Source of the DNA: a virus
Taxonomy: Duplodnaviria; Heunggongvirae; Uroviricota; Caudoviricetes
Length of the DNA stretch: 64,000 nucleotides
Reading direction: 5' to 3' (one strand)
IMG/VR virus record: IMGVR_UViG_2744054962_000001
This document shows, one piece after another, positions 1 to 64,000 of this stretch; the first letter of the stretch is position 1, and every line of letters begins with the position of its first letter. Under the pieces are notes generated by a model, which was not told the origin of the DNA, did no database searches, and saw nothing but the letters and a program-made list of their open reading frames with translations. The position numbers were made by a program, and so were the translations under genes.

Positions 1-933
1 ATCGCTGCCAATCCATTTCACCGAATACGGCGGGTTAGAAACGATGGCATCAAACGGTTTTTCATCTCTGAAGTGCGGTTCAGTCAGCGTATTACCCAGC
101 TTGATATCAAACTTGTCGTAGTTGATGTTGTGCAAAAACATGTTCATACGCGCCAGGTTATAGGTCGTATGGTTGATTTCCTGACCGAAAAAGCCTTCTT
201 CGATGATATGGTTATCAAACTGTTTTTTCGCCTGCAACAACAGTGAGCCGGAACCCGCTGCCGGGTCGTAGATTTTGTTAACGCTGGTCTGCCCGTGCAT
301 AGCCAGTTGTGCAATCAGCTTGGAGACGTGCTGCGGTGTAAAGAACTCACCGCCTGACTTACCGGCATTTGCCGCATAGTTAGAAATCAGGAACTCATAG
401 GCATCACCGAACAGGTCAATCTGATGTTCGTTAAAGTCACCAAGTTTTAACCCTTCAACCCCTTTCAGAACCGCAGCCAGGCGGGCATTTTTATCTTTAA
501 CGGTGTTACCCAGGCGGTTACTGGTGGTATCGAAATCAGCAAACAAACCTTTGATGTCAGCTTCTGAAGGATAACCGTAAGCAGAACTTTCGATAGCAAC
601 GAAGATACTGTTTAAATCTGCATTCAATCTGTCATTGGTATTTGCTTTCGCAGCTACGTTGCAGAAAAGCTGGCTTGGGTAGATGAAGTAGCCTTTGGTT
701 TTGATGGCATCGTCTTTAATGTCATCAGTAATTACGCTGTCATCCAGTTTCGCATAACAGATACTGTCATCACCGGCTTCAATATAACTGGAAAAATTTT
801 CGCTGATAAAACGGTAGAAAAGTGCGCCCAGAACGTATTGCTTAAAATCCCATCCGTCAACAGAACCTCTGACATCATTGGCAATTTGCCAGATCTGGCG
901 ATGAAGCTCTGCACGTTGTTGAATACTTGTCAT
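1..933 (-). CDS. hsdM: Type I restriction-modification DNA methyltransferase subunit (HsdM-like), N-terminal 311 codons only; gene continues beyond window start
   Basis: Minus-strand frame open to position 1, ATG at 933 ([15 protein letters not shown]..); HsdM-type N-terminal region ([19 protein letters not shown]), AdoMet motif [11 protein letters not shown] and NPPY motif at the window edge; absent from ORF track because truncated. Confidence 0.85.
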
Positions 934-1361
934 TTTCATCCACTTATTTCAGGTTTAAGTAATTGGATGTGATTCTACAGCAACTTGGATGCTTTAGCAG
1001 TTCGGACATTAGGTAACGAATGACCTAATTAGAGCTTTTTGGAAAAGCGGTATTGTCGGTGCGATGATAGCTATGTTTGGGTGCGCGATGGTGCAATACA
1101 ATGACGGTGAAAAGGTAAGCATCCAGTTCGATGGCTGGTATTGGCTTGGATAGCCTGCCAAAAAACGCAGATAAAGCCTGTCAGCAATACGGAAAGTCTA
1201 AAGCTGTATATCTGCATAGCGCGAACGCTAACCCTCATCTTGCGCCTGGTACGGGTGTTCAGAATACCATCTGGAAATGTGAGCCTTAAACATGAGCAAC
1301 TGGAACATAGCAGCCAAAAGCCAGGAAGAAAGGAATAAAGTTAACGTTGACCTGGCTGCCA

Positions 1362-1370
1362 GGGGGGGGG
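1362..1370. repeat. G9 homopolymeric tract in hsdM / umuD-like intergenic region
   Basis: Nine consecutive G read directly; lies within fragmented short ORFs. Confidence 0.9.
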
Positions 1371-1605
1371 TGCCTACAAAGAGCGATTGAACATACCCGT
1401 CATAGCGGAACAGGTAGCCCGTGAGCAACCTGAGAACCTGCGCACATATTTCATGGAACGGCTACGGCACTACCGGCAGTTAAGCCTCCTGCTGCCAAAA
1501 GGAAACGATCCGGTATATCAGAAAGAAGATATAGCCAAAAAATAACGCGCCACCAGACGAGCGCAAAGCATCGCGCTATTGCACACTTCAAGCATCTTTA
1601 ATGTA

Positions 1606-1625
1606 TACTGTATGGATGAACAGTA
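1606..1625 (+). promoter_or_regulatory. LexA (SOS) box TACTGTATGGATGAACAGTA
   Basis: Fits TACTGT-N8-ACAGTA consensus; 18 nt upstream of ATG at 1644. Confidence 0.7.
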
Positions 1626-1643
1626 CTCTGAGGTGAAAACGCT

Positions 1644-2033
1644 ATGGGCTTCCCTTCTCCTGCGGCGGATTATGCTGAGAGCCGTATTTCTCTTGATCAG
1701 CAGATAATTAGACATCCTTCAGCGACCTACTTCTTGAGGGCAGCTGATAGCCATCATCGTGAGGGAATATTGCAGGGTGCATTGCTGGTGGTCGATTCCT
1801 CACTCACCCCGGTTGATGGTTCTCTGCTTGTATGCGCTCTGGATGGGGAATATCGCGTAAAAAGATACCGGAAGTATCCACGTCAGCATCTGGAGGATTT
1901 AAGAACCGGTAAGAAGGAAGCATTGCCAAAGGATGACGATGGATGCACGGGCAGCAATGCCGTGTTTGGTGTGATCACTCACATTATCAACGACGCAAGA
2001 AGTGGCGAGTTTGATGATTGTCCCGTGATGTAG
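1644..2033 (+). CDS. UmuD-like S24 peptidase lacking the N-terminal arm (UmuD'-like), no adjacent umuC
   Basis: 129 aa starting MGFPSPAADY, colinear with UmuD from Gly25; Ser (ADSH) and Lys (RVKRY) dyad positions retained; GAGG RBS; LexA box upstream. Confidence 0.75.
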   Translation: MGFPSPAADYAESRISLDQQIIRHPSATYFLRAADSHHREGILQGALLVVDSSLTPVDGSLLVCALDGEYRVKRYRKYPRQHLEDLRTGKKEALPKDDDGCTGSNAVFGVITHIINDARSGEFDDCPVM

Positions 2034-2046
2034 GAGAACTGATTAG

Positions 2047-2071
2047 GCGGTGCAATGCACCGCCTTTTTAT
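2047..2071. terminator. Rho-independent terminator between convergent umuD-like and apbC
   Basis: Palindrome GGCGGTGCA-A-TGCACCGCC followed by TTTTTA. Confidence 0.65.
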
Positions 2072-3171
2072 CACACTGCGCGGAATGCGATTTCGCCAGG
2101 TATTACTTCACCTTGCCAATACATTTGGGCAGCAACGTGATCTGCGAGGTCACGATAAATAGCCGTAAATTCGCTATCTGGACGACTAATAACGGTTGGT
2201 GTTCCGTTATCCAGATCTTCACGAAGAGAGATATGAAGTGGCATTTGGCCTAACAACTGCGTGTTGTATTTCTCGGCCAGTTTCTGTGCGCCACCGGTGC
2301 CAAAAATTGGCTCGTGATGACCGCAGTTACTGCAAATATGCACACTCATGTTTTCGACGATACCCAGTACCGGCACTTCGACTTTTTCGAACATCACAAT
2401 GCCTTTCTTCGCATCGATCAGCGCGATGTCTTGCGGCGTAGTTACCACAACCGCACCAGTTACAGGAATGTTCTGCGCCAGCGTCAACTGAATATCACCA
2501 GTGCCCGGCGGCATATCGAGAACGAGATAGTCCAGATCAGGCCACAGTGTTTCCTGCAACATCTGCATCAGCGCCTTGCTGGCCATCGGTCCACGCCACA
2601 CCATCGCATTGTCGTCAGTGACCAGATAACCAATTGAATTGGTTGCCAGGCCATGAGACATGATAGGTGCCATGTGAGTACCGTCAGGTGAGGTTGGACG
2701 TTGGTTTTCCGCGCCCAGCATGGTTGGAATTGATGGCCCGTAGATATCGGCATCCAAAATACCAACTTTCGCACCTTCAGCCGCCAGCGCCAGCGCCAGG
2801 TTTACCGCCGTGGAGGATTTACCCACGCCGCCTTTACCGGAGCTGACCGCAATGATGTTCTTCACGCCATTAATGCCTGGTTGGTTTTTGACGCGCTTAA
2901 GCGTGGCAATGTTGTACGACAGCTTCCAGTCAATAGCCTTTGCGCCAGTGATACGGAGCAGATCACCACTACATTGCTCTTTCAGATCTTCAAAAGGCTT
3001 ATTCCACACGAAAGGCATGATTAGTTCGACATGCAGTGTGTCATCCATCAACGCAACATGGTGTAACGCTTTAAGCGTAGTCAGGTTGTGTTTCAGGGTT
3101 GGGTGCTGAAAATTAGCCAGCGTACCGGCTACCATTGCTCTCAGGGCATCCGGCGATTTGGACTCGCTCAT
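2071..3171 (-). CDS. apbC: Iron-sulfur cluster carrier ATPase ApbC/Mrp
   Basis: 366 aa; P-loop SSGKGGVGKSS; near-identity to enterobacterial Mrp as recalled; divergent from metG. Confidence 0.95.
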   Translation of the reverse strand: MSESKSPDALRAMVAGTLANFQHPTLKHNLTTLKALHHVALMDDTLHVELIMPFVWNKPFEDLKEQCSGDLLRITGAKAIDWKLSYNIATLKRVKNQPGINGVKNIIAVSSGKGGVGKSSTAVNLALALAAEGAKVGILDADIYGPSIPTMLGAENQRPTSPDGTHMAPIMSHGLATNSIGYLVTDDNAMVWRGPMASKALMQMLQETLWPDLDYLVLDMPPGTGDIQLTLAQNIPVTGAVVVTTPQDIALIDAKKGIVMFEKVEVPVLGIVENMSVHICSNCGHHEPIFGTGGAQKLAEKYNTQLLGQMPLHISLREDLDNGTPTVISRPDSEFTAIYRDLADHVAAQMYWQGEVIPGEIAFRAV

Positions 3172-3328
3172 CCCGTCTCCTTTATTTTAATTTGCGCAAT
3201 TGTCGCCTTGTAGTGTACTCCAGCTACGACATTTAATCATTTATGAGAAATGCTGTTATCACATGGCAGACATAAGGCCATTTTGTTACTATCAAGCCCC
3301 TTTTCACTACAAAGAAGTAATGCCTACT

Positions 3329-5362
3329 ATGACCCAAGTCGCGAAGAAAATTCTGGTGACGTGCGCGCTGCCGTACGCTAACGGCTCAATCCACCTCGGC
3401 CATATGCTGGAGCACATCCAGGCTGATGTCTGGGTTCGTTACCAGCGAATGCGCGGCCACGAGGTTAATTTCATCTGTGCCGACGATGCCCACGGTACGC
3501 CGATCATGCTGAAAGCGCAGCAGCTTGGTATCACACCGGAGCAGATGATTGGCGAAATGAGTCAGGAACACCAGACTGATTTCGCAGGCTTTAACATCAG
3601 CTATGACAACTATCACTCGACGCACAGCGAAGAGAACCGTCAGTTGTCTGAGCTTATCTATACTCGCCTGAAAGAGAACGGTTTTATTAAAAACCGCACT
3701 ATCTCTCAGTTGTACGACCCGGAAAAAGGCATGTTCCTGCCGGATCGTTTTGTAAAAGGCACCTGCCCGAAATGTAAAGCGCCAGATCAATACGGCGATA
3801 ACTGTGAAGTCTGCGGCGCAACATATAGCCCGACTGAATTGATCGAGCCGAAATCGGTGGTTTCTGGCGCTACCCCGGTAATGCGTGATTCCGAACACTT
3901 CTTCTTTGATCTGCCTTCTTTCAGCGAAATGTTGCAGGCATGGACCCGCAGCGGCGCGTTGCAGGAGCAGGTGGCGAACAAAATGCAGGAATGGTTTGAA
4001 TCCGGCCTGCAACAGTGGGATATCTCCCGAGATGCGCCTTACTTCGGTTTTGAAATTCCGAACGCGCCGGGCAAATATTTCTACGTCTGGCTGGACGCGC
4101 CGATTGGCTACATGGGTTCCTTCAAGAATCTGTGCGACAAGCGCGGCGATACCACCAGCTTCGATGAATACTGGAAGAAAGACTCCACCGCCGAGCTGTA
4201 CCACTTCATCGGTAAAGATATTGTTTACTTCCACAGCCTGTTCTGGCCTGCCATGCTGGAAGGCAGCAACTTCCGCAAGCCGACCAACCTGTTTGTTCAC
4301 GGCTATGTGACGGTGAACGGCGCGAAGATGTCCAAGTCTCGCGGCACCTTTATTAAAGCCAGCACCTGGCTGAATCATTTTGACGCCGACAGCCTGCGTT
4401 ACTACTACACTGCGAAACTCTCTTCGCGCATTGATGATATCGATCTCAACCTGGAGGATTTCGTTCAGCGCGTGAATGCCGATATCGTGAACAAAGTGGT
4501 TAACCTGGCCTCCCGTAATGCAGGCTTTATCAACAAGCGTTTTGACGGCGTGCTGGCAAGCGAACTGGCTGACCCGCAACTGTACAAAACCTTTACTGAT
4601 GCCGCTGAAGTGATTGGCGAAGCATGGGAAAGCCGCGAATTTGGTAAAGCTATCCGTGAAATCATGGCATTGGCTGACCTGGCTAACCGCTATGTCGATG
4701 AACAGGCTCCGTGGGTGGTGGCGAAGCAGGAAGGACGCGATGCCGATCTGCAGGCGATTTGCTCTATGGGCATTAACCTGTTCCGCGTGCTGATGACGTA
4801 CCTGAAGCCGGTACTGCCGAAACTGACTGAACGTGCAGAAGCATTCCTGAATACAGAACTGACCTGGGATGGTATCCAGCAACCGCTGCTGGGCCATAAA
4901 GTAAATCCGTTCAAGGCACTGTATAACCGCATCGATATGAAGCAGGTTGAAGCACTGGTGGAAGCATCCAAAGAAGAAGTGAAAGCCACAGCCGCACCGG
5001 TAACTGGCCCACTGGCTGACGACCCGATTCAGGAAACTATCACCTTTGACGACTTCGCCAAAGTTGACCTGCGCGTGGCGCTGATTGAAAACGCAGAGTT
5101 TGTAGAAGGTTCTGACAAACTGCTTCGCCTGACGCTGGATCTCGGTGGTGAAAAGCGTAATGTCTTCTCAGGCATCCGTTCCGCTTATCCAGATCCACAG
5201 GCACTGATTGGTCGTCACACCATTATGGTGGCTAACCTGGCACCACGTAAAATGCGCTTCGGTATCTCCGAAGGCATGGTGATGGCTGCTGGCCCTGGCG
5301 GAAAAGATATCTTCCTGTTAAGCCCGGATACCGGTGCTAAACCTGGCCACCAGGTTAAGTAA
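3329..5362 (+). CDS. metG: Methionyl-tRNA synthetase
   Basis: ORF track starts at 3200 but conserved N-terminus [25 protein letters not shown] begins at ATG 3329; 677 aa; C-terminal tRNA-binding domain present. Confidence 0.97.
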
Positions 5363-5382
5363 TTAAACAACCTCTGTTCGCA

Positions 5383-5409
5383 ATGCCCGGCAACACGCTG
5401 GGCATTTTC
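5383..5409 (+). terminator. metG terminator
   Basis: ATGCCCGG...CTGGGCAT inverted repeat followed by TTTT. Confidence 0.55.
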
Positions 5410-5445
5410 ATATAGACACAATCCCTCCTGATTTACACAAGCCCT

Positions 5446-5460
5446 AAAACAATTTGTTTT
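5446..5460. promoter_or_regulatory. Palindromic operator-like site AAAACAATTTGTTTT
   Basis: Perfect 15-bp palindrome; first copy of the repeated AAACAAnTTGTTT family. Confidence 0.5.
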
Positions 5461-5478
5461 CTACCTTTTGTTGATTGA

Positions 5479-5510
5479 GATAATAAGCCACATAAGAAAA
5501 CAAATTGTTT
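5479..5510 (+). promoter_or_regulatory. Early promoter/operator motif (GATAAT..ACA..GAAAACAAATTGTTT)
   Basis: Palindrome AAACAA-A-TTGTTT immediately upstream of RBS AGGAG and ATG 5516. Confidence 0.5.
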
Positions 5511-5515
5511 AGGAG

Positions 5516-5764
5516 ATGAAGATGTTTGGAACAGCAAAAGAAATCATCGAGAAACTGAAAAACTATCCAGAAGACGAACCCTTACTCATGGTTATGTGGC
5601 ACAAAGAAGATATTGCTGAAGTAAGGACAGATCTCACTGATGAACAATGCGTACAGGTGATGCAAAAAATCAGACAATGCCATAACGCTGATGTCGGCGT
5701 TAATTGGGAGGTTATATCAACTACGGCGAATGAGTTGTTTCCGAACGAGGTGGTAAAATGCTGA
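5516..5764 (+). CDS. Hypothetical early protein (82 aa)
   Basis: ORF with AGGAG RBS; start 5516 or 5522. Confidence 0.5.
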   Translation: MKMFGTAKEIIEKLKNYPEDEPLLMVMWHKEDIAEVRTDLTDEQCVQVMQKIRQCHNADVGVNWEVISTTANELFPNEVVKC

Positions 5765-5946
5765 AACTCACCAAATTGTATAAGACGACAGTTAGTAGCC
5801 CTACCCTCGTTACACAGCATGACTCTGAGTGTCTACCAAATATCTGTTTCGAGCACCATACGATCTCGGACTCAATTGGGTACAGAAACGGAGTATGGGG
5901 GAGTCAGGGGAGGGAAGAAAAGCTGCGTGATTACGGTGTCACATAG
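5758..5946 (+). CDS. Hypothetical small protein (62 aa)
   Basis: ATG overlaps upstream stop (ATGCTGA), suggesting translational coupling; no recognised domain. Confidence 0.3.
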   Translation: MLKLTKLYKTTVSSPTLVTQHDSECLPNICFEHHTISDSIGYRNGVWGSQGREEKLRDYGVT

Positions 5947-6058
5947 CAAACCATCAAGAACATTCGAAAGGTGCTCGATGTAGGATTTGATGCGGTACAA
6001 TTCCACCCTGACGCTGAAATAGACGATGGTCTGGAAAATTGGAAATTGTGAGGGATAA

Positions 6059-6457
6059 ATGAAATATGCACCATTGGCACTAATATTTTTTGTGCTTTCT
6101 GCTAATGCCACGCCAGTTGAAGAGCCTAACACTATCGTGTACCCACGATGCATGAAAATAGATCCGGAAACACACAAGCAATTACCTGGTTACAATATTG
6201 TTATGGATATAGGGAATAAATTTAAAATCGTTTCCCCAAATGGGAATTCGGTGATATCCATCTCGCTTGCCCAAAGTGAAAAAGATAGGAACATGTTCGA
6301 CGCCTCAGTCGGCGATGTTTACTTCTCTCGTTACCATGTTCAACCTGATGGGAACTTTCTATACTCAGCCTGGAGTGAAAAGGCGAAAGTTACAGTGCTG
6401 TGTAATGGTAAAAGCGGTGAGCGGCATTACGTTGACCCTATTCATTTCGAGAACTGA
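6059..6457 (+). CDS. Hypothetical exported protein with N-terminal signal peptide
   Basis: MKYAPLALIFFVLSANA-TPVEE signal-peptide-like N-terminus; GAGGG RBS. Confidence 0.6.
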   Translation: MKYAPLALIFFVLSANATPVEEPNTIVYPRCMKIDPETHKQLPGYNIVMDIGNKFKIVSPNGNSVISISLAQSEKDRNMFDASVGDVYFSRYHVQPDGNFLYSAWSEKAKVTVLCNGKSGERHYVDPIHFEN

Positions 6458-6589
6458 CTACACAAGTAAACAAATCAATCAGTTGATAATGGCGGTCACA
6501 ATTTGATTCTTTTCTATAAGAATCCGTTGATCGCCACTACTCCCCTTCCATACCTGCAATCACATCCTTAAATATCAATAAGTTATGGT

Positions 6590-7370
6590 TGTTTATACAA
6601 ACAAGAAAACAACTGAATAACAGATCAACGAAACGTCAATGCTTTCTCCCGATTTGGTCTAAAAAATTGACGTTTTCACACATCACTTCTTATACCCGTA
6701 ATTCTACGCAGCATATAGCGCCACAGCGTCCAAATTTCACCACAGACGACCCAACACACTACCAACAAAAACACACGCTCAAAATCGCTCCCGTTGCGTT
6801 ACACAACCATATAAACAACTTATTTTCAGGCATAACAAAACAACTAAATAACACACATGCCATTCCCCAAAACAACCAACCTCTTTATGGCAGGCTACCG
6901 AAAAGACCCACCTCTTCTCCCCAGGCTACCGGACAACCAACCTAACTTTCACAGGCAATCCGAAAACATTCATACGCGCGATACCCACGACACGCCATTC
7001 CCCAAACAGCGAAGAAACACCAGAATCACTGAAACCCCAACGAAGCCTGTAACAGCAAGGTTTCTCTCAATCCCAAAAGACACGAAACATAACAATCACG
7101 GGAAACGCCATTACCCAATACACGAATAACTACAAAAGCCCTTCACACTACAGACAAACAACTCAAACACAATAACGAAAGGAATCGCCCACCTGCCATT
7201 ACTCCATACACGGAGAAGAACAATCACCAAAACGACGAGAACACCCCATAGAAGAACCACCGCAAAACTAACGAAACCACATACACCGACAGGGAAAACA
7301 ACACACCCAATTCACCAACAGAAATAGTCGCCGTATAGAACGTTCTGGAAGGAGTGAGCATTAACGCCTA
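6590..7370 (+). other. A+C-rich, G-depleted stretch with no credible ORF (candidate untranslated RNA / Rho-loading region)
   Basis: Top strand dominated by A and C with CAA/ACA/CCAAC motifs; ORF-track ORFs here translate to low-complexity P/T/Q/N-rich peptides. Confidence 0.55.
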
Positions 7371-7537
7371 TAGAGAGGTTGAGACAGATAAAACACGAAG
7401 AAAACACAACATGTATAGCGAAGAAGCCAGGTATGTATAAGTGGGGAGGGAAGGAGGGGTGTCGCCTCCTTTTTCGTATTTATTCAACTCCTGATTTTAT
7501 CCCCCGTAACACCCCTACGGTCAGCCTTCGGTCCATA

Positions 7538-7676
7538 CAGGGAAAAGGTTGCATCCCGCTACAGAAACGGCTGGGTTGCCTTCGGGGAACGGCTGGAGGT
7601 TTTCAGGGAAACGGTCGAGTTGCCTGTGTGGATTTCGGGAAAAGGCTCGATGCCGGTTCAGGAACGGCGGCGTACC
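7538..7676 (+). repeat. Array of six direct repeats (iterons), consensus approx GGGAAACGGCTGGGTTGCC
   Basis: Six copies at roughly 21-32 bp spacing: 7538, 7562, 7583, 7604, 7636, 7659. Confidence 0.7.
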
Positions 7677-7987
7677 GGTATAGCGTGAGGGAGAGTTGCG
7701 GCTACCCACCTGTAATGTGCGGGAAGAAGAGAGGCGCTCACGTGCAGGCGAACTTACTTACCGCTGGATTCCCTCTGAATGCCCAGCTACAGCGTAATTG
7801 TGCCAGACAGCCAACGGGTCACAATCGATTTCAGTAGGTTTTCGGGGAGAGGATTATTCTGCCCACCAGCCACCTTCGGCCACTAAATCAGAATAATGTA
7901 AAAAGTGTACTCGATACTGAACCTGAAAACTCACTGCCAAAACAACATTCACCGGAATAAAATCCTTTTTCGCCTGTGCGTTATTGC

Positions 7988-8019
7988 GATAATAACACCA
8001 ACGAGAAAACAAGTTGTTT
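7988..8019 (+). promoter_or_regulatory. Conserved early promoter/operator (GATAATAACACCAACGAGAAAACAAGTTGTTT)
   Basis: One of four near-identical 32-bp copies (7988, 8471, 10126, 10610) ending in the AAACAAnTTGTTT palindrome; upstream of ATG 8032. Confidence 0.6.
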
Positions 8020-8031
8020 AAGGATTGCTTT

Positions 8032-8361
8032 ATGTTTGCAAATATCGACATCAACCAAATCAAGAAATTAACTCAAAAAGAGTTTGATCAGTTTTATGAG
8101 TTAGAAGGTTGGTCTTCCACTCTGATTAATTCAAGATGGGTGCTGGAGCTGATGACTCGTGATGACGCACCTGCTTTGATGATTTGCGACATGGGTGAAG
8201 ATGCTGACTTTATGGATATGAGCGAATTTTGTGTGGACACATACAACCGCAGCCAGAAGTACTACTTCACATGCGATAGCGAAAATGACGTGATTTCTAA
8301 GGTCTATCTTCACCTCGTCCAGCATTGGGACGTTCAGGAGTTTCTTGAGGTATTCGCGTAA
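8032..8361 (+). CDS. Hypothetical early protein (109 aa)
   Basis: ORF track 8014..8361; ATG 8032 preferred (AAGGA RBS, downstream of operator). Confidence 0.55.
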   Translation: MFANIDINQIKKLTQKEFDQFYELEGWSSTLINSRWVLELMTRDDAPALMICDMGEDADFMDMSEFCVDTYNRSQKYYFTCDSENDVISKVYLHLVQHWDVQEFLEVFA

Positions 8362-8470
8362 TCCCAACCAAAGCCAGCAATGCTGGCTTAATTTCTCTAT
8401 AGCCGCAGGGAGGAACCTGCATATCGATCATGCACCTGATCATTATGCTTTGTAGCCGTTTTCTTACTGG

Positions 8471-8503
8471 TATTATTTACGCCATTGAGAAAACAAGTTG
8501 TTT
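8471..8503 (+). promoter_or_regulatory. Conserved early promoter/operator copy
   Basis: TATTATTTACGCCATTGAGAAAACAAGTTGTTT upstream of ATG 8515. Confidence 0.6.
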
Positions 8504-8514
8504 ACGGAGTTGTG

Positions 8515-8826
8515 ATGAAAAAATCATTGGTTCTTGGTCTGGACAAAGACCAGAAGAGAAAAGAGAAGCCTGCGCTGGTTGCTCAATTAACTTTGCTGGA
8601 CATCGTTGCCAATGGAACCTCTATTCGTCTGTTCCGTGAAACAGCGGTGTCTTTCGATAAAAACACCTTTACTCGTTATGTAATGAATGTTCGTCGCCAG
8701 CGTGGAAAAGGCTGGATGGCATTTCAAAGAATGTGGCCGGAACATCAGCTCGAACTGGCTTTGATGGAAGTTAACCGCGTGGCCCAGCAAGAAATTCAGA
8801 GAGCATCAGTGATGGCAATAGCCTGA
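8515..8826 (+). CDS. Hypothetical early protein (103 aa)
   Basis: ORF track 8485..8826; ATG 8515 lies after the operator. Confidence 0.55.
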   Translation: MKKSLVLGLDKDQKRKEKPALVAQLTLLDIVANGTSIRLFRETAVSFDKNTFTRYVMNVRRQRGKGWMAFQRMWPEHQLELALMEVNRVAQQEIQRASVMAIA

Positions 8827-8861
8827 TAATGTGCAAGTGGTAATTAGTCGACCGTACGACA

Positions 8862-8889
8862 GCCCCGCCATCCTTACGGGGCTTTTTTT
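8862..8889 (+). terminator. Rho-independent terminator
   Basis: GCCCCG..CGGGGC stem followed by TTTTTTT. Confidence 0.6.
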
Positions 8890-8953
8890 GTATTGTAAGT
8901 ACATACTTACGATCATAGAATATAAAAATAACCAATACACTACGGAGAGTGAA

Positions 8954-9349
8954 ATGACCGTTAAACGCGAAAAACTGACAGTTGATGTTTACTATGCCTC
9001 TGAAACCGCCGAAGGTAAGAATGTGGCAAAAATCACCGTTGTTACGTACAACACCGAAACTGGTGCCGAAGTCCAGGCCAGTACGATCGTGCGTAAAGGT
9101 GATGCCTCCGGCGGCGAGTACGCGACTCAATACCAGTCCATTCTCGATGCAACTGACCCGCTGCTGCTGAAAATCGAGAACTACTTCCGCCAGGTTGATG
9201 AGGAGGTGTTTGAAACCATGATGAATATGGTTAACACCGTATTCGCCTCCAGCCTGAATACCAACACTACCTGGATTGGTCAGTACGGCCTGCGCATTAC
9301 CTCCGGCATTCCTGCTGACACCTTAATCCCTGAAAGCGTATTCGCTTAA
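8954..9349 (+). CDS. Hypothetical protein (131 aa)
   Basis: ATG 8954 with GGAGAG RBS; upstream part of track ORF 8831..9349 overlaps the terminator. Confidence 0.55.
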   Translation: MTVKREKLTVDVYYASETAEGKNVAKITVVTYNTETGAEVQASTIVRKGDASGGEYATQYQSILDATDPLLLKIENYFRQVDEEVFETMMNMVNTVFASSLNTNTTWIGQYGLRITSGIPADTLIPESVFA

Positions 9350-9361
9350 TCCTCTTTGAAT

Positions 9362-9385
9362 GGCGCGTAAACCGCGCCATTTTCT
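9362..9385 (+). terminator. Rho-independent terminator
   Basis: GGCGCGTAAACCGCGCC hairpin followed by ATTTTCTT. Confidence 0.55.
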
Positions 9386-9392
9386 TATGCCC

Positions 9393-9408
9393 GATAACAA
9401 TTTGTTTT
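9393..9408. promoter_or_regulatory. Operator-like palindrome (GATAACAATTTGTTTT)
   Basis: Near-perfect member of the AAACAAnTTGTTT family. Confidence 0.45.
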
Positions 9409-9466
9409 CTGCCTTATCTGATTTGTGAAAATGATTTCACTGAAGCAACTTAATAAGGAAACCATC

Positions 9467-9841
9467 ATGGGACTTGATATCTATATCGAGACACAGCCTA
9501 AAAACGATCTGAATAACGAGGCATCCAGAAAGCAGGTTGCTTACTTCCGTAAGTTCAATGCGCTCGTTGGGTGGATGGAGCGCAACGTAGGTGAAGTCGA
9601 AAATTGTGAGCTTTTAGAATTAACGATGAATGACATTTGTTTTCTGAAGGCTCATTTGATGCACATAAACGAAAGTAATTGCGAAGAGTACTTGCCTACC
9701 CGGGAAGGTTTTTTCTTCGGCAGTCAGGAGTACGATGAAGGTTACTGGCATGATGTGGGGCAGTTGAAAGAGCTTGTGGAAGATCTGATTAAGAACCACG
9801 ACTTTCACAATAACAGACTGACCTTCTGCGCCTGGTGGTAA
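9467..9841 (+). CDS. Hypothetical protein (124 aa)
   Basis: ATG 9467 with AAGGA RBS (track ORF starts 9425). Confidence 0.5.
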   Translation: MGLDIYIETQPKNDLNNEASRKQVAYFRKFNALVGWMERNVGEVENCELLELTMNDICFLKAHLMHINESNCEEYLPTREGFFFGSQEYDEGYWHDVGQLKELVEDLIKNHDFHNNRLTFCAWW

Positions 9842-9844
9842 ATA

Positions 9845-9988
9845 TGGGCGATTTCAAGAAACGCCTGAAGGAAAGAGCCGAGATGGTCAGAAAGCAAAAC
9901 GCCTCTTCTGTCATCAGATACGCAAGGCAGTTTAGTCGCAACAACAAATCAGTTGAGGAAAAGATCCTTAGCGTAATCGGTCGATAAT
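9845..9988 (+). CDS. Possible small protein (47 aa)
   Basis: ATG 4 nt after upstream stop; below track size cut-off; no other support. Confidence 0.25.
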
Positions 9989-9992
9989 TATT

Positions 9993-10016
9993 AAGGCCAC
10001 CAGCATTGGTGGTCTT
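9993..10016 (+). terminator. Hairpin, copy 1 of repeated ATTAAGGCCACC..GGTGGCCTTAAATGAC element
   Basis: Inverted repeat AAGGCCACCAGCATTGGTGGTCTT; near-identical copy at 10464. Confidence 0.45.
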
Positions 10017-10125
10017 AAATGACTTTTAATAACCGAAGGTTAGTTTGAAACCTGGCTATCAACTTCCAGAACCTTTCTTGTGTATTCAGCCTGTATTAAC
10101 TTCTTTTATGCCTTATCTACACTGC

Positions 10126-10157
10126 GATAATTACACCAACAAGAAAACAACATGTTT
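10126..10157 (+). promoter_or_regulatory. Conserved early promoter/operator copy
   Basis: GATAATTACACCAACAAGAAAACAACATGTTT; lies inside track ORF 10045..10458, so the true start is downstream. Confidence 0.6.
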
Positions 10158-10176
10158 ACGCAGTGAGGATATGCTC

Positions 10177-10458
10177 ATGACTGATTTCACCATTACCCCT
10201 AAAGCACAAAATGTATTCCTTGAATCATGGCTGGACTTGCCGGAAACAGAACAGCAAGAAATGGATCATGTGGATTATGACGAGCAGGTAAGCACGCGAT
10301 TCTTCCACTTTGAGGGATGCGTTTACGACATTGCCGACTTCATGCGAGATGACCGCTTCCCTGAATGGCACGCAAGCTATCCACTAAACGCCTTTGCCAT
10401 GCTGATGATCCGTGTGGATGATTCAGGGGATACCATCGACATCGGTCTGCTCCACTAA
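10177..10458 (+). CDS. Hypothetical early protein (93 aa)
   Basis: GAGGA RBS 7 nt before ATG 10177. Confidence 0.5.
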   Translation: MTDFTITPKAQNVFLESWLDLPETEQQEMDHVDYDEQVSTRFFHFEGCVYDIADFMRDDRFPEWHASYPLNAFAMLMIRVDDSGDTIDIGLLH

Positions 10459-10463
10459 AGATT

Positions 10464-10487
10464 AAGGCCACCAATGCTGGTGGCCTT
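10464..10487 (+). terminator. Hairpin, copy 2 of repeated element
   Basis: Perfect palindrome AAGGCCACCAATGCTGGTGGCCTT followed by AAATGAC. Confidence 0.5.
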
Positions 10488-10497
10488 AAATGACCAT

Positions 10498-10572
10498 CCT
10501 GTTTCCCGCAGGCTAAAAACACCAACCTCTTACCTCCAGGCAACCGACAAACCCACCTGTTCCCGTCCGGCT
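10498..10572 (-). repeat. Iteron-like repeats in reverse orientation (CCTGTTTCCCG..)
   Basis: CCTGTTTCCCGCAGGC and CCTGTTCCCGTCCGGC contain the reverse complement of the GGGAAAC core; CAGGCTACCG-type motifs shared with 6893-6960. Confidence 0.45.
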
Positions 10573-10609
10573 ACCGCAACTTTCCACTTTGACGCCTTAT
10601 TCGTACAAC

Positions 10610-10641
10610 GATAATTAACACCAACAAGAAAACAATATGTT
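10610..10641 (+). promoter_or_regulatory. Conserved early promoter/operator copy (degenerate palindrome)
   Basis: GATAATTAACACCAACAAGAAAACAATATGTT upstream of ATG 10663. Confidence 0.5.
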
Positions 10642-10662
10642 ATTTACGATAAGGAATTAATC

Positions 10663-11145
10663 ATGAATTTTATCGCTACTGTAAACGCACCCGCACATGG
10701 CAATATCGCTGTAACGTTCTCTGACATTGAAAAACGAGTACTTGGTGCATGGCGCGACAATGAGACGGTAGAACTGTCAGCACAAGAAAAATGCATTATT
10801 GCACGCGACATCATTGGCAATCGTCGTTACTCGCGGGTATTTGAGAAAGCGTATGTGGTAAATTCTGGATTCGGAACGTTCGTCTTTCCGGTGCGCTCCG
10901 GGCGATTCTGCCAGTCCAAGCTGATTGAGTTCGCTACGCAGATTTCTGTCTGGATTAAAACTCAATCGTCGTTCAAATTTTCCGACGATGAAGCAGTATC
11001 GCAGGGGATGCGGATCGCCAACAATGCGATTAAATGCAAAAACATTACGTATACCGCTGGCGTTGATACATGGAAACTGTTTTGCGCTAACTTTATGCTG
11101 AATGTATACGCAAGCAACCGCATCCACATCCTTGATGGCGTGTAA
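10663..11145 (+). CDS. Hypothetical protein (160 aa)
   Basis: ORF with AAGGA RBS; followed by hairpin GGGCCAGAAACGGCCC. Confidence 0.55.
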   Translation: MNFIATVNAPAHGNIAVTFSDIEKRVLGAWRDNETVELSAQEKCIIARDIIGNRRYSRVFEKAYVVNSGFGTFVFPVRSGRFCQSKLIEFATQISVWIKTQSSFKFSDDEAVSQGMRIANNAIKCKNITYTAGVDTWKLFCANFMLNVYASNRIHILDGV

Positions 11146-11154
11146 CTGAGAAGA

Positions 11155-11275
11155 GGGCCAGAAACGGCCCTTTCTCTATAGCCACCAGCTGCCTCAGGGA
11201 AATTTTCAGAAACGGCGAGGAACGTATTCATAAGCCGACGGGAAACGGCCAGGATTTTTTCGGGAAACGGCTGCA
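11155..11275 (+). repeat. Second iteron cluster (GAAACGGC core, at least 4 copies)
   Basis: CAGAAACGGCCC, CAGAAACGGCGAGG, GGGAAACGGCCAGG, GGGAAACGGCTGCA. Confidence 0.55.
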
Positions 11276-11724
11276 TTCGCCTTTATGTAGAAAAAACATC
11301 GGGAAGCTGGTGGAATCCAACCAGCGGTTGTCGGACAGGTGAGCGGGGAAAATTATGATGACTTTCGTCACCTGAGACATCCAGATTTCTTTCGTAGCGT
11401 AATCACATACGTGATTAAGTGGTGTGATTATGTGAAAAATCACGCGCACATAATACGCGAGCGGATACAGAACAACACAAAATGCCGATCCGCGCCGACA
11501 AATAAACGCGGATCACATAGCAAGAATAAAAGCCAATGATTAGCCATACACCATAACGCAATATAACGCGATTTAAGCGCGTTAATGCGCTAAGTAATGG
11601 GTATGTACTGGTAAGGATATAAAAGCGCGTCTATGGCGTTATTTTGGCGCTTATTTTTATGTTGTTGGTGTGAGTCAAAGACAATAAAAAACGCGCTAAT
11701 GATGGCGCGTTATGGTGGGAGTAT

Positions 11725-11755
11725 TGGAAACGAAAAAAGCGCCCATAGTGGGCGC
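11725..11755 (-). terminator. Rho-independent terminator (hairpin GCGCCCATAGTGGGCGC, copy 1)
   Basis: 17-bp palindrome at 11739-11755 followed on minus strand by T-run; just after stop of 11762..11992. Confidence 0.65.
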
Positions 11756-11761
11756 TCGATT

Positions 11762-11992
11762 TTATTTATGTAAACTGATTTCAAATCCCATTTCTACAAA
11801 CGCTTTTAACATTAAAAATATATCAGCGTCATTCACGTCTGCTTTTTTTCGCTCCTGGTCGCTCAATAAGTCAATTTTGCGCGTCGTTTCATCTATAAGC
11901 TCGACTGCGCGCCCAGCGTAACCAGCGATCCCAGCGATGCGATTAACAAAATATTCATTGCGCACGTTAACGCCAGCGATAAGAATAAACAT
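11762..11992 (-). CDS. Hypothetical small protein (76 aa) bracketed by identical terminator hairpins
   Basis: AAGGAG RBS 7 nt before ATG; identical 17-bp hairpins on both sides. Confidence 0.55.
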   Translation of the reverse strand: MFILIAGVNVRNEYFVNRIAGIAGYAGRAVELIDETTRKIDLLSDQERKKADVNDADIFLMLKAFVEMGFEISLHK

Positions 11993-12005
11993 GATTAAGC
12001 TCCTT

Positions 12006-12026
12006 AAAAGCGCCCATAGTGGGCGC
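12006..12026 (-). terminator. Rho-independent terminator (hairpin GCGCCCATAGTGGGCGC, copy 2)
   Basis: Identical hairpin at 12010-12026 plus T-run, after stop of 12040..12690. Confidence 0.6.
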
Positions 12027-12039
12027 CAGATTCCATTAA

Positions 12040-12690
12040 TTACGCTTTGAAAGCATCAGCCAGATAGTTATAGAAATCATTTTTAATAAAGCGATATTGC
12101 TGCGTACCAGCTTTTGCGCTTCCCATTCCTTTGACTTTCTCAACAAGTCCAAGACGTTCGCAAAGATTGATAAGCTGGTTGGCTTGAGTGTATCCTGCGT
12201 CTAATTTTATTTCGTTGGCTTTTTTCGCTTCATTCATTAAATCGAAAACAGCTCCATTTGTGAACGTCTCGATCTCGTCGTTAATCATATCGATTAATGC
12301 GAATACACGAGATCCGGACATATCAGCGACGGAATAAACACACTTTCCAGCTTTAATGGATTTAACCAGATAAACCAGTTTTTCCAGAGAATAACTATTA
12401 GTCATTGCATCACGGAAAAATACTTCTGGCGCTTGTTTGCTTGCTTTGATCGCATAGTAGAAAACAGAGCATAATTTTTCGTCTTCTACTGCGTTTACGA
12501 CGTTGTTGATGAAGTAAGCAAGTTTGGTGGTTGCAGCTTGCATATTTGCTTTGTCTGCTTTTGTGTGCGTACCATTTTTATAATGTTCGTTATATGTTTG
12601 AGTTGCCAGATCTGCTTTTTCGCGCAGCTCGTCGGATACAATGGCAGCAGCTTCAATGATGGACTTTTTAGAAATGATAATGTTAGCCAT
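12040..12690 (-). CDS. Hypothetical protein (216 aa), AT-rich island
   Basis: Start moved to ATG 12690 (AAGGA RBS, 8-nt spacer) from track start 12699. Confidence 0.6.
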   Translation of the reverse strand: MANIIISKKSIIEAAAIVSDELREKADLATQTYNEHYKNGTHTKADKANMQAATTKLAYFINNVVNAVEDEKLCSVFYYAIKASKQAPEVFFRDAMTNSYSLEKLVYLVKSIKAGKCVYSVADMSGSRVFALIDMINDEIETFTNGAVFDLMNEAKKANEIKLDAGYTQANQLINLCERLGLVEKVKGMGSAKAGTQQYRFIKNDFYNYLADAFKA

Positions 12691-12985
12691 GATGGACATC
12701 CTTACGAAAAATTAAAATGAATTTATTTTTTACTGTCGTTAGCCAGCTCGCTTTCGACGAGTTCAATTATCAATACGTGAAAAAAGATTGCAAGTGTTTT
12801 TTTTAAATATTCTGCAGGGATGAAAGTCCTAGAAATAAAAGCGAGATCGTCGAAGGTGTTCCCTAAATAAATAATCAATTCGGGCCTTTAACCTTATATA
12901 TTTATACGGGGTGGCATTGAAAGAGTTTTAAATGAATGGCATGTAAAATAATAACCGGACTTAGCCGGTTATTACCCTTATAGAT

Positions 12986-13510
12986 TTAAAATGGAAGGAT
13001 TCGTTCAACCCAATCGAAGAAAACAAGTATTTTTCTGCCGTCTTCTAACTTAAGAGTGACCTGGCAAGCATCAACGCCTCTTGACACCCCTTCTATTTCA
13101 CGACCGTCTGTCATGTAGACCCTTATAGATTGGTCGTTTTGATAAGCCTTGCGACATATCGCAAAAAAGTCACGGCGTGATGGCTGATTGTCAACATAGT
13201 CTGGATGTATTGTTAGCCTACCTTTGAACTCGCGAGCAATGCCATCGATTACACCTGATTCAATTGTGCTAATGCGCTCAAGTGGGAGTCTTATACGATT
13301 TTCTTTATCATATGGAATCGGGCATAAATCTAGCTTATTGCGTGAAGGCATTGTCCCCTGAACGTACATGCAAAACACCTGACCGTCTTCAAGCGTGACT
13401 CTTACAGGAATGTTGTTCTTCCGCCAGAACATAAGTATGTTCTCAGCATGTTCGTAGTCTCGCGGCCAGACTTCAGCCGGTATGCCGTAGGTGATGTCCA
13501 ATGTTCTCAT
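12986..13510 (-). CDS. Hypothetical protein (174 aa), AT-rich island
   Basis: Stop overlaps upstream gene by 4 nt (coupled); no recognised motif. Confidence 0.55.
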   Translation of the reverse strand: MRTLDITYGIPAEVWPRDYEHAENILMFWRKNNIPVRVTLEDGQVFCMYVQGTMPSRNKLDLCPIPYDKENRIRLPLERISTIESGVIDGIAREFKGRLTIHPDYVDNQPSRRDFFAICRKAYQNDQSIRVYMTDGREIEGVSRGVDACQVTLKLEDGRKILVFFDWVERILPF

Positions 13511-14106
13511 TCTGATACTCTTAGAGGTGTTTTCAGCAACCCAAATTTAAATTCTTTGTTACCAACGACAAAGAAGGGAACCTCAACATAGATTTTTTTA
13601 TCGACGGATTTAGAGTTAGCTGTTTTCTGTATGTCACGAACGATACGTTTTGAGATATTTTCATCGATAAACAATACCTTTCCACTTGTATTCCCTTCAG
13701 CCTTGGCGTAAGTAACGATAGGCTCTTCATTGCCAACCCTAATGTTTACTTGGCAACCTGTTGTAGCCATTTCATCACAGTAAAGTGTGCCGTCTTGAAC
13801 TTCTAAAACAATTCCAGATGGCTTCATGGCTTCGTCAGAGCTTACATTAACGTTTTCTGGTACAGCGGTCCCGTTAATTTGCAACCGTAATCTTTCTTTT
13901 CCTCCATTAAGTATTGTTTCTTCTGCGTTGTCTGAGAATCTGAACCAAACTGGCTGATTCAGACCTCGTGATTTGTATTCTACTACGTCTTCGGAGGTAA
14001 ACATGCTGTACGTTTTTTGCATGTCATAGACGAAATCTGATAATGCGTTGGCGGAAAACGCCGGGAGGTATATACAAGCAAGGAGTAACGAAAGTTTCAT
14101 TTTCAT
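13507..14106 (-). CDS. Hypothetical exported protein (signal peptide), AT-rich island
   Basis: Track start 14121 is TTG; ATG 14106 gives MKMKLSLLLACIYLPAFSANA, a signal-peptide-like N-terminus. Confidence 0.5.
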   Translation of the reverse strand: MKMKLSLLLACIYLPAFSANALSDFVYDMQKTYSMFTSEDVVEYKSRGLNQPVWFRFSDNAEETILNGGKERLRLQINGTAVPENVNVSSDEAMKPSGIVLEVQDGTLYCDEMATTGCQVNIRVGNEEPIVTYAKAEGNTSGKVLFIDENISKRIVRDIQKTANSKSVDKKIYVEVPFFVVGNKEFKFGLLKTPLRVSE

Positions 14107-14121
14107 ATCATGATAATCCAA

Positions 14122-14610
14122 TTATTTAACATCACACTTTCTAAGTTTTTCTATTTGTTCTAATTTTTCATGATCATCATTTAGATTTCCTTCGACTATC
14201 TCCGTTTCAAGTTTGCTGATTAGCATGTTAAGTGCGTTGTAGTTATTGCATTTTACTTTGTAGGCGTAGTATGACCTTGTCCCTGGTTTTTGTACACCCA
14301 TATCATTAAAGTTAGAGCTTAAAGTATAACCTTCAAGTTCAACCCCTTTTATTGTAGGAAGAATTATATTTAATGGTTCTAATTTAAATGGGTAGATATA
14401 AATATGTGATATGAAGTACTCTTCTGAAGAGATTTTCTTCATGTCTTTTGTGATTGAAACTGAATATTTACGGTTCCGAGTGATATAAAATTTTGTACAT
14501 TTGTACGGCTCTAAGTTGAATAGATAATATTTTTCTTTAAAAAGAACATCTTTTCCATGTGATATTTTATGTCGTAAAGAGTTAATTATTTTGTTTATAG
14601 AAATACTCAT
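14122..14610 (-). CDS. Hypothetical protein (162 aa), strongly AT-rich
   Basis: K/N/I/Y-rich composition; abuts downstream gene. Confidence 0.5.
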   Translation of the reverse strand: MSISINKIINSLRHKISHGKDVLFKEKYYLFNLEPYKCTKFYITRNRKYSVSITKDMKKISSEEYFISHIYIYPFKLEPLNIILPTIKGVELEGYTLSSNFNDMGVQKPGTRSYYAYKVKCNNYNALNMLISKLETEIVEGNLNDDHEKLEQIEKLRKCDVK

Positions 14611-14720
14611 CTACAGTATCCGACCTTAGTTATCAATTGAAAAGCCTACAAATATCGTTCAGCCAATCAAGAAATTTTTTCAGCCGGAGGTGTGTGCTTC
14701 AAAAAATGTGATGAATGTCA

Positions 14721-14748
14721 CATGCAGGTGCTCTCATACACCTGCATG
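14721..14748 (-). terminator. Hairpin terminator separating two minus-strand operons
   Basis: Perfect palindrome CATGCAGGTG-N8-CACCTGCATG; T-run on minus strand nearby. Confidence 0.5.
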
Positions 14749-14755
14749 TAGACTA

Positions 14756-15322
14756 TTAATCATTCAATAATCTATATTTTCTTTTGATTAAATCTTCACC
14801 TTTTTTGGTGAACACAAAACCAAATTGCGATTTTTTGTTCAGCCTAAGGACTCTGTTATCCAACGCATCGGTTGATGGAATCAATGTTTGATCATCTATC
14901 CAATTTAGTAGCGTAAGAAAGTTCAGCAGCCTCAACGTTGTTGTGCGAAGCTCTTTCGATATATTTTCAATGCTGGCAATTCGTCTTTCTTTTTTCTCAG
15001 GTGGTACAGACAATTGTTCTTGAGGTTTCGTGGATAGATAATCAATTTCGTTTGCAGCATCGAATGATATGTGTGGCGTTATTTTGCTAAAAAAGCCTTT
15101 CGCTGACTCACTTGATAATAAACCAGACCTATTCATATCGTTTGTTATTCTGTACAGGAGTGGACTGTGTTTCATTTCAGGATAACGTTGATAAAAGTTA
15201 AGCAATTCAAAAGCAGCATTAGCGCCAACAAGAAAATCAGAAGGATCGCTGACTTTCCAGAAAGAATGATTTTTCTTAGCGCCAGTGGTGTCAACAAATG
15301 ATAATTCTTTTAACCAACTCAT
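14756..15322 (-). CDS. Hypothetical protein (188 aa)
   Basis: Start moved to ATG 15322 (AAGGAG RBS, 6-nt spacer) from track start 15355. Confidence 0.55.
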   Translation of the reverse strand: MSWLKELSFVDTTGAKKNHSFWKVSDPSDFLVGANAAFELLNFYQRYPEMKHSPLLYRITNDMNRSGLLSSESAKGFFSKITPHISFDAANEIDYLSTKPQEQLSVPPEKKERRIASIENISKELRTTTLRLLNFLTLLNWIDDQTLIPSTDALDNRVLRLNKKSQFGFVFTKKGEDLIKRKYRLLND

Positions 15323-15387
15323 GATGTGCTCCTTTCTAACAAGTGAGCACATCATAGAATTAGTAGATAGGGGGTAAATATGAAATG

Positions 15388-15666
15388 TTACGGCAACCTG
15401 CTCAGTATTTCCTCTAAATCTTTTTTTGTCATATTGGAGTTTTCATAGATGCGCATGATTTTCTCACGCGTCTTAGCGGAAACCCCAACAGCAGATGTGA
15501 CTTTGTCAAATTCAGCCATAGTCATCGTCTCCAGAATGGCATTGATAACTTCAGCTTTAGACATCTTGATTTTTTTCTCTTTGAGTTTTATTTGAAATTT
15601 TCCAAGTTTTTCATTGGCCTTATCAGACAATGCCACTTGGCAATAAGTTGTTTTCTTTTCGCTCAT
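15388..15666 (-). CDS. Hypothetical protein (92 aa)
   Basis: ORF begins 2 nt after helicase stop; K/E-rich. Confidence 0.5.
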   Translation of the reverse strand: MSEKKTTYCQVALSDKANEKLGKFQIKLKEKKIKMSKAEVINAILETMTMAEFDKVTSAVGVSAKTREKIMRIYENSNMTKKDLEEILSRLP

Positions 15667-15668
15667 AA

Positions 15669-17228
15669 CTAATCTCGTTTCAGAACTCCAAAATCGAATG
15701 CGCCATCAATAGGCAATACACCTTCTGCAAAGCCAGGTGTGGTGTCGATGATGTGTTTTCGCTCATAAGAGTGAGACAACAGGTATTTGTTGCTAATGTC
15801 AATGAAATCAGTGATAAAACACACGTTTGCCTGATTCTTCTTGGCTCGTAAGCCACGACCGACACGCTGTCTCATTTCAACTTCTGCTTTCCCACCACCA
15901 GCAAGAATGACCGCACCAACGCTTGGCACATCAACACCAACATCCAGAATAGTCGAGCCTATTAAAACATCTATTTCACCAGACGCTAAACTGTTCAGCT
16001 TTGCTTGCCTTGTCGACTGGTTCGATTCCCCATAAATGAAGTCAACTCTAAGGCCGGACTCTTTCATCATTTCCATCAGGATTTGCCCGTGGCGTTTAAG
16101 ACGAACCAGAGTCATACAATTGAGAGAATGTTGCTTATAGAGCAATGCTTCGCGAACAATGGCCTCATTACGTCCCAAATTATACACGATCCCCAACTGA
16201 TAAGCCTTTTGGTAGGCTGTGCTCATACCTACTCTAAAATTAAGGTGTTTGTTGGCAAGTTCCGCCTTGATTCTGACCTCGTCTGGCTTGTAAGCAACTT
16301 TATGATAAAGGAAGTACGGTTTTGCCAGAATGCCTCGATCAATCAGGTACTTTTCTGTGACTTTAATTTCAATTCGACCGGCCACAGCCATCAGACGCAT
16401 GTTGGCTTCTGTAGAATCCTTCATGAACGGCGTGGCCGTAAGCGCCAGACGATAGTCTGCGTTCACACATAATCTGGCAATGTCATAGAAATTAGAGCCT
16501 GAAGACTCATGCGCTTCTTCCAGAATAAGCAGAGACACACTTGAAAGGAAGCGTTTCACTAGCTCCCGACGTTTGAGGTGGTAGCTCTTTTTATCTGGTG
16601 TTGCATCGCGTGGTGGTTCTTCAAGGAAACTTGCCAGAGTTTGAACTGTAGCGACGTTGATATGTCGTGATACCTGGAACTCACCCGAGCCAATGACTCC
16701 AACCTTTTGGTCTTTTAACCACGGTTCGCCATTTTTGGCGCGGTAGTCGATGGATCTCTGGAAGTTTTCGGCCATTTGAAACATCAGAACAGAGCGGGTT
16801 GTTAAAAATAATGTCATTCGACCGATACGTGCAGCTGCTTTGCAGGCAACATTAGATTTCCCGCCACCAGTAGCGATCTGCGCAATCATCATTCCCTCTC
16901 GAACCAGTGTTTCCACAGTCTGATCCTGATACGCATAATCAGGATTGTATGGGAATGGGTTAACCGCCGGATTTGGTTTTCCAAGCGCCGGGGCTTTGTC
17001 TTTGCGGATATGAACACATTTGATGCCCGCCTTGTTCAAGTTCGCCGCTACAGGCTTGGCAAAGCCTGCAGGGAACGAGTTTTTACTCCAGTTGAACATT
17101 GTGCTTGTGCCCTTCCAGTCGCCAGTCTCGACTTCGTAGCTCAACATCTGTTGCACCAGTTGCTTTACCTTGTCATCTGCGCCAGAAATAAGCGCATTAA
17201 CTGCGTTAGATACAATCCGAACAGTCAT
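15669..17228 (-). CDS. Superfamily 2 (DEAD/DEAH-type) DNA helicase
   Basis: Walker A ATGGGKS, motif II LEEAHE, motif III TATP, motif VI QRVGRGLR. Confidence 0.85.
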   Translation of the reverse strand: MTVRIVSNAVNALISGADDKVKQLVQQMLSYEVETGDWKGTSTMFNWSKNSFPAGFAKPVAANLNKAGIKCVHIRKDKAPALGKPNPAVNPFPYNPDYAYQDQTVETLVREGMMIAQIATGGGKSNVACKAAARIGRMTLFLTTRSVLMFQMAENFQRSIDYRAKNGEPWLKDQKVGVIGSGEFQVSRHINVATVQTLASFLEEPPRDATPDKKSYHLKRRELVKRFLSSVSLLILEEAHESSGSNFYDIARLCVNADYRLALTATPFMKDSTEANMRLMAVAGRIEIKVTEKYLIDRGILAKPYFLYHKVAYKPDEVRIKAELANKHLNFRVGMSTAYQKAYQLGIVYNLGRNEAIVREALLYKQHSLNCMTLVRLKRHGQILMEMMKESGLRVDFIYGESNQSTRQAKLNSLASGEIDVLIGSTILDVGVDVPSVGAVILAGGGKAEVEMRQRVGRGLRAKKNQANVCFITDFIDISNKYLLSHSYERKHIIDTTPGFAEGVLPIDGAFDFGVLKRD

Positions 17229-17270
17229 AAACCTCTTTCCTTAGTGCCTTTTGTATGTTATTTGGCTATT

Positions 17271-17293
17271 ATAATAAGTAAGTGATTACTTAG
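17271..17293. promoter_or_regulatory. ATAAGTA-family motif (palindromic TAAGTAA-GTGA-TTACTTA) in divergent promoter region
   Basis: Between helicase (-) and ParB-like operon (+); member of repeated ATAAGTA motif family. Confidence 0.5.
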
Positions 17294-17310
17294 TGGATTG
17301 TAGCAATAAA

Positions 17311-17991
17311 ATGGATGTAAAAATCACGATTTTGCAGGTTGATGTTGCCAACCTTCGCCCGAATACCTGGAACACCAATTCGGTTGGTGCGCAGAATTTT
17401 GAAAAACTGAAAGGTTCTATCGAAAAATTGGGCTTTTTTAAGCCAATTTTGGCTCGTGAACTTGAAGATGGATTTTTTGAAATCCTCGGCGGCGAACATC
17501 GCTGGCGTGCCGCTATTGAGCAAGGAATTTCAACGGTTCCAGTGCTTTCTGTGGGCAAAATTAGCGATGTCGTAGCTAAACAGATGTCACTGGTGGACAA
17601 CGAGCGATACGGTGAAGACGACCAAATCGCATTGCAACGCTTCATTGAAGAAATTCAGTCAGAACTTGACTATCAACTGTCTGAAATCGCCCCGTATGAC
17701 GACGAAATCTCGATGGTTTTAGCAAAAGAGGCGGCAATCGACCTTGAAGCACTGGAGGCGTTGTCTCGTGGTAGTGATGAGCCTGTCGATACCGACAAAC
17801 GAGAGAAAACCGAACGTGTGGGGGCGGAACATCAGACCATGCGCTTCAAAGTAACTTTCGATGCGTCAGATCGCGTTGCAGAAACCATAAAAAACATCAT
17901 CAAAGAGCAGGCTATTAACACCGGTAATGAAATGGAGAACGCTGGTGAGGCTCTGGTGTGGCTGGTCGACTACTACAAGGAGCGTATGTAA
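17311..17991 (+). CDS. ParB-like nuclease-domain protein 1
   Basis: ParB/Srx-type N-terminal domain (GGEHRWRAA); ATG 17311 preferred over track GTG 17293. Confidence 0.65.
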   Translation: MDVKITILQVDVANLRPNTWNTNSVGAQNFEKLKGSIEKLGFFKPILARELEDGFFEILGGEHRWRAAIEQGISTVPVLSVGKISDVVAKQMSLVDNERYGEDDQIALQRFIEEIQSELDYQLSEIAPYDDEISMVLAKEAAIDLEALEALSRGSDEPVDTDKREKTERVGAEHQTMRFKVTFDASDRVAETIKNIIKEQAINTGNEMENAGEALVWLVDYYKERM

Positions 17992-18659
17992 TGACCAAAA
18001 AGTTTGAAATCGTATATCGCGACCCGGCAGATCTTATTCCCTATGAGATGAATGCCAAAAAGCATGATGAACAGCAGATCCGAGATCTAGCCGCAGCCAT
18101 TAAAAAGCGCGGATTTGACCAGCCAATTACGGTCGATAAGAACGACGTAATTATTACTGGCCACGGCCGCCGTGAGGCTGCAATTTTTGCTGGACTTGAG
18201 CGCGTACCGGTTATTGTTCGCGATGATCTCAGTGATGACGAGGTTCGTGCGAAGCGCCTTGAAGATAACCGACTTGCCAGCATTGATTACGATGCAATTA
18301 AGCTACAGAAAGAGCTTGAGTCGCTTGTTCTGGACGATATCGAGGTTTTCGGCTTTGAAGAGCGTGAGTTGAATGTTCTCGTTGGCAGCATGACAGAAGA
18401 AATGGACACCGACTCGCTAGTTATCGATCTTGGCGAAGAAACTAAACGACAGAAGGATGAACACACCGAGATCAGTCGTGAAGTTGCAGCGGAAGAAGTA
18501 CGTGTTGTCGACGTATTGGGCTTTAAAACGCTTCCTGCTGGCTCTGCCATTGTTGTTGGTGATTTGCTTGCCCACATGGAAGAAATGACGGGAGAAAGCG
18601 GGGTAGACGCATTTGTGGCATATGCGGAGAAGATCTCTTCCGGGGAGATGGCTGCATGA
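17958..18659 (+). CDS. ParB-like nuclease-domain protein 2
   Basis: Second ParB-type N-terminal domain (ITGHGRREAA); overlaps upstream gene by 34 nt; acidic C-terminal half. Confidence 0.6.
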   Translation: MAGRLLQGAYVMTKKFEIVYRDPADLIPYEMNAKKHDEQQIRDLAAAIKKRGFDQPITVDKNDVIITGHGRREAAIFAGLERVPVIVRDDLSDDEVRAKRLEDNRLASIDYDAIKLQKELESLVLDDIEVFGFEERELNVLVGSMTEEMDTDSLVIDLGEETKRQKDEHTEISREVAAEEVRVVDVLGFKTLPAGSAIVVGDLLAHMEEMTGESGVDAFVAYAEKISSGEMAA

Positions 18660-19321
18660 GCAAATACATCATCAACGTATCGTTTCAGACACGCGTAAAT
18701 AAAACCACGCGCACGTTGGAAATCGCTGAGTCGTTCGGGCTTGGCCTGGACGAAAAAGAGTGGACGCTTTACGACAATCTGGAGCTGGAAGTGAAGCAGG
18801 GCGATGTGGTGTACATCACCGGCCAATCCGGTTCCGGCAAATCAGTTGTGCTGCGCGAGTTGCAACGACAGATGAAGGATGAAGGGCTGTCTGTAGCCTC
18901 CATCGATGATTTTACCTTCGATAATGAGGTTAACGTCATCGATCAGTTGGGCAAAACGACCAGCGATGCGCTTGGGTTGTTATCTATGGCTGGTCTGAAC
19001 GATGCATATCTGTTTGTTCGCAAGCCTTCTGAAATGTCAGACGGTCAGAAATATCGTCTCAAGATTGCCAAACTGATTGAGTCAGGCGCTAAAGTGTGGG
19101 CTGCTGACGAGTTCGGTGCTGTTCTAGACCGTGTAACCGCTCAGGTTGTGGCATCTAACCTCCAGCGTGCCGCTCGAAAGGTTGGTGCAACGGTAATGGT
19201 GGCGACGACTCACGAAGACCTGAAGAACGCGCTGCGCCCGGATATGCAGATCACCAAGCACTACAAAGAACGCGTGAAGGTGGAATATCACAATGGTAGT
19301 CATGATGAGGTTCATTTATGA
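18656..19321 (+). CDS. Stand-alone ABC-type ATPase domain protein
   Basis: Walker A GQSGSGKS, signature MSDGQKYRL, Walker B VWAADEF, H-loop TTHEDL; ATGA overlap with neighbours. Confidence 0.75.
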   Translation: MSKYIINVSFQTRVNKTTRTLEIAESFGLGLDEKEWTLYDNLELEVKQGDVVYITGQSGSGKSVVLRELQRQMKDEGLSVASIDDFTFDNEVNVIDQLGKTTSDALGLLSMAGLNDAYLFVRKPSEMSDGQKYRLKIAKLIESGAKVWAADEFGAVLDRVTAQVVASNLQRAARKVGATVMVATTHEDLKNALRPDMQITKHYKERVKVEYHNGSHDEVHL

Positions 19322-20208
19322 CGGACATCATCATTAAACGCTACCGCCCTGAAGAGTTTCCGCGTCATCTGGACTTTCTGGAGCGAATGACTGTCACAAA
19401 GGGAACTGTAGAGGACTGGTACGCTCTTAAGTCGCTTCACTACAAAACAGACGGCAAACCTTTCGCGCCAACTTACTATCGCTGCGAACTTGATGACCGT
19501 CTGGTGGGCGTCGTGGTTATGGCTTACCCGAAACTACTGCTGGCACCTCGCCACCGCATGTTTCCTAAGTTGAAACCAACCACTAATACCACCGTGGCTA
19601 ACCAGTACTGGGGTCGGTACGTGAATAACAACTTTGCGGTGATCAGTCGCTCAGTTGTGGATACTCAGTATCGTGGCGTAGGCGTCTCTTATCGAATGAT
19701 TAACCTGGTTAGCAGGATGCATGACCGGCCAATCATTGAGATCCAGTCCTCGATGAGCAAATACAATCCCTTCGCCATGAAAGCAGGGTTTAAGTTCATC
19801 CGCCCTGAGCGACCGAAGAGCTATGAAAGTGCACTGCGTGTATTCCAGCGCCATTTCCGTTCCGACCCGGGTGATAACGAGGCGATCGTCAAAGAGTTGT
19901 TCGCAATGAGCGAGTCTCGTCGTCGCCGTGCACTGCGTGATCTGGTGGCGGACTACCACAAGAACAGTTCCCTGGCAAAAGCTGGGCGGAATCGTGGCAC
20001 GACGATTCAGGACATTGCCGACAGTCTGGTGGACGAGGCCAGCATTGTGAAGCTGCTCAAGGACATTCACAACCTGAGCTTTACGTCTCCGTTGTATGGT
20101 GTGTACCGAAACCCTGACTTTGGTCGTCGACTGCCTGACACGCTGCCACTGCTGGCATTCGACAAACAACCTTTGGATAAACCGTTAGAAATTGCTTTAC
20201 CGGCATAA
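19318..20208 (+). CDS. Hypothetical protein with weak GNAT-like motif (296 aa)
   Basis: YRGVGVSYRMINLV resembles GNAT motif A; ATGA overlap with ABC ATPase gene. Confidence 0.45.
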   Translation: MTDIIIKRYRPEEFPRHLDFLERMTVTKGTVEDWYALKSLHYKTDGKPFAPTYYRCELDDRLVGVVVMAYPKLLLAPRHRMFPKLKPTTNTTVANQYWGRYVNNNFAVISRSVVDTQYRGVGVSYRMINLVSRMHDRPIIEIQSSMSKYNPFAMKAGFKFIRPERPKSYESALRVFQRHFRSDPGDNEAIVKELFAMSESRRRRALRDLVADYHKNSSLAKAGRNRGTTIQDIADSLVDEASIVKLLKDIHNLSFTSPLYGVYRNPDFGRRLPDTLPLLAFDKQPLDKPLEIALPA

Positions 20209-20217
20209 GGATTTGCC

Positions 20218-20484
20218 ATGACGTTAACCGATAAACAAAAGGACATCATCAAAACGCTCAATCTCGGTTATGAGCGAGGTCATTTACTTGATCTGGACGA
20301 ATTGCTTGAAGTTTTGCCGTACAAGACAACCAAGCAAAGTATCCAGTTCTCAATTCGCGCTCTGATAAAAAAGGGGCTGGTGGAGAAAGGGCATACGCGC
20401 CAACGCAGTGACAATCGCTATCACCGCCGAACTCTTGGGTTAACCACTTTAGGTCGAGCCAAAGCGAAGTTACTGGTGATGTAA
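20218..20484 (+). CDS. Small basic protein, possible winged-helix DNA binder (88 aa)
   Basis: AAGGA RBS; K/R-rich; fold assignment tentative. Confidence 0.4.
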   Translation: MTLTDKQKDIIKTLNLGYERGHLLDLDELLEVLPYKTTKQSIQFSIRALIKKGLVEKGHTRQRSDNRYHRRTLGLTTLGRAKAKLLVM

Positions 20485-20508
20485 TCGGTCTGGGAGCTTA
20501 TTTAAAGA

Positions 20509-20565
20509 CCTGCTTCTGTATATATAAATAATAAGTAACTTATTAAATATATATACGGAAGCAGG
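20509..20565. repeat. ~57-bp AT-rich imperfect palindrome, copy A
   Basis: CCTGCTTC arms (rc GAAGCAGG) flank core AATAAGTAACTTATT; ~95% identical copy in opposite orientation at 51170-51224. Confidence 0.8.
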
Positions 20566-20601
20566 CTTAATAAGACATGCCAGACCTAATTAAACACCCC
20601 A

Positions 20602-20642
20602 GAAAACAAGTTGGTTAGCAGATGCAGTAAACAAGTTGTTTT
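20602..20642 (+). promoter_or_regulatory. Two tandem operator palindromes upstream of terminase genes
   Basis: GAAAACAAGTTGGTT at 20602 and AAACAAGTTGTTT (perfect) at 20629. Confidence 0.55.
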
Positions 20643-20681
20643 AGAGCGCATGGACGCGCTCTGTGTGTTTTAGAGGGATCT

Positions 20682-21314
20682 ATGACGGTCGAAAAAGACG
20701 AGGTAAAAACTCGCCTGACACCAGCGGAGTGGGCCGAAGCTGAAGCCAAATGGACGTCAGGCGAATATACACTCTCAAAGCTGGAGGAAGAGTACGGCAT
20801 TCGTCGTGAAACACTCTCCAGACATTTCAAAAAGCGAGGATTAGAGAAAGGCGCGGACTCTGTTGGGAAGATGGTTCGTGAGTCTCTTAAATCTGACGCA
20901 GAGCTTCGCGCTAAAGCCCGTGCGGAAAAGATAGAAGAACGTCGTACACGTTATGACGGCTGGGCGTATGCGTTGGGGCAGATGGTGATGGTCGAAGTCA
21001 CTACGGCCAAACGTGAGGGTAAGCCTTTAGGGGCGATTGAGGATTCTCTCAAGAGCTTACAGAGAGCCAGTAATACCCTTGCAAAATGCTTTGAAGTTTC
21101 GTCCAAAGCATTGGGCATGGATCATGCGGAAAATGACGAGGAAGAAATTCCGAACCTGGTATTTGGTGAGCTTACGCCTTCCCAGGTGGCGAAATTACGT
21201 CAGGAAGACGACGAGCCTGAAATCATCGATGACGAATTGCTTGAGACGTTGGAAGAAGAAGCTCTAAGCGAATTTGATGCGACAGATGATGGAAGTGAAG
21301 GGGAGGACGAATAA
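20682..21314 (+). CDS. Terminase small subunit (putative)
   Basis: N-terminal HTH-like segment, acidic C-terminus, directly upstream of TerL with overlapping stop/start. Confidence 0.55.
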   Translation: MTVEKDEVKTRLTPAEWAEAEAKWTSGEYTLSKLEEEYGIRRETLSRHFKKRGLEKGADSVGKMVRESLKSDAELRAKARAEKIEERRTRYDGWAYALGQMVMVEVTTAKREGKPLGAIEDSLKSLQRASNTLAKCFEVSSKALGMDHAENDEEEIPNLVFGELTPSQVAKLRQEDDEPEIIDDELLETLEEEALSEFDATDDGSEGEDE

Positions 21315-22570
21315 TGGCAATCCCGTCCTCGCTCAGTCTTGTGCAACTGCATTCTGGACAGATGAAAGTCTTCCAGTCTCCGCATCGATTTAAAGTTGTT
21401 TGTGCTGGTCGACGCTGGGGAAAATCCCGGTTGTCGATCTCCACTATTATTCGTGCGGCGGCAAAGGAAAAAAAGCAAAGAGTCTGGTATGTCGCTCCTA
21501 CTTACCAGATGGCTCGCCAGATTTTGTGGGACGATCTACAGGAAGTTCTGCCTCGTAAGTGGGTTAGGAAAAAGAACGACACCACGATGACAATCGTGTT
21601 GAAGAACGGTTCGGAGATCGCCCTCAAAGGTGCTGATAAGCCTGACACTCTGCGCGGCGTAGCGTTGCATTTTGTAGTGCTTGATGAATTTCAGGATATG
21701 AAGGCTGACACCTGGTACAAGGTGTTACGACCTACTCTTTCATCGACACGCGGCGGTGCGCTGATCATTGGTACGCCAAAAGGCTTCTCGGAATTTCACA
21801 AACTGTGGACTATAGGCCAGAACGTAGAGCTGCAAAGAAAGGGACAGTGGAAGAGCTGGCAGTTTGTAACTGCCGATTCTCCGTTTGTACCTACGGCGGA
21901 AATTGAAGCTGCTAAGAACGATATGGACCCCAAATCGTTCGCTCAGGAGTACCTGGCGAGCTTTGAGAACATGTCCGGGCGCGTTTACTACCCGTTCGAT
22001 CGTAACGTGCATGTAAAACCGCTTCAGTTCAACCCTCGGTTGCCTATATGGGTAGGGCAGGACTTCAACATTGACCCGATGTCTTCCGTAATTTTGCAAC
22101 CTCAGCCAAATGGTGAGCTATGGGCAATTGATGAATTGGTGCTCTTTTCCTCTAACACGGCAGAGGTTTGTGATGAGCTTGAGAGACGCTTCTGGCGCTG
22201 GAAATCACAGATAACGGTATTTCCAGATCCGGCAGGTGCTTATCGCCAACATGCTCGCGGGGAGTCTGACGTCGACATATTCAAAGAGAAGGGATTCTTA
22301 CGTGTCGATTATTCGAAAAAGCACCCGCCAATTGCGGATCGTGTTAATGCTGTTAACCGAATGCTGATGACCGCATCTGGAGATATCCGGCTGTATATCG
22401 ATCCGAAGTGCAAGCATTTGATTGATTCACTGGAAAAAGTCATCTACAAGCCTGGAACACGAGATATGGATAAGACAGGTGGCATTGAGCATAGTGCAGA
22501 CGCATTGGGCTATCCAGTACATCGTAGGTATCCAGTCAAAAACCGTGTTATTCTTGGTGGTTCTCGATAG
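21314..22570 (+). CDS. Terminase large subunit
   Basis: 418 aa; Walker A CAGRRWGKSR, Walker B-like VVLDEF; position before portal. Confidence 0.85.
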   Translation: MAIPSSLSLVQLHSGQMKVFQSPHRFKVVCAGRRWGKSRLSISTIIRAAAKEKKQRVWYVAPTYQMARQILWDDLQEVLPRKWVRKKNDTTMTIVLKNGSEIALKGADKPDTLRGVALHFVVLDEFQDMKADTWYKVLRPTLSSTRGGALIIGTPKGFSEFHKLWTIGQNVELQRKGQWKSWQFVTADSPFVPTAEIEAAKNDMDPKSFAQEYLASFENMSGRVYYPFDRNVHVKPLQFNPRLPIWVGQDFNIDPMSSVILQPQPNGELWAIDELVLFSSNTAEVCDELERRFWRWKSQITVFPDPAGAYRQHARGESDVDIFKEKGFLRVDYSKKHPPIADRVNAVNRMLMTASGDIRLYIDPKCKHLIDSLEKVIYKPGTRDMDKTGGIEHSADALGYPVHRRYPVKNRVILGGSR

Positions 22571-22583
22571 GTAAGTAATTATC
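22566..22583 (+). promoter_or_regulatory. ATAAGTA-family promoter-like motif
   Basis: GATAGGTAAGTAATTATC, 14 nt upstream of portal ATG. Confidence 0.45.
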
Positions 22584-22596
22584 TAAGGTTATTCAA

Positions 22597-24171
22597 ATGG
22601 AATTGAACGACAAACAAATTAAGGATCTGGTGGCGCGACGCCACCCGGAATACGAAAAGAAAAAAGAACATTGGGACTTCCTCGCCAGCACTTACGCTGG
22701 CGGGCGTGGTTGGTTTACAGACAATATCTTTCGTTACTTTAAAGAGGGAGATCAGGAGTTTAAGGAGCGAGTTGAACGTGCTTATCGCTTCAACCACACT
22801 CGTGAGGTGGTAAACCTCATCAACAAATATCTCTTTAAAGAAGACATTCATAGAAATATCGAAGAGGCACCAGAGCAGATCCGCAATTTCTGGAAACGTG
22901 CGACTCGCCAGAATGCCTCTATTGACTCATTTATGGCCGCTATTGATTTGCAGTCGTCTATTTACGGTCGCATATGGGTTGTTGTCGATAGCACGATGAG
23001 TGGTGATGTTGAGTCAGTAGCTGACGAGAAAAAGAAAGATGCTCGCGCCTACGCCTACTGGATTTCACCTCAGCAAATGCTGGATGTGGCATGGGACGAC
23101 GACGGGAATATGTTATGGGCGTTAATTGTGGAAGTCGCTCGCGATGACGCAGATCCTTTTACTTCTACAGGTCAGGAATACCAACGTTATCGTCTGTGGA
23201 CACAAAACGAGTGGTATCTGTTCCGTGAGGAAGTGAAGAAGGGCGCTGGTGGAGCAGGTCGCCGTCAGGCAAAAGTTATTTTAGAGGATAGCGGTGAGCA
23301 TAATCTCGGCGTAGTTCCTGTGTTTCCTGTTGATTGTATTGGAGAAAGTGAATCACCGTATTTCAGCCCATCGTTGATCGATGATATCGCTTATCTTGAT
23401 CGTGCGGTTGCAAACTATCTGTCAAACCTTGATGCCATTATTCAGGATCAGACATTTAGCCAGTTGGCTATACCAGTACAGTCGCTTTTACCTGGTGATG
23501 AAAACCACACTAAAGTGCTTGAAATGGGCACAAAGCGAGTCTTCACCTACGATTCTGAAGGTGGAAACCAGCCGTTTTATCTGTCACCAGACCCGAAACA
23601 AGCTCAGATGATCATCACTACGATTAAGACGGTGATTAACGAAATCTACCATTCAGTTGGTGTAGCTGGTGAGCGAACGAAGCAGGACAACGCACAGGGA
23701 ATCGATAACTCATCTGGTGCCGCAAAAATGTATGACTTCCAGCGTGTAAATAGCTTGCTTGTCACAAAAGCAGAGCGTCTGGAAAGGGCTGAACGCCAAA
23801 TCATGCTACTGGTTGCGAAATGGATGGGGGTAGATCTGGACGAAGACCACTCTTTAATTGCGTATCCAGAAAGTTTCGATATTCGTGGCCTTACTGATGA
23901 ATTTTCTGTTGCCGAGAAACTGTCATTACTTCAGGCACCGGACTCTGTACGTCGTCACCAGATGGAAATGCTTATTGAGAAGATTTTCCCGAACATTACT
24001 GAGGCGATGAAAAAGGAATTTGATAAAGATCTCTTGAATTTTCCGCCAAAAAATGATCTAAATACTCTTGAAAATAAGTCAGTACTTACTTATGATCAAG
24101 GCGCAGCCCAAGAAAGCGGGCAAGATCAACCCCGAGGGAATGGGGACTCATCTACTCAAGAGAACGAGTGA
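22597..24171 (+). CDS. Portal protein
   Basis: 524 aa immediately after TerL; AAGG RBS. Confidence 0.75.
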   Translation: MELNDKQIKDLVARRHPEYEKKKEHWDFLASTYAGGRGWFTDNIFRYFKEGDQEFKERVERAYRFNHTREVVNLINKYLFKEDIHRNIEEAPEQIRNFWKRATRQNASIDSFMAAIDLQSSIYGRIWVVVDSTMSGDVESVADEKKKDARAYAYWISPQQMLDVAWDDDGNMLWALIVEVARDDADPFTSTGQEYQRYRLWTQNEWYLFREEVKKGAGGAGRRQAKVILEDSGEHNLGVVPVFPVDCIGESESPYFSPSLIDDIAYLDRAVANYLSNLDAIIQDQTFSQLAIPVQSLLPGDENHTKVLEMGTKRVFTYDSEGGNQPFYLSPDPKQAQMIITTIKTVINEIYHSVGVAGERTKQDNAQGIDNSSGAAKMYDFQRVNSLLVTKAERLERAERQIMLLVAKWMGVDLDEDHSLIAYPESFDIRGLTDEFSVAEKLSLLQAPDSVRRHQMEMLIEKIFPNITEAMKKEFDKDLLNFPPKNDLNTLENKSVLTYDQGAAQESGQDQPRGNGDSSTQENE

Positions 24172-24192
24172 TAAGTAACAAAGGGAATTTTT

Positions 24193-25080
24193 ATGCAACT
24201 GTGGCAAATGCTTTTGGCCCGTCGTGGTCTGATGGATGTTGCTGAAGCGCATGAGCGTGGAGGCGCTGGCGGTGTAGCTGCTGATAATGAGCAGAGTACA
24301 CAAGATCCTGACAAACAGGGTGAACAAAAAGAGCAGCCGAAGGGTGATGACGAATACGCTGGCATGACTCATGAAGAGTTACTGGCCGAACTTCGCAAAA
24401 CCAAGAAAGCTGGTGCTGAACTGCTGAAAGAGAACATGAAGCGCAAAGAGAAAGAGCGCACATTGACCGATCAGCTTGCTCAGTACGGTGACATCGACCC
24501 GGCGCGTGCTCGCCAGCTTTTAGAAGCTGAACAGGCCGCAGAAAACGCACGTCGTGAGGCGGAGCAAGCTGAACTGGAGCGTCGTGGTGAGTTCGATGCT
24601 GTTAAAAAACAGATGATCGAAGCACACCAGGCAGAGCTGGCACAGCGTGACGAACGTTATGCAGCACTGGAAAGTGAAAACGCATCACTGAAATCTCAAT
24701 TAGTCGAGATGACCGTGGGCGCTTCCTTCAGTAACTCTCTCTTCCTACGTGACAAAGTTCTGATGACTCCGGCAAAAGCCCGCGTGATCTACGGTTCTCA
24801 TTTTGAAGTGGGTGAAGACGGTAGCGTAGTGGGTTATGACAAACCGGCAGGTTATAAAGAACGAGCTGTTCTGGTTGACGGTGAAGGTAAGCCGTTGCCG
24901 TTTGAATCCGCGATTGAACGCATTGTGCGGGCAGATCCGGAAGCTGACGCATTGATGCGTAGCGAAGCCAAGCAGGGTGTAGGCTCACATTCCAAATCGA
25001 CCTACACAATATCCCAACCGAAGAACAAGTCGACTATGGATAAGTTGGCCTCCGGTCTGGGGAAAATTGGACTTAAGTAA
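24193..25080 (+). CDS. Scaffolding protein (putative)
   Basis: Charged, coiled-coil-like middle region; between portal and major capsid. Confidence 0.5.
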   Translation: MQLWQMLLARRGLMDVAEAHERGGAGGVAADNEQSTQDPDKQGEQKEQPKGDDEYAGMTHEELLAELRKTKKAGAELLKENMKRKEKERTLTDQLAQYGDIDPARARQLLEAEQAAENARREAEQAELERRGEFDAVKKQMIEAHQAELAQRDERYAALESENASLKSQLVEMTVGASFSNSLFLRDKVLMTPAKARVIYGSHFEVGEDGSVVGYDKPAGYKERAVLVDGEGKPLPFESAIERIVRADPEADALMRSEAKQGVGSHSKSTYTISQPKNKSTMDKLASGLGKIGLK

Positions 25081-25105
25081 CATCTAAATCAAAGGGAATT
25101 GATAG

Positions 25106-25981
25106 ATGCCATTACTTCGTGAAGAAGCTGAAAAGCTGTCTAACAACGAACTTGAACAGGGCGTGATTGAAACCATCATCGATCGCGATGACCTGTTTGC
25201 CATCCTGCCTTTTATGAAAATTAATTCAAAGGCATATCTGTACAACCGTGAAAAAACGCTGAGTGAAGCTACCTTCATCGACGTTAACGACACCATCCCT
25301 GAAGGTGCAGCAACCTTCGAAGAATGCGTTGCGAAACTGCGTATTCTGGCTGGTGACGTAGACGTTGATAAATTCCTGGCGACCACTATGGCCGACACCA
25401 ACAACCAGTTGGCTATTCAGGTTCGTCAGAAAGTTAAAGGTCTGGCTCGTGCGTTCCGTCGCAACCTGATTTTGGGTGACTCCAGCTCCAACAACAAGGC
25501 GTTTGACGGCATTCCACGCCTGATGCACGCAGATCAGAAGATCGATATCGCCGGTGCATCTATGACTTTCTCTATGTTCGACGAACTGGTCGATGCGGTG
25601 AAAGATCTTGGTGCTGACTGCATCATGATGCGTTCAGAGCACCTGCGTGCTTACCGTGCGCTGCTGCGTACAGTAAACGTAGGCCCGTCTGAAATCATGA
25701 TGGAGAACTTCGGTCGTCCGATGCTGTGTCATAACGGCGTTCCGTTCATCATCAACGACTTCATCCCGACCGATTCTGGCAAAGCAAGCATCTACTGCCT
25801 GCACCTGTCAGAAGAGAACGGCGTTACTGGTCTGTATGGCGGCGACAACGCAGGTATCGTTGTTGAAAACATTGGCACTGTACAGAACAAAGACGCAGTA
25901 CGTACCCGTGTGAAGTGGTACTGCTCTCTGGCGAATAAGCACGATAAGGCTATCGCTGCACTGACCAATGTAAAAATTTAA
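25106..25981 (+). CDS. Major capsid protein
   Basis: 291 aa, follows scaffold, strong terminator after it. Confidence 0.75.
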   Translation: MPLLREEAEKLSNNELEQGVIETIIDRDDLFAILPFMKINSKAYLYNREKTLSEATFIDVNDTIPEGAATFEECVAKLRILAGDVDVDKFLATTMADTNNQLAIQVRQKVKGLARAFRRNLILGDSSSNNKAFDGIPRLMHADQKIDIAGASMTFSMFDELVDAVKDLGADCIMMRSEHLRAYRALLRTVNVGPSEIMMENFGRPMLCHNGVPFIINDFIPTDSGKASIYCLHLSEENGVTGLYGGDNAGIVVENIGTVQNKDAVRTRVKWYCSLANKHDKAIAALTNVKI

Positions 25982-25991
25982 TCAGTGCAGT

Positions 25992-26009
25992 AGATAAGTA
26001 ATTATCTAT
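25992..26009 (+). promoter_or_regulatory. ATAAGTA-family motif (TAGATAAGTAATTATCTA)
   Basis: Palindromic copy of motif between capsid stop and terminator. Confidence 0.45.
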
Positions 26010-26013
26010 GTTA

Positions 26014-26042
26014 AAGGGTGGGCTATACGCCCACCCTTTTTG
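26014..26042 (+). terminator. Rho-independent terminator after major capsid gene
   Basis: GGGTGGGC-TATAC-GCCCACCC followed by TTTTT. Confidence 0.75.
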
Positions 26043-26054
26043 TAGGAGCAAGAA

Positions 26055-26975
26055 ATGCCAGAACAAAAGATGAAGATTACGGAAGAGGCATTTTCGGATT
26101 TTACGGGGCATATGTGCCGCGCCGGATTTACCAATTCTATCTCCGATGAACCTTTAACCGAGCGGCAACAAAGTCAGCTATCTGCTTGTTTGCAGGCGGT
26201 TCCCCTCTCCCAATCCGTAAACATAACCCCGGCTTCACCGTCAGTTTTGGTTGGGAAAACTGTTCAACTTAGTGCAGGTATTAGTATGGGTAAGAGTGCC
26301 AGTTCATTCACCTGGAAGTCAGCGAATGATCAAATTGCAACCGTTAACGGCACTGGATTAGTAACTGGTGTAGCACCAGGCAAAGTAAAAATTACTGCAA
26401 CTGATCAGGAAACCCAGCTTTCCGCGTCAGTGGAAGTCACCGTAAATCCGGTAGCCGTTCAATCCGTAACGGTAACGCCAGACTCAACCTCTGTTGAGAA
26501 AGGGAAATCAGTCAGTCTGAAAGCGAATGTTCAGCCGTCAAATGCGACGAATAAGGCTGTTACCTGGTCTTCAAAAAATGAAGATAAGGCAACGGTAGAC
26601 CAGAGCGGGAACGTTACTGGTGTAGAAGTTGGCACTGCGACGATTGAGATCGTTTCCCAAGATGGCAGCAAAAAGGCAACTGCAACGGTGGAAGTAACTG
26701 CGCCTGTTGTGGCTGTTACCGCCGTCGAAATCGACCCAAATAGCACAACCGTTGAGGCAAACAAAACTGTTCAGCTGACCGCAAATGTCGAGCCGGCAGG
26801 AGCCACAAATAAAACCGTTACTTGGGAATCCAAAAATACCGAGTTTGCAACGGTTGACAGCGAAACCGGTGTTGTAACTGGTGTTGCGGCTGGTACTGCC
26901 ACAATCGAGGTTACTACCCAAGATGGTAGCCACAAAGCGACAGCAACTGTAGAAGTTACTGCCGCACAGGAATAA
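26055..26975 (+). CDS. Ig-like (BIG2-type) repeat protein, likely head decoration protein
   Basis: Three ~85-aa repeats of type VTVTPDSTSV..KAVTWSSKNEDKATVDQSGNVTGV. Confidence 0.65.
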   Translation: MPEQKMKITEEAFSDFTGHMCRAGFTNSISDEPLTERQQSQLSACLQAVPLSQSVNITPASPSVLVGKTVQLSAGISMGKSASSFTWKSANDQIATVNGTGLVTGVAPGKVKITATDQETQLSASVEVTVNPVAVQSVTVTPDSTSVEKGKSVSLKANVQPSNATNKAVTWSSKNEDKATVDQSGNVTGVEVGTATIEIVSQDGSKKATATVEVTAPVVAVTAVEIDPNSTTVEANKTVQLTANVEPAGATNKTVTWESKNTEFATVDSETGVVTGVAAGTATIEVTTQDGSHKATATVEVTAAQE

Positions 26976-27019
26976 CCGATATTGGGCGGCTTTCGCCGCC
27001 CAAGTGGAGAGAAAGCGTT

Positions 27020-27454
27020 ATGAAACCAGCAAAAATTGTTTTATTAGAACCGCAATTTTCCGGTTATTCGGGAATGCTGTGTGGCGTTCAGTTCGAGAAC
27101 GGGGTATCCGTAGCGGAGTTGCCTTTTATCGATCAGCAGAGGATTTGTGCTTCAATGCGAGCGTCAACAGTAGAGGGCAAAAATGTTTCTCCGTCTGCCG
27201 CATACAGTGATCGTGGTGAATTGACAGCAGACCTGATTACCGAGCCAGCAGCACCTGACATTGTGCCAATGAAACGTGGGACACCAGATGAACCGGCCAA
27301 ACAGATCCAGACTTTCACACGAGAAGAGTTGGAGTCAATTGCAGACAATGAAGGCATTGCCGGTCTACGTGTGATTGGTAATCAGGTTGGTGTCAAAGCG
27401 AAAGGAATTGTCGAGATGATTGAAGGCATCCTGAAAGCACAAGGCGGTGAGTAA
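27020..27454 (+). CDS. Head-tail joining region protein (hypothetical)
   Basis: GGAGAG RBS; position in head-completion block. Confidence 0.45.
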   Translation: MKPAKIVLLEPQFSGYSGMLCGVQFENGVSVAELPFIDQQRICASMRASTVEGKNVSPSAAYSDRGELTADLITEPAAPDIVPMKRGTPDEPAKQIQTFTREELESIADNEGIAGLRVIGNQVGVKAKGIVEMIEGILKAQGGE

Positions 27455-28287
27455 TGGCGCAGATCGACTCGTATCGTAGCGGTGAAGCTGTTTCCCTTTC
27501 ATTTGCCTTCAACGTGCTGGATATCGAATCTGCTACCTACACAGTAAAGGACAGCACCGGGGCTATTCTCGTTGATGGCGAGCCGCTAGAAATTACCAGC
27601 GGTCAAATGTCGATTCCGGTTGTCGTGTCGGCTGAATATAACCAGCTCTCTGAGAAAGAGCGAGATCTGCGGTACGTCATTGTGAAGGCTGTTGCATCGG
27701 GTCTGACGCATGAAGAGCGGCAAATGTATGTTCTGCTGAATAGTTTTGAACTGTCGATACCAGAACAGTCGTTTGCAACTGTCGCTGATGCTCAAATGCA
27801 GGCGATCGATATGCTGAATGGGGACACTTTGCTGTCGGATGGTGAAGGCTTAATGCGCAAGCGTCTCATTGAGGCTACCAGACGAATTAAAACTTTACCG
27901 TTCTCAATCCGCAAAATTCTACGTATCGACTTTGACCGATACGATCGCCCTCAAAATATGCTGAATGTGTATGACATTCCGTGGGGAGCAGATGGAGCGT
28001 ACCGGCATGATTTAGTCGATTGGGAAAAGATGGCGCAGGAGAAGTTTGAAGAGTTCCCTGACTACTTCAAAGAAGCGTTGATGCTTGCCGTTGTCAACGA
28101 AGCGTGTGAGATCGCAAATGGCAATGATGTAGCCGCAGCACGAGAGGATGGCATTTTGTCAGAGTCCATCGGTGAAACAACCAACATGTACCGTACCGGT
28201 AAAGCTGCAAACGTGCATGTGGCTCGTAGTACCTGGCGCTTGCTGGTCAGTTACATCAACAACCGTATGATTGTTCGCCGTGCGTAA
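27454..28287 (+). CDS. Head-tail joining region protein (hypothetical)
   Basis: ATG overlaps upstream stop (TAATGG). Confidence 0.45.
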   Translation: MAQIDSYRSGEAVSLSFAFNVLDIESATYTVKDSTGAILVDGEPLEITSGQMSIPVVVSAEYNQLSEKERDLRYVIVKAVASGLTHEERQMYVLLNSFELSIPEQSFATVADAQMQAIDMLNGDTLLSDGEGLMRKRLIEATRRIKTLPFSIRKILRIDFDRYDRPQNMLNVYDIPWGADGAYRHDLVDWEKMAQEKFEEFPDYFKEALMLAVVNEACEIANGNDVAAAREDGILSESIGETTNMYRTGKAANVHVARSTWRLLVSYINNRMIVRRA

Positions 28288-28366
28288 CGCCAGTCGCATT
28301 ATTTACTTTTGGTCTAAAGGGTTTTTGGCCAGTAATGAGAGCGACCGACAACAACAGGGAGAGAGC

Positions 28367-28711
28367 ATGAATATTTCATGGCAAACAGAAATTGCGATCT
28401 ACCGCTTTGGCGCAAAGAACGTTTACGGTGAGGCGCAATTACAATTCGTCAGGAAGACGAATGTCGGCGTGGTTAAGTTCGAACAGAGTAATGAGAAATC
28501 GTCAGTTCGTGCTGATAGCTCTGGTAGTCGTGGTAAGGCGAGTCTGGAGCTGTTTGATGCTGTGTTAGTTGTCCCTTTAGAAGCGGCTGTACAACTTGAT
28601 GATGTACTGATCCTTGAAGGTCAAAAATTAAAGGTGTCCAGTGTTCATCGCCGCTGGGGGCTACGAGGAAGACCTGGGCATCTTGAAGTAGGGGCGAATA
28701 TATGGGTCTGA
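28367..28711 (+). CDS. Head-tail joining region protein (hypothetical)
   Basis: ATG 28367 with GGGAGAGAG RBS (track start 28271). Confidence 0.45.
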   Translation: MNISWQTEIAIYRFGAKNVYGEAQLQFVRKTNVGVVKFEQSNEKSSVRADSSGSRGKASLELFDAVLVVPLEAAVQLDDVLILEGQKLKVSSVHRRWGLRGRPGHLEVGANIWV

Positions 28712-29175
28712 AATACGATGCGCATCAGTTCAAACGTGCGGGGAATCGACTCAACAACAGCCAGAAAGCATTTAAGCGATATCTTATTCGGGACATGGAA
28801 AAGCTGGCGCGTTTGGTTGAGCGTCTCAGCCGTGCAATGGCCCCGCTGGAAACCGGATCTCTGGAGACAGCCATCTTTGCCAGGGTGATTAAAGAAGGTT
28901 ATTCAGGGCTGCGCATTGAGCTTTCTGTGTCTGGAGCAAAACCACGTCAGGGGCATCCGGGCGTAGAAGTAGGTGACTATGCTAAGTACATGGAGCTGGG
29001 TAAATACCGACTCGGTTATCTTTCTCGAATGAAGAACGTGACCAACCCACCAATTGCCGGTGTTAAACCTCGTGTTGGGCCGCACTTTCTGGAAAGAGCG
29101 GTGGAAATTAGCGAGAAGCAGTTCTCAGAAGCGATTCTTGAGGCTGCCAGAAAAGCCGGTTTTACGAGAGGTTAA
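28702..29175 (+). CDS. Head-tail joining region protein (hypothetical)
   Basis: ORF overlapping upstream gene end. Confidence 0.45.
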   Translation: MGLKYDAHQFKRAGNRLNNSQKAFKRYLIRDMEKLARLVERLSRAMAPLETGSLETAIFARVIKEGYSGLRIELSVSGAKPRQGHPGVEVGDYAKYMELGKYRLGYLSRMKNVTNPPIAGVKPRVGPHFLERAVEISEKQFSEAILEAARKAGFTRG

Positions 29176-29176
29176 T

Positions 29177-29560
29177 GTGTTTATTGAAGCGTTTGCAAGT
29201 TTGATGCAGAAGGCAAAGATTGGCACGGTCGGGACTGACATTTTCTGTCACTACTTGCCTGCCAATGTGAAATCTGGCGTCCTGCTTATTAACCCAAATA
29301 CCGGTATCAGCATCGATCATGAGCTACAGGGCTTTTACCACGAATCATTCACAATAATTGTGCGTGGTTCGTCAATTACTACGACGGTTGAGAAAGCCAA
29401 TAAAATCATTGAGATGTTTCCAGTAGAGGAAACGGAATCTGGTGGTGTTTATTTTCGACTTGTACGACCGATGGCGATGCCAATCATTTATCCCAAAAAT
29501 GATGGGGCATTAATAGAAGCAGGCATTCCTGTTGAATTTGCTGGCTATTTATTGAATTAA
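29177..29560 (+). CDS. Tail completion protein (hypothetical), GTG start
   Basis: GAGAGG RBS 5 nt before GTG 29177; track start 29054 overlaps preceding gene. Confidence 0.4.
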   Translation: MFIEAFASLMQKAKIGTVGTDIFCHYLPANVKSGVLLINPNTGISIDHELQGFYHESFTIIVRGSSITTTVEKANKIIEMFPVEETESGGVYFRLVRPMAMPIIYPKNDGALIEAGIPVEFAGYLLN

Positions 29561-29567
29561 CTCAATT

Positions 29568-29584
29568 GGTAAGTATATACTTAC
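29568..29584 (+). promoter_or_regulatory. ATAAGTA-family motif (GGTAAGTATATACTTAC palindrome)
   Basis: Upstream of major tail gene. Confidence 0.45.
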
Positions 29585-29634
29585 TATTAGCGCAATAAAT
29601 GCGTAGAATTAACGGAAAAAGGAGTTTTCCATCA

Positions 29635-30381
29635 ATGTCTAATACCCATGTAAAAAACATCAAACTTGGTGCCTGTAAGGTGTCGTTTGGTGGTGTGGAT
29701 TTGGGTTACACCAAAGGTGGTGTTCAGGTTGAAGTAGCCACTGAAACGCTGAAAGTCACCGTCGATCAGTTGGGGCAGACCGTAATTTCCGAATTAGTTC
29801 AGGGGCGCAACATTACCATCACCGCGCCTCTGGCTGAGTCTGTACTCCAAAACATGGTTGACCTGATGCCTGGTTCTACTCTGAGCGAAGATGACAACTC
29901 TGTCACGATCACATCTGCACAGGGCGTTAACCTGATTGATGTGGCGAAGGAGCTGGTTCTGACTCCGCAGGACACCACCGACTATGTGTTGACCATCCCG
30001 AAAGCGGCAACCGCGGGCAACTTCACTATGACCTACCAGTCTGATGATGTTCGTGTGTTCTCTGTTCAGTTCAGCGCATACCCGGATGATGAAGGCGTTC
30101 TGGGCAAAATGAGCGGTCCTAAACCGGTAAAAACTGTGTCGATCTCACCGGAATCTCCAACCGTAAAAGCTGGAGAAACTGTGCAACTGACAGCCGAAAT
30201 CACTCCAGCTGATGCCGCAGACAAAACCGGTGTTTGGGAATCCGAAGACCAGGAAAAGGCCACGGTAGATCAAACGGGTCTGGTACGTGGTGTGGCGCAG
30301 GGTTCTACAAATATCTCCTTCACCAGCAATAGCGGTGGTAAGAAGGCAACTAAGTCAGTAACGATTAACCCCGCAGATTAA
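29635..30381 (+). CDS. Major tail protein with C-terminal Ig-like (BIG2) domain
   Basis: AGGAG RBS before ATG 29635; C-terminal domain similar to the repeats at 26055..26975; position before chaperone and tape measure genes. Confidence 0.7.
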   Translation: MSNTHVKNIKLGACKVSFGGVDLGYTKGGVQVEVATETLKVTVDQLGQTVISELVQGRNITITAPLAESVLQNMVDLMPGSTLSEDDNSVTITSAQGVNLIDVAKELVLTPQDTTDYVLTIPKAATAGNFTMTYQSDDVRVFSVQFSAYPDDEGVLGKMSGPKPVKTVSISPESPTVKAGETVQLTAEITPADAADKTGVWESEDQEKATVDQTGLVRGVAQGSTNISFTSNSGGKKATKSVTINPAD

Positions 30382-30436
30382 TCAGTAATTAAGCAGAGGC
30401 TCAGGATGGGCCTCTCTTTTAAAAGGATTTTAACCA

Positions 30437-30754
30437 ATGACCAAATTACTCGATCTCGATTCCATTCTGCCTCCGAAGAAAAGCATCAAATTTGGCGGTC
30501 AGGAATATCCCATCGTTGAAATGACGGTAGGTCTGTTCGTTTCCATCAAGCAGATGGAAGGCAAAGATCTCATGAACATGTCTCCTGTTGAGCAAGTGAC
30601 AGCTTATGCAGATCTGGTTCGTAAGGTTATCCCTTCAGTACCTGACGAAGTTCTTGAAAAACTGACTGTTCCGCAACTCCAGCAGATCTTCACCTTCGCT
30701 ATGGAAGTGATTGATGAAGAAAACGAAAAAGCGGCTGGCGAAGGGGCAAAGTAA
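30437..30754 (+). CDS. Tail assembly chaperone (lambda gpG-like)
   Basis: 105-aa acidic protein immediately upstream of tape measure gene. Confidence 0.6.
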   Translation: MTKLLDLDSILPPKKSIKFGGQEYPIVEMTVGLFVSIKQMEGKDLMNMSPVEQVTAYADLVRKVIPSVPDEVLEKLTVPQLQQIFTFAMEVIDEENEKAAGEGAK

Positions 30755-31104
30755 TTTCCCGCGATGAATCCGGGACAAGGACCGTCTCAATAGATCTCGG
30801 ATTCTATTTCAGTCGTGTAGTTGCTCACTACGCCGTGTCGCCATTAGAGCTACTGAACGTTCCTCTCACGATGTTCTGGATGCTCAGTCGCAATATAGAC
30901 CGTCTGCGTGCGGAAGAGGATGTCCGCAACTTACAAGTCGCTCGTGCGTCCCAGGCGGATGGCGAGGCTGTGAAGGCGTTCATGGAGGGTTTGCAACTCA
31001 GGATTGGAAGACCAGTCGTAACAGATAAAGTCTACGATCCAAGCCAGGATAAGGCAGACCCTGACGCCAAAGAGCAACTGATGCAAATATTTGGCAGAGG
31101 ATGA
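30712..31104 (+). CDS. -1 frame extension of tail assembly chaperone (gpGT-like frameshift product)
   Basis: Frame -1 relative to 30437..30754 is open from 30712 to 31104 with no ATG start; canonical slippery heptamer not identified. Confidence 0.4.
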
Positions 31105-31111
31105 CAAGGGA

Positions 31112-34100
31112 ATGTCACAAAACGTAGAGTTTATCCTGTCGCTGGAAGACAAACAGTTTACAGCGTCAATCGATCGTGCGGGGAAACTGCTTACTCGATT
31201 TGGTGAGCAGGTAACAAAGCCTGCTCAAAAAATCCAAACCTTTGAACGCTCTTTGGGTTCGGTCGCCCGTATCATTGGCGTTCTGGAAAGCAAGCTCGAT
31301 TCTACGGCAGATAAACTACAGGATGTAGCTGCCGGTTTTGAGCTTGCTTCAGATGCTACGCGTAAAATGCGTGGCAACATCACCAGCCTCAATTCTGGTC
31401 TTAAAGCCCTGATTGAGCGCGTCGATACGACAACTTCTTCAGTAGATAAACTCACCGCGTCATTACGTAAAGTGCAATCAGAGCTAAATGATTTCTCTGA
31501 TTGGGCGACCTATGCAAGCAAAAGCGCAAGCCGCTTTGGTACGGAGGCCAAAGAAGCCTCTGCGTCCGTGAGTGGCATGAATACGCGCCTTAATACCACG
31601 ACGAAGCGACTCAGTAATTGGGGTGTCACAACGAGTCAGGCTGCCGAGGGACTGAAAAAGGTTCGTGAGCAGATGGACGAAGTTATCGGACGTCAGCAAC
31701 TGATTAGCAAGCCGGTACGCGTTCGTACATCTGGAAGTGGCGATGGTGGTAGCGGGCGGCGTAGCGGCGCTTCTGGCCATAGCGGTAAAAGTAACGAAGG
31801 AGGTATGTTCTCTGGCCTTCGTGGCAACATTTTCCTGCTTGGCGAGATCGGAGATGCAGCCAGAACGGTTACTGACATCATGTTTGGGTGGCAGAAGCCT
31901 ATTGTTGAAGCTGCGGCCGAAATGGAACGTATGCGGGTGATGCTTCGAGGGTTGAATAAGGAGAAGTCCAACCCGGGCCAGGCTGCCGCTGATGATATGA
32001 AGTACATCGTAGACATGGCGCAAAATGCGCCGTTCGCGATGCAGGCGTTAACAGATTCCTTCGTGAAGTTTCGTTCTGCTGGCTTAGATCCAACCGATGG
32101 TTCTCTGAAGGCGCTGGTGGACTCCGTTGCTCGTTTTGGTGGTGATAGTGAGCTGTTGAAACGTGCGGCTGTGGCCGTTCAGCAGATGTCCGGTAAGGGC
32201 GTTGTGTCAATGGAAGAGCTACGTCAGCAATTAGGTGAAGCCGTTCCTAACGCGATGCAGGCAATGGCAGACGCCGCAGGCATCACTATGGGGGAACTGA
32301 CTAAAGCCGTTGCCAGCGGTACGGTTGAGGCAAAACAGGCGTTGTCTCTGATGTTTGTTGGTCTGCGTGCGGAGAATGAGAACGCAGCGAAAGACATGAT
32401 GCAAACCTACACAGGTGCGCTGGCGCAACTTCAGACGTCATTCACGTTATTTGCTGATCGGGTTGGTCAGGCCGGATATCTGGATTCTCTATCGAAGGGG
32501 ATGAAAGAACTGGCTTCAATCATGAATAGCGCCGAAGGGATTTCGTTTGCCAATTCTTTAGGCTCGGGGTTAACGACGGCAATCGATGGGTTGCGTCAGC
32601 TTGCTCAATGGTTAGCAAAGAACCAAGAGCTGGTGATTAATCTCGGTAAGGTCGTGGCCGCGATGGTTGCGTTCAAACTGATGCGAGCAGGGATCATGGG
32701 GGTAGTTGGCGCAGGCAGCCAGATGGTTAGCACCTTTGCCACGATGGCGACCGCCATACAGACTCCATTTAACCTCGGCGCTACAGCAGTAACCCGATTC
32801 AATCGTGCGGCACGTATGGGGCTGGCTCCGATCCCCTCTCTTATTTTCGCCATCCGTGGGGCGATTACGGGGCTTAAAGGCGCTTTTGCTGGATTAACGG
32901 CGTTCATTGCAGCAAACCCTATAGGGGCAGCATTTACAGTTGCCACTGTAGCTGTTGCTGGCCTAATCACGTACATGACCATGCTCCGCAGCGAAACTTC
33001 AAAGGTCGTTGACGAGATTAGGAAAATACCAGAGGCGATGACGGCGGCCAAACGTGCACAGATGGCGGAGTATAAAGCGCGTCTTGAGCAACAAATCACG
33101 CAAAAGGAACAAGAGTTAAAATCTGGCGAAAAGGTGGTTTATGGGCCGGGTATGGCCGGAACTACAGTAAAGATTAATCAGGATGAACGTAAGCGTATAG
33201 AAAATGAGCTAAATGACCTTCGTAAGAAACGCGATAAAACTACTGGGGCAATTGAACGCGGAGACATTGCTGTAGCCAAACGTCTTGCAAAAGATGCGGC
33301 AGAATCACAGATAGAGAAAATACGGGAAGAGAATAGAGACTTTGCGGCAACATTCGTGAAAGCCCGGCAGGAGGCTCTGGATAAGATCCAGAAAATCAAT
33401 GATGACGGTTCACTTTCAGATGACGAAAAGAACAAGCTATTGGCACCGTTACGTGAAACGGTAAACAAAAGCTATCTGGAGCCTGCGCAAAAACTGGTTG
33501 ATTCACTTTCTTCTCGTAAGAATGCTGTCGAGGGGCAAATAGCCACTCTTAATGATCAGCTTGAAAAAGCGAAAAAGGAAGGAAACACCGAGCAGATCAA
33601 GAAACTGCAAGGCAGTATTCGTGGTTATCAGGAGAATTTGGAAGTCGTCGCTCAGGAACTGACTCAGGCAGAGTTCGAGAGAGATAACGCTGCCAAAACT
33701 GGTAAGGGCGTAATGTCAAACCAGGGGACTGTTCTGGGGTTAGGTACAACTGATAAAGCTGCTCAGAAGGCGCTGGCGCAATATATGCGAAACCAGATGG
33801 ATTCTGCGACTTATCAACGTACTTTGCCTGACGGCACTCCGATGATGGACTTCGAAGGTAAGCCGATTATTGGGCCTAAACAACTCAAGACGCAGCTTAA
33901 TTTGCAGAAAGCATCCAGTGCCAGCTCTCTGGAGAAAATGAGCGATGAAGAGCGTGCCGCAGCCATTGCCGCACTTACTAAAGCTCGTGAACAGGATGCC
34001 GCAGCCGCCGAGAAAGCAGCCCAACGATCAGCTAATGCCTCGCAGCGTGCGGCCAAGAAAGAACAGGCAGCGCAACAGAAACTGGCGGCCGGATATCAGA

Positions 34101-35689
34101 AGGCTCTGGATAAAGCCGATCAGCTTATGGGGCAAATGGGTGAAAGCTCTAAGGCTACGGTATCGTTTGATCAGTCTCTTCGCGATACAACAAAATCGCT
34201 AACTGATTTGGCTAATGCGATTCCTAACGAGTTCATCACTCAAGAGATGATCGACAAGGCGAAAAAACGTCTTGAAGACCTCAAAAATGCGACACCTGAA
34301 TATCGCGAGATGTTTAATCGCCGCAATGTTGAGCAGATGATCTCCACTTGGGCACCGAAGGCGGATTCCATTATTAGTGCTGGCTATACGCCGTCTCGCG
34401 AAGATAAAGTTGCTGATTTCGAAGACACCTACAACCGCAATCTCAAAGCGTTGATAGAACTTCGTGATAAGGCGTCTGATCCTAAAGTTGTGGCGCTTTA
34501 TACAAAGAAAATCAATCAACTGATTGCTGCTGGCAATACCGCGCTTATTAAAGAGACGGGGACTGCGACGCAGAAGTTGGCACTGGAATACGAAAACCTG
34601 GCAGAGCAGATCGAAAGCACCTGGACTGATTTGTTTAGTGGCTTAACTGATGTCCTGACTGATTTCGTTATTAACGGGAAGATGAGCTTCTCCAGCCTGT
34701 CTCAGTCCATTTTGAAAGATATCACCAATATGGTCGTGAAGTCGCAAATCACGCTGCCTCTAATGAACATGTTGGGGATGGGAGCCACCGCAGCTGGTAG
34801 TTCACAGAGTGGTAATTTGCTCACCGGGGTTGCTTCCGCAGTTGCCAATCAAGGTGTGCGCATAAGCAACACTGTTAATGGCGACAAGTCGGTAGGAGAA
34901 GCCACGAAGGAGACGTCCAGTTCGGTAACTGGATTGGGGCAAACAACACAGCAGACCACCAGCGCAATTGGCACTGCAACAAATGCGATTGGTAGCTGGG
35001 TATCAGGGCTATTTGATAGCACTGAAGCCAAAGATGCCGAGACAAAAGCCGTGAAGGACTCCATCTTCTCGATGCAGAACCTCAGCTCTGTTACCGGCGC
35101 TCTGTCTGCCGCGTTTGCAATGCTTGGAGCTAATGCTTCCGGCTCTGGTAATAAGTGGTTGAATTTCGGCGCGACAGTTGCATCTGGTTTGGTTTCAGTA
35201 TGGGCTGGTGGTGGATTCGATGGATTGATGTCCGGTTCTTCTGGCTCAACTTCCGGGTTCAACAATCTGACCAGTTCTGCTGCCGATGGCACGAATGGTA
35301 TTCCTGCAATTCCGAAGTTTGCAAATGGTGGCATATTCGGAAAAGACGGCGTGATCCCGCTCCGGGCATACCAGAAAGGCGGTATCGCCAACTCACCTCA
35401 ATTGGCGTTGTTTGGGGAAGGCGATATGAATGAGGCGTATGTTCCATTGCCTGATGGTCGAACAATCCCTGTAACGCTCAGTACCGATGGTATGAGTGGA
35501 GGAGGAAATGTTCTTTCTCCGGTATCAATTGAGATCAACGTCCATAGTGACGGTAGCACAACTGAATCCGGCGATACAGAAAGCATATGGAACAATGCCG
35601 CTCAACGGATGAAAGCAATCGCGCTTGAGACTATCGCTCAAGAGAAACGCCCTGGCGGATCACTCAACCCAAACACTCAACGTAACTAA
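31112..35689 (+). CDS. Tail tape measure protein
   Basis: ~1525 aa, coiled-coil and Gly/Ala-rich segments; ATG 31112 (track start 31091 is TTG). Confidence 0.9.
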   Translation: MSQNVEFILSLEDKQFTASIDRAGKLLTRFGEQVTKPAQKIQTFERSLGSVARIIGVLESKLDSTADKLQDVAAGFELASDATRKMRGNITSLNSGLKALIERVDTTTSSVDKLTASLRKVQSELNDFSDWATYASKSASRFGTEAKEASASVSGMNTRLNTTTKRLSNWGVTTSQAAEGLKKVREQMDEVIGRQQLISKPVRVRTSGSGDGGSGRRSGASGHSGKSNEGGMFSGLRGNIFLLGEIGDAARTVTDIMFGWQKPIVEAAAEMERMRVMLRGLNKEKSNPGQAAADDMKYIVDMAQNAPFAMQALTDSFVKFRSAGLDPTDGSLKALVDSVARFGGDSELLKRAAVAVQQMSGKGVVSMEELRQQLGEAVPNAMQAMADAAGITMGELTKAVASGTVEAKQALSLMFVGLRAENENAAKDMMQTYTGALAQLQTSFTLFADRVGQAGYLDSLSKGMKELASIMNSAEGISFANSLGSGLTTAIDGLRQLAQWLAKNQELVINLGKVVAAMVAFKLMRAGIMGVVGAGSQMVSTFATMATAIQTPFNLGATAVTRFNRAARMGLAPIPSLIFAIRGAITGLKGAFAGLTAFIAANPIGAAFTVATVAVAGLITYMTMLRSETSKVVDEIRKIPEAMTAAKRAQMAEYKARLEQQITQKEQELKSGEKVVYGPGMAGTTVKINQDERKRIENELNDLRKKRDKTTGAIERGDIAVAKRLAKDAAESQIEKIREENRDFAATFVKARQEALDKIQKINDDGSLSDDEKNKLLAPLRETVNKSYLEPAQKLVDSLSSRKNAVEGQIATLNDQLEKAKKEGNTEQIKKLQGSIRGYQENLEVVAQELTQAEFERDNAAKTGKGVMSNQGTVLGLGTTDKAAQKALAQYMRNQMDSATYQRTLPDGTPMMDFEGKPIIGPKQLKTQLNLQKASSASSLEKMSDEERAAAIAALTKAREQDAAAAEKAAQRSANASQRAAKKEQAAQQKLAAGYQKALDKADQLMGQMGESSKATVSFDQSLRDTTKSLTDLANAIPNEFITQEMIDKAKKRLEDLKNATPEYREMFNRRNVEQMISTWAPKADSIISAGYTPSREDKVADFEDTYNRNLKALIELRDKASDPKVVALYTKKINQLIAAGNTALIKETGTATQKLALEYENLAEQIESTWTDLFSGLTDVLTDFVINGKMSFSSLSQSILKDITNMVVKSQITLPLMNMLGMGATAAGSSQSGNLLTGVASAVANQGVRISNTVNGDKSVGEATKETSSSVTGLGQTTQQTTSAIGTATNAIGSWVSGLFDSTEAKDAETKAVKDSIFSMQNLSSVTGALSAAFAMLGANASGSGNKWLNFGATVASGLVSVWAGGGFDGLMSGSSGSTSGFNNLTSSAADGTNGIPAIPKFANGGIFGKDGVIPLRAYQKGGIANSPQLALFGEGDMNEAYVPLPDGRTIPVTLSTDGMSGGGNVLSPVSIEINVHSDGSTTESGDTESIWNNAAQRMKAIALETIAQEKRPGGSLNPNTQRN

Positions 35690-35731
35690 CTATCGACTGC
35701 CCCGACCGGGGCAGTCTCACAAGGATGTGAG

Positions 35732-36067
35732 ATGGAAAGACAAACGTTTAATTGGTATCCAGATTACGAATCTGAAAAAAGCGTAAAACCGAATGTAACG
35801 GTACTTAATTTTGGTGATGACTACGAGCAGCGACAGGCTCAAGGTCTTAATCGTATTAAAGAAGAATGGTCGTTAACCTTTACCAGATCATACAACGAAA
35901 TTAATGCAATCGATGACTTCCTGACTGAGCGAGCAGGCGTTGAGTCGTTCTATTGGGTTAATCCAAGAGGAAAACGGATTGTAGTTGTATGTGACAGTCA
36001 TACGGTCAAGCGATATCAGGGGTACTGTGTCTTAACTGCTACATTCAGACAAGTATTTGAGGCTTAA
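35732..36067 (+). CDS. Minor tail protein (lambda gpM-like)
   Basis: 111 aa; FGDDYEQR and SFYW segments match gpM pattern; synteny. Confidence 0.75.
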   Translation: MERQTFNWYPDYESEKSVKPNVTVLNFGDDYEQRQAQGLNRIKEEWSLTFTRSYNEINAIDDFLTERAGVESFYWVNPRGKRIVVVCDSHTVKRYQGYCVLTATFRQVFEA

Positions 36068-36073
36068 GTATCT

Positions 36074-36096
36074 GGATAAGTAAGTACTAATTTACT
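36074..36096 (+). promoter_or_regulatory. ATAAGTA-family motif
   Basis: GGATAAGTAAGTACTAATTTACT upstream of gpL-like gene. Confidence 0.45.
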
Positions 36097-36149
36097 ATCA
36101 TTGTGGCGCTGACAGGATGCTAGCGCCTACTTATTTCAAGGATGAAACA

Positions 36150-36848
36150 ATGGGAATTAAAGCTGATATTCAGAGCTTATCTCCCTCTGCACTCATTGAG
36201 TTGTTCGTACTGGATATGTCGAACACAACTTCAGGGGGGAAGTTATTCTTCCACGCCGGAACAAACGAACTGATGCAACCGGTCGTCTGGCAAGGAGTGA
36301 CATACGAGCCGTGGCCAATCAAAGCATCAGGCTTTGACAAAACTGGCCAGGGAACGTTGCCACGTCCAAAAATTCAGGTATCGAACTTTGCCGGAACCGT
36401 CTCTGCGGAAGTTCAGGCGAACGACGATCTTGTTGGCTGCCGCATTATTCGCAAGATGACGCTGGCTCGCTTCCTCGATGCCGTTAATTTTAAAGACGGC
36501 AACCCAACAGCAGATCCAAACCAACATTTCCCGGATGAAATGTGGTTTATCGAACAGAAAACTCTCGAAACTCATCAGGTTGTCGAGTTTGAATTGTCCA
36601 GTGTGTTCGATTTGATGGGGGTGCAACTGCCGTATCGTCAGATCATTAAAAACACCTGCCCGTGGAAATACCGAGGGCCAGAATGCGGCTATACCGGTCC
36701 ATATTTCGACAAAAATAACCAGCAGACGTCTATGTCTGGTGCTGATTACTGCACAAAACGTTATGACGCCTGTAATGCGCGTCGGAATTATTTTGCCAAC
36801 GGAGTGATCCATTTTGGCGGGTTTATTGGAGCTACGCGATATGGGTAA
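36150..36848 (+). CDS. Minor tail protein (lambda gpL-like)
   Basis: C-terminal Cys cluster CPWKYRGPECGY..C..C; ATG 36150 with AAGGA RBS. Confidence 0.85.
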   Translation: MGIKADIQSLSPSALIELFVLDMSNTTSGGKLFFHAGTNELMQPVVWQGVTYEPWPIKASGFDKTGQGTLPRPKIQVSNFAGTVSAEVQANDDLVGCRIIRKMTLARFLDAVNFKDGNPTADPNQHFPDEMWFIEQKTLETHQVVEFELSSVFDLMGVQLPYRQIIKNTCPWKYRGPECGYTGPYFDKNNQQTSMSGADYCTKRYDACNARRNYFANGVIHFGGFIGATRYG

Positions 36849-37638
36849 TAAAGCAATCCCTGAGCTTGGCTCTGATGTTATGCAGCAAATCTATCTCTGC
36901 GCCATAAATCGCTACCCTAATGAAGCGTGTGGCTTTCTGGTGAGAACTAATGGCGACAAATATCGCTTTATGGAAGCGCGAAATGTTTCGGAGAACCCGC
37001 AGAACACTTTTGTAATGCACGTTGACGACATTATGGCGGCAGAGGATGCGGGTGATGTTATCGCAATCTGGCATTCACATACTGATGAATCAGCAGAAGC
37101 ATCTGATGCCGATCGTGCAGGCTGCGAAGCGACGGAAGTTCCGTGGATGATTCTGGCTATTCGCAAGAATGTTGAGGGAGATGCCCCTTTCCATTTTAGC
37201 GAGATGAATGTGATCACTCCTGATGGTTTCGAAATGCCATACCTGGGTAGACCGTATGTATTTGGCGTATTCGATTGCTGGATGTTGTGTCGGGACTATT
37301 TGAAGCGTGAGTTTAACGTCGAGCTTAACCCGAACGCACACCTGCATATTCCATCGTGGTACACCGGCGATAACGACATTCTCGACCAGAACTACCGAAA
37401 CGAGGGATTGGTACGGCTTGCGCCTGGAACAAAGCCTCAACGTGGGGACGTCTTCTTTATTCAATACGGGAAAATGCCAGATCACTGCGCGGTTTATATC
37501 GGCGATGGAATGATTCTTCATCACCAGATCGACCGTCTTAGTTGTCGTGCTTATTACGGCGGAATGTATCAGAAACATACGACGCATCACTTGCGTCACA
37601 GAGACTTGCTCAAGGGAGATGAGACGTGTCTGAGTTAG
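36841..37638 (+). CDS. Tail assembly protein (lambda gpK-like; JAB/MPN plus NlpC/P60 domains)
   Basis: JAMM-like HSHTDESAEASDAD and NlpC/P60 Cys-His region (DCWMLCRDYL..H); start overlaps gpL stop. Confidence 0.85.
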   Translation: MGNKAIPELGSDVMQQIYLCAINRYPNEACGFLVRTNGDKYRFMEARNVSENPQNTFVMHVDDIMAAEDAGDVIAIWHSHTDESAEASDADRAGCEATEVPWMILAIRKNVEGDAPFHFSEMNVITPDGFEMPYLGRPYVFGVFDCWMLCRDYLKREFNVELNPNAHLHIPSWYTGDNDILDQNYRNEGLVRLAPGTKPQRGDVFFIQYGKMPDHCAVYIGDGMILHHQIDRLSCRAYYGGMYQKHTTHHLRHRDLLKGDETCLS

Positions 37639-38219
37639 TTCATGTGCAGCTTGGCGGCCCTATGGCCAAACATTTTGGCCGCCACTGGCATCTAAAGGTG
37701 CGCAATACAAAACAGGCTCTGGATTTAATTGAGGCCAACAAGCCTGGGTTTAAAGCATGGATGAAGCGCAATATCAAAACCTATGACCGTTACCACATCC
37801 AGATCACCAATAAACAGGGCCACAAGTGGTCTGTTGACGAAAGTGAATATCAGATGATGGGGCAGTCTGACAACATTGCCAAAATCCGCATTACACCTGT
37901 TCCGCGAGGAAGCGGTGGATCTGCTTTTGGGTGGTTTCAGACGGTAGTAGGGGCCGCTTTGTTGGTTGTATCGGCGGTAGTGATGCCTGCTTTAGCACCT
38001 CTCGGTTTGTCACTGATGATGGGCGGCATATCACAAATCATATCGCCGCAAGCCACTAACGAAAGTGTGAGACAGGCAGATAACTCGAACTCTTATTATT
38101 TCGACGGCCCTCAAAATACAGAAAACCAGGGCAACCCAGTACAACTTATCTATGGCGAGGAAATTCTGGTTGGCTCACAGGTTGTGAGTTCTTCAATCAC
38201 GATTGACCAGCTAATGTAA
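37626..38219 (+). CDS. Tail assembly protein (lambda gpI-like)
   Basis: GTG start with GGGAGA RBS; hydrophobic central segment; synteny. Confidence 0.75.
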   Translation: MSELVHVQLGGPMAKHFGRHWHLKVRNTKQALDLIEANKPGFKAWMKRNIKTYDRYHIQITNKQGHKWSVDESEYQMMGQSDNIAKIRITPVPRGSGGSAFGWFQTVVGAALLVVSAVVMPALAPLGLSLMMGGISQIISPQATNESVRQADNSNSYYFDGPQNTENQGNPVQLIYGEEILVGSQVVSSSITIDQLM

Positions 38220-38236
38220 ACAAGGATTTTTTGAAC

Positions 38237-41200
38237 ATGGAACAGTTCAAGAAGAAAAAGCTACCGCTGTTTATTGCCGGTGCGGGTGGTAAAAAAAGCA
38301 GCAAAAGCTCCAGCCGTACACCGGTTGAAGCCGACGATACCGTAAATTCTCGTGCAATGGCCGCTATCCTCGATCTTCTTGGGGAAGGGGTAATTGGCGG
38401 CTTAGTAAATGGCGCAAGATCTATTTTTATCGACGATCTGCCGATTGTAAATGAAGACGGTTCCTCCAACTTCAGCGGAATCACATGGGATTTTCGCGAC
38501 GGTTCACAAGACCAGACTCCAATGTCTGGCTTTGATTTCGTTGAAACGCCTAAATCCGTCAATATCCAGTTAAAAAAAACACATTATGTAACGGTTTCAA
38601 TCGATAACGATGAAGCTGATCGGGTTCGTGTCATCATGAAGTTTCCTTCTTTGCGAAGCATAGATAAAAAAACTGGTGACACGAACGGTACGACTGTTGA
38701 GTACAAGTTCCAGATAGCAAATGGCGACTCAACATTTGTAGATGTGGTCGCTGAAGGTGAAAAAAGCGTTGGCATTAAGCTAACAGCAAAGAAGACCGGC
38801 GTTTATTACCGTAGCTATGAGCTGAAGCTGCCTAAGCCTGGACGAGCATACAAGGTTCGTGTGGTCCGTATTACCGATGATAACAGCAGCCAGTATCTCT
38901 ATAACGATACATGGGTGGACTCAATAGGTGAGATTGTAGATACACCGATGAACTACCCAAACTCTGTGCTGGTGGGTCTGAAGGTTAATTCTGAGCAGTT
39001 TGGTAGCACCATGCCATCTCGTTCGTATTTGGTACGTGGATTAAAAATTCGCGTGCCGTCAAACTACAACGAGGCCAGCAACACTTATGATGGTGTATGG
39101 GATGGCACTTTTAAGCTGTTGTCTTCTTCAAACCCCGCGTGGATTCTCTTTGATTTGCTGACCAATGCTCGATATGGCCTTGGTCAGTATGTGTCGGAAT
39201 CTATGATTGACCTTGGCCAGTTGTACCAGATTGGTCGATATTGTGACGAAGAGGTCGATGATGGCTTTGGTGGCAAAGAGAAACGCTTTGCAATCAATAC
39301 GCAGATCACCAGTCGACAGGACGCATACCGGCTAATTCAGGATATTGCCGGAGCATTCCGCGGCATGGTGTTTTGGGCTGGTGGGATGGTTAACATCATG
39401 CAGGATAGCCCATCAGATCCGGTAATGATGTTTACCAACTCTAACGTCAAAGATGGATTGTTTACCTATAAAGGTTCTGCGCGTAAAGATCGCCCATCCG
39501 TTGCGCTCGTAACCTACAACAACAAGGAGGACGGTTATAAGCAAAACATCGAGTACGTTGAAGATCAGGACGCAATGCGCCGTTATGGTGAGCGTAAGAC
39601 AGAAGTCGTAGCATTTGGCTGTACAAGCCGAGGCCAGGCCCACCGAGTTGGTTTATGGCTTTTGTATACAGCCAGAATGGAGTCGGATGTAATTACATTT
39701 ACTGCCGGCTTAGATGCGTCATTCCTGATGCCTGGTGAAACCGTTCTGATTCAGAACAAATATCGCGCAGGCAAACGTAACTCAGGTCGAATTGTGGCGT
39801 TTACCAAAAACAGCGTCACACTCGATGCGCCTGTGTCGTTAGCCAAAGGCGGCTGCTTTATTCGAATACTGAATCAGGAAGGCAAAATCGTTGAACGCGA
39901 TGTTCTTGAAACTGGCGAAAATATAACAAAAGTTACGTTTTCAAAAGCCCTGTCTTCTGCTGAAACGCCTGTTTTGAACGGCGTCTGGACTATTACAGAA
40001 CCAGATCTCGAACCTATGCGCGTTCGCATTGTTAACATAGCACAGGGGGAAACGCCGGGTAGCTTTGACATCACCGCTGTTGAGAACAATCCGTCTAAAT
40101 ATGAGGCGATCGATAATGGTGCAACGCTTATCCCGCAGAATACGACGGTATTGGACCCGACTTATTCCAAGCCGTCTAATTTGCAAATCACTGAAGGGAC
40201 TTATCTCTCAAGCCCGGGCAACCTGTCAGTAAAACTGACTGCAACATGGGAAGGGAAATCTCCAGAGTATTGGATCAGTTGGCGACGTTCTGATGCAAAC
40301 AATGTATCGAACTGGCAATCGGCGCGTGTAACCGAAGAGCAATACGAAATCGTTAATGTCGCGGAGAATGGACGCTACGACTTCCAGCTGTATGCGGTTT
40401 CATTCAACGGTAAAAAAACAGAGATTATCAGTACCGTTTATCAGGTGCTGGGCACAATGACACCGCCAGATGCCCCAACGTCATTAACGGCCGTTGGAGA
40501 CTATCGTAATGTGATACTGAATTGGGTTAATCCAGATTCGGTAGACCTTGATCACATTAATGTTTACGCATCCCAGACCAACAATCTGGATACAGCGAAA
40601 CTGATCGCAGAGTCTGCAAGCACCACCTTTACACATGCTGGTCTTGGGGATAGCGAAACGTGGTATTACTGGGTTCGTGCGTCAAACAAGCGCGGTATGT
40701 TGAGTCCTCCGAACTCAAACTTGGGTACAGAGGCGACGACTCGCGATGTGCTGTCGTTCCTGACAGGCAAAATTACGTCTTCTGAACTTGGCCAGACTTT
40801 ACTTGAGGAAATCGACTCAAAAGTATCTCAGGAGGCGGTGGATTCCATCTATCAACAGATGGAAGAAAGTCTGAAAATCCTCGATGACAAATTTACAGAT
40901 GCCGATCAGCGGCTTGAAGAAGCTCAAAACAATCTTAAAACGGAAGTTTCCGGTACTGTCAGCAAGGTGGAAGACGCACTTAAGGAGGTTGCAAACTCTA
41001 ACGCTGCCTTAATTCAGTTGCAGGAAACTGTATCAGAGCAGGGTAAAGCTGTAGCTGGAGCTGTTGAGGCGGCAAATGCAGCACTTGACAATTCATCGGC
41101 TTTAATTGCGGAGGAGCGTGAAGCACGAGTTGAGGGTGACTTGGCAAACGCGAAAGAAATCGAGGCGATGAAGTCAACTGTAGATAGCAGTTTAGCCACC

Positions 41201-42397
41201 ATTGAAGAAATGAAAAAAACCGTGGCTGAAGTTGAACGTTCTAGTGCCGAAGTTACGACAAACATTGAGGCATTGGCTAAAACAAACATCGATCTTGCTT
41301 TGCGTCAGGATGAAGATCAGCACAAGCAGATGGTGAGTAATGCGAAGATCACCACAACTCAGAAGGCTTTTGCAGACGATATATCTGCAATGGCTACGAA
41401 AATGGAGGAAATTCGCGCTGAAATAAATGAGGATATCAGAGCTTCAATCACTGAAGAAACAACGGCTCGTGTAGATGCTGATAATGCTATTGCAAGCAGA
41501 ATCACCAAACTTGAATCAAAGATTAACGATGATATTTCTGCCGCAATTGTGAGTGAACAAGAGGCACGAGCTAGTGCCGATGAAGCACTTTCAAAAGAAA
41601 TACTATCGTTACAAGCCAAAATTGAAGGCGATATTAGTGCAGCTATATCTGAAGAAAAAATTGCCCGAGCAACTGCTGATGAATCTTTAGCACAACAGAT
41701 AACCACATTGAAGAGCCAGACGGGTAAAGATATTAAGGCGGCTGTAGCAGAAGAGACGAAAGCCAGAACTGACGCTGATTCGGCTTTGGCTTCTAGCATC
41801 ACTAATCTACAGGCGCAAACGAGCAAAGATATTAATGCCGCGATTACGTCTGAGGCGACTGTGCGCACAAACGCCGACAATGCTCTAAGTGGACGAATTG
41901 ACACCTTAAAAGCATCAGTTGATGGAAATACAGCGACAATTCAAGAGCAGGCAACTGCTATTGCTGATACTAACAAAAAGGTTTCAACCGCGTGGACGTT
42001 GAAGATGGAAACGTCAACAAGTGGTGGGCAAAAATATGTCGCAGGTATTGCGCTTGGAATTGACACCACGGGGCTTTCCCAGTTTTTGGTGCAAGCAGAT
42101 CGATTTGGTCTAGTTAACTCAGTTAACGGAAAGATCACCACACCATTTGTTATCGAAAACAGCGTTGCATACATGAATGGTGCGTATATTAAGGATGGTA
42201 CTATCACAAATGCAAAGGTAGGTGACTTGCAATCAACAAACTTCGTAAGCGGACGAGCCGGATGGCGATTTGGTAAAAATGGAACGCTTGAGATCAACGG
42301 CAATAGTGGCGGCAATGGGAGATTGGTTATAAATGGTCAGAGGATTGACGTTTATGATGACAATAATGTCCTTCGAGTGAGGATTGGTCGGCTTTGA
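38237..42397 (+). CDS. Host specificity / central tail fibre protein (lambda gpJ-like)
   Basis: ~1386 aa after K/I genes; C-terminal ~20-aa coiled-coil repeat series. Confidence 0.9.
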   Translation: MEQFKKKKLPLFIAGAGGKKSSKSSSRTPVEADDTVNSRAMAAILDLLGEGVIGGLVNGARSIFIDDLPIVNEDGSSNFSGITWDFRDGSQDQTPMSGFDFVETPKSVNIQLKKTHYVTVSIDNDEADRVRVIMKFPSLRSIDKKTGDTNGTTVEYKFQIANGDSTFVDVVAEGEKSVGIKLTAKKTGVYYRSYELKLPKPGRAYKVRVVRITDDNSSQYLYNDTWVDSIGEIVDTPMNYPNSVLVGLKVNSEQFGSTMPSRSYLVRGLKIRVPSNYNEASNTYDGVWDGTFKLLSSSNPAWILFDLLTNARYGLGQYVSESMIDLGQLYQIGRYCDEEVDDGFGGKEKRFAINTQITSRQDAYRLIQDIAGAFRGMVFWAGGMVNIMQDSPSDPVMMFTNSNVKDGLFTYKGSARKDRPSVALVTYNNKEDGYKQNIEYVEDQDAMRRYGERKTEVVAFGCTSRGQAHRVGLWLLYTARMESDVITFTAGLDASFLMPGETVLIQNKYRAGKRNSGRIVAFTKNSVTLDAPVSLAKGGCFIRILNQEGKIVERDVLETGENITKVTFSKALSSAETPVLNGVWTITEPDLEPMRVRIVNIAQGETPGSFDITAVENNPSKYEAIDNGATLIPQNTTVLDPTYSKPSNLQITEGTYLSSPGNLSVKLTATWEGKSPEYWISWRRSDANNVSNWQSARVTEEQYEIVNVAENGRYDFQLYAVSFNGKKTEIISTVYQVLGTMTPPDAPTSLTAVGDYRNVILNWVNPDSVDLDHINVYASQTNNLDTAKLIAESASTTFTHAGLGDSETWYYWVRASNKRGMLSPPNSNLGTEATTRDVLSFLTGKITSSELGQTLLEEIDSKVSQEAVDSIYQQMEESLKILDDKFTDADQRLEEAQNNLKTEVSGTVSKVEDALKEVANSNAALIQLQETVSEQGKAVAGAVEAANAALDNSSALIAEEREARVEGDLANAKEIEAMKSTVDSSLATIEEMKKTVAEVERSSAEVTTNIEALAKTNIDLALRQDEDQHKQMVSNAKITTTQKAFADDISAMATKMEEIRAEINEDIRASITEETTARVDADNAIASRITKLESKINDDISAAIVSEQEARASADEALSKEILSLQAKIEGDISAAISEEKIARATADESLAQQITTLKSQTGKDIKAAVAEETKARTDADSALASSITNLQAQTSKDINAAITSEATVRTNADNALSGRIDTLKASVDGNTATIQEQATAIADTNKKVSTAWTLKMETSTSGGQKYVAGIALGIDTTGLSQFLVQADRFGLVNSVNGKITTPFVIENSVAYMNGAYIKDGTITNAKVGDLQSTNFVSGRAGWRFGKNGTLEINGNSGGNGRLVINGQRIDVYDDNNVLRVRIGRL

Positions 42398-42427
42398 TTG
42401 TGGAAAAAAATAATCATTTCTGTAAAA

Positions 42428-42469
42428 ATAGGTAGGTACTAACTTAATGGTGGGCATGGAACGCCCACC
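42428..42469 (+). promoter_or_regulatory. ATAAGTA-family motif plus hairpin upstream of tail fibre gene
   Basis: ATAGGTAGGTACTAACTTA followed by hairpin GGTGGGC..GCCCACC. Confidence 0.45.
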
Positions 42470-42490
42470 ATATCTAGGAGCAAAGGATAA

Positions 42491-44878
42491 ATGTGGTACA
42501 GAGAAGGTACAATAAATCTCACTAAAGGAAATAAAACTGTAGTGGGAACAGGCACAGCCTGGGGAGTGACGGCGAACGGCGTCCTTCCAGGTATGATATT
42601 GATTGGCCCCGATAATAAGTTATATGAAATAAAATCAATCGAGAGTGACACTTCGTTAACTCTTGTTGAAGCCTACGGTGGCAGCACCCAAACAAATGTT
42701 CCGTGCAGAATAATTACGACCTATGAAGGTGATTTGACCCAATTTAGTGCTCGTTTTACTGCGCTTATGTCTCGCATGTCAGCCGATTCAAAAATGATGC
42801 GTAGTTGGCTGACTGCTGTGGATGAAATAACAATTGAGCGTGAAGATGGCACGGAATTAACCGTAAAATCCCTTACGCAGATCGTTAATGAGCACAATGA
42901 GAACCTAGAATGGTATAAAGAAAATACTCCCATAATTAACACCGCTGCACAAAAAGCTAAAGAGGCGGCAGCGAGCGCAACAGCGGCCAAAAAATCAGAA
43001 ACTAACTCAAAAGCGAGTGAGACAGCTTCAAAGACTAGCGAAACTAATGCGAAAAATAGCGAGGTAGCTGCAAAATCGAGTCAGAGTGCTGCCGCAAACT
43101 CCGCTACCGCAGCAAAAAACAGCCAGGATGCAGCAGCCGAAAGCGAGAGTGCTGCAGCTGGTTCTGCGACTTCAGCAGCTGGATCAGCAACTGCTGCGGC
43201 TAACAGCCAGAAAGCCGCGAAGACGAGCGAAACTAACGCAAAGTCCAGCCAGACGGCAGCGAAGACCAGCGAAACAAATGCCAAAGCCAGCGAAACTGCG
43301 GCGAAAAACAGTCAGGATGCAGCAGCCCAAAGCGAGAGTGCCGCAGCTGGTTCTGCAAGTGCGGCGGCTTCTTCTGCCTCTGCATCAGCCAACAGTCAAA
43401 AAGCTGCAAAAACCAGTGAAACCAACGCAAAGGCGAGCGAGACTGCGGCGGCTAACTCAGCGAAAGCATCGGCAGCAAGCCAGACGGCTGCAAAAGCAAG
43501 TGAAGACGCAGCCAGAGAGTATGCAAGCCAGGCTGCGGAGCCGTATAAACAAGTTTTGCAGCCGCTTCCCGATGTGTGGATACCGTTTAACGATTCACTG
43601 GATATGATTACGGGCTTTTCGCCGTCATATAAAAAGATTGTTATTGGTGATGATGAAATAACGATGCCTGGCGATAAGGTTGTAAAGTTTAAACGCGCAT
43701 CAACTGCCACATATATCAATAAATCAGGCGTATTTAGTGTTGCTAAAATTGATGAGCCACGATTTGAAAAAGAAGGTTTATTGATTGAAGGACAGCGCAC
43801 TAACTATTTTGTTAAATCCAATATCCCCGCTGAATGGACGAGTACCAGCAATATCGATAAAACTAATAATGGTGTTGATGAATTTGGTTTTTCATATGCC
43901 AAAATGCGAACAAAAGATAATATGACAGGACAATCATCTGCACTTAGTCTGCATACATGCAGTGCATCCCGGGGGATTGATGTTAGTGGCGATAATAAGT
44001 ATTGCACTGTTTCATGCAGGGTTAAAGCTCCTGATGGTCTTCGTTGTCGTTTGCGTTTTGAAAAATACGATGGGTCGGTTTATACATTTTTAGGAGATGC
44101 TTATTTAACTTTCGGAACTCTGATAATAGAAAAAACTGGCGGAGCAGCCAATAGAATAGCAGCTACTGCAACTAAAGATCCGGTTACAGGGTGGATTTTC
44201 TATGAGGCAACTATAGAAGCTGTTGAAGGTGAAACCTTAATTGGCGCAATGATTCAGTATGCGCCGAAAAAAGGTGGTGTAACTGAAGCGGGAGATTATA
44301 TTTACCTTGCAACACCACAATTTGAAAACGGCGGATGTGCTTCATCTTTTGTTATTACGACAACTGTACCCGCAACCCGCTCCAGTGATATGGTGACGAT
44401 CCCAACTGAAAATAATATCTATAATAGACCGCTTACGTGCCTGGTCGAGGTTAATAGAAATTGGGGCGATATTCCTCCTAATGTAGCACCGCGTATTTTT
44501 GATTTTTCTGGTGTGCCACCTATTGAGTCAATTACATACGCTTTTAACACAACTGAGAAATATTACGGTCAGCTTTATATGCAAACTTATAAAGCGTCGA
44601 CAAGTACTTACGTTTCTAGTGTGTTTGCTGGTCGAACTGATGTTCGAAAATTCATTGGTGGTTTTAATATTTATTCTGATGGTACTAAACGAGTAGTTTC
44701 TAACGGTGAGGCTACTAAAACCATGAAAACGGAGTGGACGGGCGTAAAAACACGGACCTTTATTCGAATTGGAGGTCAAGCCACATCGGGAACTCGTCAT
44801 CTATTCGGCCATTTGAGAAATCTTCGTCTCTGGCATAAAGAATTAACTGATGCGCAAATGGGGGAGAGTATTAAATGA
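42491..44878 (+). CDS. Tail fibre protein with Ala/Ser/Lys-rich tandem repeats
   Basis: 795 aa; repeated AAKNSQDAAAESESAAAGSA / KTSETNAK units. Confidence 0.8.
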   Translation: MWYREGTINLTKGNKTVVGTGTAWGVTANGVLPGMILIGPDNKLYEIKSIESDTSLTLVEAYGGSTQTNVPCRIITTYEGDLTQFSARFTALMSRMSADSKMMRSWLTAVDEITIEREDGTELTVKSLTQIVNEHNENLEWYKENTPIINTAAQKAKEAAASATAAKKSETNSKASETASKTSETNAKNSEVAAKSSQSAAANSATAAKNSQDAAAESESAAAGSATSAAGSATAAANSQKAAKTSETNAKSSQTAAKTSETNAKASETAAKNSQDAAAQSESAAAGSASAAASSASASANSQKAAKTSETNAKASETAAANSAKASAASQTAAKASEDAAREYASQAAEPYKQVLQPLPDVWIPFNDSLDMITGFSPSYKKIVIGDDEITMPGDKVVKFKRASTATYINKSGVFSVAKIDEPRFEKEGLLIEGQRTNYFVKSNIPAEWTSTSNIDKTNNGVDEFGFSYAKMRTKDNMTGQSSALSLHTCSASRGIDVSGDNKYCTVSCRVKAPDGLRCRLRFEKYDGSVYTFLGDAYLTFGTLIIEKTGGAANRIAATATKDPVTGWIFYEATIEAVEGETLIGAMIQYAPKKGGVTEAGDYIYLATPQFENGGCASSFVITTTVPATRSSDMVTIPTENNIYNRPLTCLVEVNRNWGDIPPNVAPRIFDFSGVPPIESITYAFNTTEKYYGQLYMQTYKASTSTYVSSVFAGRTDVRKFIGGFNIYSDGTKRVVSNGEATKTMKTEWTGVKTRTFIRIGGQATSGTRHLFGHLRNLRLWHKELTDAQMGESIK

Positions 44879-45156
44879 AAGATTTAACGCTCAAATTTGC
44901 AGACAGGGCCGACTTTTCGGCCTTTATGGAGAGTATTGGCTATTATGATGACGAGTCGATGCAGGGTGATATTCTTATTGACGTGATAGGTAACGTGTAC
45001 AAAGAAACCGGAGAACTGACTGAAGATGGCGAACCGGTATGTGTTAAGGAGGACGGATATTTTGTAAACGTGCGCATCATTAATGATGCAAAAAAATCGT
45101 CAATATTCGATAAATACGCGATTGTTGTTGAGCATCAACTTCGTGGCTGGATGTGA
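44875..45156 (+). CDS. Hypothetical protein (93 aa), possibly fibre-associated
   Basis: ATGA overlap with tail fibre stop. Confidence 0.45.
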   Translation: MKDLTLKFADRADFSAFMESIGYYDDESMQGDILIDVIGNVYKETGELTEDGEPVCVKEDGYFVNVRIINDAKKSSIFDKYAIVVEHQLRGWM

Positions 45157-45165
45157 GGGAGACAA

Positions 45166-45870
45166 ATGGCTACATCGACAGTAATTCCAGGAGACATCAC
45201 CACGTTAAAGGGAGATGTCAGTAAAGCCAAGGAAGATATTTCCTCAATTAACGGAAAAGTATCAACGCTTCAGACTGATATGACCAGTGCAAAGCAGGAT
45301 ATCAGCACCAGATACACAAAAACTGAAGTTGATAATAAGCTGAAAAACAAAGTGGAAGTGAACGATCTGGAAAGTGGTCGTTATGGTGGAGATTTTTACC
45401 CGCTGACTGGTCGTGAAGCGTTTTATTTGTGGGGATTGGGCACGACTACAGCGGCGGCAAACCTTTATCTTAATCCTGACCCCGCAATTTCGTCTGTACT
45501 GCGGTCCACATCGTCTATCCGCTATAAACATTCAGTAGAGACGATAGATTCGGAGCACGCCGATCTCATTTTCAAGATGCGCCCTGTGTGGTACAGGTCG
45601 CAATGCGAAAATGACAGGCGCGATTGGGGATTCTATGGATTGATTGCCGAGGAAGTAGGAGAAATTGCCCCTCAGTTTGTTCACTGGCGACCAGCTAACG
45701 AGAATGATGCTCCTGAAGCTATTTCCAGCAATGGCCTTGTTGCCGAAGGTGTAATGTACGAACGTCTGGTTGTTCCACTGATTCACCATATCCAGAAACT
45801 GACTGAAAGAGTTGATGAACTTGAGTCAGAATTAAAGTTGTTATCAACTTCCCGAAGCGATATTGGATAA
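45166..45870 (+). CDS. Fibre-like protein with C-terminal intramolecular chaperone (peptidase S74-like) domain
   Basis: N-terminal coiled coil; C-terminus SSIRYKHSVETIDSEHADLIFKMRPVWYRS..GLIAEEVGEIAPQFVHW resembles the autoproteolytic chaperone domain of phage fibres. Confidence 0.55.
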   Translation: MATSTVIPGDITTLKGDVSKAKEDISSINGKVSTLQTDMTSAKQDISTRYTKTEVDNKLKNKVEVNDLESGRYGGDFYPLTGREAFYLWGLGTTTAAANLYLNPDPAISSVLRSTSSIRYKHSVETIDSEHADLIFKMRPVWYRSQCENDRRDWGFYGLIAEEVGEIAPQFVHWRPANENDAPEAISSNGLVAEGVMYERLVVPLIHHIQKLTERVDELESELKLLSTSRSDIG

Positions 45871-45880
45871 AGGAGGAGTA

Positions 45881-46165
45881 ATGGATATAACACCTTTCCT
45901 TCATGCACTTTGTGCTGTGGCTGCGCAGGTACTGGTTGGTCTTTTTACCGGAAACTGGGCTTACGGGGCGATAGCCGGTTGTACGTTCTTCATTGCTCGT
46001 GAACATACCCAGGCAGAATATCGCTGGATTGAAATATTCGGGCATGGCAAGCGAATGAATATGCCGTGGTGGGGCGGTTTTGATCCGCGCGCGTGGGATG
46101 TAGCAAGTCTGATGGATTTTGCGATTCCACTTTTAGCGTGCACATTATTATATATTTTTATTTAA
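45881..46165 (+). CDS. Small membrane protein (94 aa)
   Basis: AGGAGG RBS; two hydrophobic segments. Confidence 0.5.
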   Translation: MDITPFLHALCAVAAQVLVGLFTGNWAYGAIAGCTFFIAREHTQAEYRWIEIFGHGKRMNMPWWGGFDPRAWDVASLMDFAIPLLACTLLYIFI

Positions 46166-46263
46166 TATAAGATTAACTGAGATATAGCTTACGCAAAGAA
46201 GGTAATAAATATAAAGAGAGATGTTCTGAGGTAATTTATTGTTGGTGTTTAAGGTTATTTACA

Positions 46264-46286
46264 GATAGGTAAGTGCATACCTATAT
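46264..46286 (+). promoter_or_regulatory. ATAAGTA-family motif (ATAGGTA..TACCTAT inverted repeat)
   Basis: Upstream of lysis cassette. Confidence 0.45.
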
Positions 46287-46346
46287 AAAAAAGATAAAAT
46301 GTGATATAAATCCGCCATCCCGATTTGACTTTTCATGGAGGAAAAT

Positions 46347-46670
46347 ATGTCGAACGAGATGGCGGGCGTAACAACAGAGCAAGTTGAGCGCATTGCCGCG
46401 ATCGTTGCTCGGGAGGTTGTCGGCAAATTAGGTAAAGAGCTACGTGAAGAAATTGGCCAGGAGGTCAACGATCAGCTGAAAACCTACTTTGGTGATATGA
46501 CCCCGGCGCAACATAGTATTCAACACTCCAACCTGGACAAACTCCTTAACCGGTTAGATTCCATCTCCAGTGGGTTCTTTGGCGGCATTGTTTCTAAAAT
46601 AACGTCGTTCATTATTACCGCACTGCTTTTGGGGTTAGCCGCGTATGGCGTGAAAAATGGACTGCAATAA
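46347..46670 (+). CDS. Putative holin or lysis regulator (C-terminal transmembrane helix)
   Basis: GGAGGA RBS; hydrophobic C-terminus; first gene of lysis block. Confidence 0.4.
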   Translation: MSNEMAGVTTEQVERIAAIVAREVVGKLGKELREEIGQEVNDQLKTYFGDMTPAQHSIQHSNLDKLLNRLDSISSGFFGGIVSKITSFIITALLLGLAAYGVKNGLQ

Positions 46671-46683
46671 CAGGAGATCAAGG

Positions 46684-47376
46684 ATGAAGACTCCGAGAGG
46701 CATTCGTAACAATAACCCCGGTAATCTTGATAAAGGATCGCCGTGGCAAGGTCTGGTTGCTAATCCAGACGAACCCCGCTTTTGCACGTTTAAAGACCCT
46801 GTTTGGGGGATTCGTGCGCTGGCGGTGACTCTAATTACCTACCACGACAAACGTCGCGCAAAAGACGGCTCAAGTATCGATACCATTCGTGAAGTTATTG
46901 AACGCTGGGCACCGCCGAACGAAAATAACACTGACGCCTATATTAATGAGGTGTCCAAAGCAGTTGGTGTAACCGCAGACATGATTATCGATCTGCATGA
47001 TTACGACATCCTTCGACCTTTAGTTGAGGCAATCATTCGCCACGAGAATGGCCGAGGCCCGCTAAAAACGCTGAACACCTGGTATGCGGCAGAAGTTATT
47101 GAGGAAGGTCTGCGTCGAGCTGGCGTCGTTAAGCCGGTGAAAACGGTGAAGGCTGTTCCTGTAACGAAAGAAACCGCAGGCGCAACTGTTACAGCAGGTA
47201 TTGGTCTGGCGCAGCTTGCCGATGTTATGCCGCAGATTTCCGCTGCTATGGATAAAGCACAAGGTCATATCTCTAGCGGGGATACAGTACGCATCATCTT
47301 CGGTATTGCCACTATTGTTGTGGCAGGATTCATTGCCTGGTCGCAGGTAAGAAAACACCAGAAAGGGATGGTCTAA
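46684..47376 (+). CDS. Putative endolysin (by position), with C-terminal hydrophobic helix
   Basis: Between holin-like gene and spanin pair; AGGAG RBS; catalytic family not assigned. Confidence 0.4.
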   Translation: MKTPRGIRNNNPGNLDKGSPWQGLVANPDEPRFCTFKDPVWGIRALAVTLITYHDKRRAKDGSSIDTIREVIERWAPPNENNTDAYINEVSKAVGVTADMIIDLHDYDILRPLVEAIIRHENGRGPLKTLNTWYAAEVIEEGLRRAGVVKPVKTVKAVPVTKETAGATVTAGIGLAQLADVMPQISAAMDKAQGHISSGDTVRIIFGIATIVVAGFIAWSQVRKHQKGMV

Positions 47377-47377
47377 T

Positions 47378-47629
47378 ATGCTAGGCAGCCTGATGACAAA
47401 GCTAAAAGTTGCTTTGATTACGCTGGCTGCCGTTCTTTTCGTTCTTGTCGGCGCTTACACGATGGGCGGGAATGCGGCGCGACGAGCAATGGAAGAGAAG
47501 GCAAAACAGGAAGACAGAAAACGACTTCAAAACACAGTGAAAGTGGTGAATGAGACGAGCAGTAAAATACGTCAGAAAGATGCTTCTGCCGTTCATCGTG
47601 AGTTGTATGATAAGTGGGTGCGTCATTAA
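47378..47629 (+). CDS. i-spanin (Rz-like)
   Basis: N-terminal TM helix then charged coiled coil; o-spanin-like gene embedded in +1 frame. Confidence 0.6.
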   Translation: MLGSLMTKLKVALITLAAVLFVLVGAYTMGGNAARRAMEEKAKQEDRKRLQNTVKVVNETSSKIRQKDASAVHRELYDKWVRH

Positions 47630-47765
47630 ACCACAAACAGCCAGCGTGTTGTTCTGCGATGGGGCTGAGCCTATCTATATCAGCAATAATGATGTAATGA
47701 CTGAAGAAACCGAACGCCAAATCCTTTTTCACAATACGATGGGAGAGAGGGTTTGTGGTTGGTGA
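47550..47765 (+). CDS. o-spanin (Rz1-like lipoprotein)
   Basis: Lipobox ISGC after short hydrophobic leader (real start possibly ATG 47580); overlaps i-spanin 3' end. Confidence 0.55.
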   Translation: MRRAVKYVRKMLLPFIVSCMISGCVIKPQTASVLFCDGAEPIYISNNDVMTEETERQILFHNTMGERVCGW

Positions 47766-47772
47766 TGTCGAA

Positions 47773-47794
47773 GTTCCCCTCAAATGAGGGGAAC
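47773..47794. terminator. Bidirectional hairpin between lysis genes and toxin gene
   Basis: GTTCCCCTC-AAAT-GAGGGGAAC. Confidence 0.55.
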
Positions 47795-47797
47795 ACA

Positions 47798-48319
47798 TTA
47801 TTCTTCGAACAATTTTTCGATAGATTTTGTAGGATAGAACAAAGAACGCTCGTTGTTACCAACCAGCTGGATAAAGCCTAAACTTTTATAAAACGCCTTG
47901 GCTTTGTCATTTAACGCCTCAACGAAAAGTCCATGAATGCCTACAGCAAGAGATGCATTGTACACAACGCGCATTGCATGTGTTACAAGCATTGAGCCAA
48001 ATCCTTGACCTTGAAGGGACTTGTCCAAAGCCAGCCTACCCAAAGTAACACTTGGAACATTCCGATAAGGAACCTTCTTTTGTTTGCTTCTTGAAGGTAA
48101 GGACTCCTTTTCAAAACAACTACCTGACAAAGTGTAATATCCTAACACTTTTGGCCTTTCTTCTTGAGTGCAAAGCACATAAGCACGAAGAATTTTTCCC
48201 TCATGCTGCCTTTTTAAGTGGTTGGCTAAAAAGGCGTTTAGTGACTCTTCGCCGCAATCAAAACCGTTTAGATCATAATCTTTCTCTCCAGAGAAAATCT
48301 CTATCGTTGTATTGCTCAC
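47798..48319 (-). CDS. GNAT-family acetyltransferase toxin (TacT/AtaT-like)
   Basis: GNAT motif LQGQGFGSML; GTG start 7 nt after antitoxin stop. Confidence 0.75.
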   Translation of the reverse strand: MSNTTIEIFSGEKDYDLNGFDCGEESLNAFLANHLKRQHEGKILRAYVLCTQEERPKVLGYYTLSGSCFEKESLPSRSKQKKVPYRNVPSVTLGRLALDKSLQGQGFGSMLVTHAMRVVYNASLAVGIHGLFVEALNDKAKAFYKSLGFIQLVGNNERSLFYPTKSIEKLFEE

Positions 48320-48326
48320 GAGTAAA

Positions 48327-48596
48327 CTACTCCATGCTTTTCAGACGATCAGCAGCTCGTTTCAGCTTGTCGTTCGGTGCCGGAGGATTGCTTATAGCGT
48401 CCATAACCAGATTCCAGGATTCTTCATTCAGAACTAGTCTACGGTGTTGCTCTATAACTTTCACGGCACGTTCAGATGCACTGCTAACCATAAACTGAGT
48501 AATGCTCTGGTTAGACATTGCGGCAGCTTCCTCGATGATGCTTTTATCGTCATCGGTTAATCTCAAATCGATGCGCTGCTTTTTTAGTGCTGACAT
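48327..48596 (-). CDS. RHH antitoxin (DUF1778/TacA-like)
   Basis: 89 aa from ATG 48596 (AGGAGG RBS); immediately upstream of GNAT toxin. Confidence 0.7.
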   Translation of the reverse strand: MSALKKQRIDLRLTDDDKSIIEEAAAMSNQSITQFMVSSASERAVKVIEQHRRLVLNEESWNLVMDAISNPPAPNDKLKRAADRLKSME

Positions 48597-48864
48597 GTAT
48601 TCCTCCTGATGGCCGTGATGTAGGAAGGCCATCAATCTCCTCTGTTCAAACTGAGTTTTCGACTCAAAAATTACTTTAAAAGGCTATAGCCCATTACGTG
48701 TGCATTATCAAATTGTGTACGGCATATCACCGTACTTGTAATATAGAGGTCATTGTTACTTTTTTCAACAGACAAATACAAGCTATGATTGCCAATTGTT
48801 AATCACAACCTACCATTTAACCTTTACACCGCAGCCGTAGGCATTTAGGCTATATCACATATAA

Positions 48865-48879
48865 GAAAACAAGTTGTTT
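48865..48879. promoter_or_regulatory. Operator palindrome GAAAACAAGTTGTTT upstream of parA
   Basis: Perfect AAACAAGTTGTTT core 36 nt before parA ATG. Confidence 0.55.
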
Positions 48880-48914
48880 CAGACGATAATTATATACGCA
48901 AAGGGAACTCTCCA

Positions 48915-49583
48915 ATGACCAAGATCTTTGTGGTTGGCGGCACAAAGGGCGGGCCTGGCAAATCCACCGTTGCCCAGCAAATTGCCGTTTGCCTGAAAGT
49001 CAAAAAGAAGAAGAAGGTTTATATTACCGATATAGATATTCAGCGCACGACAACGAGCTGGTGTGAAGACCGTCGACAGAACGAAGACCTTGAGCTGATT
49101 CCTTTTGCATACGTTCAGGATGACATCATTAAGCACCTAAAATCGCTTCAGGGTAGAGCTGAGTTTGTAGTGGTAGATGCTGGTGGCTTCGACTCCGAAA
49201 TTCAGCGACAAGCGATGCTGATGGCTGACGTTATCATTATCCCGCTGCGTCCTAAGCGTCGTGATTTGAAATCTTTACGTGACATCGATCCTATTATCGA
49301 CAATGTTCGCAATGTAAACGATAAAGTGAAGGTCCGCGCGGTCATGAACCAGTGCCCGGCTTTGCCATCACAAGTGTCTCGCATTCTGGCGGCTAAAGAG
49401 ATTGTTGAGACGTTTGGAATCGAGTCTGCGCCAGTCAATCTATATAACCGCAACGTCTATGATGATGCGGAAGAGTCTGGTCGTTCTATCTTTGAAATGA
49501 CCGGTAGCGAGCGCGACAAAAAGGCGGAAGCCGAGTTTGAAGAATTTGTAGATTATCTGTTGAGTCTGGAGGAAGAAGAATAA
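48915..49583 (+). CDS. parA: ParA-family partition ATPase (small, type Ib-like)
   Basis: Deviant Walker A GGTKGGPGKST; 222 aa. Confidence 0.85.
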   Translation: MTKIFVVGGTKGGPGKSTVAQQIAVCLKVKKKKKVYITDIDIQRTTTSWCEDRRQNEDLELIPFAYVQDDIIKHLKSLQGRAEFVVVDAGGFDSEIQRQAMLMADVIIIPLRPKRRDLKSLRDIDPIIDNVRNVNDKVKVRAVMNQCPALPSQVSRILAAKEIVETFGIESAPVNLYNRNVYDDAEESGRSIFEMTGSERDKKAEAEFEEFVDYLLSLEEEE

Positions 49584-49942
49584 TGTCCATGAAAATGGGT
49601 GACCTAGCAAAGCGCAAAGAGCCTGATGCACCGGCTAAGAACACAACTCCTTTGCGCCAACCAGTCAGACCACAAGGACGCCCGACTCGTGGCAAAGAGA
49701 AAATTAAAAGCCGCACTATGTCACTGGAAGACGAATACTTCGAGCTTCTGGAAATGATGAAGTTTATCCCTCGTTTCGAGAAGTTCACCCGCTCTGATGT
49801 GATTCGTGCTGCTATTTTCCATCTGGCAGAGAAGTCACCGCAGGAAATCGAGGACATCGTAAAGCTGAACGAGGCGATCACAGCTGCCGATGTCACGATG
49901 CGTACCGATGAAATTAAACGCGAGTTGATGAAGAAAGGTTAA
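49583..49942 (+). CDS. Small partition partner protein (RHH/ParG-like, putative)
   Basis: TAATG overlap with parA; basic N-terminal tail then RHH-like segment. Confidence 0.5.
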   Translation: MSMKMGDLAKRKEPDAPAKNTTPLRQPVRPQGRPTRGKEKIKSRTMSLEDEYFELLEMMKFIPRFEKFTRSDVIRAAIFHLAEKSPQEIEDIVKLNEAITAADVTMRTDEIKRELMKKG

Positions 49943-49945
49943 TAA

Positions 49946-49978
49946 TGTGGGCTGTCTAGCCCACATTATTTTAATTAA
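49946..49978 (+). terminator. Rho-independent terminator
   Basis: TAATGTGGGC-TGTC-TAGCCCACATTA followed by TTTTAATT. Confidence 0.6.
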
Positions 49979-49993
49979 AGTGGAGTGATAATT

Positions 49994-50746
49994 ATGCATT
50001 CGTTAGTATTTGCATTTAAAAACATACTCAAGAATGTTATAAACATACTAGGGATGTTAAATATTTTTTTGTCTGTGAGGGTGAGGAGAAAAGATATAAA
50101 AGATAAATTAAAGGAACTTAACAAAGAAAAAGAACAATTAAAAAGCGAAGAAATTATTATTGATTTATACAAGAAAAAACTCGCATCTAGCAAGGGGAAA
50201 GCTAATGATAAAATCAAAGGAAAAATAATTCACTATATTATTGCTAGAGAGTTGGGGAATGATCCTGATAATGAAGATTTGCGACATAATCTTTTTACAA
50301 AGATAAAAGAATCAGAAGAACAGGTTGAAGTTCTGGTTCATCAAAGAGAAGTAAGTGAGCAGGCGAACAAAAAAGAAACGGTTGTCAATTTGTTTTTATT
50401 GTATGAAAAAAATAAATTGTTTAAAGCTAAGGGGTTGGCTGTGTTTCTTATAGTTATAAACTTAATTATAGTTGCGACTCTCGATCTTCCAGCTTGGTCA
50501 TTGATTATAAGTTTTTTTATTCTCTCTTTGATTATGTTGAAAGATCAGATACTTACTATTCGTGTCTCTAAAGGATATTTTGGCACAAGTGCGTATGAAG
50601 CGGTTCAATTGCTTAAATTCATCAGAGAAAATTCAGACAAATTTGACTCAGATGATAATGACGGTAGCCCACGACGGATATTGAATCCGAAGGGAACAAC
50701 AAAAAAATCAGACAACCTATTCGATAAAGGGTGGCAAAATGTTTGA
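49994..50746 (+). CDS. Hypothetical membrane protein (250 aa), AT-rich
   Basis: GGAG RBS; K/E-rich N-terminal region then two hydrophobic segments. Confidence 0.5.
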   Translation: MHSLVFAFKNILKNVINILGMLNIFLSVRVRRKDIKDKLKELNKEKEQLKSEEIIIDLYKKKLASSKGKANDKIKGKIIHYIIARELGNDPDNEDLRHNLFTKIKESEEQVEVLVHQREVSEQANKKETVVNLFLLYEKNKLFKAKGLAVFLIVINLIIVATLDLPAWSLIISFFILSLIMLKDQILTIRVSKGYFGTSAYEAVQLLKFIRENSDKFDSDDNDGSPRRILNPKGTTKKSDNLFDKGWQNV

Positions 50747-51161
50747 CCTTGACGCCATCACTAAGTTCTTAAATCAGTGTTTTGATCTACTTTTGCTCAA
50801 GCAGCCTTTAAGAACTGTTTTCGGAATACTGATTGGTTTCATTATTTTTGTTTTTGTTTACACGTTTAGGTTTGCGATAGCTCAAGATTTTTATGAAATA
50901 GATGGTGTGCATTACGCTGCATGTTTCGTCATCGGTGTTTTAGTTGTTCACACAAGAACATTTTTTGACGTTATCAAGGGCACCGCAGTTGATGAAGAAA
51001 TAGATAGTATGATCAGAGTTATTACGAAGCAGCCACACCTATCTAACCATCAAAAAAACATAATGATTGCTGAAATACTTCAAAAAGAAATTGCAGCCAT
51101 AAGTCAAAAGAGATTGGATAAAGTTGCACAAGAAATAACGGAGAAAAAGACAACTGATTAA
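50739..51161 (+). CDS. Hypothetical membrane protein (140 aa), AT-rich
   Basis: Start overlaps upstream stop; two predicted TM helices. Confidence 0.5.
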   Translation: MFDLDAITKFLNQCFDLLLLKQPLRTVFGILIGFIIFVFVYTFRFAIAQDFYEIDGVHYAACFVIGVLVVHTRTFFDVIKGTAVDEEIDSMIRVITKQPHLSNHQKNIMIAEILQKEIAAISQKRLDKVAQEITEKKTTD

Positions 51162-51169
51162 TTTAATTA

Positions 51170-51224
51170 CCTGTTTCTGTATATAAATAATAAGTAACTT
51201 ATTAAATATATATACGGAAGCAGG
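51170..51224. repeat. ~55-bp AT-rich imperfect palindrome, copy B
   Basis: CCTGTTTCTGTATATAAATAATAAGTAACTTATTAAATATATATACGGAAGCAGG; flanking TTAAAGAC indicates inverted orientation relative to copy A. Confidence 0.8.
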
Positions 51225-51307
51225 TCTTTTAAAAGACACCCACCAGAACAACTCCCTTCCGTTTCCACTTCCAAAAACTGCCACCAGTCGCTATCATCCG
51301 CTCATTG

Positions 51308-51330
51308 TGATAAGTAAGTAACTACCTACC
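51308..51330 (+). promoter_or_regulatory. ATAAGTA-family motif
   Basis: TGATAAGTAAGTAACTACCTACC upstream of 51342 gene. Confidence 0.45.
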
Positions 51331-51341
51331 AGGTGAGCCAC

Positions 51342-52082
51342 ATGAGCCAAATCTTTTTCGATACCATCGACAACAACCAGTACGACTTCATGACAGAGTG
51401 GAATACCGCTGTTATGGACAAGTGGGTTGCTGAAAACATTGGTTTGTCGCGCTGTAAAGACGAGGCTGAACTCTTCGAGACGAAGTGGTTTGATTATCGC
51501 GACATGCATCCTCTCATGGCCACCTGTCTTTTTACGGAGGCATACAAACGTCAGTACTCAAATATCATGCTGACGCACGGTCGCGAACACTTTGAAACAG
51601 CTCCGTTCACCACCGGGTTAAAACGTCTGCCTTATCAGGAGTTGTCGACTGCCAACAAAACGTCGCTATGGAAAGCACGCCAGTTTGCGGATCGCTATTG
51701 CTGCTCATACGACTACTTTATCTCCACCGTTCTTTCCGCAGCTGCACGACGGCTGTGGGACAAGCTGCCGCGCCCACAGCATTTGTGGCAGCCAGAACTG
51801 ATTGAGATATTTGAAGAGAAATTAGCCAGACGCGCAACAACCCGTCTGGATGACTCTCTGGTTAGCTTTAAGCATATGGGAGACATGCAGTTCAACCCGA
51901 TTCAGGAAAGCTATTTTGAGTGGATTCTGGAGCGTTTGCGCACCATCCCTCGCAGTAAGCGCATACGCGCAATTTTCTCCGCTATCTGGCTAATGGAAAT
52001 CGTTCCAGAGCGCCTTATTTCCGCCCACTTTCCAGAAGAACTGGAAGAAGCACGGCGGTTTATTGATCCCCTATCTAATTAA
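51342..52082 (+). CDS. Hypothetical protein (246 aa), possible replication initiation or helicase-loading factor by position
   Basis: AGGTG RBS; precedes DnaB-like helicase. Confidence 0.45.
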   Translation: MSQIFFDTIDNNQYDFMTEWNTAVMDKWVAENIGLSRCKDEAELFETKWFDYRDMHPLMATCLFTEAYKRQYSNIMLTHGREHFETAPFTTGLKRLPYQELSTANKTSLWKARQFADRYCCSYDYFISTVLSAAARRLWDKLPRPQHLWQPELIEIFEEKLARRATTRLDDSLVSFKHMGDMQFNPIQESYFEWILERLRTIPRSKRIRAIFSAIWLMEIVPERLISAHFPEELEEARRFIDPLSN

Positions 52083-52091
52083 CTAATACTA

Positions 52092-52106
52092 GAAAACAAT
52101 TTGTTT
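52092..52106. promoter_or_regulatory. Operator palindrome GAAAACAATTTGTTT upstream of helicase gene
   Basis: Member of AAACAAnTTGTTT family, 20 nt before ATG 52126. Confidence 0.55.
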
Positions 52107-52125
52107 AAAAAACAAAGGAAAGCAC

Positions 52126-53466
52126 ATGACCGAACTTTGCCATACAGGACGCGGGCTGTCCGAAGAGTTTGATGAAGATTTCCAGAACAGACTGACGGCA
52201 TATTTTTGTCGTGATCACGAGTTTCTTACTCGTGCGGGAGATCTGGTTGTGCCTAGCCAATTTGCCAATGCGGCCAATGCCATATTGGTTAATATGGTTT
52301 CGGGCTATTACCGTATGTACAAGAGCGCGCCCTCTTCATCTGCAATTCTGGATATGCTTAAGCGTGCGAAACGCGATAAGACTATCCGTGAGGAACTATT
52401 CGCCGATGTTGTTGCTGCGTTTAAGCGCATCCTTGCAGAAAAATTGTCCGATACCTCGTACATGGTTGACCAGGTATCAACCTTCGCAAAAAGCGTAGCG
52501 TTTGATGATGCTCTGATTAAGGCTGCTGAACTGAAAGAGAAAGGCGACTTTCAGGGGGCGATGGCAATCATGGCCAAGGTTCAGCAGATTGGATCGAACG
52601 AAGCGACCGGAATCTATGACTACTACACCTCCGCAAGTGAGCGATTGAAAGCGCGTGAATATGAGGCTTCAGAGGAGTATGTACCAAACAGTATTACAAC
52701 TGGACTCCCTCTTCTCGATAGGTTGCTGTACCAAAAAGGCTGGGCAAAGCGCGAAATGGTGCTCTTCATGGGGTTCGCTAAATCCGGTAAATCGACCGCA
52801 ATGGGTGAGTTTTCCATAAACGCAACGCTTGCTGGCTACAATGTTCTGTATCTCTCGCTGGAGGTTCACACCACCATTTTATCCGACCGTTTTGATGCAA
52901 GATTGTCGGAGACGGAAATGTCCAAGCTGGTGGAACGGCGCGATGAGGTTCATCGTAAGTTGGCAGAGTTGGGAGCCACGAAGGGGATTGGTAGTTTGTG
53001 GGTTGTTGAGCGTCCGTCAGGAAGTATGTCACCGGCAGACCTGGATCGTATGCTTAACAGCATGAAAGCCAATGGCATGGTGCCTGACATGGTTGTTGTC
53101 GACTACGCAGATTTGATGCGTGCCAGTTATGACCTTCGTGATGATCGCGCCAACATTCGTAGTATCTACACCGATTTACGTGCTCTTTATGACAAGCATA
53201 ACGTTGCTGGTATCACGGCGTCGCAAACAAACCGTGAAGGTGGCGCGTCAGAAGTTGCCACAATGATGCACGCTGCCGACAACATCGAAAAAGTACGTAT
53301 TGCTGACCTGGTAATAACGATCAACAAAACCGAAGAAGAAGAAGCGAAAGGAGAGGCTCGTCTCTACTTTGCTGGTTCGCGTAACCAGCAGGGAGGGATC
53401 AGCATTCGCGTTAAACAAAACCTCGAACAAATGCGCTTCATTGAGCGAATCTTAGACGTTACCTAA
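52126..53466 (+). CDS. DnaB-family replicative helicase
   Basis: Walker A GFAKSGKST, Walker B VVVDYADL, SQTNR motif; 446 aa. Confidence 0.8.
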   Translation: MTELCHTGRGLSEEFDEDFQNRLTAYFCRDHEFLTRAGDLVVPSQFANAANAILVNMVSGYYRMYKSAPSSSAILDMLKRAKRDKTIREELFADVVAAFKRILAEKLSDTSYMVDQVSTFAKSVAFDDALIKAAELKEKGDFQGAMAIMAKVQQIGSNEATGIYDYYTSASERLKAREYEASEEYVPNSITTGLPLLDRLLYQKGWAKREMVLFMGFAKSGKSTAMGEFSINATLAGYNVLYLSLEVHTTILSDRFDARLSETEMSKLVERRDEVHRKLAELGATKGIGSLWVVERPSGSMSPADLDRMLNSMKANGMVPDMVVVDYADLMRASYDLRDDRANIRSIYTDLRALYDKHNVAGITASQTNREGGASEVATMMHAADNIEKVRIADLVITINKTEEEEAKGEARLYFAGSRNQQGGISIRVKQNLEQMRFIERILDVT

Positions 53467-53473
53467 AAAATAA

Positions 53474-53494
53474 GCGTGGAGAACACCTCCACGC
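53474..53494 (+). terminator. Hairpin after helicase gene
   Basis: GCGTGGAG-AACAC-CTCCACGC; lies inside the N-terminal extension of track ORF 53476. Confidence 0.5.
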
Positions 53495-53547
53495 TTGATT
53501 CATTGGTGAAACAACTTTTCTTTTGCCAAACCACAAAAGAAAAACAC

Positions 53548-54729
53548 ATGAGCCTTTATGTTATATCAACATTTAGGTTGGTCACAATATTGCCTGTTAA
53601 AAGTGGAATTATCGTGAGCGAGCTGAAAGAGCTAATTACCGAATTAGATTTTGAACAATGGTTGGATACTGAAGGTATCGTTTATCGACGTGGAGGCGTG
53701 AGTACTCGCGGTCGTGAAGTGAATATCAAGGAGTGTCCGGTATGCGGCAGCTCCAACTGGAAGGTATATTTCAATCTGACCAGTGGCGTCGGTAAATGCT
53801 TCGCTGGTGATCATCCCGAAGAGATTCAGTTCAATAAGCTGGTCTTCCTCAAGCACTACAGCGGTAAATCACGACGACAGTTCGAGGAATATGTGCAGAA
53901 CGCTCTTCTTTCCCAGGGGTGGGCACCAAAGAAAGAAGAGATAGTGCTTGCAAGCACAGTCGAGTTAGAGGGACCAGTTGCACTCCCTCGTCATTACGAT
54001 CTTCCTATAGATGGCCATCTTCCAGACTATCTGGTTGAACGAAATATATCGCCTGAAATGGCAAAGTATTTTGACCTACGATACTGCGTCGAAGGCAAGC
54101 ACGCTTATGTAGATCCGTATACAGATCAGGTTAAAGGACAGATTTTCGATATGCGAATACTGATACCGGTTTACGATCTGGATGGGGTAATGAAGACATT
54201 TCAAGGACGAGACATTACCGGTACAGCAGAACGCCGCTACCTCTTCCCTATGCAGCTGCCGGCGTCGGGTAAGTTTCTCTACAACGGCCACAACGCAGTC
54301 GGGAAACAAACAGTCGTTGTGTGTGAAGGGGCATTTGACGTAATGGGCGTGAAGCGAGCCATCTTCGACGAAAAGACGCTGAGGGATTATGTAGAGCCAA
54401 TTGGCACGTTCGGGATGCACTTGTCCGGAAATATGAATGAGGACGCTGAAGATCAGTTGGGCGCGTTCCTGACGCTCAAGGCGCGTGGATTACGCAACGT
54501 CATCATGATGTGGGATAGCGAGAAGCAAGCGATCCGCAACACCATGTCGGCGGCCAAACGCCTCACCAGCATCGGACTAAATGTCAAAGTGGCCTGTCTG
54601 GGCGAAGAAGGTCTCGACCCCGGCGACGCGACGCCAGAGCAGATCCTCAAAGCCTATTATCGTGCCAAGCCTTACTCCAAACAGCTGGAGTTAAAATGCA
54701 AAGTGCTCGGTATCAAGTCACTCGTGTAG
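53548..54729 (+). CDS. DNA primase (zinc-ribbon plus TOPRIM)
   Basis: Zn ribbon CPVCGSSNWKVYFNLTSGVGKCF; TOPRIM-like VCEGAFD and MWDSE; start uncertain (53476 GTG or 53548 ATG). Confidence 0.75.
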   Translation: MSLYVISTFRLVTILPVKSGIIVSELKELITELDFEQWLDTEGIVYRRGGVSTRGREVNIKECPVCGSSNWKVYFNLTSGVGKCFAGDHPEEIQFNKLVFLKHYSGKSRRQFEEYVQNALLSQGWAPKKEEIVLASTVELEGPVALPRHYDLPIDGHLPDYLVERNISPEMAKYFDLRYCVEGKHAYVDPYTDQVKGQIFDMRILIPVYDLDGVMKTFQGRDITGTAERRYLFPMQLPASGKFLYNGHNAVGKQTVVVCEGAFDVMGVKRAIFDEKTLRDYVEPIGTFGMHLSGNMNEDAEDQLGAFLTLKARGLRNVIMMWDSEKQAIRNTMSAAKRLTSIGLNVKVACLGEEGLDPGDATPEQILKAYYRAKPYSKQLELKCKVLGIKSLV

Positions 54730-54730
54730 T

Positions 54731-55828
54731 TTAAGTTGTGGGAGACAGACGGTTCAGGACAAACGCTGCGATATTATTTAGTGCTATATTTAGCAAACTT
54801 GCATCATATGTTTGGTCGTTATCCTTAGGTTTAAAATTGCTGATACTGACTGTCTCACTGTGCTCATTTTCATAGAAACGTTTACTGCTTGAATCTAGGC
54901 GTTTGAGGACGTAAATTTGCCCAAATTCAATCCACTCACCTTCACCATTGAGTCCGCTCCCTGTTTTGACTGAGATGAAGTACTTTGCCAGCTTGGTTGT
55001 AATGCAGTCTTCATTTTTTTCTATGCAAACCTTAATGCCGGCGGCTTTCAAACTACGATAAATGCTGTTTGGATATGCCCCACTATAGATTTCGCTGCTT
55101 TCAATGATAATGACGTCGTATTCTTCCTTTGGCTCAATAGATAAAGCTTCAGGCTCCAAATCATCCTTGTGAAAAATAAATCCTAAAAGACGCTCAAGTT
55201 CATCTGTTAATTTGAACATGGGGTTCGCTTGGATCTCGCCAGCCCTGTCTTCGTAGACGAGCCCCGAGGTTATGAGCTTATTTAGCGATCTCAGAGCCAT
55301 TCCACTTTTTTGTGATGTGAGGCTAACTTGGGCTAATACAGTTGATTTATAGCCTTTTATTGGCGAGCTTGTTGTGATGTAAAGTTTGCGCGCATATTCA
55401 ATATCAAAGCAGGTTAACCCACTCAGTATGTGGATAAAAAATAGTTTTTCATCGTCGTTAAGGCTGCTGCGGGCTAGGCTTACCGTCAAGCGAATGTAGT
55501 ATTCTGTTTTCTTGTCTTCATCATCAAGCACGAGCTTTTTGACTAACGCCGAAAAGTGTTCTCTTGAGATATCGACCTCATCGTCGCAAATTTCACCAAT
55601 GCCCATAATGTAACGGTTGAATCGATCACGACAAGTCGTCGCATTTATCTCTGAGAACAACGTGAACATTTTTTCCGCTGCCTCAATATGAGGTCCAACA
55701 AGCGGTATAGATTTGGCAAACGCCAAACCAGTTTCTTTCAATACCTTCCTGTGTTGCATCACGTTTTTGGACAACGTTGTCATAGACCTAAGCCTTGTGT
55801 GTTTAACGTATGAGTTAAGTGAAATCAT
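54731..55828 (-). CDS. Hypothetical protein (365 aa), AT-rich, convergent with primase
   Basis: Opposite orientation to flanking replication genes; stop 2 nt from primase stop; alternative start ATG 55783. Confidence 0.55.
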   Translation of the reverse strand: MISLNSYVKHTRLRSMTTLSKNVMQHRKVLKETGLAFAKSIPLVGPHIEAAEKMFTLFSEINATTCRDRFNRYIMGIGEICDDEVDISREHFSALVKKLVLDDEDKKTEYYIRLTVSLARSSLNDDEKLFFIHILSGLTCFDIEYARKLYITTSSPIKGYKSTVLAQVSLTSQKSGMALRSLNKLITSGLVYEDRAGEIQANPMFKLTDELERLLGFIFHKDDLEPEALSIEPKEEYDVIIIESSEIYSGAYPNSIYRSLKAAGIKVCIEKNEDCITTKLAKYFISVKTGSGLNGEGEWIEFGQIYVLKRLDSSSKRFYENEHSETVSISNFKPKDNDQTYDASLLNIALNNIAAFVLNRLSPTT

Positions 55829-55900
55829 ATAGAAGTGACCTGACAGCTACAACTGGACAAGATTAAGAGCATTTTTTATAAACGAAAATAAACGCCTACA

Positions 55901-55925
55901 TTGATAAGTAGATACATACTTATAT
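55901..55925 (+). promoter_or_regulatory. ATAAGTA-family motif (ATAAGTA..TACTTAT inverted repeat)
   Basis: TTGATAAGTAGATACATACTTATAT upstream of 55967. Confidence 0.45.
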
Positions 55926-55966
55926 TTCTGTAAGAATATGCTCGACGAAGGAATTGAGGAACCTTT

Positions 55967-56761
55967 ATGAAAGCAGATATTCAGAAGTCCGTTACCGAAA
56001 TCATCGACAAATCAGGCGTAGAAATTGATACAGAAGAGCGCCAGAAGATTATCGATGAGGCGATCCAGACTGCGCTGGAGCACATCGCCACGTCTGTGAG
56101 CACCGCACCTCTTTCGGAAGGCTCGAAATACATGCGGGTCTGGGTTCGTTTTGGGGAGTCCCCGGAGCTGCCTGGTGTTAAACAGAAACGCGCGGCACTC
56201 GTGGCGTTCACTCGCAAAATGAAGGACGCAACGGTCGAAGTACGCGCCGGTGCATGGTACGACGGTCGCGTTGTCTACACCAATCAGGCAGTGTGCGATG
56301 AAGGTGAACGGTTTGAGGAAATTGTCGACGCGACTCTTCGCGCGATCAAAGGCAGGGCTGGCGTAGAGGATGATCCTTCTATCGCGGCGTTCCTGAGCAT
56401 TGTCGAACTGCCTGAAGTTACCGAACGCGTTACAGATCTGACAACCCCACCTGGTTTGCTGGAGTTGGTGGTCAGTGGCGATACCAAAAAAGCCGTTGAG
56501 CGCATTCGTGAGGTGGAATACGGCATCATCTGCGATATGTGCCGCAGCGACTTAGACCTGGTGCGCATCATTGTCGACGCGGGTCAGACATGTGACGGTG
56601 TGCTCGCCAGTTTTGCAGGGCAGGTGGCACGCCTGGCCAACGAGCTGCCGATGATTAAACAGGAGGCAAAATCCTACGCCGTCCACCATGCCAACGATTT
56701 ACTGGAACCATACCGGTTCGAAGCCGCTCAGGACAAAATGACTGGCTGGGCTACCTGGTAA
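55967..56761 (+). CDS. Hypothetical protein (264 aa)
   Basis: GAGGA RBS; strong terminator follows. Confidence 0.55.
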   Translation: MKADIQKSVTEIIDKSGVEIDTEERQKIIDEAIQTALEHIATSVSTAPLSEGSKYMRVWVRFGESPELPGVKQKRAALVAFTRKMKDATVEVRAGAWYDGRVVYTNQAVCDEGERFEEIVDATLRAIKGRAGVEDDPSIAAFLSIVELPEVTERVTDLTTPPGLLELVVSGDTKKAVERIREVEYGIICDMCRSDLDLVRIIVDAGQTCDGVLASFAGQVARLANELPMIKQEAKSYAVHHANDLLEPYRFEAAQDKMTGWATW

Positions 56762-56779
56762 GCCTTGATAAACCATTTA

Positions 56780-56800
56780 GCCCCCTGGTGGGGCTTTTTT
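56780..56800 (+). terminator. Rho-independent terminator
   Basis: GCCCCC-TGGT-GGGGC followed by TTTTTT. Confidence 0.7.
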
Positions 56801-56810
56801 AAACTGCGCT

Positions 56811-56834
56811 CAATAAGTAAGTACACGACTACGG
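56811..56834 (+). promoter_or_regulatory. ATAAGTA-family motif
   Basis: CAATAAGTAAGTACACGACTACGG after terminator, before 56843. Confidence 0.45.
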
Positions 56835-56842
56835 TTAGAAGC

Positions 56843-57307
56843 ATGTCCACAAAAACAGATTTGTCGAAAATCCCGTCTATCTCCGGAAACAACGGTTATT
56901 CGCTGCGCTGTCAGGAAGTGAAGATCAACGGCCATGAGGCCCATTGCAGCTATACAGTCTGCCAGCACACCATCCTCGCCTACAAAGAGAAGCGTCTCCC
57001 AGCGACATCGTTCCAGTCCTGCGCTGCGGCCATTGCTGCTGGAAAATGCCAGGCGCTGAAGATGATGGTCGAAGAGATCCGCAAAGGCGAACAGCTCTAC
57101 TTCATCGATATGGCTACGCTTATCAAAGAAGTGGAAGAGCAAAACGACCACGCCAGAACGCTTACCCGGAAGCGCAACACCATGACGATTCAACGCACGA
57201 AGAAAACAGAACCAGCCAAACCCGAAACCACGTCCACCGATTCACTGGCGCCTGTCACTGACGTGTACGCGGCACTCATTGAAGAAGCAACCAAAGAAAA
57301 CACATGA
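56843..57307 (+). CDS. Hypothetical protein (154 aa) with Cys/His cluster
   Basis: HEAHCSYTVCQH segment; start after terminator and promoter motif (track start 56765). Confidence 0.45.
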   Translation: MSTKTDLSKIPSISGNNGYSLRCQEVKINGHEAHCSYTVCQHTILAYKEKRLPATSFQSCAAAIAAGKCQALKMMVEEIRKGEQLYFIDMATLIKEVEEQNDHARTLTRKRNTMTIQRTKKTEPAKPETTSTDSLAPVTDVYAALIEEATKENT

Positions 57308-57341
57308 AAACTCCCGAGCGACCGATGGAGGTTAAACACTA

Positions 57342-58664
57342 ATGGAAAAACTGATCGCCCTAAAGCACAAGCTGGATGCCATAAAAACGATGGGAACCAA
57401 CGCCAAAAAAGAGGCGCTGGCCAACCTTGATAAATTTGAGCAGAGCATGGTCTCGCTAATGCTCAACCCATTCATTCGATTCGGTGTGAAGAAGTACAAA
57501 GTGGTCGAGCCACTCGATACTTCCGTACCCATCGACCAGAAGGTAGTCGAGCTGCTGGAGAAGCTGGCGGCGCGCGAACTGACCGGGAACGCGGCCATTA
57601 CTGCTGTTGAGTCTATCGTGGCGTCAATGTGCGCCGATGGGCAGGACGTGTTCCGTCGTTTCCTCTTAAAAGACCCAAAAGCGGGTGTTGGGATTAGCCT
57701 ATGCAACAAGGTTTTTGAAAATCCCATTCCGAAATTCGAGGTGCAGCTGGCGTCACCGTATAAAGAAAAAGGCGACAAATACCCCTTCAAGCCAAACCCT
57801 AAAGCAAAATGGCCTATGATTGGCAGCCTTAAGCTCGATGGTTTGCGAGTAATTTGCGAGGTTATTGTTGACGAAGAAGAGGTTAACTTCCTTTCTCGTA
57901 CTGGTAATCCAATCACGTCTCTCGATCACCTAAAGCCAGCCATGCTCGAATTAGGCAAACTTTCAGGCCACAAACACATCTTCTTCGATGGTGAAGGAAC
58001 TGCCGGTTCATTTAACCAGTCCGTATCTGCATTGCGCAAAAAGAACGTGCAGGCAATTGGCGCTATTTATCATGTTTTCGACTTCTTCCTACCGGAATGG
58101 CGGGCACAGGCTAAATCCAAAGAGTATGCAAAGACAGGTATGAAGCTGAAAGAGCGCCTGGCTATTCTCGTGGCGTTGTTCAAAAACGATCGCAGTGAAG
58201 GCTACGCACAAGACATTCACCTGCATCCGTTCTATATCATCCATAGCCACGAAGACTTCATCGAACGCTTCATGAAACGCCTGGACGATAACGAAGAAGG
58301 GGAGATGGGCAAAGATCCGAACTCTGTTTACGAGTTTAAACGTACCCGCAGCTGGTGGAAGTTAAAAGACGAAGATTCAGAAGATGGTGAAATTATCGAT
58401 TTTGAGCCGGGCGATCCGGACTCTGGTTTTGCCAACACGCTTGGAAAAATTGTTATTCGTCTTGAAAACGGCGTCATCGTTCGTGCGAGCGGTATTAAGC
58501 ATAAATATCTGGACGAGATCTGGAACAACAAAGAGAAGTACCGTGGTCGTATTGTTGAGGTTCATTGTCACGAGAAAACACTGGATGGCAGCTTACGCCA
58601 CCCCCGACTGAAATGGCCGCGTTGCTTACGCGATACAGAAGATCGAATCGGAGATAAAGAATGA
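57342..58664 (+). CDS. ATP-dependent DNA ligase
   Basis: Adenylation motif I KLDGLR; motif III-like FFDGEG; GGAGG RBS. Confidence 0.8.
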   Translation: MEKLIALKHKLDAIKTMGTNAKKEALANLDKFEQSMVSLMLNPFIRFGVKKYKVVEPLDTSVPIDQKVVELLEKLAARELTGNAAITAVESIVASMCADGQDVFRRFLLKDPKAGVGISLCNKVFENPIPKFEVQLASPYKEKGDKYPFKPNPKAKWPMIGSLKLDGLRVICEVIVDEEEVNFLSRTGNPITSLDHLKPAMLELGKLSGHKHIFFDGEGTAGSFNQSVSALRKKNVQAIGAIYHVFDFFLPEWRAQAKSKEYAKTGMKLKERLAILVALFKNDRSEGYAQDIHLHPFYIIHSHEDFIERFMKRLDDNEEGEMGKDPNSVYEFKRTRSWWKLKDEDSEDGEIIDFEPGDPDSGFANTLGKIVIRLENGVIVRASGIKHKYLDEIWNNKEKYRGRIVEVHCHEKTLDGSLRHPRLKWPRCLRDTEDRIGDKE

Positions 58665-58840
58665 TGCTCGGCTGGATGATTGCATTTTTAGCAGTTGGTT
58701 TTTTCATAGGTATTGTGGTGATGTCCAGTTGCATTAATGACTACATTAAAAACGGTGTTATAGAAAGACGCGGTCGCATTTATCGCATTGTAGAAATAAC
58801 CAACACCGTGAAGGAGATTAAGGATGATCGTATTAAGTAA
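58661..58840 (+). CDS. Small single-pass membrane protein (59 aa)
   Basis: ATGA overlap with ligase stop; GGAG RBS; TM helix then RGRIYRIVEIT motif; paralogue at 59036. Confidence 0.45.
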   Translation: MMLGWMIAFLAVGFFIGIVVMSSCINDYIKNGVIERRGRIYRIVEITNTVKEIKDDRIK

Positions 58841-59039
58841 ACGGGAGAAGGAAACGCTTCATGAAATCAGTAAGTGGCCGGAGTTCCCTGAGTACTGGAA
58901 GCCTAAAACGCGAGCTAAGTTAGAGCGGTTAGGGTTGGTTGCAAACGTTTCTGAAACGAAGTGTTCGGCCAACTACCAGTTAACTGATAAAGGGAAAGTA
59001 TTGCTACAGCAATTAGTAGAATCAGGAGTGTTAAAATGA
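58824..59039 (+). CDS. Hypothetical protein (71 aa)
   Basis: AAGGAG RBS; overlaps 3' end of 58661..58840 in another frame. Confidence 0.45.
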   Translation: MIVLSKREKETLHEISKWPEFPEYWKPKTRAKLERLGLVANVSETKCSANYQLTDKGKVLLQQLVESGVLK

Positions 59040-59188
59040 TTCCATACATCTCATTAGCTTTTATGGGTGGCTTCCTTATCGGCTTCGGCATCTGTCGTGA
59101 TTTAATTAAGCAGGAACTTAAAACCAAAACACTGTGCATCGGAAAGCGTGTGTATCGGGTAGTTCATGAAACAAAGGTTAGAAAATGA
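59036..59188 (+). CDS. Small single-pass membrane protein (50 aa), paralogue of 58661..58840
   Basis: ATGA overlap with upstream stop; AGGAG RBS; TM helix then GKRVYRVVHET motif. Confidence 0.4.
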   Translation: MIPYISLAFMGGFLIGFGICRDLIKQELKTKTLCIGKRVYRVVHETKVRK

Positions 59189-59475
59189 GCAATTTAACTT
59201 CTTGGGACTGGTGGTTGGCCACCTATTTCTTAGCGGCCGGAGTCGCATTCGCCTTTTACGTAGGTCAGTTAGTCGTAAAACTGTTGCTGATTAAATTTGC
59301 CAGTCATAAACGTATCGATGATGGTCTGTGGCGTCTTGGCACCCTGGTGGAAACTCGCTACGGGCAACTTAAGGAGAACGAAACCATTACTATCCAAGCG
59401 AAACGATTCACTGCCACCATCACAAGAACACCTAGTCGTAGAGTGGCCTTGATCAAAAAAGTCACAACCGAATAA
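59185..59475 (+). CDS. Small membrane protein (96 aa)
   Basis: ATGA overlap with upstream gene; N-terminal TM helix. Confidence 0.45.
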   Translation: MSNLTSWDWWLATYFLAAGVAFAFYVGQLVVKLLLIKFASHKRIDDGLWRLGTLVETRYGQLKENETITIQAKRFTATITRTPSRRVALIKKVTTE

Positions 59476-59483
59476 AAACATAT

Positions 59484-59506
59484 CGATAAGTATTTACTTA
59501 CTTATC
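59484..59506 (+). promoter_or_regulatory. ATAAGTA-family motif (GATAAGTATTTACTTACTTATC)
   Basis: Palindromic copy at start of the non-coding leader that precedes the tRNA cluster. Confidence 0.45.
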
Positions 59507-59865
59507 CTTTGTGTATAAGATGACTTTGTTTTCGTTGAGACGCGACTGTTTGAACTTAAATACAAGTGCAAACGAAGAAGTCTATCTGGCAGTAGCCTAA
59601 TAAGCCAAACACCAGCGAGGTCAGTTTCCAGCCTCGTTACCGAAATGGGACACACTGAGCGAGTGTGATTGCAGAACGCAGGAGGGAACATTCATGTTCC
59701 CTCCGATGAAGTAACAGAATGGGCGGTTGGTATATTTTCAACTCCATATGACTCCCGGATTCTTAGCCACTGACCGCCCATCCTGTTACGTCATTTTGTT
59801 CAATTATGTCGTTTATACTGGGTTAAAAAGCGGCGACGTAGCCCGGCTGGTATGGTTAGCCAGCA

Positions 59866-59987
59866 CACAACGTTGAGGCCATTACATTTTTATCAATTCT
59901 AAGGTTCTATTCACAGAGATACCGGCGAGCGTTGATATGTAACATGTTGGGCAAACATTCAATCGGAGTAGTGGCCTCAACGTTGTG
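59866..59987. repeat. Perfect 16-bp inverted repeat pair (CACAACGTTGAGGCCA / TGGCCTCAACGTTGTG) separated by 90 nt
   Basis: Arms at 59866-59881 and 59972-59987 are exact reverse complements. Confidence 0.8.
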
Positions 59988-60253
59988 AAGACGGGATTGT
60001 TGTGTAGGTTTAACCACTGTTGCCATTGGTGCCTGTTTTCACAACAAATGATTCCATACATCACATTGTATAAATTACAAAGTAGGTGCTGTCCTCAGAA
60101 ACATCATCTACTTAAAGATTTTGCCTTCTACTATTGAGCGAAGTCGAAAGCGTCTGGCACTAACGAAAAGTGCAAGTAGCGGTGCGTTTCATGGCAGAAA
60201 CTAAACCGTCGCGATTGGCACTGTTGAGTAATAAATACTGGCAGTGCTGAATT

Positions 60254-60328
60254 GATGGTGTAGCTCAGCGGTAGAGCAGTTGGCTGTTAACCAACTGGTC
60301 GGTGGTTCGAATCCACCCACCATCGCCA
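60254..60328 (+). tRNA. tRNA-Asn (anticodon GTT)
   Basis: Cloverleaf: acceptor GATGGTG/CACCATC, D-arm GCTCAGCGGTAGAGC, anticodon loop CTGTTAA, T-loop TTCGAAT, encoded CCA. Confidence 0.85.
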
Positions 60329-60330
60329 AT

Positions 60331-60406
60331 GCCGGTTTAGCTCAGTTGGTAGAGCACCTGCCTTGTAAGCAGGATGTCAGCGGTTCGAATCCGTTAACCG
60401 GCACCA
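60331..60406 (+). tRNA. tRNA-Thr (anticodon TGT)
   Basis: Acceptor GCCGGTT/AACCGGC, anticodon stem CCTGC/GCAGG with loop CTTGTAA, T-loop TTCGAAT, encoded CCA. Confidence 0.85.
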
Positions 60407-60414
60407 ACACAATT

Positions 60415-60501
60415 GGAGAGTAGAGAGCATGGTGCTCAAGCGGTCTTGAAAGCCGTCCCATTGCGCAAGCGATGATGGTTCGATTCCATTACTCTCCGCC
60501 A
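60415..60501 (+). tRNA. tRNA-Ser (anticodon TGA), class II with long variable arm
   Basis: Acceptor GGAGAGT/ACTCTCC, anticodon loop CTTGAAA, variable arm with TTGCGCAA hairpin, T-loop TTCGATT, discriminator G plus CCA; anticodon stem has two G-U pairs. Confidence 0.65.
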
Positions 60502-60503
60502 GA

Positions 60504-60581
60504 CACAGCGTTGAGCGGTTTGGCCTATTAATCAACTCGATTAAGACTCCGCTAACATAAACCAGACCGCTCAACGCTGTG
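60504..60581. repeat. Perfect 16-bp inverted repeat (CACAGCGTTGAGCGGT / ACCGCTCAACGCTGTG) directly after tRNA-Ser
   Basis: Arms 60504-60519 and 60566-60581, 46-nt spacer; arm sequence related to the 59866 repeat. Confidence 0.8.
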
Positions 60582-60659
60582 ATAGACAATTACGGCAGAC
60601 GTTCTTAACCATAGCTTGCTAACATCATAGCAACACTTTTTTTCAGCGCAAAATTCAAA

Positions 60660-60679
60660 GGGGCTTCGGCCCCTTTTTT
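60660..60679 (+). terminator. Rho-independent terminator
   Basis: GGGGC-TTCG-GCCCC followed by TTTTTT. Confidence 0.75.
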
Positions 60680-60722
60680 GCAACTGAAAGAGTCAAGTCT
60701 ACGAACTTTGTAGGAAGAAATA

Positions 60723-61073
60723 ATGACCAGCAAAGAGAACACACCACTAAAAGTCACCTCTGAACACATTGAACAACTCATTCAAAGTGAACATTATTTC
60801 ACTGCATATGATGCCAGCCACGGGGATAACTTCATCTCTGTTTACAATTCAAAAACAGATATCGACAAAGGTCATGAGTCGTTAAAACTCTTAACGTTCT
60901 GCGTTATGGTTCTCAAAAATGGATATACCGTAACGGGAAAATCTGCGTGCGTAAGACCAGAAATCTTCAACTTTGATGTTGGTCGCGAGTACGCTCGAAA
61001 AGATGCTATCGATCAAATCTGGCCCCTGGAAGGCTATCTCCTGAAGCAAAAGTGGCATGAGGCAAAGCAATGA
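60723..61073 (+). CDS. Hypothetical protein (116 aa)
   Basis: ORF; ATGA overlap with downstream glutaredoxin-like gene. Confidence 0.5.
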   Translation: MTSKENTPLKVTSEHIEQLIQSEHYFTAYDASHGDNFISVYNSKTDIDKGHESLKLLTFCVMVLKNGYTVTGKSACVRPEIFNFDVGREYARKDAIDQIWPLEGYLLKQKWHEAKQ

Positions 61074-61315
61074 CGATCACTATCTACGGACGAGATAACT
61101 GCTCATACTGCAAACGTGCGGTCGAGCTGGCGAAGCAACTAAAGGGACATGGCTACGGTGATTATGAGTACATCGACATCACCACTGCCGGTATCGATAA
61201 GGAAAAACTTAGCGAAATTGTTGGAAAACCGGTAGAGACTATCCCCCAGGTGCTGATCGATGGCCAGCCGATTGGCGGATACACAGAGATGGCATCTTTC
61301 GTAAGTTTCTTATAA
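61070..61315 (+). CDS. Glutaredoxin-like protein (NrdH/Grx fold)
   Basis: 81 aa; redox motif CSYC near N-terminus; thioredoxin-fold length. Confidence 0.7.
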   Translation: MTITIYGRDNCSYCKRAVELAKQLKGHGYGDYEYIDITTAGIDKEKLSEIVGKPVETIPQVLIDGQPIGGYTEMASFVSFL

Positions 61316-61352
61316 GTAAAGGCCACATCTTTGTATATATAGTACATATAAC

Positions 61353-61377
61353 AAAAAAGGCCCATATGGGCCTTTTT
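61353..61377. terminator. Bidirectional rho-independent terminator
   Basis: AAAAAA-GGCCC-ATAT-GGGCC-TTTTT. Confidence 0.7.
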
Positions 61378-61499
61378 CATAACTTCTAGCTAATCACTAC
61401 AGAGGCTTAAAGACCACTTCACCCTTGCGTTCAGCTTCAGCTTTAGCAGTCATGAATCGTTTGATCATTTCGACTTTGCTAGCATGGATAGTTTTAAAA

Positions 61500-62054
61500 T
61501 CAATCTTCCCTTTGTTTTGGGTAGTGTTGTGTTCGTATCGCATAGGAAGCTCCGTCATTTAAATAAGTTAGGCCACGCTCTTGTGTAAATCTCTTCACAT
61601 ATCTCTTGTATGTGGCCATCAGTTCTTCGCGTTCTGCCGCAAAGAATAAAATCTGTATGCCTTCATTGTCGGCAACTTTGAGCATTAAGTCAACTAAAGT
61701 ACCGTAAAGGTATTGAAGTTCACCTAAAGTAAGATTAAAAGACCCTTCGGGTTTGGCAAATACGTTAATTGGCTCTTCCGCTCCAAGAGCAGCATTCTGG
61801 AGCTGTTCTTGCTGCCTGTCAAGTTGAATCATGTCCACAAAACTAACGACAGATACACACAACCCATAAACATCAGCACCTAACATATTATGCATAGTTT
61901 CTGCGGCAACAGGATCTAAAGAAGGAGGGCAAAAGACTAAACGGTATCTAGCCTTACGAGCTTCATTGCCAGAGAAAACAAAGTCTATATCTAAATATGA
62001 CAGATCACCCGGCAATGAAGCCAAACCAGGTGTAACCAACTTATGCAAGTGCAT
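61500..62054 (-). CDS. Hypothetical protein (184 aa)
   Basis: ORF divergent from integrase; no motif recognised. Confidence 0.5.
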   Translation of the reverse strand: MHLHKLVTPGLASLPGDLSYLDIDFVFSGNEARKARYRLVFCPPSLDPVAAETMHNMLGADVYGLCVSVVSFVDMIQLDRQQEQLQNAALGAEEPINVFAKPEGSFNLTLGELQYLYGTLVDLMLKVADNEGIQILFFAAEREELMATYKRYVKRFTQERGLTYLNDGASYAIRTQHYPKQRED

Positions 62055-62275
62055 CTGTCTCGAATCCCTCTTTATTAGTATAAGTTGTCTTATTGTACCC
62101 TACCAAACGTTTATATGCATTGTTATGTATTATTTTGATTTTCAATATTACCTCCTAGAACGAAGGGTAGATTTCAAAAAACGCATCCTTAATGATTCCA
62201 TACCTACTATGTATGGAATCATTGCCGAAAATGAGTTACTTTTACTCTTGATCCTATAAGAATCTATGCCTAATA

Positions 62276-62295
62276 TACTGTTTACTTATACAGTA
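62276..62295. promoter_or_regulatory. LexA-box-like site TACTGTTTACTTATACAGTA
   Basis: Fits TACTGT-N8-ACAGTA; 26 nt upstream of integrase ATG, in divergent promoter region. Confidence 0.5.
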
Positions 62296-62321
62296 CATCG
62301 GCGTAACTCGGTGATTGTCAT

Positions 62322-63425
62322 ATGAAAAATAGCTTTGACAGAGCACGCGCTGCGGAGAACACCTCAAAAGAGGCGATTGAGTATCTCGAAAGAGCATCTC
62401 AAATGCAGGCCGTTATGATCTCCCAGGTCAGCAATGACATGAGATTCTCGGACGCATTCATGTTATTCACTCGCTTATCTCTGCTGATAACCAGACGTCG
62501 GCCAGAGATCGCTGTTCATTGTATTTTGATACATGTTTTGCCGCACATTGCCGATGTAAAAGTAAGTGACATTAATAGGTTCATGGTGAACCAACTGGTC
62601 AACCCACTAATACTGGATGGCAAAATTGTTATGGGCCGCCGCGTTTTCTCTCTGATGAAGCAGTTCCTTAGCTGGTGCGCCTTCCAGGGGATGATAGACG
62701 TGTCACCGTTAAACGATATGTCACTTAACAAAGTTGCCGGTGGCGCAAAGCCCACACCTCGCGAGCGGAAGCTGACCGACGCAGAGGTATGGGTGTTCTG
62801 GAATATATGGGACTACTTCAATGTGTGTGCTGGTACAAAATGGGCGGCCAGGCTATGTCTTGTATCCGCAAGACGACCTGACGAAGTACTGCGGGCTAAA
62901 AAAAGTGAGTTCAATCTTAAGCGTGGGGTTTGGAATCAAGGCAAGAGGAACAAATCTGCCCGTGAGCATTCTCTGCCTTTAAGCTCATTAATGCGCACTT
63001 GTATTGAAGAGTTGTTCGAATATGGTAAAGACAGCCAGTGGCTCGTGCCTTCGAATAAAAAAATCGGGAAAGACCTTCCTATGTCTAAAGTGGCAATAGC
63101 CCAGGCATTACGTCGTATTCTGGAACGACCAGAACTGATGGAGCTTGAGCCATTTACACCCCGAGATTTGCGCCGTACTGCGCGTAGTTACTTCCCAGCA
63201 TTAGGCATAAGCCAGGAGGTATCACGTAAAATCATGAACCACAGTCTTGAGGGGATAGATCGGGTCTACGACCGGCACGATTATATGGACGAGATGCGAG
63301 ACGCCTTAGAAAGTTTCTCGACGTACATCGCATCAATCGTAGAGCAACCGGATTTAGACGAAATTGACCACAAATTCAAGGGAGATCGTCTATCAACAGA
63401 GCTTATTCGTGTAAATTTTTCATAG
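62322..63425 (+). CDS. int: Tyrosine recombinase / phage integrase
   Basis: C-terminal catalytic region with conserved Arg, RDLRRT and VYDRHDY tyrosine segment; N-terminal ~60 aa atypical, start uncertain. Confidence 0.7.
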   Translation: MKNSFDRARAAENTSKEAIEYLERASQMQAVMISQVSNDMRFSDAFMLFTRLSLLITRRRPEIAVHCILIHVLPHIADVKVSDINRFMVNQLVNPLILDGKIVMGRRVFSLMKQFLSWCAFQGMIDVSPLNDMSLNKVAGGAKPTPRERKLTDAEVWVFWNIWDYFNVCAGTKWAARLCLVSARRPDEVLRAKKSEFNLKRGVWNQGKRNKSAREHSLPLSSLMRTCIEELFEYGKDSQWLVPSNKKIGKDLPMSKVAIAQALRRILERPELMELEPFTPRDLRRTARSYFPALGISQEVSRKIMNHSLEGIDRVYDRHDYMDEMRDALESFSTYIASIVEQPDLDEIDHKFKGDRLSTELIRVNFS

Positions 63426-63806
63426 AGACTTTATGGCCTCAACAACCTTTTGTGATGCGCCTTTCTCTTTACCGAATCGCTCGTTATATGCAGCAAGAAC
63501 CTGTTTTTCGTCCTCGTTAAGAGGAGCAGTGCCTTCTTTGTATAAAAATGCTGCGAGTTCGGGTTGGCGTTCTTCCAGCACCATCATCATAAGACGACTT
63601 GGCTCAATACCCAGTGCCAGCGCCAGCGGACGAACCTTATCGATAGGCAAAGGAATTTTGCCGCTTTTAATTAAAGAAAGGTTGTTGGCGTTTTTATACC
63701 CAATTGTTTTGGCTATCTGGGCCTGGCTCATAGGTGAGGATTCAATCAACCCTGCGATAAAAGCAGCGTAGCGACTTTCTATAAATTCAATCTTGTTATC
63801 AGACAT
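63420..63806 (-). CDS. XRE-family HTH transcriptional regulator (repressor-like)
   Basis: HTH segment SQAQIAKTIGYKNANNLSLIKSG; convergent with integrase, overlapping by 6 nt. Confidence 0.7.
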   Translation of the reverse strand: MSDNKIEFIESRYAAFIAGLIESSPMSQAQIAKTIGYKNANNLSLIKSGKIPLPIDKVRPLALALGIEPSRLMMMVLEERQPELAAFLYKEGTAPLNEDEKQVLAAYNERFGKEKGASQKVVEAIKSL

Positions 63807-64000
63807 GGTTACAACCTTTGCGCGTTCAATTCTCTCTGGTAAGTGCTTACCGATATTACATCAAAGGTTATGGTTGTAAAGCTATTATCATTTTTTTCGA
63901 TAGGCACTTAAAAGACCGGTTAAAGGCCATTGCACGGAGAAAAATTAGCCAAAAATAGGTAAGAAAATCAACTTGCATATGATATGAATGTATTCAGTAT

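Follow-up and report, generated by a model that had tools for sequence, protein, structure and literature searches.

What do two overlapping genes for small membrane proteins do between the parAB genes and the helicase and primase genes of a phage-plasmid? We addressed this question in a stretch of 64,000 nucleotides (the window), which is an SSU5-like E. coli phage-plasmid. Gene A lies at 49994..50746 on the plus strand and encodes 250 aa (phrog_22270; WP_021520118.1), gene B lies at 50739..51161 on the same strand and encodes 140 aa (phrog_17322; WP_021520119.1). Both ORFs are exact matches to the RefSeq CDSs of these accessions on the 100%-identical plasmid pMTY18780-3, which confirms the ORF pair called in a sequence-only reading of the window, a 250-aa protein followed by an overlapping 140-aa protein. 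A GGAG is found 8 nt upstream of the ATG of gene A (49994). The two genes overlap by 8 nt, the ATG of B (50739) being located within the stop region of A (ATGTTTGA), which suggests translational coupling. With GC contents of 0.315 (A) and 0.348 (B), the pair (33% GC) is indeed as markedly AT-rich in comparison to the window (0.459, or 46%) as that reading had stated, and a sliding GC profile dips to 0.29–0.37 across positions 49800–51200. This AT-richness is partly expected from membrane proteins rich in K, I, L and F.

Compared with the copy from Enterobacter, dN/dS amounts to 0.27 for B, 0.16 for the core of A and 0.29 for the N-terminus of A, which evolves faster than the core. Both genes are under purifying selection. 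Since dN/dS ranges between 0.16–0.29 and homologues are present in other phyla, we consider A and B to be real genes rather than chance ORFs. In the Klebsiella plasmid pKPHS1 gene A carries a 1-nt frameshift and B is intact; a sequencing error is possible.

The cargo slot behind the parB-like gene

Junction alignments of plasmids that carry A and B, PD-T4-3, PDC-S49 or an empty slot were used to set the borders of a variable cargo cassette of about 1.2 kb and 32% GC (49943..51168, plus strand), extending from the stop codon of the parB-like gene to a palindrome of the backbone. The left end of the cassette is a hairpin (49941..49970, plus strand) right after the parB-like stop TAA (49940–49942), with a perfect stem of 13 bp and a loop of 4 nt followed by a T-rich run. 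Its sequence varies with the type of cargo, none is found in the empty slot, and it likely serves as a partial terminator of parAB. The right border is an imperfect palindrome of about 55 bp (51169..51225), located upstream of a conserved phrog_2500 gene, the helicase and the primase, with a fold of -13.2 kcal/mol (z = -6.4 compared to shuffles). The palindrome is kept in all SSU5-like loci compared, including the empty slot, indicating a backbone element and not cargo. Neither the palindrome nor the right-flank sequence recurs in the window at up to 3 mismatches. Of the flanks described in the sequence-only reading, a terminator upstream and a palindrome downstream, both elements are real, but neither is an insertion scar, the palindrome belonging to the backbone and the hairpin being specific to the cargo.

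In sister plasmids with ParA proteins 96–100% and ParB-like proteins 98–100% identical, the slot is empty or filled with one of two alternative occupants: a GIY-YIG gene identified as PD-T4-3 (PADLOC, 1.3e-23), or a gene for a P-loop NTPase matching the PADLOC candidate PDC-S49 (2.3e-22). Among complete E. coli genomes, parAB was found in 263, the GIY-YIG gene in 107, the NTPase in 28 and A together with B in 7; the slot position of the GIY-YIG gene and of the NTPase was verified in one example each. In PLSDB 770 plasmids encode the ParB-like protein, with A in 74 and B in 73. Comparative genomics, which had been proposed as a check on the locus, thus shows that the contents of the slot are swapped among near-identical plasmids. 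As the pair furthermore recurs in unrelated mobile elements, its earlier description as inserted cargo is strongly supported.

Hotspots also house toxin-antitoxin and other accessory genes. In the window a GNAT/DUF1778 toxin-antitoxin pair is located on the opposite side of parAB, and the exclusion lipoprotein Cor is encoded near the slot in SSU5-like plasmids.

Protein architecture and spread of the A/B family

Protein A contains 43 K+R and 33 D+E in its 250 aa. According to alignments and AF2 secondary structure, residues 1–125 (49994..50368, plus strand) begin with an amphipathic helix and continue as a K/E-rich, coiled-coil-like helical region, and the alignments mark this stretch as the family's variable part. 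In the copies from SSU5 and from chromosomes two extra TM helices replace the K/E-rich N-terminal region, and a Pfam scan detected a FecR-N (DUF4880) domain at the N-terminus in 5 of 146 distant homologues. On one short contig an ECF sigma factor was not seen beside the DUF4880-fused A. Residues 126–145 (50369..50428, plus strand) form a conserved basic juxtamembrane helix (KKETVVNLFLLYEKNKLFKAK), around which K126, T129, L133, L135, L136, E138 and K146 are invariant in the alignment. Hydropathy places a TM hairpin at residues 146–183 (50429..50542, plus strand), with segments at about 146–164 and 167–183 and the short loop DLPAWS. The family-wide K+R count drops from 3.05 ahead of the hairpin to 0.25 within its loop and is 3.21 behind it, and on the basis of these positive-inside counts we predict an N-in/C-in topology.

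A conserved cytoplasmic signature follows at residues 184–235 (50543..50698, plus strand; LKD..L.(Y/I)RV.KGYFG....EA.QLLKFI.EN.DKFD.DD.DG..RRILN.). Across 146 sequences, conservation of R190, G194, G197 and E202 reaches 90% or more, and R190 and E202 are invariant among 57 sequences. AF2 yielded a poor model of A, with a pLDDT of 55.6 from 7 sequences and 59.0 from 19, the TM hairpin being its best part (pLDDT 68–82). Foldseek searches of PDB and BFVD with this low-confidence model gave no match below E = 0.3, and a sequence-profile search of PDB returned noise only (best E = 0.19).

Protein B starts with an N-terminal helix and a conserved P-x-R-T motif at the membrane boundary (residues 1–26; 50739..50816, plus strand). 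Two hydrophobic helices at about residues 24–48 and 58–78, separated by a short acidic loop, lie in the part covering residues 27–78 (50817..50972, plus strand), and a predicted cytoplasmic helical tail with a conserved L(S/T)..(Q/E)(K/R) element makes up residues 79–140 (50973..51158, plus strand). R25, T26, G29, G33 and G66 are invariant and D5 and P23 near-invariant in the alignment. In some homologues of B the hydrophobic segments are only weakly hydrophobic. The layout given in the sequence-only reading, a K/E-rich N-terminal region and two hydrophobic segments in A and two TM segments in B, agrees with these hydropathy results. Paralogy of A and B was considered and rejected (hhalign probability 0.2%).

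Both proteins match PHROGs v4 families of unknown function, A phrog_22270 (2.9e-115, residues 12–250) and B phrog_17322 (7.8e-69, residues 1–136), and distant homologues match the same two families. SSU5_035 and SSU5_036 of Salmonella phage SSU5 are members of these families and occupy the same site after the parB-like gene as the pair in the window; SSU5_035 differs from A of the window in its two extra N-terminal TM helices and has no K/E-rich coil. Neither A nor B matched Pfam, NCBIfam, PADLOC or PDB sequences. In PADLOC-DB v2 there were only weak coiled-coil matches (PDC-M02B 0.0012 and LeoBC 0.0088 for A, JetC 0.01 for B), and six further homologues of A or B gave no match in this database; the same scans recovered PD-T4-3, PDC-S49, PD-T7-5 and PDC-S31 in neighboring or alternative genes. 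Pfam SLATT_1 to SLATT_5 were not matched by A, B or 146 homologues of A, with SLATT_2 being found at 8.5e-14 in a neighbor gene of locus L035 as a control. A literature search by the protein accessions of A and B found no mention of them. Two names assigned by DefenseFinder in SSU5-like plasmids refer to genes other than A/B: HEC-06 is a GmrSD-like protein and DS-37 a single gene associated with AbiH. Judged by these comparisons, A and B are an unnamed protein-pair family absent from Pfam and NCBIfam.

An exhaustive profile search returned 570 clusters of A homologues at 50% identity, and a profile search of genome contigs returned two loci. The order of A followed by an overlapping B was observed in SSU5 and pJN2-26, in P4-like integrase/AlpA/D5-primase islands, at the end of a myovirus prophage, between the tail genes gpS and gpV of a P2-like prophage, in a lambdoid prophage, in an integrase island with MqsRA, and in a Pseudoduganella defence island and a cyanobacterial contig. 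Among the closer related loci of sufficient length, 28 of 28 contain both genes. Beside far A homologues (loci L033–L036) an HMM detected B at 1e-15 and 7e-17, and at 1e-4 in a cyanobacterial MAG, while at L037, L039, L040, L041 and L042 the downstream ORF overlaps or abuts A; B was located behind A at every locus examined. In all 19 loci compared, the pair exceeds its flanks in AT content. The window shows the same arrangement, A and then an overlapping B on the same strand, together with the signatures of both proteins: in A the TM hairpin followed by (Y/F)R..G(Y/F)(F/Y)G....EA with R190, G194, G197 and E202 present, and in B P.RT..G...G with R25, T26, G29 and G33 present. A conserved third gene was rejected, as the genes upstream of A at L033, L035 and L037 are unrelated and the downstream genes vary (PD-T7-5, PDC-S31, none). 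On sequence grounds the pair thus represents a large two-gene family crossing phyla, which the sequence-only reading had missed.

Candidate functions of the pair

The occupants of the slot and the neighbors of the pair elsewhere fit the suggestion, already made from the sequence of the window, that A and B mediate superinfection exclusion or abortive infection. PD-T7-5 (7e-131) is located directly 3’ of B in P4-like islands, and PDC-S31/DUF2971 (2e-33) is likewise found directly 3’ of B. ApeA is a further direct neighbor, and the Pseudoduganella pair is flanked by a SLATT_2 protein and a TerB plus BrxC/D pair. In P4 defence hotspots, 6 of 8 randomly chosen loci of unknown function gave phage protection (PMC13586616). 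From this context, we see an even chance that the mobile two-gene inner-membrane module, carried here as hotspot cargo of the phage-plasmid, has an anti-phage role resembling abortive infection. A wider proposal, which we hold tentatively and at a little under even chance, is that the pair represents an unrecognised, widespread anti-phage system made of two new membrane-protein families, with a modular N-terminal sensor in A and B as its obligate partner. As parts of the same tentative proposal, the sensor would come as a coiled coil, as extra TM helices or as a FecR-like anti-sigma domain, and the system would span Enterobacteria to Burkholderiales and Cyanobacteria with the 570 A clusters.

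No plus-strand sigma-70-like promoter was detected between parB and A, the total of promoter-like sites equalling the shuffle expectation, and in phage SSU5 A begins 2 nt past the parB-like stop. Since no promoter-like site separates parB from A and A follows so closely in SSU5, co-transcription with parAB is probable. In the plasmid-prophage state A and B would then probably be transcribed together with parAB by read-through of the hairpin. With the predicted topology both proteins would expose only short periplasmic loops and hold nearly all of their mass in the cytoplasm. The juxtamembrane helix, the TM hairpin and the YR..G(Y/F)FG..EA signature make up the conserved core of A, to which interchangeable cytoplasmic N-termini would be attached, with B as its presumed obligate partner, coupled to it through translation, in a putative A/B complex. 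Acting at the inner membrane, the pair may guard the lysogen from other phages. The most likely mode would be sensing of a cytoplasmic infection cue by the variable N-terminus of A, after which the A/B complex would compromise the membrane.

Superinfection exclusion, in which an inner-membrane complex of A and B blocks the injection of an incoming genome without killing the cell, as described for T4 Imm, P22 SieA and HK97 gp15, appears unlikely to us. Such a role would suit two small, prophage-borne inner-membrane proteins that are probably expressed in the lysogen and sit at classic moron sites of P2-like and other prophages, with the Cor lipoprotein also nearby in SSU5-like plasmids. However, the periplasmic loops of A and B comprise only a few residues, all of the conserved parts as well as the variable domain are predicted to be cytoplasmic, and the cytoplasmic signature is conserved from Proteobacteria to Cyanobacteria; exclusion proteins described so far have a narrow, phage-specific range. 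Neither A nor B matched the Pfam superinfection-exclusion families Imm, SieB and Cor at E <= 1. The location right after parAB, in the maintenance region of SSU5-like plasmids, also brings to mind toxin-antitoxin-like addiction, where a membrane toxin and its antidote would stabilise the element by post-segregational killing and not serve defence. The GNAT/DUF1778 pair across parAB, the neighboring MqsRA in one island and the small overlapping two-gene layout typical of such modules point in the same direction. We nevertheless rate addiction as quite improbable: about 90% of SSU5-like plasmids do without the pair, integrated elements (prophages and satellites) contain it at defence loci as well, and both proteins look stable and membrane-bound, without features of a labile antitoxin. 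Addiction overlaps with abortive infection, and the two readings are compatible.

Two further roles have hardly any probability. A role in the timing of phage-plasmid lysis, as holin and antiholin or as some other regulator, would suit two small membrane proteins from overlapping genes in a phage genome, but a complete lysis cassette is located upstream at 46335–47629, encoding a putative holin (phrog_5093, homologue of SSU5_026), an endolysin (phrog_873) and an Rz-like spanin (phrog_1026). A and B are missing from most sister plasmids that keep this cassette, and they are present in P4-like islands and chromosomal defence islands as well. The homology to holins or antiholins, which the sequence-only reading had named as evidence against its own proposal, was looked for with negative result, as no lysis family of Pfam or PHROGs was hit and the only PHROGs to which A and B belong are of unknown function. 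A part in plasmid partition or replication, as a membrane tether or an accessory factor, would agree with the location between parAB and the helicase and primase genes and with the probable co-transcription with parAB, but the slot is empty or contains unrelated genes where the par and replication genes are near-identical, and the pair is found in integrated elements without par genes. Abortive infection is preferred over a block of injection for just two reasons, the predicted topology and the variable cytoplasmic N-terminus.

If A and B are a defence system, they would make up a small module (about 1.2 kb) built entirely from membrane proteins, unlike the systems in PADLOC-DB v2, and SSU5-like phage-plasmids would possess a P2/P4-style defence hotspot of their own beside the partition genes. 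Plasmids of this type are often found in clinical E. coli, Shigella, Klebsiella and Salmonella, and a defence role would therefore bear on phage-therapy host range and plasmid persistence. Gene order and invariant residues define the family: A strictly precedes B, A carries R190, G194, G197 and E202, and B carries R25, T26, G29 and G33. This definition makes the hypothesis directly testable. Should the pair not act in defence, it would still represent a large unnamed family of protein pairs.

Comparison with known systems

As a functional analogy only, the pair resembles two-component abortive infection of the lambda RexA/RexB type, a two-gene prophage cassette with membrane component(s) in which, as proposed for A and B, a cytoplasmic sensor would be coupled to membrane damage. 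No sequence similarity was detected with Pfam or PADLOC, and A and B are each a membrane protein with one hairpin; RexA, by contrast, is soluble, and RexB contains four TM helices. A shares with the SLATT_1 to SLATT_5 effectors a two-TM hairpin, flanking cytoplasmic helices, variable domains, fused or associated, as putative sensors and an occurrence in defence islands, but has no Pfam match to them, and its conserved motif, which follows TM2, is unrelated. T4 Imm, P22 SieA/SieB and HK97 gp15 are likewise small phage-encoded inner-membrane proteins expressed by the lysogen from accessory loci; in contrast to A and B these are single genes of narrow spread without a family match to the pair, the conserved parts of which are predicted to be cytoplasmic. 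None of PARIS, the 2TM+1TM+TIR system, Crouga, Bandua, Aernus, Toga, Reve and Hailong is a pair of the A/B type (PMC9122126, PMC13586616). The closest parallel to the setting of the genes is the cargo of P2/P4 hotspots (Rousset et al. 2022, PMC9122126; NAR 2026, PMC13586616), where AT-rich defence genes are likewise swapped rapidly in fixed slots of temperate elements, whereas the slot described here belongs to a phage-plasmid and is bordered by parB and a palindrome of the backbone.

The gene pair and its products

The window belongs to an E. coli phage-plasmid of the SSU5-like type. Its lysis cassette (46335-47629) comprises, in this order, genes for a putative holin, for an endolysin and for an Rz-like spanin. 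It is followed by a GNAT/DUF1778 toxin-antitoxin pair encoded on the minus strand (47798-48635), ParA, a 119-aa ParB-like protein and then the genes A and B; 3' of these are the genes for a conserved protein of 249 aa (phrog_2500), for a DnaB-like helicase and for a primase. A sequence-only reading had described A and B as an AT-rich pair of overlapping ORFs for membrane proteins of 250 and 140 aa. Both ORFs were found exactly where it had placed them, gene A at 49994-50746 and gene B at 50739-51161, and coincide with two CDSs that RefSeq lists as hypothetical proteins on pMTY18780-3, a 100% identical plasmid. GGAG is located 8 nt 5' of the ATG of A, and B starts within the final codons of A (ATGTTTGA); the resulting 8-nt overlap is typical of translational coupling. 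The AT-richness was confirmed as well, with a GC content of 0.315 for A and 0.348 for B versus 0.459 for the window and a dip in the GC profile to 0.29-0.37 restricted to about 49800-51200. Comparison with the 81% identical copy of Enterobacter hormaechei yielded dN/dS values of 0.29 for the N-terminus of A, 0.16 for its core and 0.27 for B, which indicates that both genes are functional and that the N-terminus of A is the fastest-evolving part.

The hydrophobic segments noted previously were also recovered. Protein A (43 K+R, 33 D+E residues) contains a single hydrophobic hairpin at about residues 146-164 and 167-183. Its core consists of a basic juxtamembrane helix, (K)xT(V/I)xxL(F/Y)LxxEK, the TM hairpin, whose loop spans a few residues, and a following motif, (L)K(D/E)..L.(Y/F)R(V/I)..G(Y/F)(F/Y)G.N..EA..L(L/I).FI..N.D.(I)DF.D..G..R(K/R), in which R190, G194, G197 and E202 are at least 90% conserved (146 sequences). 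The part N-terminal to the core is interchangeable: an amphipathic helix and a K/E-rich coil of about 100 residues in the window, two extra TM helices and a short coil in SSU5 and in chromosomal copies, and a FecR-N (DUF4880) domain replacing the coil in 5 of 146 distant members (best 3.8e-09). One of these five is P0150, with a contig copy at 1044-1736 of L039; no sigma-factor gene is visible beside the fused gene on this one short contig. Since K+R residues average 3.05 ahead of the hairpin and 3.21 behind it across the family, compared with 0.25 within the loop, both ends of A are predicted to be cytoplasmic.

Protein B has hydrophobic segments at about 24-48 and 58-78. An N-terminal helix is followed by an invariant P.RT..G...G motif leading into TM1, an acidic loop, TM2 with G66 and a helical tail; the basic flank at the N-terminus predicts an N-in orientation, and in some homologues the helices are weakly hydrophobic. 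AF2 predicted an all-helical A with low confidence, pLDDT values of 68-82 being reached in the hairpin only, and fold searches returned nothing usable. No relationship between A and B was detectable. Searches of Pfam, NCBIfam, PADLOC v2 and PDB sequences gave no match for either protein or their distant homologues, and the sole database matches are phrog_22270 and phrog_17322, both of unknown function. A search of the accessible literature for the protein accessions found no mention, and recent papers on P2/P4 hotspots describe no pair of this kind.

A variable slot beside parAB

Junction alignments place the left end of the variable segment directly after the stop codon of the parB-like gene and the right end just before an imperfect AT-rich palindrome of about 55 bp (51169-51225). 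By megablast the flanks occur in about 250 plasmids, but the insert with A and B is confined to 7 E. coli genomes and one Enterobacter plasmid. In sister plasmids whose ParA is 96-100% and ParB-like protein 98-100% identical, the slot is empty (L005), occupied by a GIY-YIG protein matching PD-T4-3 (1.3e-23, L003) or occupied by a P-loop NTPase of 564 aa that matches PDC-S49, a PADLOC candidate (2.3e-22, L004). These empty or otherwise filled slots strongly support the earlier view of the pair as inserted cargo. Among complete E. coli genomes 263 carry this parAB; 107 carry the GIY-YIG gene, 28 the NTPase and 7 A+B, all on plasmids, the slot position being confirmed in one example each for the GIY-YIG gene and the NTPase. 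Of 770 PLSDB plasmids encoding the ParB-like protein, 74 carry A and 73 carry B (tblastn) with the same genus split, so that the pair is accessory in every host genus.

The flanking elements named in the sequence-only reading are real, although only one of them belongs to the cargo. A hairpin with a 13-bp stem (49941-49970) is cargo-specific and missing from the empty slot. The palindrome folds far better than shuffled sequences (z = -6.4), is single-copy in the window and is conserved throughout the SSU5-like backbones, among them distant ones from Klebsiella and Salmonella and that of the empty-slot plasmid; it is therefore a backbone element forming the right border of the slot. Located just upstream of the genes for phrog_2500, helicase and primase, it may represent an operator or an origin-related site.

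In SSU5 and the Klebsiella plasmid pJN2-26 a third slot gene follows B, encoding a DUF2971 protein (SSU5_037, L007 5999-6757; L009 5888-6646), which indicates that cargo genes are stacked in one hotspot. Judging by its occupants, the slot beside parAB appears to be a defence hotspot. In an independent survey, PD-T4-3, PD-T7-5, PrrC and restriction-modification systems have been reported from SSU5-like phage-plasmids of E. coli and Shigella (bioRxiv 10.1101/2025.09.12.675607).

Further variation was observed nearby. A second variable slot between Rz and parA is filled in the window by the GNAT acetyltransferase (173 aa, phrog_1758) and its DUF1778-type partner (102 aa), a TacT/TacA-like pair; in pMTY18780-3, identical in the A+B slot, and in other sisters it is occupied by two unrelated hypothetical genes (about 128 and 250 aa). 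The endolysin (phrog_873, 46657-47376) has a hydrophobic C-terminal stretch (IIFGIATIVVAGFIAWSQV) followed by basic residues, suggesting a putative C-terminal membrane anchor, unusual for an endolysin. A few genes upstream of the lysis cassette sisters encode the exclusion lipoprotein Cor (L004 1-198, L005 686-919); in the same neighbourhood the window has a 100-aa membrane ORF (45863-46165, phrog_1443, unknown function).

Occurrence of the pair in other elements

Word-indexed searches retrieved only 8 A clusters and 4 B clusters, every one of them on contigs of ~110 kb, and profile searches found more relatives. With a 19-sequence A profile, an exhaustive HMMER search returned 570 representative clusters (E <= 1e-3), of which 127 reached E <= 1e-10. 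The pair directly follows the parB-like gene in phage SSU5 (SSU5_035 and SSU5_036) and also follows it in Klebsiella pJN2-26, pKPHS1 and others. The A homologue of pKPHS1 (L008 4831-5597) lacks one base present in an intact relative and is thereby broken into ORFs of 61 and 144 aa, with B intact; either it is a true pseudogene or the older assembly contains a sequencing error.

A followed by overlapping B was further found in chromosomal P4-like islands (integrase/AlpA/Bro-N/D5-primase) of Enterobacter and K. aerogenes, at the end of a K. oxytoca myovirus prophage adjoining chromosomal genes, between tail-completion gene S and spike gene V of a P2-like prophage, in a lambdoid prophage with the replication genes on one side and HNH/terminase on the other, and in an integrase island with MqsRA and a nuclease. 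Wherever the length of a closer related locus was sufficient (28 of 28), A was followed by B, and in each of the 19 loci compared the pair had a higher AT content than its flanks. Downstream of far A homologues the B profile matched in the lambdoid prophage (1e-15), Pseudoduganella (7e-17), a divergent SSU5-like contig (3e-18) and a cyanobacterial MAG (1e-4); on short contigs the ORF downstream of A overlaps or abuts it. The pair is a mobile module and represents a large family.

No conserved third gene accompanies A and B among the loci compared. Outside the window's own slot, defence genes are found beside the pair: the gene immediately 3' of B is PD-T7-5 (7e-131) in the P4-like islands and, in SSU5, that for the DUF2971 protein, which matches the PADLOC candidate PDC-S31 (2e-33). 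ApeA adjoins the pair on one metagenomic contig, in Pseudoduganella it is flanked by a SLATT_2 protein on one side and by a TerB-N/TerB-C protein with a BrxC/D ATPase on the other, and the cyanobacterial copy abuts a transposase. In the P2-like prophage carrying A and B between S and V (L031), a ParA-like ATPase and a HEPN_RiboL-PSP protein (76-708) adjoin the portal gene, probably another defence cargo locus.

Proposed role of the pair

A holin/antiholin pair is strongly disfavoured by the complete lysis cassette upstream, by sister plasmids that do without A and B and by their occurrence in P4-like islands and chromosomal defence islands; no homology to such proteins was found in Pfam or PHROG families. 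Dispensability in sisters and the same island occurrence likewise strongly disfavour a partition- or replication-specific role. No promoter-like site was found between parB and A, and the start of A lies 2 nt behind the stop codon of the parB-like gene in SSU5 and pJN2-26. Joint expression of the pair with the partition operon is therefore probable while the element is a prophage-plasmid, which would be the state in which a resident element gains from excluding competitors.

A defence reading is plausible, and from context and topology we give an anti-phage role of some kind about an even chance. The sequence-only reading had named superinfection exclusion or abortive infection. Nearly all of the conserved mass and the variable domain are predicted to be cytoplasmic and the core is kept across phyla, which favours an abortive-infection-type membrane effector, itself a tentative proposal, over its two main rivals: exclusion by blocking injection, which we consider unlikely, and a toxin-antitoxin-like addiction module, which we consider quite improbable. 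As an abortive-infection-type effector, the N-terminus of A would act as a sensor and its core together with B as a membrane-acting complex.

We found no published description of a phage-plasmid hotspot beside parAB, and the families of A and B appear to be unnamed and unrelated to catalogued systems. The kind of system proposed is a familiar one, namely swappable defence cargo on a temperate element that would act through membrane proteins.

Follow-up and report, generated by a model that had tools for sequence, protein, structure and literature searches.

Why does a phage-plasmid carry a single gene that faces backwards among its replication genes, and what could the product of this gene do for the element? 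The question arises in a stretch of 64,000 nucleotides (the window), which corresponds to the Escherichia coli plasmid NZ_CP116198.1, a phage-plasmid of the SSU5/pHCM2 type. As the initial annotation had stated, only one minus-strand open reading frame that is not nested inside a plus-strand gene lies between the helicase gene (52126-53466) and the ligase gene (57342-58664). We refer to this gene and its product as X. It is convergent with the primase gene, also as annotated: the primase stop codon TAG (54727-54729) and the stop codon of X (54731-54733) are separated by a single base (54730).

X is not restricted to this plasmid. The protein WP_000209842.1 of Salmonella Typhi pHCM2 is 100% identical to it, SSU5_041 is its homologue in SSU5, and the protein falls into PHROG 22938 (E 6e-218). 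All of them represent one gene or family and are annotated as hypothetical or of unknown function. Literature searches by accession and locus tag found no paper mentioning SSU5_041, WP_000209842.1 or PHROG 22938.

X occupies a slot for single cargo genes

The borders of the cassette that contains X were obtained from an alignment with Cyrano and PhiR41_1, in which the slot is empty, and with SSU5 and elements of C. freundii and K. pneumoniae (Table 1). On the left the slot is bordered by the primase gene, the Pfam scores of which are just under gathering (DNAG_N, 25.4 versus 26 bits; Toprim_2, 21.8 versus 22.1 bits). On the right follows a conserved gene for a 264-aa protein of unknown function (PHROG 4248), which is also present in elements without X. 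The slot is empty in E. hormaechei plasmids as well. In other elements it is filled differently: the cargo is a Sel1-repeat protein in C. freundii and a 388-aa protein in K. pneumoniae, and a further content is a 157-aa ORF together with IS3. The 388-aa Klebsiella protein was tested as a diverged form of X and turned out to be unrelated. In every case the cargo lies on the reverse strand. The indel boundaries of the slot are exact, and X alleles of 57-100% identity occupy exactly the same site, one base past the primase stop codon.

Table 1. Features of the X locus (positions in the window)
Feature	Position	Strand	Basis or remark
Cargo cassette (X and promoter region)	54730..55899	.	Missing from phage-plasmids with empty slot, replaced in others; alignments and annotations
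DnaG-type primase, left-hand border of the slot	53476..54729	+	Pfam DNAG_N and Toprim_2; DNA primase in the annotation of relatives
Conserved 264-aa backbone gene, right-hand flank	55967..56761	+	Divergent from X
Cargo protein X, CDS	54731..55783	-	ORF; start at Met16 from homologue alignment and promoter/RBS alignment; pHCM2 identity; PHROG match
N-terminal helical module, aa 1-121	55421..55783	-	Alignments, per-domain identities, AlphaFold models
Winged helix-turn-helix of the MarR/SlyA type, aa 122-213; conserved LxPxxIG linker behind it	55145..55420	-	
Variable C-terminal alpha/beta domain, aa 216-350	54734..55138	-	Three-layer fold resembling anticodon-binding domains
Candidate sigma-70-type promoter of X	55824..55852	-	Sequence and upstream alignment of four alleles; putative function
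Likely RBS of X (AAGG)	55793..55796	-	9 nt before the start codon (Met16); sequence and alignment
Backbone block with palindrome, right-hand border of the slot	55904..55939	+	Common to six of six aligned elements, two of them with empty slot

The distribution of X was determined in PLSDB. In a tblastn search, 58 records had an X homologue with at least 60% identity. A megablast search with the region from the primase gene through X to the 264-aa gene returned 752 related records, and the query coverage was at least 80% in 58 of them. X is an accessory gene, found in about 58 of about 750 related plasmids and absent from more than 90% (about 92%). Cyrano and PhiR41_1 are among the relatives without X. 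On these presence/absence data, a core replication protein or a replication initiator was rejected as the identity of X. It is not a replication or recombination protein conserved in all relatives, and it contains no replication-protein domain.

The comparison with pHCM2 shows that the cassette has moved recently. X has 99.5% nucleotide identity to its pHCM2 counterpart, compared with 80% for the helicase, 87% for the primase and 84% for the ligase gene. Relative to pHCM2, X was exchanged as one block with the 264-aa gene and the gene for a 180-aa protein; the exchange took place between diverged backbones. The empty slots and alternative cargos, the exact indel boundaries, this recent exchange and the absence from more than 90% of the relatives strongly support the view of the initial annotation that X is an inserted cargo gene.

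The arrangement resembles the moron and defence-cargo hotspots of temperate phages and phage-plasmids, such as the P2/P4 hotspots and the accessory loci of P1, which likewise have fixed borders between conserved backbone genes. Further common traits are the alternation of the content between unrelated single genes and nothing and, for X, a promoter of its own, a reduced GC content and the reverse orientation. We found no description in the literature of the slot between the primase and the 264-aa gene in SSU5-type elements. None of its cargos matched a recognised defence system in PADLOC, as used for X and its relatives, or in Pfam, as used for the alternative cargos.

Start codon, candidate promoter and base composition

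The minus strand contains an uninterrupted open reading frame of 365 codons (54731-55828), and X had initially been described as a 365-aa gene. The reading frame is real; the length is not, as the coding sequence begins at Met16 (ATG, 55783-55781) and comprises 350 codons plus the stop codon. In the alignment every homologue opens with MTTLSK. In SSU5-type alleles a stop codon closes the reading frame upstream of Met16, as seen in the alignment of the upstream regions, and the upstream ATG at 55828 falls within the conserved -10 hexamer of the X promoter.

This candidate promoter consists of the -35 hexamer TTGTAG (55852-55847), a spacer of 17 nt and the -10 hexamer TATGAT (55829-55824). The -10 block TATATGATTTCA is invariant across four diverged alleles, those of the window, SSU5, K. 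oxytoca and E. ludwigii, and the block AGGCTTA(G/C)G around the RBS is also kept in all four. A consensus scanner missed the promoter because the -35 hexamer fits the consensus at only three of six positions. The conservation suggests that transcription of X starts at this promoter and does not depend on the replication operon, and X would presumably be expressed in the plasmid state.

X is divided from the divergent 264-aa gene by an intergenic region of 183 nt. The sole palindrome of this region, ATAAGTA-N6-TACTTAT at 55904-55923, is followed by TTTCTGTAAGAATA and lies upstream of the 264-aa gene. The palindrome block stays in place whether the slot is filled or empty; therefore it lies outside the cargo and is probably not the operator of X.

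X had also been described as AT-rich relative to its neighbours. This is true, but the difference is modest: the GC content of X is 41.5%, whereas the primase gene has 48.4%, the 264-aa gene 54.7% and the window as a whole 45.9%. Among stretches of the same size, X is at the 11th percentile, about 1.2 SD below the mean. A strongly AT-rich part of the window, with 31-35% GC, is located elsewhere, at 49985-51161.

Domain architecture and probable relationship to Abi_alpha

X is composed of three parts: an N-terminal helical module, a winged helix of the MarR/SlyA type and a variable C-terminal alpha/beta domain. The AlphaFold pLDDT is 77 for the full-length protein and 84 for the N-terminal part. 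In the N-terminal module, aa 1-45 form a hairpin of the type helix-(I/V)PxxG-helix, which the models render poorly, and the helices of the module bear the near-invariant residues D87, D88, E89, K92 and Y96 (DDExxKxxxY motif). With 74-99% identity among the phage-plasmid alleles and 58% in the outlier P0005, this module is more conserved than any other part of the protein; no fold match was found for it in the PDB. The hairpin was considered as a membrane anchor, but this is not put forward here, the usual hydrophobicity threshold being exceeded in just 4 of 51 family members.

The alleles of the C-terminal domain have diverged to 30-64% amino-acid identity. No conserved catalytic residues were found in this domain; the one residue that most alleles and relatives retain is D223, in the first strand (YDVIII). 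In X as a whole, neither a catalytic motif nor a clear transmembrane segment was found. The alleles have a mosaic structure, and allele P0006 is a recombinant. The conserved N-terminus, the variable C-terminus and the recombinant allele form a pattern that looks like that of an arms race.

The initial annotation recognised no motif in X. This has to be revised, since the winged helix is detectable and a remote relationship to Abi_alpha (PF14337, DUF4393) is likely. Sub-threshold matches to PF14337, the gathering score of which is 29 bits, were obtained with 11 of 51 distant family representatives and with the family consensus. The alignments are collinear, with the protein residues from about 55 to 205 corresponding to positions 3-164 of the 196 positions of the profile, a region that overlaps with the N-terminal module. 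P0063 gave the best match (26.4 bits, E 8e-6) and the consensus scored 17.1 bits; none of the 51 representatives attains the gathering score. X itself has no match to PF14337 at E <= 0.1 and no Pfam match at all.

P0063, which like P0077 bears a precomputed PF14337 tag, also connects to X directly. In a search of 1.8 billion proteins it matches X at E 3e-7, the reciprocal match to SSU5_041 has an E value of 2e-6, and a tblastn search with P0063 against 50,697 phage genomes returned SSU5 alone. No Pfam or NCBIfam family other than Abi_alpha recurs in more than two members. Given this collinearity and the lack of any other recurrent family, remote homology between the X family and Abi_alpha is likely, although its matches lie below the score for formal membership.

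Other searches contributed little. With X as the query, Pfam, NCBIfam, PADLOC and the PDB sequences gave nothing useful, and PHROGs gave its family of unknown function, which is not linked there to any annotated Abi family. A profile search of 5.8 billion proteins with the alignment of the 51 sequences, restricted in the number of candidates, yielded next to nothing new. PADLOC (PADLOC-DB 2.0) had zero matches for X and scattered single weak matches, none of them consistent, for 51 relatives. A published screen with DefenseFinder 1.3.0 reported no defence system in pHCM2-like elements (bioRxiv 10.1101/2025.09.12.675607); these elements carry the exact X protein.

The namesake of the family, Abi-alpha (EF2833), is encoded by prophage 6 of Enterococcus faecalis V583. 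It is a prophage-encoded single-gene abortive infection system that acts by premature lysis; the phenotype is defined by normal adsorption, a reduced number of centres of infection and the death or premature lysis of infected cells (PMC6356687). In phiNM1 lysogens, the prophage protein with the highest abundance belongs to DUF4393 (bioRxiv 10.1101/2025.10.23.684294). Like Abi-alpha, X is a stand-alone gene on a temperate element, in this case a phage-plasmid, and neither protein has a recognisable enzymatic motif. In contrast to EF2833 with its 272 aa, X has 350 aa and adds the variable C-terminal domain of about 135 aa; it thus departs from the format of Abi_alpha proteins, which have a single domain and about 200-270 aa. 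The hosts differ too, Firmicutes for Abi-alpha and Enterobacteriaceae for X. As no mechanism has been established for Abi-alpha, the likeness specifies a phenotype and not a biochemistry.

Possible functions of X

Homologues of X are solo genes in prophages, integrative and conjugative elements (ICEs), plasmids and chromosomes, and they have no conserved neighbour. Their surroundings, which comprise about 15 contexts without statistical control, often include defence genes. Homologues on plasmids adjoin AIPR and NACHT genes, Ppl or DUF4145; one homologue is next to an XhoI restriction-modification system, DUF3800 and a kinase, and another one next to a methylase and a GHKL kinase. In two (pro)phages the homologue is found in a moron position between the tail/injection genes and the lysis cassette.

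The best explanation is that X is an Abi-alpha-like protein which by itself brings about exclusion or abortive infection, and we give this an even chance of being right. The initial annotation had suggested an abortive-infection or exclusion protein. This suggestion gains indirect support from the collinear sub-threshold similarity to Abi_alpha, the solo distribution on mobile elements and the defence neighbours; against it, the defence libraries are silent. X would then be moron-type cargo of an SSU5/pHCM2-type phage-plasmid, placed backwards in a dedicated single-gene slot, and its product a cytoplasmic three-domain protein. The N-terminal module and the winged helix together would constitute the Abi_alpha domain, after which the alpha/beta domain follows. 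Such a protein could exclude competing phages, and possibly other incoming mobile elements, to the benefit of the resident phage-plasmid. The variable part, i. e. the winged helix and the C-terminal domain, might recognise nucleic acid or protein of the invader, upon which the conserved N-terminal module would yield an outcome of the Abi-alpha type, premature lysis or abortive infection.

A more far-reaching interpretation, which we put forward tentatively and with less confidence, is that the X family represents unrecognised, widespread modular immunity proteins encoded by single genes on phage-plasmids (including pHCM2 of S. Typhi), prophages, ICEs and plasmids. In these proteins an N-module of the Abi-alpha type would be combined with exchangeable winged-helix and C-terminal domains that confer specificity. 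If this is true, the Abi_alpha domain would contain a MarR-like winged helix, and the recognition of nucleic acid would suggest itself as the trigger in this Abi class, for which no mechanism is available.

Taken by itself, the winged helix would fit a plain regulator just as well. X could be a MarR-like transcription factor that binds an operator with the winged helix and a ligand or partner with the C-terminal domain, and controls genes of the phage-plasmid or the host, so that its role would be lysogenic conversion or regulation and not defence. The similarity to the MarR/SlyA winged helix is clear. Moreover, X diverges from the genes for the 264-aa protein, the 180-aa protein and the ligase over a palindrome-bearing intergenic region, a layout that is typical of MarR-type regulators, and its exchange as a block with the first two of these genes would fit this as well. 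Yet elements without X keep both the palindrome and the block with the promoter of the 264-aa gene, so that neither depends on X; the homologues are solo genes, and unlike for MarR/SlyA regulators, no conserved target operon or operator could be assigned to X. The protein also differs in its build. MarR/SlyA regulators (e. g. PDB 4mnu and 1lj9) have about 140-170 aa and dimerise through their N- and C-terminal helices. This scaffold is missing from X, in which the winged helix is flanked by an unrelated helical module, large, conserved and with the acidic DDExxK motif, and by the alpha/beta domain. The very fast divergence of the C-terminal domain and its recombination between alleles would be unusual for a housekeeping regulator. 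We regard a regulatory role as unlikely.

It is still less probable that X is an accessory to plasmid maintenance or partition which, together with KfrA-type or segrosome proteins, helps the phage-plasmid to persist as a plasmid. On four unrelated plasmids (L012, L013, L021 and L023) the X homologue follows a gene for a KfrA_N protein on the same strand, either directly or at a distance of up to two genes, with an overlap of 4 nt between the two genes in L013, and in the window a ParA-like gene is located about 5 kb from X, which belongs to the region for replication and partition. However, no kfrA gene adjoins X in the window, the related phage-plasmids that lack X are stably maintained, and homologues also reside in integrated prophages, ICEs and a chromosomal site, where partition is irrelevant. 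In connection with the kfrA linkage, identity with KfrC was considered. KfrC has an N-terminal domain of the phosphoribosyltransferase type (PMC8124265). Neither X nor its 51 relatives matched PF00156 or another Kfr-related Pfam family, and this candidate was rejected.

That X is an anti-defence or establishment protein which shields the incoming element from host immunity is highly improbable: the antirestriction gene ardC adjoins two homologues on integrative/conjugative elements, in one case with a relaxase gene nearby, and the variable C-terminus would also fit the counter-defence side of an arms race, but X has a sigma-70-like promoter of its own and points away from the early and replication genes, its site in the phage-plasmid is neither a leading nor an early-entry one, its chromosomal and plasmid copies are found among defence and not anti-defence genes, and its sole family-level similarity is to an Abi protein.

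An exclusion function of X would have practical consequences. Phage-plasmids of the SSU5/pHCM2 type, for which 'cryptic' is the usual label, are common among clinical Salmonella Typhi, Shigella, E. coli and Klebsiella. If X excludes other phages, it would give pHCM2 a first candidate immunity function and would help to determine phage susceptibility, a point of relevance to phage therapy and phage typing. The Abi-alpha family would then extend to Gram-negative elements, in a three-domain form, and the natural domain-swapped alleles of X would offer a tractable route to what Abi-alpha-type proteins sense and do. The slot between the primase and the 264-aa gene is, in addition, a well-defined site to search for further uncharacterised cargo, for example the Sel1-repeat protein and the 388-aa protein of Klebsiella.

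The reverse ORF and its cargo site

Across the searched stretch 53476-56761 the window is 100% identical to the 113-kb E. coli plasmid NZ_CP116198.1, and over the region it shares 87.5% nucleotide identity with Salmonella phage SSU5. The S. Typhi plasmid pHCM2 is a further relative. From its kinship to SSU5 and pHCM2, the window is therefore an SSU5-type phage-plasmid. The features discussed here are listed in the table.

Features around the cargo protein X and in related loci (L numbers denote loci of related elements, with their own coordinates; other positions are those of the window)
Feature	Position	Strand	Context
ParA-like gene			first in gene order around X
Two small genes			next after ParA-like gene
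AT-rich gene pair	49985-51161		upstream of 249-aa gene
249-aa gene			between AT-rich pair and helicase
DnaB-like helicase	52126-53466		
DnaG-like primase	53476-54729		
Reverse ORF (X)	54731-55828	minus	between primase and 264-aa gene
264-aa gene, then 180-aa gene			between reverse ORF and ligase
ATP-dependent ligase	57342-58664		
417-aa Sel1-repeat protein	L024 2719-3972	reverse	slot cargo, one C. freundii plasmid
157-aa ORF next to IS3	L025 5211-5684	reverse	slot cargo, another C. freundii plasmid
388-aa uncharacterised protein	L026 5262-6428	reverse	slot cargo common in K. pneumoniae phage-plasmids
KfrA_N gene with X homologue 3' of it	L013 6297-7978		same orientation
KfrA_N gene with X homologue 3' of it	L021 4778-7032		same orientation
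KfrA_N gene with X homologue 3' of it	L023 5100-6786		same orientation
KfrA_N gene with X homologue 3' of it	L012 3315-6992		same orientation

The initial annotation had described a minus-strand ORF at 54731-55828; this was confirmed, and the ORF is uninterrupted. Among ORFs not buried inside plus-strand genes it is indeed the only one on this strand between helicase and ligase, and it converges on the primase, with a single base between the two stops. The frame of the proposed 365-aa protein is thus real, but not its length: the start is Met16 (ATG at 55783), which gives 350 aa. MTTLSK is the N-terminus in all 12 close homologue clusters, AAGG lies 9 nt 5' of the Met16 ATG, the ATG of the longer ORF falls within a conserved TATGAT hexamer, and in SSU5-type alleles the frame upstream of Met16 is closed by a stop. 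The gene is AT-rich relative to its neighbours, as had been noted (GC 41.5% versus 48% and 55% in the flanking genes and 45.9% in the window), but the dip is modest, at the 11th percentile.

The reading of this gene as inserted cargo is well supported, since X is missing in most related elements and the contents of the slot vary. In the related phages Cyrano and PhiR41_1, X is absent and 75 nt separate the primase from the homologue of the 264-aa gene. The indel is exact in the alignment, running from the primase stop to ~55899, directly before a backbone block common to all elements, ATAAGTAGATACATACTTAT-TTTCTGTAAGAATA. The primase-X-264-aa stretch was matched by 752 PLSDB records, yet at least 80% of it was covered in only 58; with tblastn, an X homologue of at least 60% identity was found in 58 records. 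K. oxytoca and E. ludwigii elements carry X alleles (57-77% identical) at the same site, one base past the primase stop. Alternative slot contents were always reverse-oriented in the relatives inspected. The 388-aa slot protein of K. pneumoniae was considered as a relative of X and proved unrelated.

Compared with pHCM2, X has 99.5% nucleotide identity and the 264-aa and 180-aa genes beyond it 98%, whereas helicase, primase and ligase have 80%, 87% and 84%, respectively. Such a difference between the X block and its flanks points to recent exchange of a ~2.6-kb block including X between diverged backbones; judged by these identities, 54731-57307 is a recent recombination tract between E. coli and S. 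Typhi phage-plasmids. The region of the 264-aa gene (55895-56761; query positions 2420-3286) also occurs with 95.4% identity in plasmids of Yersinia pestis (101-137 kb), presumably pMT1-type. SSU5-type phage-plasmids thus probably have backbone in common with a virulence plasmid of Y. pestis.

Four diverged alleles have in common, 5' of X, a -35-like TTGT(A/C)G, a 17-nt spacer, an invariant TATATGATTTCA and an RBS. Conservation of this block points to a promoter carried by the cassette itself. No terminator-like site was found between X and the primase. On the other side, 5' of the 264-aa gene, the palindrome ATAAGTA-N6-TACTTAT is followed by TTTCTGTAAGAATA (55904-55939). This block is kept in all six aligned SSU5-type elements, whether the slot is filled or empty, and probably serves the backbone as a promoter or an operator to which a conserved factor binds. 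The primase ORF comprises 417 aa from a GTG start; the annotated length in relatives is 372-394 aa, and in SSU5 and Cyrano the primase starts ~140 nt downstream of the helicase stop. Probably the true start is internal to the ORF.

Domain architecture and relation to Abi-alpha

X itself had no match in Pfam, NCBIfam, PADLOC or PDB sequences, and PHROGs assigns it to family 22938, of unknown function. Searched exhaustively with phmmer, 1.84 billion representative proteins yielded 63 relatives, mostly of 340-390 aa. The AlphaFold models (pLDDT 77 for the full length, 84 for residues 1-215) show three parts. Residues 1-121 are helical, open with a helix-(I/V)PxxG-helix hairpin of poor model quality and contain the near-invariant motif D87 D88 E89 K92 Y96; no solved structure resembling this part was found. 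Residues 122-213 form a MarR/SlyA-type winged helix (family profile versus PDB 4mnu, E 2.3e-6; versus SlyA 1lj9, E 0.012), which a conserved LxPxxIG linker joins to a three-layer alpha/beta domain (216-350). Most domains likened to the latter belong to the anticodon-binding-domain-like fold of SCOP; in X and its relatives this domain has no conserved catalytic residues.

Among phage-plasmid alleles the N-terminal module is 74-99% identical, except for the outlier P0005 (58%), whereas the C-terminal domain, with P0005 left out, is only 30-64% identical. Allele P0006, 99% identical at the N-terminus and 35% at the C-terminus, is by these values a clear recombinant. In the wider family the size of the C-terminal domain is steady, at 110-160 aa with two exceptions, and its homology is detectable in only 27 of 51 members.

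When the 51 family representatives were scanned singly against Pfam, 11 matched Abi_alpha (PF14337) and no other family was matched by more than two; the background in NCBIfam was alike, with two members per family at most. The matches are collinear, placing protein residues ~55-205 on profile positions 3-164 of 196. The family consensus scored 17.1 bits and the best member, P0063, 26.4 bits (E 8e-6); the gathering score of 29 was reached by none of the 51. In the protein database, a precomputed PF14337 tag is attached to P0063 and to P0077, and P0063 is linked to X with E 3e-7 in the exhaustive search and reciprocally to SSU5_041, the X homologue of SSU5, with E 2e-6. These sub-threshold matches make remote homology of the family to Abi_alpha likely. 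A correct alignment would mean that the Abi_alpha domain extends over a helical module and a winged helix.

Abi-alpha (EF2833; 272 aa) is encoded by prophage 6 of E. faecalis V583 and aborts picovirus infection via premature lysis by an unknown mechanism (PMC6356687). Of the prophage proteins in S. aureus phiNM1 lysogens, one with DUF4393 is the most abundant (bioRxiv 10.1101/2025.10.23.684294). Compared with Abi-alpha, X would be a three-domain, Gram-negative, phage-plasmid-borne form of this type of module.

Homologue contexts and possible function

All X homologues are solo genes with no conserved partner. In two related (pro)phages they lie between injection/tail genes and tail-fibre/holin/endolysin genes. 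There, a reverse 83-aa ORF follows the homologue just before the tail-fibre gene (L019/L020 9058-9309, L028 9136-9387) and could be a small partner or regulator. A PAPI-1/ICEclc-like ICE has a reverse-oriented homologue among backbone genes near a DUF4145 gene, and DUF4145 also adjoins the homologue of a Rep3 plasmid. Other neighbours are AIPR and NACHT genes (K. pneumoniae IncFIA/IncR plasmids), the anti-phage gene ppl (K. oxytoca plasmid), a RelE/ParE pair (E. coli IncFIA plasmid), and a Ser/Thr kinase, an XhoI restriction-modification system and DUF3800 (metagenomic contigs). On a Lelliottia chromosome, the homologue adjoins a gene cluster (L006 11284-17090) for a DNA methylase, a 1034-aa HATPase_c_3/HEF_HK protein (GHKL kinase) and a Response_reg_2 protein; this cluster is a possible candidate for a defence system or one of epigenetic sensing. 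This distribution, in an uncontrolled set of neighbourhoods, is as expected of mobile-element conflict genes.

With moderate confidence, X is best explained as an Abi-alpha-like protein for single-gene exclusion, expressed from a promoter of its own. Its constant output part would be the conserved N-terminal module, and the winged helix and C-terminal domain its diversifying recognition part. Against this reading, PADLOC does not recognise X, and a published DefenseFinder screen of pHCM2-like elements reported no defence system (bioRxiv 10.1101/2025.09.12.675607); the sub-threshold homology, the lack of a known mechanism for Abi-alpha and the uncontrolled neighbourhoods weaken it as well. That X, with its winged helix, is a MarR-like regulator appears unlikely. 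Less probable still is a kfrA-linked maintenance factor, for which a KfrA_N gene lying zero to two genes upstream of the homologue, in the same orientation, in four unrelated plasmids would speak. X is not KfrC, to which a phosphoribosyltransferase domain belongs (PMC8124265). In L013, one of the four KfrA_N plasmids, there is a 4-nt overlap between the two genes, and the homologue of L023, an Erwinia plasmid, appears split into two ORFs. An anti-defence protein is very doubtful, even though ardC adjoins the homologue in two elements (between traG and ardC in another ICE; next to ardC and ccdA in an integrase-bearing element).

Databases have listed the X gene since the sequencing of pHCM2, only as hypothetical, and no paper turned up when the literature was searched for its accession numbers and locus tags. 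That a hotspot of a phage-plasmid should hold a defence-like moron would not astonish a specialist. X is nevertheless a reasonable experimental target, given its tie to the clinically common 'cryptic' pHCM2, its naturally occurring domain-swapped alleles and the winged helix that the Abi_alpha domain may contain.

Further genes of note in the window

Two adjacent minus-strand ORFs at 47798-48635 (173 and 102 aa) resemble, by size and position alone, Cyrano genes annotated as KacT-type acetyltransferase toxin and antitoxin. The AT-rich pair, flanked by the ParA-like/119-aa genes on one side and the 249-aa gene on the other, marks a second cargo hotspot. Its genes (253 and 140 aa; PHROGs 22270 and 17322, function unknown) have GC contents of 31% and 35%, far more AT-rich than X, and gave only weak PADLOC matches (PDC-M02B, LeoBC, JetC). 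In SSU5, Cyrano, pHCM2 and a K. pneumoniae element this slot is taken by DUF2971 proteins; PhiR41_1 has a LEM-3-like GIY-YIG protein there, in reverse orientation.

Follow-up and report, generated by a model that had tools for sequence, protein, structure and literature searches.

In phage phi29, DNA replication is anchored to the membrane by two early membrane proteins, p1 and p16.7; p16.7 is held there by an N-terminal transmembrane (TM) anchor, and its cytoplasmic part binds DNA and the terminal protein (PMC4974454). Small membrane proteins are a common category in phage genomes, and the genes described here are a sound and fairly ordinary addition to it. Exclusion proteins, such as Llp of T5, Cor of phi80/T1-like phages and Imm and Sp of T4, are small, membrane-associated and often fast-evolving, and the known ones meet the incoming phage in the periplasm; Llp and Cor, both lipoproteins, act in the envelope and have their genes next to those for receptor binding. 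MgrB, AcrZ and MgtS of E. coli and gp56 of SPO1 are regulators of membrane proteins, 30-100 aa long, with one TM helix that makes helix-helix contacts, often through small-xxx-small motifs.

Here we describe four small genes, designated A to D, in a 64,000-nt stretch of viral DNA (IMG/VR record IMGVR_UViG_2744054962_000001; hereafter the window). With high confidence, A to D are real, coupled genes at the 3' end of the DNA ligase operon, in the replication module of a phage-plasmid of the SSU5/pHCM2/pLF82 type, where A and C are paralogues, D is unrelated to them, B has a predicted winged-helix fold, and A and B are additions specific to this clade. Like p16.7 and p1, A, C and D are small phage proteins encoded with replication genes; they resemble p16.7 in layout, with an N-terminal TM helix and a basic, predicted cytoplasmic part, and are coupled to a replication enzyme. 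However, they share no sequence or fold similarity with p16.7 or p1 in Pfam, PDB-sequence and Foldseek searches, the host is Gram-negative, replication is not protein-primed, and a DNA-binding-like fold is present only in the soluble B. No homology to MgrB, AcrZ, MgtS or gp56 was detected either, and conservation here is concentrated in a predicted cytoplasmic strand motif as much as in the TM helix.

The string is headed by an ATP-dependent DNA ligase (57342..58664, + strand; Pfam DNA_ligase_A_M, E=5e-13; phrog_114, E=1.5e-124), whose orthologues in Cyrano, SSU5 and pJN2-26 carry the annotation DNA ligase. The upstream ORF (56843..57307, + strand), an orthologue of CYRAN_35/SSU5_043 that matches phrog_5055 over residues 1-154 of 155 (E=1e-90), is probably the first gene of the same transcription unit, as its RNA level resembles that of the ligase and the string and a terminator scan placed a terminator-like hairpin upstream of it (56779-56795). 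The ligase is followed on the + strand by A (58664..58840, 58 aa), B (58824..59039, 71 aa), C (59036..59188, 50 aa) and D (59185..59475, 96 aa). The five-gene coupled string described in the initial annotation was recovered in full, with every ORF in place and the overlaps present. The ligase stop codon TGA (58662-58664) forms an ATGA overlap with the ATG at 58661, A shares its last 17 nt (58824-58840) with B, and B/C and C/D share ATGA at 59036-59039 and 59185-59188, respectively. These overlaps are retained in every lineage, including a divergent one with the order ligase-X-D2, in which X (55 aa), directly 3' of the ligase, is the orthologue of C. GGAG or AGGAG is located 7 nt before the starts of A, B and C, in agreement with the good ribosome-binding sites (RBS) claimed for the two sub-60-aa ORFs, A and C, while that of D (AAGG) is weaker; the absence of these two from the original ORF list is plausible, given that A (59 aa from 58661) and C (50 aa) fall below its 60-aa default.

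The gene order in this part of the genome is helicase, primase, ligase, the A-D string, tRNAs and then DNA polymerase, and a promoter scan found no sigma-70-like site within the string. An AT-rich hairpin, GATAAGTA-TTTACT-TACTTATC (59485..59506, + strand), begins 10 nt past the D stop codon. Every lineage aligned retains it, and in L022 it shows a single compensatory change (TATGTA/TACATA). It was not called in the terminator scan, having too few G-C pairs, and probably marks the 3' boundary of the operon.

The four genes recur in 16 plasmid/phage loci and 80 IMG/VR loci, among others, and are conserved across phage-plasmids of Enterobacterales with overall dN/dS of 0.1-0.2 and synonymous sites near saturation. 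Their orthologues are SSU5_045-048 (SSU5_045 for A and SSU5_047 for C) and are also found in pHCM2 of S. Typhi, pMT1 of Y. pestis, pLF82/Cyrano and Klebsiella phage-plasmids, the orthologues in SSU5-like elements having the same order, overlaps and position after the ligase. The initial annotation had made its proposal depend on expression and on conservation in related genomes; purifying selection was found in all related genomes examined, and transcripts of B, C and D, taken from published RNA-seq, are low but non-zero in some conditions. The dS of the small genes equals that of the ligase (~1.0-1.2, window versus SSU5), so that they co-diverged with it; their dN/dS (0.08-0.21 for A, 0.03-0.14 for B, 0.09-0.22 for deep pairs of C and 0.05-0.14 for D) is 3-5 times that of the ligase (0.024-0.05).

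A-D are already catalogued as families of unknown function, phrog_4381 (E=2e-38), phrog_4054 (E=5e-45), phrog_6302 (E=8e-37) and phrog_4507 (E=8.5e-59), respectively, of which the window genes are ordinary members with matches spanning each whole profile. Word-indexed searches of 5.8 billion proteins, made with profiles of A, B and D, returned SSU5-like elements only, as did a GTDB genome scan and a scan of IMG/VR with the C/X profile, and none of them gave an informative foreign context; A, C and D gave nothing significant in Pfam, NCBIfam, PADLOC or PDB sequences. In the literature we found no paper on the A-D ORFs of pHCM2 or pMT1, nor RNA-seq that follows any SSU5-like element through an induction time course. 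Clinical E. coli, Klebsiella, Salmonella Typhi (pHCM2) and Yersinia pestis (pMT1) commonly carry such phage-plasmids, which bear resistance and virulence cargo right beside the A-D string.

Judged by their alignment, A and C are genuine paralogues, with a similarity that exceeds what TM composition explains. They align without gaps, with GxxxG at positions 12/16 and RxYRxV at 38-43 (BLASTP, 31% identity over 45 aa, E=6e-5; hhalign, P=2e-4). Shuffles that preserve the segments gave p=0.002 for the single sequences, z=7.2 and p<1/2000 for the profiles, and z=3.5 and p=0.007 for the tails alone. A and C are reciprocal best non-self matches within the window, and RGRIYRIVEIT and GKRVYRVVHET are the sole two matches to their pattern in its 1,491 six-frame segments. 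The bridging protein X matches both C (p<2e-4) and A (p=0.0002-0.003). The earlier description of duplicated small single-pass membrane proteins with a shared motif is thus supported above chance by pairwise as well as profile alignment. The tails of both are basic with a conserved G-(K/R)-R-(I/V)-Y-R-(I/V)-V strand; invariant residues are G12xxxG16, R35-R36-G37-R38 and Y40-R41-I42 in A, and G12, G16, C20, G36-K37-R38 and Y40-R41-V42-V43-H44-E45-T46 in C, the usual partner of D. A tandem duplication of an A-B unit to give C-D was considered and rejected, as B and D are unrelated and no repeat is found at the DNA level beyond 16-nt RBS/start repeats.

Gene A had been placed at 58661..58840. The ORF and its ATGA overlap exist, but the ATG at 58661 is a lineage-specific alternative: outside the E. 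coli lineage this first codon reads CTG or GTG, whereas the ATG that follows as second codon at 58664 does not vary among A homologues, so that the conserved start is located at 58664 with a TGATG overlap. Precise deletion of A was observed in 110 of 186 E. coli/Shigella plasmids, and the share of E. coli copies without A is 34-59%, while a disrupted A was found in only one of 74 loci and none was recorded for C, which served as the search query. The 16-nt RBS/start repeat occurs twice, where the ligase meets A (GGAGATAAAGAATGAT, 58650..58665, + strand) and where A meets B (GGAGATTAAGGATGAT, 58813..58828, + strand). The two copies are 163 nt apart and, as evidenced in the alignment of the window with pRHB23-C03_2, bracket exactly the 163 nt absent from A-less plasmids. 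The deletion puts the B start back onto the ligase stop. A is therefore dispensable in nature and appears to be a partly redundant duplicate.

By its distribution, D is the evolutionary core and invariant member of the module, to which A and B were added in the SSU5/pHCM2/pLF82 clade, A often being lost again. D occurs without the ligase, A, B or C in four lineages (L022-L025) and outlives the ligase in pMT1, L009 and L109 as well, and so is independent of the ligase. D sits at the edge of a variable accessory region, and an allele swap was observed between two elements that have 43%-identical D proteins and replication genes 99-100% identical. The AlphaFold2 model of D has low confidence (pLDDT 64) and comprises a TM helix (residues 6-40) with the motif G19xxxA23xxxG27, a second helix (43-59), a β-hairpin (67-71/76-80) and a disordered basic tail; a fold search with it gave noise only (best E=2.4). 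The ORF at 59185..59475 had been described as similar in layout to A and C, and it does share with them an N-terminal TM helix and a basic tail, yet no sequence relationship to either was detectable: no BLASTP alignment was obtained, the hhalign probability was below 1%, and profile shuffles gave p=0.19-0.88. A reading of D as a third paralogue, in which the hairpin TITIQ-AK-RFTATITRT lines up by eye with the A/C motif, was likewise rejected (profile shuffles, p=0.8-0.9). When 1.84 billion representatives were searched exhaustively by HMMER for the D profile, only 18 were retrieved, all from SSU5-like elements. Many records name D a 'C-type natriuretic protein', a name that has no support, as no Pfam match to a natriuretic-peptide domain was found at E<=1 and the precomputed Pfam field is empty for the homologues so named. 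For hundreds of plasmids the annotation can thus be improved: the genes are real, C and D form the conserved core, A is a dispensable duplicate and the natriuretic name is baseless.

Unlike its neighbours, B is a soluble basic protein, and structural modelling suggested that it is probably a winged-helix, putatively DNA-binding protein. Its AlphaFold2 model (pLDDT 82, pTM 0.65) contains helices at residues 6-17, 27-35 and 55-67 and strands at 39-41 and 51-53. The best Foldseek matches in the PDB belong to the MarR/SlyA/PadR/RosR proteins (TM ~0.7, prob 0.99-1.0, E=0.015), which make up almost all of the top 50 fold matches (TM 0.6-0.76); by comparison with MarR/PadR, B would represent a minimal 71-aa domain lacking the MarR dimerisation helices. 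Many small uncharacterised phage winged-helix proteins, as well as TubR, are among its fold matches in BFVD. Sequence matches to HTH_45, EarA and the C-terminal winged helix of Csa3 are weak, and no sequence match of B reaches a curated threshold, as with HTH_45 (13.7 bits, cut-off 25.5) and EarA (13.7, cut-off 22). Conserved basic residues (P27 K28 T29 R30, K32) lie in the second helix. In a rare natural variant, P0088, which is a single low-coverage metagenomic variant, the TM helix of A is fused straight to B, compatible with the A C-terminus and B lying on the same, cytoplasmic side. Two other fusions were discarded as evidence: P0176 is an artefact of an ISEcp1-blaCMY-2-delta-blc junction, and in the B-C fusion (P0161/L012) C keeps its own RBS and start, which proves nothing.

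The N-terminal TM helices assigned to A and C in the initial annotation are in line with the Kyte-Doolittle maxima (17-residue window) of 2.59 (residues 5-21) and 1.88 (4-20), versus 0.25 for B; that of D is 2.15 (20-36). The N-termini of A, C and D have 4-10 residues and are uncharged or acidic, while the tails carry net charges of +3, +7 and +6, respectively, a bias that favours an N-out/C-in orientation with the conserved tails in the cytoplasm. In published RNA-seq of LF82/Cyrano lysogens grown in LB, C has zero reads, B and D are at the floor and the ligase is likewise low, and the string is absent from the list of lysogeny-expressed genes. In some conditions the RNA of B-D exceeds that of the ligase 2-5-fold, suggesting that they may not be strictly co-transcribed with it.

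A membrane-targeting function, one of those initially suggested, is plausible for the small proteins. We tentatively propose, by analogy with phi29, that they may assemble in the inner membrane into a small complex, which would act on the cytoplasmic side in lytic replication, for example by tethering DNA or replication proteins. A-D would be made together with the ligase only upon derepression of the replication/lytic genes; C and D, joined by A as a partly redundant copy, would associate via their small-xxx-small TM motifs, and the basic tails, together with B, would keep phage DNA that is being replicated or recombined, or else proteins of replication/repair, at the membrane in the lytic phase. 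The basis for a complex is the GxxxG that never varies in A and C, and G19xxxA23xxxG27 in D. That for a tether is the replication gene context, the coupling and co-regulation with the ligase, the near-silence in lysogeny, the basic tails, the winged-helix B and the precedent of phi29 p1/p16.7. Counter to it, no DNA-binding domain is recognisable in A, C or D, homology to p16.7 and p1 is lacking, D persists without the ligase, A is dispensable in nature, the small proteins evolve faster than the ligase and include the swapped D allele, and the RNA of B-D at times exceeds that of the ligase. With somewhat less assurance, C and D (plus A and B in the SSU5/pHCM2/pLF82 clade) may constitute a so far unrecognised membrane tether that localises lytic replication or ligation of DNA of a Gram-negative phage-plasmid to the inner membrane, as a functional analogue of phi29 p16.7/p1 made up of unrelated proteins. 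It is more speculative that A holds B at the membrane as a switchable transcription factor, with which the P0088 fusion is compatible. If either membrane-organised replication or a host membrane target holds true, the module would provide a compact new tool and a handle on a poorly understood lytic programme.

Such a host target is the essence of the best-surviving alternative, which we regard as possible but doubtful. The small proteins might be host-takeover modulators, the TM helices of which bind a host inner-membrane protein of division, transport, proteolysis or signalling and inhibit or redirect it during lytic growth, in the way of MgrB, AcrZ or SPO1 gp56. Their small size and single TM helix with GxxxG or glycine-zipper motifs would suit this role, as would expression only outside stable lysogeny and the restriction of the families to one phage-plasmid group and its Enterobacterales hosts. 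The small genes also evolve faster than the neighbouring enzymes, with lineage-specific gain, loss and duplication, and this, together with the D allele swap, is a pattern seen more in genes that interact with host or phage than in components of the replisome. However, there is no candidate target and no homology to a known modulator in the family libraries and PDB sequences, the predicted cytoplasmic tails are at least as conserved as the TM helices, and the tight coupling to the ligase and the winged-helix partner would be left unexplained.

Superinfection exclusion or immunity, also put forward in the initial annotation, would require the proteins to keep out the DNA of a second phage or stop its development, whether during lytic growth, in the way of T4 Imm and Sp, or at a low level in lysogens. 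We consider this unlikely, and in the usual prophage sense, which needs expression in the lysogen, it is not supported, although the proteins are small, phage-encoded, membrane-bound, duplicated and fast-evolving, some RNA is found in some conditions, and D lies at the accessory-region edge. The near-silence of the genes in lysogens and the predicted cytoplasmic position of the tails argue against lysogen-expressed exclusion or immunity, the predicted orientation leaving just 4-10 residues in the periplasm. Unlike Llp and Cor, A-D belong to a replication operon with RNA at the floor in lysogens; by the criterion [LVI][ASTVI][GAS]C, the residue at position -1 from Cys is I or L in C, X lacks Cys and D lacks a lipobox. 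A carries an (M/T)-(S/L)-S-C motif, in which S-S-C is suggestive, yet K and R are missing from the N-terminal region of all 12 homologues, which leaves no basic n-region, and its paralogue C and the orthologue X are without a lipobox, so a lipoprotein nature of A is unlikely. SSU5 has its own, separate Cor gene beside the tail-fibre genes, and PADLOC gave no match for A, C or D and only a weak one for B, to the winged helix of Csa3/CARF (E ~1e-3).

A role in lysis timing, with holin-, antiholin- or pinholin-like action, is very unlikely: small single-TM proteins with charged C-termini would fit, and D has a weak match to holin phrog_2359 (E=0.019), but this match is not significant and covers the hydrophobic TM segment only, a complete holin-endolysin-spanin cassette is located ~12 kb away in SSU5-type genomes, the string belongs to the replication operon, and A-D are retained in pMT1, which is not known to be a lytic phage. 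Slightly more improbable still is a toxin-antitoxin-like addiction cassette, with A, C and D as membrane toxins and B as DNA-binding antitoxin or autoregulator; a small hydrophobic peptide gene does adjoin that of a small DNA-binding protein on a low-copy plasmid, and Cyrano encodes several toxin-antitoxin systems elsewhere, but the genes are silent in the plasmid state, where an addiction module needs expression, B is missing from lineages keeping X-D or D alone, natural deletions drop B and keep C-D with no sign of lethality, and no toxin-antitoxin family was matched. The reading of A and C as chance ORFs, or as non-coding sequence from the 3' region of the ligase, which their shortness (50-58 aa) and the lack of annotation of A in Cyrano and several RefSeq records might suggest, is effectively refuted already by codon-level conservation, with dN/dS of 0.08-0.22 over pairs with dS ~1-2, the reciprocal paralogy of the two, and frame, start and stop retained across genera.

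Sequence comparison places the window in the SSU5/pHCM2 phage-plasmid group, as the region shares 98.9% identity with plasmid pLF82 of E. coli LF82, 95.7% with Cyrano, the phage form of pLF82, and 81% with Salmonella phage SSU5. Gene order in SSU5 runs helicase, primase, two unknown ORFs, ATP-dependent DNA ligase, SSU5_045-048 (the orthologues of four small genes, A to D), tRNA genes, further ORFs and DNA polymerase. The ligase gene of the window (57342-58664) matches Pfam DNA_ligase_A_M and phrog_114. The ORF upstream of it is listed at 56765-57307 from a TTG at 56765, while its orthologues and the phrog_5055 match start from Met at 56843 (154 AA). Within the additional 5' stretch is a terminator-like hairpin (56779-56795, AGCCCCCTGGTGGGGCT followed by a T run), which probably terminates the preceding, more highly expressed gene.

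Downstream of the ligase lie gene A (58661/58664-58840), gene B (58824-59039), gene C (59036-59188) and gene D (59185-59475). The ligase/A, B/C and C/D junctions are ATGA overlaps and A/B is a 17-nt overlap; GGAG or AGGAG stands 7 nt ahead of the A, B and C starts and a weaker AAGG precedes D. The ORF coordinates, ATGA overlaps and ribosome-binding sites in the initial annotation are all as described, and the N-terminal transmembrane (TM) segment it gave to A and C is found in both as a strongly hydrophobic stretch. One such segment occurs near the N-terminus of each of A, C and D, and none in B. The 58661 start assigned to A opens a valid ORF but is not conserved: among 15 homologous loci the first codon is ATG, CTG or GTG and the second invariably ATG, and on this alignment the conserved start is 58664, giving 58 AA and matching the SSU5_045 annotation. 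Annotation of these sub-60-AA genes is inconsistent, since RefSeq records from Klebsiella (e.g. loci L006, L008 and L016, 1575-1739) start A at an internal Met (54 AA) and Cyrano leaves it out altogether, and C is not annotated in pHCM2 or in several records from Enterobacter and E. coli.

A to D are genuine, coupled genes. Frame, start and stop are kept in Salmonella (SSU5, pHCM2), Yersinia pestis pMT1, Klebsiella, Enterobacter, Citrobacter, Kluyvera and E. coli, so that the small ORFs proved to be conserved in related genomes, with dN/dS of 0.03-0.22 overall. Nei-Gojobori values for diverged pairs, in which synonymous sites are near or beyond saturation, were 0.08-0.21 (A), 0.03-0.14 (B), 0.09-0.22 (C) and 0.05-0.14 (D), against 0.024-0.05 for the ligase at equal synonymous divergence. 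Between the window and SSU5 the ligase has a dS of 1.07 and A, C and D have values of 0.99-1.18, so the small genes have co-diverged with the ligase under purifying selection 3-5 times weaker. An independent IMG/VR sample (74 loci with adequate flanks) held one disruption each of A, B and D. The genes are already known as hypothetical in several public records and catalogued as PHROGs 4381 (A), 4054 (B), 6302 (C) and 4507 (D), all families of unknown function; A, C and D gave nothing significant in Pfam, NCBIfam, PADLOC or PDB sequences. The name 'C-type natriuretic protein', carried by D in many RefSeq/GenBank records, is a propagated misannotation, with neither a natriuretic-peptide Pfam match nor any other support. 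The correction of this name is new, as are the predicted fold of B, the demonstration that A and C are paralogues, the division of the module into core and accessory genes, and the recurrent exact loss of A described below.

A and C were proposed to be paralogues, and sequence statistics bear this out. BLASTP aligned them at 31% identity over 45 residues (E=6e-5) and hhalign of the family alignments gave P=2e-4. Because hydrophobic composition can inflate similarity scores, the TM part and tail were shuffled separately, giving p=0.002 for single sequences, z=7.2 at profile level (observed score reached in 0 of 2,000 shuffles) and z=3.5, p=0.007 for the tails alone. MAFFT aligned the two without gaps from residue 1, with an invariant G12xxxG16 and the motif R38-x-Y40-R41-x-V43 at identical residue numbers. 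When the entire window was searched in six frames with HMMs, the families were each other's best non-self match and the motif occurred nowhere else. In a divergent soil Enterobacter/Cronobacter lineage, a single 55-AA protein directly after the ligase, X, is by sequence clearly orthologous to C (21-23 identities in 50) and also matches A significantly (p=0.0002-0.003). The 'similar layout' noted for D (59185..59475) extends to its N-terminal hydrophobic segment but not to sequence kinship, as no test applied related D to A or C. The predicted hairpin of D was considered as a counterpart of the A/C motif; the apparent alignment was lost on shuffling.

The SSU5/pHCM2/pMT1/Klebsiella/Enterobacter/Citrobacter/Kluyvera clade has the complete ligase-A-B-C-D string. 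Among pLF82-type plasmids of E. coli/Shigella in PLSDB, C is present in 186 records and A in only 76, and A is missing from 12 of 35 such loci in IMG/VR. Its loss is an exact 163-nt deletion between two 16-nt near-repeats bearing the ribosome-binding site and start (58650, GGAGATAAAGAATGAT; 58813, GGAGATTAAGGATGAT), which re-couples B to the ligase stop. In certain Klebsiella plasmids ligase, A and B are gone and C-D is kept; the order in the divergent lineage is ligase-X-D2 (D2 being a D homologue), with overlaps preserved; and a further lineage lacks ligase, A, B and C and carries its D homologue directly 3' of the upstream ORF. From these presence/absence patterns, D is the constant element (homologues include SSU5_048, P0095, P0103 and P0106), C or X is its usual partner, and A and B are additions specific to one clade, A being dispensable. 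Loci L018 and L020 are 99-100% identical in helicase, primase and ligase, 87% in X and only 43% in D, with unrelated sequence beyond. The switch, at 5900-6300, is abrupt and its breakpoint falls inside the 3' half of X, placing D at a recombination boundary where the conserved replication genes give way to variable cargo.

Two natural in-frame fusions were also seen: one of B and C (P0161, L012 1725-2090, 121 AA, in a cluster of 13 sequences) and a rare low-coverage variant in which residues 1-28 of A, its TM segment, run straight into full-length B (P0088, L112 1634-1933). The borders of the string are a hotspot for cargo insertion. Y. pestis pMT1 (L004 2392-3811) carries caf1R, the regulator of the F1 capsule, ~500 nt past the end of D, and its ligase gene is cut short by IS100. 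D is truncated by an ars operon in a plasmid from Citrobacter (L015 2160-3660). In E. coli plasmids (L109 176-3000) ISEcp1-blaCMY-2-delta-blc stands in place of ligase and A, and the Blc signal peptide is fused in frame to B. Another lineage has a Tn3/beta-lactamase near the string (L024 10263-12264).

Structural modelling of B in AlphaFold2 (pLDDT 82, pTM 0.65) predicted a winged-helix fold with a helix-helix-hairpin-helix layout. Foldseek matches were almost exclusively winged-helix DNA-binding domains (MarR, SlyA, PadR and RosR; TM ~0.7, probability ~1, E only 0.015), together with many small uncharacterised phage wHTH proteins; sequence matches to HTH_45, EarA and Csa3 wHTH were all below thresholds. 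In the D model, of modest confidence (pLDDT 64), a long TM helix is followed by another helix, a beta-hairpin and a basic, disordered tail; the fold search with this model returned only noise. The tails are basic (net charge +3 in A, +7 in C, +6 in D) and the N-termini comprise 4-10 residues, uncharged or acidic, so that the positive-inside rule points to an N-out/C-in topology for A, C and D. A carries a lipobox-like S-S-C motif at its TM end; a lipoprotein is unlikely, as a basic n-region is absent from every homologue and neither C nor X contains a valid lipobox.

The string is essentially silent in the plasmid state, like the repressed replication genes: CYRAN_37-39 (B, C and D of Cyrano) are omitted from the list of lysogeny-expressed genes of Misson et al. 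2023 (PMC9928086), and in its S1 Table, where log2(FPKM+5) of 2.32 equals zero, overnight LB values are 2.45/2.66 (ligase), 2.97/2.32 (B), 2.32/2.32 (C) and 2.83/3.0 (D), A having no value because it is unannotated in Cyrano. Under other conditions B-D reach ~4-6 and the ligase 3.6-4.3, string RNA being somewhat above ligase RNA wherever detectable. No published protein-level or induction time-course data were found in the literature.

The replication-operon context, the coupling, the basic, predicted cytoplasmic tails and the DNA-binding-type partner lead us to a tentative preference for a membrane tether. A to D would be co-translated with the ligase, the membrane proteins would associate through small-xxx-small TM motifs with their tails facing the cytoplasm, and the resulting small inner-membrane complex may keep DNA, or proteins of replication or repair, at the membrane while the phage replicates lytically, a logic likened to that of phi29 p16.7/p1 (PMC4974454). 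Against this, D occurs independently of the ligase, A can be dispensed with, and no DNA-binding domain is present in A, C or D. The faster rates, allele swapping and gain/loss resemble those of host- or phage-interaction genes more, which suits the main rival, itself doubtful, that A, C and D modulate a host inner-membrane protein. The exclusion or immunity function first suggested is weakened by silence in lysogeny, the predicted topology, the lack of lipoboxes and a separate Cor exclusion gene, which in SSU5 lies with the holin-endolysin-spanin cassette ~12 kb upstream, adjoining tail-fibre genes; such a function, now improbable, could still act in the lytic phase. Roles in lysis timing or as a toxin-antitoxin cassette are unlikely. 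The module fits a familiar category, small phage membrane proteins of unknown role, and nothing places it outside.

Between the D stop and tRNA-Asn, ~760-780 nt (59489-60252), directly 5' of three tRNA genes, have no annotated feature and are conserved above the level of the small genes (80-95% identity in 664 plasmids, including the lineage whose D is only ~32% identical). RNAalifold on nine lineages predicted a large structure of 139 pairs, 24 with compensatory double changes, including a 19-bp long-range stem (~59866-59884 with 59972-59990) and a hairpin near 59683-59702 of variable loop length. No Rfam family reached threshold for this stretch, with weak tmRNA-like matches at 59476-59651; it resembles a large structured RNA or the leader of a tRNA operon. 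The equivalent of CYRAN_40, a Cyrano 'moron' expressed at 15 times background in lysogeny (PMC9928086), lies on the minus strand (60201-60589), antisense to tRNA-Asn/Thr/Ser (60254-60501), so that its signal is most likely the tRNA/leader transcript rather than a protein gene.
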